Below are positions 1 to 11,602 of a DNA stretch of 11,602 nucleotides, one piece after another. Position 1 is the stretch's first letter. Every line of letters starts with the position of its first letter. This stretch comes from Promethearchaeati archaeon (GTDB lineage: Archaea; Asgardarchaeota; Heimdallarchaeia; JABLTI01), in assembly GCA_013166835.1 (NCBI GenBank), contig JABLTI010000087.1:1-11602 (forward strand), in the 5' to 3' direction. Position numbers and translations under genes: made by a program. Below the pieces are notes generated by a model. That model did not search any database and was not told the DNA's origin. It was given only the letters and a program-made list of their open reading frames with translations.

Positions 1-416
1 ATTCCAAAGAGAAGCGAAATAGCAAATATCATTACTGATGAACTAATAGCATATTCAAACCATCGGAAATAATTGATTCCTTGATCTAGTTTTCTATTGT
101 AAAAATCATTAATTCCTGGTATTACTGTTAAGAAGTGTGCAATTGCTGATATGAATAGAAATGCTGCTGCTAAAATTGCTAATGGTATAATATTATCAAT
201 AATAGTAAAATCCGGAACCAAATCAGGTGGTGGCCCTGGATCGAAAAATCTGAAATCAGTTGATATATCTAATTTGAAATCTTTGACACCTGGAATAACG
301 AAGCTTGCAATTAACATAAATGTAGCTTGAACTAAATGAAGTGCACCCATTATTCCATTGAAACGTCTTAATTTAGGATAAGTAATTTTTGATTCTGTTT
401 CACGAATTCCTTCCAT
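1..416 (-). CDS. heR: Heliorhodopsin (HeR), 5' part; gene runs off the left edge
   Basis: Not in the ORF track. Manual translation from ATG 416 gives 138 aa with no stop: MEGIRETESKITYPKLRRFNGIMGALHLVQATFMLIASF...FLFISAIAHFLTV...GINYFRWFEYAISSSVMIFAISLLFG. It has the HeR hallmarks: TM1 'N..MG.LHLVQ' (His27), a long TM1-TM2 loop, TM2 'SA.AH' (His94) and TM3 'N.FRWFEY..SSS.M' (counterion Glu121). RBS-like GGAGAGG lies about 8 nt upstream. The retinal-binding Lys in TM7 is outside the window. Confidence 0.93.
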   Translation of the reverse strand, partial: MEGIRETESKITYPKLRRFNGIMGALHLVQATFMLIASFVIPGVKDFKLDISTDFRFFDPGPPPDLVPDFTIIDNIIPLAILAAAFLFISAIAHFLTVIPGINDFYNRKLDQGINYFRWFEYAISSSVMIFAISLLFG

Positions 417-607
417 TCATCAATCCTCTCCATTTTAGAAGTTTTTAATAAAATGTAATTATTAAAGAACAATAATCTTTTCTGAATATAATAATTATAG
501 TTAATTTTCTGAATTTTACACTGGTAAAAAGTTAATTATCTATAATTTTTAGTTTATATTGATTAAAAAATTGATAAACTATATAACATCAAGTTTAGTT
601 GATTTGC
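417..607. promoter_or_regulatory. Divergent promoter region shared by heliorhodopsin and photolyase
   Basis: Very AT-rich intergenic DNA between head-to-head genes. TATATAA at 580-586 lies about 25 nt before the photolyase ATG (608), fitting a leaderless archaeal transcript. TATA-like candidates on the minus strand are near 445-452 and 486-491. Exact boxes are uncertain. Confidence 0.5.
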
Positions 608-1978
608 ATGATTCACTCAGAAAGAATCCAGAAATTAAATAATCTACCTGTAAATAATACAAGTAATTTTATTGTATATTGGATGCAATCATCAAGCAGA
701 ACTGAATTTAATCATGCCTTGGAATATGCTATTGAGAAATCAAATGAAATCCAAAAACCATTAATTGTTTTTTATGGTTTAACAGATTCTTTTCCAGAAG
801 CAACTGAAAGACACTATTATTTTCTACTAGAAGGACTGCAAGAAGTGGAATCGAATCTAATAAAAAGAGGGATTAAATTCGTAGTGCAGAAAATCTCACC
901 AGAAATAGGAGCTTTTGAAATTGCTAAAGACGCAGCTCTAGTTGTTGTTGATAGAGGATATTTAAACATTGAACGGAAATGGCGACAATTTTTATCTGGA
1001 AAATTAGATTGTTCTCTTATTCAAGTTGAAAGCAATGTTGTTGTTCCTGTTGAAGATGCATCTGATAAAGAAGAATTTGCAGCTTACACTATTAGACCAA
1101 AAATTAATAAAAAATTGAATAAATATCTTGTTCCTCTTAATAAAAGAAAAGTCAATTTTAGCTCTAATGATTATGATTTCACAACTTTAAACCTTCTAGA
1201 TCTAAATAATATTCTCAATGAATTTAATATAGATAAAACTGTGAAAAAAGTTTCTGGATTCACTGGGGGTTACTCAAAAGCAAAGCTCAATTTACAAGAG
1301 TTTATTTCTGGGAAATTGGAAAAATATGAAACTATGAGAAATAATCCAGTATATGATTATCAATCAAATCTAAGTCCTTTCCTACATTTTGGGCAAATCT
1401 CTCCATTAGAAATCGCTTTAGAAATTTCGAAAACAGAAGGTCAAGCTAAAAAGAATTATCTAGAACAATTAATAATTAGGAGAGAACTAAGTATAAACTT
1501 CATTACTTATAATCTAGGATATGATAATTACAATACGTTGAATAATCCAAGATGGGCAGAACAAACACTTGAAGATCATATCAAAGATAAAAGAGAATAC
1601 GTATATTCCTTAGAAGAATTTGAGCAAGCAAAAACCCATGATTCTTACTGGAATGCTGCACAAAATGAGATGGTAATTACAGGAAAAATGCATAATTATA
1701 TGCGAATGTATTGGGGAAAGAAAATACTGGAATGGACGGAAACACCTGAACTAGCCTATAAAATAGCAATTAATCTGAACAATAAATATGAATTGGATGG
1801 TCGAGATCCTAATGGCTATACAGGAGTTGCTTGGTGTTTTGGAAAACATGATCGCCCTTGGAAAGAAAGACCAATTTTTGGAAAAGTAAGATATATGAAT
1901 GCAAATGGTTTGAGAAGGAAATTTGATGTTGAAAAATATGTTATGAAAATAAAGAATCTTGATATATATAACAACTAA
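608..1978 (+). CDS. phrB: Class II CPD photolyase (deoxyribodipyrimidine photo-lyase)
   Basis: N-terminal VYWMQ...R..FNHAL and SNLSPFLHFGQIS. The class II C-terminus is intact: THDSYWNAAQ.EM..TGKMHNYMRMYWGKKILEW, LNNKYELDGRDPNGY.GVAWC.G.HDRPW.ERPIFGKVRYM. The class II Trp cascade and the flavin-proximal Asn appear present. ATG 608 preferred over TTG 599 from the track. Confidence 0.96.
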   Translation: MIHSERIQKLNNLPVNNTSNFIVYWMQSSSRTEFNHALEYAIEKSNEIQKPLIVFYGLTDSFPEATERHYYFLLEGLQEVESNLIKRGIKFVVQKISPEIGAFEIAKDAALVVVDRGYLNIERKWRQFLSGKLDCSLIQVESNVVVPVEDASDKEEFAAYTIRPKINKKLNKYLVPLNKRKVNFSSNDYDFTTLNLLDLNNILNEFNIDKTVKKVSGFTGGYSKAKLNLQEFISGKLEKYETMRNNPVYDYQSNLSPFLHFGQISPLEIALEISKTEGQAKKNYLEQLIIRRELSINFITYNLGYDNYNTLNNPRWAEQTLEDHIKDKREYVYSLEEFEQAKTHDSYWNAAQNEMVITGKMHNYMRMYWGKKILEWTETPELAYKIAINLNNKYELDGRDPNGYTGVAWCFGKHDRPWKERPIFGKVRYMNANGLRRKFDVEKYVMKIKNLDIYNN

Positions 1979-2004
1979 AAAATGTCCTGCAACTAATTGA
2001 AACT

Positions 2005-2020
2005 GAAGAGAATTTATAAA
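2005..2020 (+). promoter_or_regulatory. Archaeal BRE + TATA box for the E2-like gene
   Basis: Purine-rich GAAGAGAA (2005-2012) followed directly by TTTATAAA (2013-2020), then AGGAG (2051-2055) and ATG 2064. Confidence 0.6.
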
Positions 2021-2063
2021 GCAAATTGCAATGAATTATTGTAATTTAACAGGAGATTACATT

Positions 2064-3005
2064 ATGCCAAGAAGGCCAGATGCAGAATTAGTAAAAACAT
2101 CAAAATTTCGTGAATTAGAATTTTATATTATGCAAAAGAGACATGAAAGTGTCATTTATGCTGATATACTAATTGATCTAACAAATACTTACAAGTTTCT
2201 AGAAAAGTACAATAAAGATAAGAAGGATAACGAGAAATTAACTCTCTTTCAAATATTTTTGACTGCTGTTGTAAGAACAATCACTCTTCGACCTAAAGTC
2301 AATCGTTTTGTTGCAGGTCGTCGATTATGGCAACGAAACCGAATAATTTTGTCTTTTGTAGTTAATAAAGAAAAGACTGAAGAAAGTGAAGAAATAAATG
2401 CTATGATAGAATTTGATCCTTATGACACCTTGGAAACAGTTCAAAGTATCGTAAATAAGCAGATTTATGAAGCTCGACATTTGGAAAATCCAAATCAAAA
2501 AGATGTCGATTTTTGGGGAGGAATGCCTCGTTGGATCATTAGGTTCATGTTTTGGTTCATGCGTTGGACAGATGAACACAATATACCAATTAATTCCCTC
2601 ATAGACGATATGCCATTATGGTGTTCGTGTTTTATAGCACATTTAGGTTCACTCAATGTAGATGCGGTCTTTCATCACCCCTTTGAGTTAGGAACTGCAA
2701 GTATCGTAATGATTATTGGAAAAATCCACAAAGCAGCAATAGTTAATCAAGAAACAGATGAAATTAAAATTAAAAAAGTCATGAAACTTAAAGCGAGTAT
2801 AGATGATCGTATCGCAAGTGGGATATATACAGGACCTACTTTCGATTTATTTAAGAGTCTTATTGAAAATCCAGAGCCTCTGTTGAAACCACCAGAATTG
2901 ACAGATGAACAATTAGATGCTCTAAAATTAAAGAAATACAAGAAAGAACGAATTGCTCGAGAGAAACAAAGAAAGAAAGATAAGAAAAAAAGAAAGAAAA
3001 AGTAA
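2064..3005 (+). CDS. Stand-alone 2-oxoacid dehydrogenase acyltransferase (E2) catalytic-domain-like protein, no lipoyl domain
   Basis: Pattern 'IDLT...F...', 'RPKVNRFVAGRRLWQRN.I.LSFVV', 'FIAHLGSL', 'HHPFELGT' and C-terminal 'IDDRIASG' at the DHRxxDG position. Start set at ATG 2064 (AGGAG RBS, downstream of the TATA box) rather than 2031. Confidence 0.75.
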   Translation: MPRRPDAELVKTSKFRELEFYIMQKRHESVIYADILIDLTNTYKFLEKYNKDKKDNEKLTLFQIFLTAVVRTITLRPKVNRFVAGRRLWQRNRIILSFVVNKEKTEESEEINAMIEFDPYDTLETVQSIVNKQIYEARHLENPNQKDVDFWGGMPRWIIRFMFWFMRWTDEHNIPINSLIDDMPLWCSCFIAHLGSLNVDAVFHHPFELGTASIVMIIGKIHKAAIVNQETDEIKIKKVMKLKASIDDRIASGIYTGPTFDLFKSLIENPEPLLKPPELTDEQLDALKLKKYKKERIAREKQRKKDKKKRKKK

Positions 3006-3009
3006 AAGA
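2963..3009 (-). terminator. Possible oligo(U) terminator for the DUF362 gene, overlapping the Lys-rich tail codons of the convergent gene
   Basis: On the minus strand, a long T-rich tract (including T7 and T5 runs) begins about 10-20 nt after the stop at 3019. Oligo-U tracts are the usual archaeal termination signal. Confidence 0.4.
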
Positions 3010-3018
3010 ACAGAGCGA

Positions 3019-4206
3019 CTAAAAGAATGTTGGCTCTGATTCATACCTTTCTTTAGGTGGTTCCATCTTTGCAGTTTCCTCTGGTGAAAGAATTTCAATA
3101 AGTTCGTATTTTGAGGTACCCATACCTAGTTTTTCTGCGTATTCTACAGTCTTATATGGATCTTTAAAGTGTCCAAAGAGCTGTTGGAAAGGATGTAATT
3201 CTGGTTTTAATTGGACATTATTTAGAAACGGTGGTATACTTGATTCAAGAAGACCTTCCTTTTTAATTAAGTCTAGAGTAGCTTGTTCAATAGCAACAGT
3301 ATCTTTGCTGGCAAGAATACCTATTTCATTTACTACAATTGGCTGTGGCATCCCCATACAATCACAAAATGCTGTTATTTGAAGAGCGACATTGAAATTG
3401 AAGATTTTATTCTTATCAAAAGTGTCTAGAACTAATTTTGCAGCGATAGCTTGGAACTCTTGGAAAGCATTATAATTTTCTTGCTTTATTTCTAAAGAAC
3501 CAACATCTTCATCAGCTTTAATACATTTCATACACTGATTGCAATTATAAAAACCAACTTTTAGTTCATGTTTATCTTCTTTATAGTCAATGCATTTTTC
3601 TGGACAGGATTCCACTAGTTTCTTCGCATGTTCTGGAGTACATTTATCTGCGTCCCAATATTTATCGTAATGTACTACTGCATGAATTTTGTTCCATCTT
3701 GTTTTTGCGGCAAAACCACCGAGAGCGATATTTTTTATCACTCCACCAAAACCGGGTAATCCATGTCCTTTTGCATGGGCGAAGTTAATTAGCACGTCAG
3801 CATCATGTAAAACTCCTGCTAGATCAACTGAGTCGATACCTTTGAAATCAACTTTTTTAGTATAGACGTAACCATCTTTGATTCCTGCTACAGGGATTAT
3901 TGGACAACCACAGGTTTCTTCAGTATACCCTCTGTTTACTGCATTGTAAACAGCTGTTGGATTGTCAGTCACAAAAGGAACACCACCTGTTTTTTTTATT
4001 GCTTTAACTAGTCTTCTTACAAAAAAGACTGGAACAGTTTGGTATCCATCATTAAAACCGAGATGCATTTTGATAGCGACTTTATCCTTCTTTTCAATGG
4101 AAGAAAAATCAAGGGACTCAAGGATTTTCTCATATTTCGCACCAAGAGATGCAAATCGATTTGCTTTACCATGTTGTAAAGAACCGAAATAAACTTTCGA
4201 GGTCAT
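3019..4206 (-). CDS. DUF362 domain iron-sulfur protein with an internal ferredoxin-like segment
   Basis: SKVYF start, 'VAIKMHLG', 'HAKGHGLPGFGGVIKNIALG', 'CNQCMKC', 'IT.FCDC....PIV.EIGILASKD.VAIEQATLDL', 'YAEKLGMGT.KYELI'. ATG 4206 preferred because the track's GTG 4215 sits inside the RBS-like GTGTGA. Confidence 0.85.
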   Translation of the reverse strand: MTSKVYFGSLQHGKANRFASLGAKYEKILESLDFSSIEKKDKVAIKMHLGFNDGYQTVPVFFVRRLVKAIKKTGGVPFVTDNPTAVYNAVNRGYTEETCGCPIIPVAGIKDGYVYTKKVDFKGIDSVDLAGVLHDADVLINFAHAKGHGLPGFGGVIKNIALGGFAAKTRWNKIHAVVHYDKYWDADKCTPEHAKKLVESCPEKCIDYKEDKHELKVGFYNCNQCMKCIKADEDVGSLEIKQENYNAFQEFQAIAAKLVLDTFDKNKIFNFNVALQITAFCDCMGMPQPIVVNEIGILASKDTVAIEQATLDLIKKEGLLESSIPPFLNNVQLKPELHPFQQLFGHFKDPYKTVEYAEKLGMGTSKYELIEILSPEETAKMEPPKERYESEPTFF

Positions 4207-4297
4207 TTTTTTCACACTTAGAATTAAGTCAATGTTTTCTATCTTTAATATGAATGTAGTATTTTAATTCTTTGTAAAATTAAATGAAAAAGTCGAA

Positions 4298-5119
4298 TTA
4301 TAGTATTGATAATAGCTTATGAGCTTGAAGAGAAATACCATACAACTCAGTGGGTAAAATTTCTGCTAAAATTTCTGTTATTTTGAATAATTTTCGATGA
4401 GATATTGGTTCGACTTTTCCTATGGGAGTGACAGGTTGTATAACAACAGGTACCTCTATTTCTCGGATTTTATCTGCATACATTCGAATATCATCAAGAG
4501 AAGTTTGTTCTGTTACTACTATTTTGGCAAAAACTTGTACTGAATGATTGTTCAGAATCGCTAAGGATTCCATTTCTTTTTCAATAAGTTTATCCCATTC
4601 ACTCTTTTTCACGCTATTAGCAGATCGATCCTTTATATCAACACAAGCATAAGTAATGCTAGGAGCAACTTTTGCAATACGTTTTGGAAAATAACCATTT
4701 GTTTCAAGAAAAACAGGTTTTTTAAAATCATACAATTGATTAACTATTTGATAAAAGAATTCTTCTTGAAAAGCAGGTTCTCCACCAGTTAAAGATACAG
4801 AATGAATGTCTTTTGTTGATAAATTTAATACTTGTTCTACTACAAATTCAGGACTTACAGGATTTTTATATGTTGTAAACTCCCATGTTCCAGGTTTCTT
4901 TTCAACTTTACATTCTGGATATTCGGCGTCCCGAGAGTGTGCGGTATCACACCAATCACACTTCAGATCACAACCGGCTAATCGAATGAAAATTTGCCTT
5001 CTGCCAAAACAAGACCCTTTAACTGATCCTCCTTCTCCCTGATAAGAACTGAAGATTTCTACAATACTACCATTAATGGAATTCTTCTTAACACTTTCTT
5101 TTTTATCTTTGGCACTCAA
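4298..5119 (-). CDS. queE: 7-carboxy-7-deazaguanine synthase QueE (radical SAM)
   Basis: EIFSSYQGEG...G.RQIFIRLAGCDLKCDWCDT (CxxxCxxC), SLTGGEP, LETNG, VIQPV and C-terminal LQAHKLL. Adjacent to queC. TTG start with GGAGA RBS 7 nt upstream. Confidence 0.92.
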   Translation of the reverse strand: MSAKDKKESVKKNSINGSIVEIFSSYQGEGGSVKGSCFGRRQIFIRLAGCDLKCDWCDTAHSRDAEYPECKVEKKPGTWEFTTYKNPVSPEFVVEQVLNLSTKDIHSVSLTGGEPAFQEEFFYQIVNQLYDFKKPVFLETNGYFPKRIAKVAPSITYACVDIKDRSANSVKKSEWDKLIEKEMESLAILNNHSVQVFAKIVVTEQTSLDDIRMYADKIREIEVPVVIQPVTPIGKVEPISHRKLFKITEILAEILPTELYGISLQAHKLLSIL

Positions 5120-5168
5120 GGTAAATTCTCCATTCTGTAATATCTTTTCTTTATTCTAATACCTATTA

Positions 5169-5903
5169 TTATTTATCATAAATCGTTGGGTCCTTAATTG
5201 AACTTTCACTGAATCCTCGTTTTCTACGCAAGCAACTCTCACAAATACCACAATGGATAGGCCTGCTTTTTTGATCAACCCCTTTAGGATTGTAACAGGA
5301 ACTGCTGAATTCAAAAGGAACATTGAGTTTGACCCCTAATTCCACAATCTCTTTTTTTCTCATTCCAGCTACAGGACTAATAACACTTACTTTTGCATTT
5401 AGTATGCCTCTAGATGCAGTTCGAATAAAATCATCAATGAATTCTTGAGTGTTGTCTGGAAAACTTGTTCCTTCTTCTAGATTGAAACCTGTTATAATGT
5501 CAACATCATTTCCAATAACTTCTGAATACGAGGAAGCAATGGATAGGAATAACAAGTTTCTCCCTGGAATCCAAACAGATCGAGCACTTTCTAAACTTGA
5601 GGGTAGATCATCTAATTCATCCTTAGATAATTTTGGAAGTTCTTTTTTACTTCCTTGTGCTAATGCGCTATCAATTCTTCTTGAGAAATCAGCTAAAAAC
5701 TCAAGACGAATAAACTCGTGATTGTTTGTTTTCACTAAACTCCCTAGTTTCTTAGTGGTTTGTACTAGAACAGTTTCCTCTTTAGAACCATATTCAAAAG
5801 TGATGCAGTCTACTCGTTTGTATTGTTGCTTTTTTGCCCACCAAAGACAAACCGTTGAATCTAATCCACCACTTAGCAGTATAATTGCTGATTTTTGTGA
5901 CAT
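5169..5903 (-). CDS. queC: 7-cyano-7-deazaguanine (preQ0) synthase QueC
   Basis: PP-loop LLSGGLDS, TFEYG, VWIPGRNL.FLSIA, EEG.SFPDN (archaeal-type) and Zn site SCY...HCGICESC..RKRGF. No GAT domain is fused. Confidence 0.96.
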   Translation of the reverse strand: MSQKSAIILLSGGLDSTVCLWWAKKQQYKRVDCITFEYGSKEETVLVQTTKKLGSLVKTNNHEFIRLEFLADFSRRIDSALAQGSKKELPKLSKDELDDLPSSLESARSVWIPGRNLLFLSIASSYSEVIGNDVDIITGFNLEEGTSFPDNTQEFIDDFIRTASRGILNAKVSVISPVAGMRKKEIVELGVKLNVPFEFSSSCYNPKGVDQKSRPIHCGICESCLRRKRGFSESSIKDPTIYDK

Positions 5904-5916
5904 TTTTTTTCACACA

Positions 5917-6477
5917 TTATTCCTTAACTTTATCTAGGATATCTTTTGCATTGATTAAGTAATGAACTTTGATTGAGTGCTCTTTCTCAAAATCTGCTAA
6001 GCCTTCAGATCTATCAATGAAGACGAAGAGATCCTCCACTGTTGCTCCTTCCTCTCGCAAAGCAGTAATTGCAAAAGCTTTACTAAAACCACTCGAAACT
6101 AAATCATCAACAAGAAGTATTTTTTGTCCTTTTGTGATTTCACCTTCAATCATTTTTTTAAGGCCGTGCTTCTTCGGTTCCTTCCTCAAAATATAATATG
6201 GTTTATTGAGTTTATGAGCAATTAAAGTTCCAAAAGGTATAGCGGCCATAGGAATTGCTACAATCCCCTCTATATCTGGAAAATGCTTGGCAATATAACT
6301 CACTGCCTCATCAATCAAAGAGTTAAATTCTTCCGGAAAATTAGGGATTATTCGTAAATCAATATAATACTTTGATTTTGCACCAGAAGCAAGTGTAAAA
6401 TCACCAAATTTTAGCGCACCTGTTTTTTCAAGCGTTTTCAAAATATTATCCTTTGTGTTTGCTTGTTCTTCAGCCAT
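5917..6477 (-). CDS. pyrE: Alternative model: stand-alone PyrE (186 aa) from internal ATG 6477
   Basis: In-frame Met235 (MAEEQANTK) is preceded by AAGGTGTGAG, an RBS-like element matching those before queC and the DUF362 gene. The length is typical of archaeal PyrE. Confidence 0.65.
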   Translation of the reverse strand: MAEEQANTKDNILKTLEKTGALKFGDFTLASGAKSKYYIDLRIIPNFPEEFNSLIDEAVSYIAKHFPDIEGIVAIPMAAIPFGTLIAHKLNKPYYILRKEPKKHGLKKMIEGEITKGQKILLVDDLVSSGFSKAFAITALREEGATVEDLFVFIDRSEGLADFEKEHSIKVHYLINAKDILDKVKE

Positions 6478-7179
6478 TAACTCACACCTTTGAAATACTG
6501 TAGACCTCTTTCTTTTATCTTTTGTGCTCCCTAAAATTGGAATTATTGCTCGATTAAGAATATCGGGTACAAAAATGAAGAGAATAATATTCGTAGCAGT
6601 TCTCGAAATGGTAACAACTATTCCCGCTAATAGTGCTACAGCATAAGCTGCAAAAGAGAAACTTACTTCATCCCCAGCTTGAACTGAGAGAAGAACCCAG
6701 CCAAAATTCACTATCAAATCATAACTAATAGTTAGTAATCCCCCAACAACGCCCATGAAGAATCGCCAGAAGTATGTGGGCTTTTTGTATAGTATTCTAC
6801 CAAGTAAAGCTCCTGTTAAAGCAATTAGTATGTAAGCAATAATTTTAAACGGAAAAATAATTGGTCCTACACCAAGCAATGTTGTAGAGATTATTTCATA
6901 AAGTGATGAAGATAAAATCGCTAAAATTACACTATAAAGCGGTCCTAGAATTGCACCTCCAATAAATAATGTCAAAGACATCAATTCAAAGAAGGGTAAA
7001 TACGCGAACAATGTTGCTAAGGCTACACCTAATGCAGTAAAAATAGCAAGGATAGTAATCTTAACAGTTGGTCTTACTTGTGAGAACTCATCTAGAACTT
7101 GAACTTCTGTATTTTCTTCTTTTTGAAGATCATTGATAACAGAAATATCATTCTTAGTTTCAGATGAATTTTTTGGCAT
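5917..7179 (-). CDS. pyrE: ECF transporter S-component-like membrane protein in frame with orotate phosphoribosyltransferase (apparent fusion, 420 aa)
   Basis: aa ~40-215 hold about 6 hydrophobic helices with an S-component-like start (LAIFTALGVALA; LPFFELMSLTLFIGGAILGP). aa 235-420 are a complete PyrE: FGDFTLASG.KSKYYID, RKEPKKHG, PRPP motif LLVDDLVSSG.S, FIDR. No stop codon lies between the halves. Confidence 0.8.
   Translation of the reverse strand: MPKNSSETKNDISVINDLQKEENTEVQVLDEFSQVRPTVKITILAIFTALGVALATLFAYLPFFELMSLTLFIGGAILGPLYSVILAILSSSLYEIISTTLLGVGPIIFPFKIIAYILIALTGALLGRILYKKPTYFWRFFMGVVGGLLTISYDLIVNFGWVLLSVQAGDEVSFSFAAYAVALLAGIVVTISRTATNIILFIFVPDILNRAIIPILGSTKDKRKRSTVFQRCELMAEEQANTKDNILKTLEKTGALKFGDFTLASGAKSKYYIDLRIIPNFPEEFNSLIDEAVSYIAKHFPDIEGIVAIPMAAIPFGTLIAHKLNKPYYILRKEPKKHGLKKMIEGEITKGQKILLVDDLVSSGFSKAFAITALREEGATVEDLFVFIDRSEGLADFEKEHSIKVHYLINAKDILDKVKE
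6481..6490 (-). promoter_or_regulatory. Internal ribosome-binding site for pyrE
   Basis: Minus strand reads AAGGTGTGAG-TTA-ATG. Compare GTGTGA(A)nATG before queC (5915-5910) and the DUF362 gene (4217-4212), and GGTGA before 8418. Confidence 0.6.
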
Positions 7180-7190
7180 AGTCTCTTCCT

Positions 7191-7928
7191 TCAGTTTTTC
7201 AAACTAGTTTTTTTCTTACATCGCCAAACTATTGAAAAGGCAACTATTACTAAGAATCCACTCACAATTGTTATTGCCGGAAAATTACTAGTTACAGGGG
7301 GCAAAGGTATTGAGGAATATGTTAGGTGCATGCTTAATGAGAAAGATCCTGAAGTAGTATTTGCTGAAATTAAAACCCCAGTTTGTGGTTCATATTCCAA
7401 TTCTGTTGTTTGAAAACCATCATCATAACTTATTCTATATGTGTCTACTACTGTATCAATAACCCTGCCTGTATCATTGTAAACAATGGATGCATTTTCT
7501 CCAATAAAAGGAGTTACATCTGTAAGCACACCCCAATCTGGTTCTAAGGAAACCAAACCTCCATACCAAGGTAAAGCTGATAAACCAAGGTTAAAACCAA
7601 TATCTTGATCATGAGTTGTGACTGATAAATTTCCTATATCTAAATTCCCAGTTAAATATTCCTTATTTTCTATTTCAACCGAACTAAGTGCAGTAAAACC
7701 AATTACATTGCTTTGGTTTGCATGCCAATTAGCATAGAAACCCCAAGTTGAAACATTGTACCATTCAATATTTCCTGCTGAAACATTGTCTATAATCCAT
7801 GTAAAATTTTCTCCATAATAGAGTTCTGTGGGTACTTTTGCTGAAACATTTTGAACTATAACACATGAAATTAGTATTGTTATTATAATAAGCAAATAGC
7901 CACTTCTTCCATTTTTCTTTAAGTGCAT
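7191..7928 (-). CDS. Secreted, C-terminally membrane-anchored glycoprotein of unknown function
   Basis: Signal peptide (KKNGR, hydrophobic stretch, VSA cleavage-like site), beta-rich body with 9 N-X-S/T sequons, 'YEPQTGVLI' motif, then a Pro-rich linker, TM helix and RCKKK tail (CTERM-like layout). RBS GGAAGGA upstream. Confidence 0.8.
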   Translation of the reverse strand: MHLKKNGRSGYLLIIITILISCVIVQNVSAKVPTELYYGENFTWIIDNVSAGNIEWYNVSTWGFYANWHANQSNVIGFTALSSVEIENKEYLTGNLDIGNLSVTTHDQDIGFNLGLSALPWYGGLVSLEPDWGVLTDVTPFIGENASIVYNDTGRVIDTVVDTYRISYDDGFQTTELEYEPQTGVLISANTTSGSFSLSMHLTYSSIPLPPVTSNFPAITIVSGFLVIVAFSIVWRCKKKTSLKN

Positions 7929-7944
7929 AATTTATCCTTCCATT

Positions 7945-8418
7945 TTATGAATAACTCTTGTAAATCCAACTTATTTCCTTGGCATTGTTTTCGCGGATAT
8001 TGAATTTATCAGATGCAATACTTCCAGCTCCACCGTCAACATAATATTTCCAGTAGTTGTCAACACTCTGTTCAATACCAGCTATTGCTTCAACAAATAT
8101 CCCACTCGGAAAAGTCCTTACTTCAACAGTTATGTTTGCTAGAAGCAATATGGTGTAAGCACTGGTTGTTTGATTCGCTTCGAGAAGTATTGTTAGATTA
8201 ATATTTTCTCGAAATCCGTTGAAATCAACAATCAATCTTACTTGCATTTCTTCATCTAAGTCTGTTGAGGTTGTTGAATACCCAAGTTTTTCTCTTAGAG
8301 AATCAGGCAATATTCCATTGAATGGGCCAAAAATTAAACCACCAGTTATTACGAAAACTATCAAAATAAATCCGATTATTGAAAGCAATCGATAATTTTT
8401 CTCAAAGAAATTTGCCAT
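7945..8418 (-). CDS. DUF4430 (transcobalamin C-terminal-like) membrane-anchored protein
   Basis: N-terminal TM helix, then 'V.LIVDFNG...T.AY..L...G.FVEAI.G......YWKYYVDG......SD.......I.W.Y', the DUF4430 pattern. GGTGA RBS upstream. Confidence 0.8.
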   Translation of the reverse strand: MANFFEKNYRLLSIIGFILIVFVITGGLIFGPFNGILPDSLREKLGYSTTSTDLDEEMQVRLIVDFNGFRENINLTILLEANQTTSAYTILLLANITVEVRTFPSGIFVEAIAGIEQSVDNYWKYYVDGGAGSIASDKFNIRENNAKEISWIYKSYS

Positions 8419-8442
8419 AGATTCACCTGAAATTAGATTCTA

Positions 8443-8463
8443 AATAGGTTAATATAACCTATT
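8443..8463. promoter_or_regulatory. Perfect inverted repeat AATAGGTTA-ata-TAACCTATT; candidate operator
   Basis: 9-bp arms (8443-8451 and 8455-8463) with a 3-bp spacer, 25-45 nt upstream of the DUF4430 start and within the promoter zone. Minus-strand TATA candidates are at 8450-8457 and 8471-8478. Confidence 0.55.
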
Positions 8464-8505
8464 ATTTTCCTTTTAAAATTCTTTCTTTCCCTCGGGATTG
8501 TATTT

Positions 8506-8521
8506 CGAAAGGTTTTATAAA
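8506..8521 (+). promoter_or_regulatory. Archaeal BRE + TATA box for the MuiA-family gene
   Basis: CGAAAGG followed by TTTTATAAA, then GAGGA (8552-8556) and ATG 8565. Confidence 0.65.
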
Positions 8522-8564
8522 AAGAAAGTCTTAGCTGAAACATCAAACATTGAGGATTATTCTA

Positions 8565-10166
8565 ATGTCAGACAAAAATTTTACTACTCTTAAATCCACA
8601 ATAGATAGAGTTGTTGTATATTTAGATGGTGCGAGAATTTATCGCTCCGGTAAAGCTGAACTCAAAAAGGGGTTCCAGCAAGTGTGTATTCAAGGTTTAA
8701 CAAAGAATCTGCACAAAGATAGCGTTAGGGTTTCGGGTAAAGGTAAGGGATCCTTGGGTGCAATTGATGTGGAAACCGTTTATCAAGAAGAGGTTTCACA
8801 TGAAGCTTTGAATGCTTTAATACTAGAAGAAGATAAATTACAAAAGGAATTACTAGTTTTAACTCAAAAATTAGAATTCGCTAGCTTACAGAATGCTCGA
8901 TTAAAAGCTTTAAGTGATAAATTCTCACTTGAATTTCCACAATGGTTAGCATCTGGCGAATCACAGTTAACAACATTAAATGAGTTCATTGATTTTGAAA
9001 CAAAAAGAAATACTGATTTCTTAAAGCAAAAGCAAAAACTGGAAGAAGATATAGAGAATCTCCAGAAAAAACTGAACACATTGCAAGCAAAAATCAATGA
9101 ATATCGAAATCAATCTCGAGTAGAACAGACTTATACCATAACAATTGGAGTAGACGTAAATACTGCAGGTCCATTTGTTTTTGATATGTCTTATCAAACC
9201 AGAGGCGTCACTTGGAATGCTAATTATGATGTCGATTTGCAACCTACTAAAGCAATTCTCAAAGGAATAGCACAAGTTGTCAATCGAACATTAGAGGATT
9301 GGAAGAATGTTGAATTAGAAATATCAACTGCTGTTTTCAAACCAATCAGGGTTATAGATCCAAATCCATTCTACATTGATATCTATGATCCATATGCCAG
9401 ACCAGCACCAGCACCAAAAGCTAGTCGCTCCATGAAGAAAATGAAAGCAGGTGCAGCAGCATTCGCCAGTGTAGCTGAAGAAGCAAGAATGGATGATTAT
9501 GAGAAAGAAGAAGATTTGTTTGAACCAGTAGCAGAAATGAAAGAAAGCGCTGCCGGAGTACAAAGCTATGTAATTCCTGGTAAATGGACAATCCCATCTG
9601 ATGGAAACACTCATCCAGTGACTTTAACTATTACTGAATTGAAAACTGAAAAAGAATTCTATTGGGCAGCCACTGACGCTCTTGGAGTTATCGCTCAAGA
9701 TAAGCTTACTAATGATGACGAAGTAATTCTTGGTGGAAACGCTAAGGTTTATTCTGAAGGTGAATTCATAGGTGAAACACATATCACTAGGGTTCCCCCA
9801 AGAGACGAATTCAAATTAGGTGCACGAGAAGAACTCAAATTAGCTGCTAAAAAGAAACTACTCAAGCGAGTCAGAGAAAAAGCAGGTTTAGTCAAAGGTA
9901 AACGTGCTATTTCTTATGAATACGAACTAGAGATTAAGAACTTCCGAAAAGAAGCTTCACAAATAACGCTAAAAGATGCAATTCCTTATTCCCGATCTGA
10001 ACGTATCAAAATCAAGGGTTTTGAAGCCAGTGTTGTACCAGTAAAAGATAATCTTGGTATTTACACCTGGGAGTTAAAACTCAAACCAGATGGTGTAACC
10101 AAAATAACCTACAAATTCGAGGTCGAATGGGAAAAGGATTATGAAATCACTCCAACTTTGCCGTGA
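8565..10166 (+). CDS. Mucoidy inhibitor MuiA-family protein (DUF4140 + coiled coil + DUF4139)
   Basis: N-terminal 'IDRVVVYLDGA.IYR...L.KG.Q.V.I.GL...L.KDSVRV.G.G', long coiled coil, 'SYQ..GVTW.A.YD', 'AQVVNRT.EDW.NV.L.ISTA.', Ala/Met-rich linker, 'TIPSDG', 'G.A.VY.EGEFIG', 'G...WELKL.P......Y.FEVE'. No signal peptide. ATG 8565 preferred over TTG 8550. Confidence 0.9.
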   Translation: MSDKNFTTLKSTIDRVVVYLDGARIYRSGKAELKKGFQQVCIQGLTKNLHKDSVRVSGKGKGSLGAIDVETVYQEEVSHEALNALILEEDKLQKELLVLTQKLEFASLQNARLKALSDKFSLEFPQWLASGESQLTTLNEFIDFETKRNTDFLKQKQKLEEDIENLQKKLNTLQAKINEYRNQSRVEQTYTITIGVDVNTAGPFVFDMSYQTRGVTWNANYDVDLQPTKAILKGIAQVVNRTLEDWKNVELEISTAVFKPIRVIDPNPFYIDIYDPYARPAPAPKASRSMKKMKAGAAAFASVAEEARMDDYEKEEDLFEPVAEMKESAAGVQSYVIPGKWTIPSDGNTHPVTLTITELKTEKEFYWAATDALGVIAQDKLTNDDEVILGGNAKVYSEGEFIGETHITRVPPRDEFKLGAREELKLAAKKKLLKRVREKAGLVKGKRAISYEYELEIKNFRKEASQITLKDAIPYSRSERIKIKGFEASVVPVKDNLGIYTWELKLKPDGVTKITYKFEVEWEKDYEITPTLP

Positions 10167-10609
10167 TGCTTGTGAAACTTAAAATTGTGCCTATAAGTAA
10201 TCAATGGTTAATCTATCAAGAAGTAGACGGCAGTGAGATTGTCATAGGAAAGATTAGGATAACACCTAATTCTACCATTTTTCTACTAAATGATTCAGAA
10301 GCACAATTAGTAACACGAAAAATGAACAATAAAATATTCTACAAAATTACCTCCAATGGAACTGTTTTGAGAAGTTTTTATTACAGGAATAGAAGCTTTT
10401 CTTTTCTAAAATGGAAAACAAGCGATGATTTTCCAAAAATTCTGAAAGGTTATTTAAAATATTCTCGAATTTTCCTTAAATACAAAAATAGTAAAATCGC
10501 AACTTCATTATCAATTACTAAGAATGCTTATATTTTGAATATACAATCTTCCTCCGATTTTCCTCTTGTTGTTCTCCTAGCTTCTTTTTACCCTTTTTTG
10601 AGTAACTGA
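10163..10609 (+). CDS. Hypothetical basic protein, possibly tubby C-terminal/LURP-one-like
   Basis: Start overlaps the upstream stop (GTGATG; GTG 10163 or ATG 10166), implying translational coupling. Beta-strand-rich, ending in 'AYILNI....DFPLVVLLASF'. The fold call is weak. Confidence 0.6.
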   Translation: MMLVKLKIVPISNQWLIYQEVDGSEIVIGKIRITPNSTIFLLNDSEAQLVTRKMNNKIFYKITSNGTVLRSFYYRNRSFSFLKWKTSDDFPKILKGYLKYSRIFLKYKNSKIATSLSITKNAYILNIQSSSDFPLVVLLASFYPFLSN

Positions 10610-10692
10610 GCATCTTTATCTCATTTTCAAAATATTAGAAAGAATAATTATACTGCTTGCGCATATTATTGTGAGTATTTGGTGCGTGAATT

Positions 10693-11602
10693 ATGTCAGA
10701 GGATTCTTCAGTAGAGAAAAAAACAGAAAACAAAAAAAAGTTTTCACTCTCGAGACTGAAAGTTGATAGGAAATTCGTTTTTATTACAGTTTTTCTAGTC
10801 TTATCTGTTGTTGCTCTTGCATTTTCAACAAAGTTTCTCTTTGATTCCAATATAGAAGAATGGACAGTAACACAAGGACTATTTGAGGGAGAAAAAGGAT
10901 CCTTATATGCTAGAACACCAAATGATAATTGGGCTTATCATGAAAGCTCAGTTGCATACGGAGAATGGGAATGGAAACTTCAATATTACGGATCGGGTTC
11001 TGCTTCGATAACTTTTATTGGTTTGAATAAGAATTATACCAACAAAGCAAAAACCCCACAGGGATATAAGCTAATATTCCAAATCGGTGAACGGCTTGCA
11101 ATAAATCGACTCGACAGTTCTTCTTCTGAGGTGGAATTAAATTCTACTTATTTTGTTCCTATAGCAAGTGCTGTGTATGACGTAAAAATCATTCGTACAC
11201 CAAATAATCAGACTTTTAGGGTTTATGTAAATGACGCTTTAATGTTAAATGCCACAGATAGTACTTATACTACTTCTGAAGTTTTAGAATTGTCCTGGTC
11301 TAATATACAAGAACTTGATTGGATAAAAGTAACAGATTCTATTGGGGAAAATAGTTGGAGTGACTTTTTCACTGGTTTACCTTCTGCTGATTCTGATAAT
11401 ATTTTTACAAAAATTGCTTTATATGTACCATTCATAGCCCTCGGATTAGTAATCCTTCTATATGTTTTAAGGCTACTATTTTCAGATAGTAGTTGGACAA
11501 GGTCTATTATGCCTTTGATGTTAGCCATGGTTATTGGTTTAGGTTATGGGCTATTAGTTGATTTCATTCGTGACTATCTTCCAAAGGTTACTCCTGATGT
11601 CA
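10693..11602 (+). CDS. Membrane protein with an extracellular ConA/laminin-G-like beta-sandwich, 5' part; runs off the right edge
   Basis: Not in the ORF track. Open from ATG 10693 to the window end (303 codons): MSEDSSVEKKTENKKK..., TM1 (FVFITVFLVLSVVALAF), 'WTVTQG.F....GSLY...AYHESSVAYGEWEW', 'KIIRTPNNQTFRVYVND.LMLNATDSTY', 'LDWIKVTD', then two more TM helices. Four sequons (NYT, NST, NQT, NAT). RBS-like GGTGCGTGA and BRE/TATA-like GAAAGAA-TAATTATA (10638-10652) upstream. Confidence 0.8.
   Translation, partial: MSEDSSVEKKTENKKKFSLSRLKVDRKFVFITVFLVLSVVALAFSTKFLFDSNIEEWTVTQGLFEGEKGSLYARTPNDNWAYHESSVAYGEWEWKLQYYGSGSASITFIGLNKNYTNKAKTPQGYKLIFQIGERLAINRLDSSSSEVELNSTYFVPIASAVYDVKIIRTPNNQTFRVYVNDALMLNATDSTYTTSEVLELSWSNIQELDWIKVTDSIGENSWSDFFTGLPSADSDNIFTKIALYVPFIALGLVILLYVLRLLFSDSSWTRSIMPLMLAMVIGLGYGLLVDFIRDYLPKVTPDV

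Follow-up and report, generated by a model that had tools for sequence, protein, structure and literature searches.

A heliorhodopsin gene head-to-head with a class II photolyase gene in a Heimdall-type Asgard archaeon: a candidate light module within a variable genomic island

We analysed a stretch of 11,602 nucleotides (the window) from a Heimdall-type Asgard archaeon (genome G000), which agrees with the archaeal host proposed in the first-pass annotation. At its left edge, a heliorhodopsin (HeR) gene lies head-to-head with a gene for a class II CPD photolyase (PHR) (Table 1). The HeR reading frame, at 3-416 on the minus strand, leaves the window through this edge and is visible only when open-ended reading frames are listed. 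The fragment had been described as a heliorhodopsin with both conserved histidines and an RWFEY motif, and this was borne out. It matched Pfam PF18761 (Heliorhodopsin) at E 7.9e-29 over profile positions 1-114 of 242, scoring 101.1 bits where the cut-off is 26.7, and carries H27 (TM1), H94 (TM2) and the counterion E121 within FRWFEY (TM3), all invariant among 81 HeRs.

Table 1. Features at the HeR-PHR locus (window positions unless a contig is named)
Feature	Coordinates	Strand	Remarks
Heliorhodopsin (HeR) gene, codons 1-138	1..416	-	ATG at 414-416; remainder past contig start
Divergent HeR-PHR spacer	417..607	.	191 bp, AT-rich; presumed site of both promoters
Possible HeR transcript 5' end (weak indication)	431..438	-	15-22 nt upstream of HeR ATG; ends of RNA-library contigs, two studies
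Putative TATA-box-like element TTTAATAA	459..466	-	25-31 nt upstream of RNA contig ends; region very AT-rich
Class II CPD photolyase (PHR), 456 aa	608..1978	+	ATG 608; reading frame 599-1978 also opens at TTG 599
Full-length HeR allele	G000:C53:888-1700	+	270 aa, complete

Because the window comprises the first 11602 bases of its contig (C229), the HeR gene is cut by the contig end, which is also why its retinal lysine is out of view. A second contig of the same assembly, C53, overlaps window positions 1-695 with 92% identity and holds a complete HeR allele, with the retinal lysine K254 in SLVSKS (TM7). This lysine is also present in the HeRs of two related genomes (G009 and G011), aligns with its counterparts in TaHeR and TfHeR and shows no variation across the 81 HeRs. 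A public DNA contig matches window 1-1027 exactly and extends 5234 bases past the left edge; the run it comes from may be the source sample. The concern in the first-pass annotation that HeR might be truncated or lack the TM7 lysine fell away. The C53 HeR scored 294 bits with NCBIfam NF038020 (cut-off 100) and E about 1e-56 with PDB 9vfc/6is6. Full-length matches (residues 9-269, E 1.7e-56 to 5e-48) were obtained with TaHeR from a Thermoplasmatales archaeon (PDB 6is6/7clj/7u55), 9vfc and HeR 48C12 (6su3), whose SLVxK lysine, RWFEY glutamate and two histidines align with those of the present protein. This whole-length homology to solved HeRs suggests an inverted topology (N-terminus cytoplasmic) and retinal binding. 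Between the two haplotypes of the locus, HeR has a dN/dS of 0.08, indicating purifying selection.

The photolyase had been annotated as an intact class II CPD enzyme, and its closest solved relatives agree. The best PDB matches were the Methanosarcina mazei class II photolyase (8oet, E 4.7e-103; 2xry, 1.2e-101) and the rice enzyme (3umv, 3.3e-82). The top six were all class II (M. mazei or rice, E <=3e-82), and the next were DASH and plant cryptochromes with E >=3e-4. PHR matched Pfam PF00875. With NCBIfam TIGR00591 (phr2) it scored 549.8 bits (E 6.8e-165) over profile positions 3-453 of 453, 0.25 bit under the cut-off of 550.05, and the remaining photolyase/cryptochrome models stayed below 40 bits. 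Among 80 relatives W369, W376 and N391 are invariant and W348 nearly so (456-aa numbering); all four are identical in the aligned M. mazei enzyme. That alignment (residues 23-455, E 1e-101 to 1e-103) has the same tryptophan spacings of 21 and 7, with the asparagine 15 residues on, and an identity of about 45-50% as judged by eye. We take the M. mazei counterparts to be W360, W381, W388 and N403, and assume from the literature on that enzyme that the tryptophans serve class II electron transfer and the asparagine faces FAD N5. PHR is the sole PF00875 locus of the genome, and its dN/dS of 0.13 between the two haplotypes again indicates purifying selection.

ATG 608 is the likely PHR start and is conserved in two related genomes; it gives a 191-bp spacer between genes on opposite strands, as expected from the earlier estimate of about 190 bp. 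In other lineages, about 160-200 bp separate the genes of head-to-head HeR-PHR pairs. Between the two haplotypes, 157 of the 191 positions are identical. Two studies yielded RNA-library contigs that lie over the HeR gene. One of 899 nt (X11) stops at 431 and one of 312 nt (X19) at 438, neither with a loose end, and DNA contigs run on past both points. The placement of TTTAATAA relative to these ends presumably matches that of an archaeal TATA box. Co-regulation of the two genes from the shared spacer, as the first-pass annotation proposed, may occur but did not show in these data. Alignment of the spacer with C53, G009 and G011 revealed no conserved operator or regulatory motif, conservation being only patchy; inverted repeats differ from genome to genome, with nothing usable in DNA of 80% AT. 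PHR was covered only by a piece of 265 bases. In X11 the HeR contigs have a higher word depth than this piece, though depth of contigs is no measure for ranking genes. PHR is uncovered in X19, from which nothing can be concluded. RNA contigs of this kind cannot show co-expression, and DNA carry-over in the libraries is possible.

The assembly has 6.79% contamination (genome 85% complete) and contains two haplotypes of the HeR-PHR locus, as might be seen if unrelated genes had come together by chance or in a mis-binned or chimeric contig. We disfavour this explanation as highly improbable, since the arrangement and its flanking synteny are common to both haplotypes and two other species, and public contigs from other samples span HeR, the spacer and PHR.

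We then compared the 12 genomes of the family (f1), which are MAGs of 64-92% completeness and, being kin, are not independent. HeR is present in three of them (G000, G009, G011), class II PHR in the same three, and any PF00875 photolyase again in the same three; no genome among the 12 has only one of the two genes, and the other nine have neither. Every carrier has the pair head-to-head in one shared position, the interval bounded by QueE and an SCP2 gene; the first-pass concern that the adjacency might be unique to a single genome thus does not apply. Nearby genes (OADH-like, DUF362) are shuffled among the carriers, and OADH switches sides while the pair remains intact. G007 has an empty site, with OADH joined straight to SCP2 across a 100-bp gap and flanking genes 80-97% identical; five further genomes have a contiguous locus without the pair. 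In a QueE+QueC proxy tree the carriers are scattered, three changes being needed and at least two forced by starred branches. Identity to G009 is 70% for PHR, 64% for HeR, 71% for QueE and 75% for QueC, and identity to G011 is 62%, 62%, 62-65% and 64%, respectively. The pair has thus diverged as much as its flanks, suggesting vertical descent. Comparison of the genomes shows that HeR and PHR have been inherited, kept adjacent and lost together within f1. Twelve class-mates carry a HeR of a different clade and no PHR. The both-or-neither pattern at one locus, together with an empty site in a close relative, is new.

HeR was also found beside class II PHR in Actinomycetota, Acholeplasmataceae, Erysipelothrix and Trichococcus. 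Paired HeRs occupy at least four places in the HeR tree. The PHR tree (53 rows, including 18 Asgard PHRs without an adjacent HeR) needs seven changes, with at least four forced. As read from these trees, the two genes became neighbours on several separate occasions, in Asgard archaea, Actinomycetota and Bacillota/Mycoplasmatota. Against a partnership, the pairing occurs at few loci: class II PHR was near HeR at 8 of 80 and 9 of 78 HeR loci in two surveys, HeR was near class II PHR in one of the 80 nearest PHR relatives, and 0 of 27 and 2 of 19 Asgard PHR loci outside f1 had a HeR nearby. Spread of a HeR-PHR cassette as a unit was suggested by a first PHR tree of 52 rows, which placed all 13 HeR-adjacent PHRs in one region and joined the f1 PHRs to those of Actinomycetota and locus L071 (SH-aLRT 99). 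Addition of the 18 Asgard PHRs dissolved this grouping; we treat the first tree as a sampling or long-branch artefact and reject unit spread.

The pair has further neighbours. Families of HeR, photolyase, Staygreen and DUF1295 are found on C53. The three f1 genomes of the 12 that have HeR and PHR are also the only ones with Staygreen and a Rieske oxygenase. This distribution makes the pair look like the centre of a light-defence island, and means that HeR does not co-occur with PHR alone. Four gene families with an identical pattern may reflect a common light niche and not a HeR-PHR partnership. HeR, PHR, Staygreen, Rieske oxygenase and DUF1295 would then be separate light- or pigment-stress genes, clustered because selection, gain and loss act on them jointly in light-exposed species, and HeR would neither touch nor regulate the photolyase. 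The QueE-SCP2 interval is indeed a hot spot, with different inserts in G008 and G010, proton-pump rhodopsins too have been reported with photolyase neighbours in the survey text discussed below, and a residue needed for binding in Trichococcus (R162) is unconserved. Even so, we hold this account to be rather unlikely. PHR is the only island gene that directly adjoins HeR in all three carriers, whereas Staygreen is adjacent only in G000, being on a different contig from HeR in both G009 and G011; the pair stays unbroken where OADH changes side; HeR and PHR also came together independently in several phyla; and there is an experimental precedent in Trichococcus at 51-54% identity.

Another island product (DUF1295, Staygreen or the Rieske oxygenase, with a role in lipid or tetrapyrrole handling) could instead be the true partner of HeR, with the photolyase just a co-regulated neighbour. 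DUF1295 is a HeR neighbour family in the text of the preprint by Chazan et al. (bioRxiv 10.1101/2021.02.16.431466), and in every carrier the Rieske oxygenase and one DUF1295 copy are found 2-8 kb away from HeR. However, no DUF1295, Staygreen or Rieske gene is immediately beside HeR in all three, and DUF1295 paralogues occur in 12 of 12 f1 genomes, which makes this a decidedly improbable alternative.

Profile, PDB and spacer data thus uphold the original observation of a HeR head-to-head with a class II PHR. Of its interpretation, the archaeal setting, a HeR that is not truly truncated and the recurrence of the adjacency stand, while co-regulation and physical interaction remain proposals. We favour, with a probability of roughly 0.6, a genuine two-gene light module, in which a retinal-binding HeR and the genome's only photolyase are encoded divergently inside a larger variable island containing Staygreen, Rieske oxygenase and DUF1295. 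A functional linkage of the two genes under light selection is, in our estimate, just as probable. The island would arm light-exposed species against photodamage. The runs holding the sequence are sediment metagenomes; a light-exposed niche for the host, as proposed earlier, is plausible. In the 85% complete genome, a profile search with positive controls gave no match to PF03055 or PF00494 for a retinal supply; PF15461 (Blh) and PF01036 (type-1 rhodopsin) also gave none, but their controls were silent too, so these are uninformative. HeR may be loaded with externally acquired retinal and so act as a visible-light sensor. By analogy with TfHeR-TfPHR of Trichococcus, it would most likely aid the photolyase by binding, with about 3-fold faster repair and use of green light, though we rate direct HeR-PHR binding in the Heimdall lineage as somewhat less likely than not.

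A bolder version of the two-gene module is that the pair forms the fixed core of an island inherited and lost as a block, which splits light-exposed from dark-dwelling species of one genus, and that HeR activates the photolyase physically through an interface evolved independently of Trichococcus (no R162), making rhodopsin-assisted photorepair convergent. We regard this as speculative and on balance unlikely. If true, rhodopsin-assisted photorepair would have had repeated origins, one of them in the archaeal lineage nearest eukaryotes. Heliorhodopsin function is still debated and only few partners have been tested directly; the Heimdall locus provides an archaeal pair 51-54% identical to the sole tested bacterial pair. 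Both-or-neither inheritance, the empty site and repeated independent origin add comparative evidence beyond single-locus reports. The locus also marks a Heimdall genus in which some species have a full light-damage kit and others lack any, a contrast that matters for the debate on whether Asgard habitats receive light.

The association of HeR with photolyase has been published before, and the Heimdall pair is an archaeal example of it; the known picture is unchanged, and binding here is a proposal. In the texts of the two neighbourhood surveys, Cho et al. 2024 (PMC11109279) describe a 'photolyase group' of HeR operons with photolyase a frequent neighbour, and Chazan et al. likewise list photolyase among frequent HeR neighbours; both include Archaea. 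Photolyase also lies beside DTE proton pumps in the latter text, so it is not a HeR-specific neighbour. These surveys count same-operon neighbours, whereas the Heimdall pair is divergent, and the passages that describe these neighbours mention no pair from Asgard or Heimdall archaea; full membership is given in the supplements.

The closest tested system is TfHeR-TfPHR of Trichococcus flocculiformis (Shim et al. 2022, PMC9769723). The text of that report gives a KD of 22 uM, about 3-fold repair enhancement and an extension of repair to green light, and names R162 of TfHeR as one of two residues essential for TfPHR binding. The first-pass annotation had therefore stated correctly that this HeR binds and stimulates its neighbouring photolyase, and also that HeRs are known in Asgard archaea, those of Heimdallarchaeia among them being on record. 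TfHeR and TfPHR (locus L214) are 51% and 54% identical to the Heimdall proteins, and TfHeR shares the retinal lysine, the counterion glutamate and both histidines. HeR and a class II PHR are encoded together in all three f1 carriers. They do not share an operon, as the genes are divergent across 191 bp, whereas the Trichococcus genes run in the same direction, PHR first, separated by about 0.8-2.3 kb. The hosts differ (a Bacillota bacterium and an Asgard archaeon), and the PHR tree places the two photolyases on separate branches. Complex prediction with the PHR (80-row) and HeR (81-row) alignments gave ipSAE 0.00 in both runs, which were made without controls and count neither way. Alignment of the Heimdall HeR did not match the full TfHeR binding set of E97, R162 and K227, which correspond to D104, T169 and K232. 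The R162 position is Ser in G009 and Thr in G011. K227 is conserved (Arg in G009), but the 14 further HeRs of the comparison all have Lys there too, whether or not a PHR gene adjoins theirs. If binding occurs, the HeR-PHR interface must be partly unlike that of Trichococcus.

The minus-strand ORF at the left end of the window matched the Pfam Heliorhodopsin family (PF18761, E 7.9e-29) over profile positions 1-114 of 242, and judged from this alignment the fragment is the N-terminal half of a heliorhodopsin (HeR). Since the window starts at the first base of its contig (C229), the gene was cut by the contig end and not by mutation. The assembly (G000) comprises 260 contigs and is 84.75% complete with 6.79% contamination. 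A second contig of it, C53 (9856 nt), overlaps window 1-695 at 92% identity and carries a complete 270-aa HeR, then the first 235 photolyase codons in the same head-to-head layout. The full-length C53 HeR matched solved heliorhodopsins over almost its entire length (9vfc, 1.7e-56; the Thermoplasmatales protein TaHeR, 6is6, 2.7e-56; 48C12, 6su3, 5.2e-48) and scored 294 bits on the NCBIfam HeR profile (cut-off 100). Residues H27, H94, E121 (FRWFEY) and K254 (SLVSKS) were found to align with the corresponding residues of TaHeR and of the Trichococcus flocculiformis protein (TfHeR), and all four are invariant in 81 HeRs. The first-pass annotation, which had called a HeR with both conserved His residues and the RWFEY counterion, was thereby borne out, and leftward extension on the C53 allele supplied the retinal Lys.

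The photolyase gene (PHR) starts at ATG 608, a start conserved in the related genomes G009 and G011, so the spacer between the two genes measures 191 bp. Among solved structures, PHR best matched the M. mazei class II CPD photolyase (8oet, 4.7e-103; 2xry, 1.2e-101), with the rice enzyme at 3.3e-82 (3umv); cryptochrome structures matched only at E 3e-4 or higher. On the NCBIfam profile phr2 (TIGR00591) it scored 549.8 bits, just under the cut-off of 550.05, with the whole profile covered. W348, W369, W376 and N391 are each matched by the same residue in the M. mazei enzyme and are invariant or nearly so across 80 relatives; we take the three Trp to be the class II Trp chain and N391 the FAD-N5 Asn. 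PHR is the sole PF00875 locus of the genome. The claim of an intact class II CPD photolyase diverging from HeR at about this distance therefore holds. A gene 53 bp downstream of PHR encodes a 324-aa protein with a Lys-rich tail, in which the catalytic domain of a 2-oxoacid dehydrogenase acyltransferase is represented by its C-terminal part alone (OADH-like gene). It is also present in HeR-less relatives and swaps sides in G009, and is therefore not part of the pair.

Coordinates of features in the window and in two comparison loci
Feature	Position	Strand	Remarks
HeR, N-terminal part	416 to the window's first bases	-	138-aa ORF without stop (open-ended ORFs listed)
HeR-PHR spacer	417-607		
PHR ORF	599-1978	+	459 aa; Pfam DNA_photolyase match
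324-aa protein	2031-3005	+	
420-aa protein	5917-7179	-	
Genes past HeR on C53 (locus L285)	1837-9591		
Photolyase remnant, Actinomycetota locus L037	869-1027	-	

The combined gene order in G009 and G011 is QueC-QueE-...-PHR<->HeR-...-SCP2-FAD oxidoreductase-Rieske-DUF1295, so C229 and C53 are two sides of one locus. On sequence grounds they are two haplotypes, with 108 differences over ~1300 bases, mostly at window 300-1000 (11-18 per 100 bases at 400-1000, 7 at 300-400, and 0-3 at 1-300 and 1000-1200). The divergence centres on the spacer and on the 5' portion of each gene. The HeR copies are separated by 9 nucleotide changes and 1 amino-acid change (dN/dS 0.08, dS 0.08), the PHR copies by 59 and 18 (dN/dS 0.13, dS 0.32). 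The divergent stretch looks like a recombination tract, and haplotype divergence probably explains the assembly break at the start of C229. A public DNA contig identical to window 1-1027 extends 5234 bases beyond the left end; the run that yielded it may be the source sample. In a separate public sample, a 9007-base contig with the C53-type differences reaches 8565 bases beyond the same end.

An archaeal host was supported by the neighbouring QueC, whose nearest named records (93% and 73% identity) bear the title Candidatus Heimdallarchaeota archaeon. The same pair was found in records whose title reads Promethearchaeati archaeon or, for one with third-party annotation, Bathyarchaeia. Within the class, HeR is present in 15 of 41 genomes and class II PHR in three (G000, G009 and G011), in all of which the two stand head-to-head; adjacency is thus not confined to one genome. 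The remaining 12 HeRs fall in another deep clade (39-47% identical), and no PHR was found within 1.5 kb of them. Among the 12 genomes of the family, HeR, class II PHR and PF00875 photolyases of any kind occur in the same three and in 0/9 others.

A contiguous locus lacking the pair was seen in six family genomes (G007, G003, G010, G001, G008 and G006); in G002, G004 and G005 the contig stops within the OADH-like gene, leaving the locus unreadable. The empty site of G007, where flanking genes share 80-97% identity with those of G000, has only 100 bp between the OADH-like gene and SCP2. In G000 the OADH-like gene flanks the pair on the PHR side, in G009 on the HeR side; the pair is intact in both. 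A QueE+QueC tree was used as a stand-in for the species tree. It groups G000 with three non-carriers at starred support, with G009 and G011 elsewhere, so the carrier pattern needs 3 changes, at least 2 of them forced by starred branches. The tree alone cannot separate gain from loss. The pair has diverged about as much as its flanks (G000 vs G009: PHR 70%, HeR 64%, QueE 71%, QueC 75% identity), in keeping with vertical descent and repeated joint loss. Across family loci L115-L123, the inserts between QueE and SCP2 vary by species (DUF362 with the OADH-like gene; PHR with HeR; unrelated 216-, 596- and 915-aa genes in G010 and G008), and the interval looks like a hot spot of gene gain and loss.

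We surveyed HeR-PHR adjacency more widely. In eight of the best 80 HeR loci by similarity to this HeR, a class II-like PHR lies no more than 6 kb away. Full head-to-head pairs make up five of these (L022 and L026 of the family, two Actinomycetota, one Acholeplasmataceae); in the other three PHR is co-directional (L071), 5 kb off at 32% identity (L060) or a 52-residue remnant (L037). Contig ends cut many flanks in this set, so its counts are lower bounds. Nine of 78 Bacillota-type loci have a PHR, co-directional in six (Trichococcus or Carnobacteriaceae) and head-to-head with spacers of ~190 bp in three (Peloplasma, Erysipelothrix, Acholeplasmataceae). Starting from PHR, the best 80 class II loci by similarity come mostly from diderm bacteria (50-58% identity); a HeR lies within 4 kb in only one of them, a family genome. 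Class II PHR occurs in 68 of 400 genomes of the phylum, 49 of which were examined: HeR is beside PHR in 3/3 family genomes, within +-1.5 kb in 0/27 further loci, and within +-3 kb in 2/19 (one divergent at 1.3 kb, one co-directional). The L037 remnant is the C-terminal end of a class II photolyase next to an intact HeR. The two HeRs most closely related to that one each stand in a complete head-to-head pair, so HeR can persist after the photolyase is lost.

In a HeR tree of 88 rows (same-locus duplicates and ORFs <200 aa left out), PHR-adjacent HeRs fall in at least four places. The three family HeRs form one clade (SH-aLRT 84) on long branches, apart from the main Promethearchaeota clade; their end branches (L002, L022, L026; 0.39-0.79 vs a median of 0.078) point to faster evolution than in other HeRs. 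Both PHR trees were 'quick' trees with compositional warnings. A single grouping of all HeR-adjacent PHRs in the first was lost once 18 hand-picked HeR-less Asgard PHRs were added. In the second, family PHRs are near other Asgard PHRs, Actinomycetota and L071 PHRs join further Asgard PHRs in a distinct deep clade (100*), and the adjacency label needs 7 changes, at least 4 of them forced. The adjacency is thus recurrent, and these placements argue that the pairing was built repeatedly from differing PHR and HeR lineages.

Past HeR, C53 encodes a 169-aa unknown protein, an alpha/beta hydrolase, a choice-of-anchor-S surface protein, Staygreen (PF12638, E 3e-40), SCP2, an FAD oxidoreductase, a zf_CopZ/BFD protein, a Rieske/VanA_C oxygenase and DUF1295. 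Staygreen, the hydrolase and the Rieske oxygenase are reminiscent of the plant chlorophyll-breakdown enzymes. Staygreen and the Rieske/VanA_C oxygenase occur in the same 3/12 family genomes as the pair and in 0/9 others; DUF1295 paralogues occur in 12/12. On the other side, the 420-aa protein adjoins QueC and a QueE-like radical SAM gene and combines an ECF-transporter S-component-like membrane domain (weak, E 6.6e-4) with a phosphoribosyltransferase domain. More distant relatives have the 180-200-aa phosphoribosyltransferase part alone, and the protein may be a fusion limited to closest relatives and tied to 7-deazaguanine metabolism.

Contigs covering HeR were found in two RNA-library runs from different studies; such contigs cannot show expression levels, and DNA carry-over is possible. 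One, of 899 bases, runs from 15 nt upstream of the HeR ATG to 468 bases past the window's left end and, if collinear with C53, would take in the entire gene and some 70 nt more. In the second run the contig stops 22 nt before the ATG. Both contigs are free of loose ends, whereas DNA contigs go on, which weakly hints at a transcript end; the sequence TTTAATAA, a putative TATA-box-like element, lies 25-31 nt upstream of these ends. PHR was covered by only one RNA-library piece of 265 bases. Phytoene synthase and RPE65-type oxygenase were not found in the G000 genome (84.75% complete), with positive controls. HeR hosts commonly use outside retinal, according to Chazan et al. (bioRxiv 10.1101/2021.02.16.431466).

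Heimdallarchaeia HeRs have been in print since 2018, and HeR-photolyase neighbourhood and function are already published (PMC9769723, PMC11109279 and the same preprint). Titles and abstracts among the literature matches listed (heliorhodopsin, photolyase, Asgard/Heimdall) describe no Asgard HeR-photolyase pair. Of the partnership first proposed, one part stands: the gene pair exists, belongs to an archaeon, and is conserved and inherited jointly. Probably it forms a single light-response unit within a larger island.

The experimentally tested pair is that of T. flocculiformis (L214), where a 263-aa ORF matches the published numbering E97, R162 and K227; TfHeR is 51% and TfPHR 54% identical to the G000 pair. 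In the published work, the two bind with a KD of 22 uM, an 8-nm blue shift and ~3-fold better repair, and R162Q and K227Q of TfHeR abolish binding (PMC9769723). E97 corresponds to D104 in the G000 HeR. R162 is replaced by T169 (Thr in G011, Ser in G009), with Arg in 2/14 other HeRs compared (L089 and L097, Bacillota/Mycoplasmatota-type). K227 is retained as K232, as in 14/14 other HeRs regardless of neighbours. The G000 HeR thus has only part of the published interface. By analogy with the Trichococcus proteins, direct HeR-PHR binding in the Heimdall lineage would be a reasonable extrapolation, weakened because R162 is missing and because other island genes (Staygreen, Rieske) have the same phyletic pattern.
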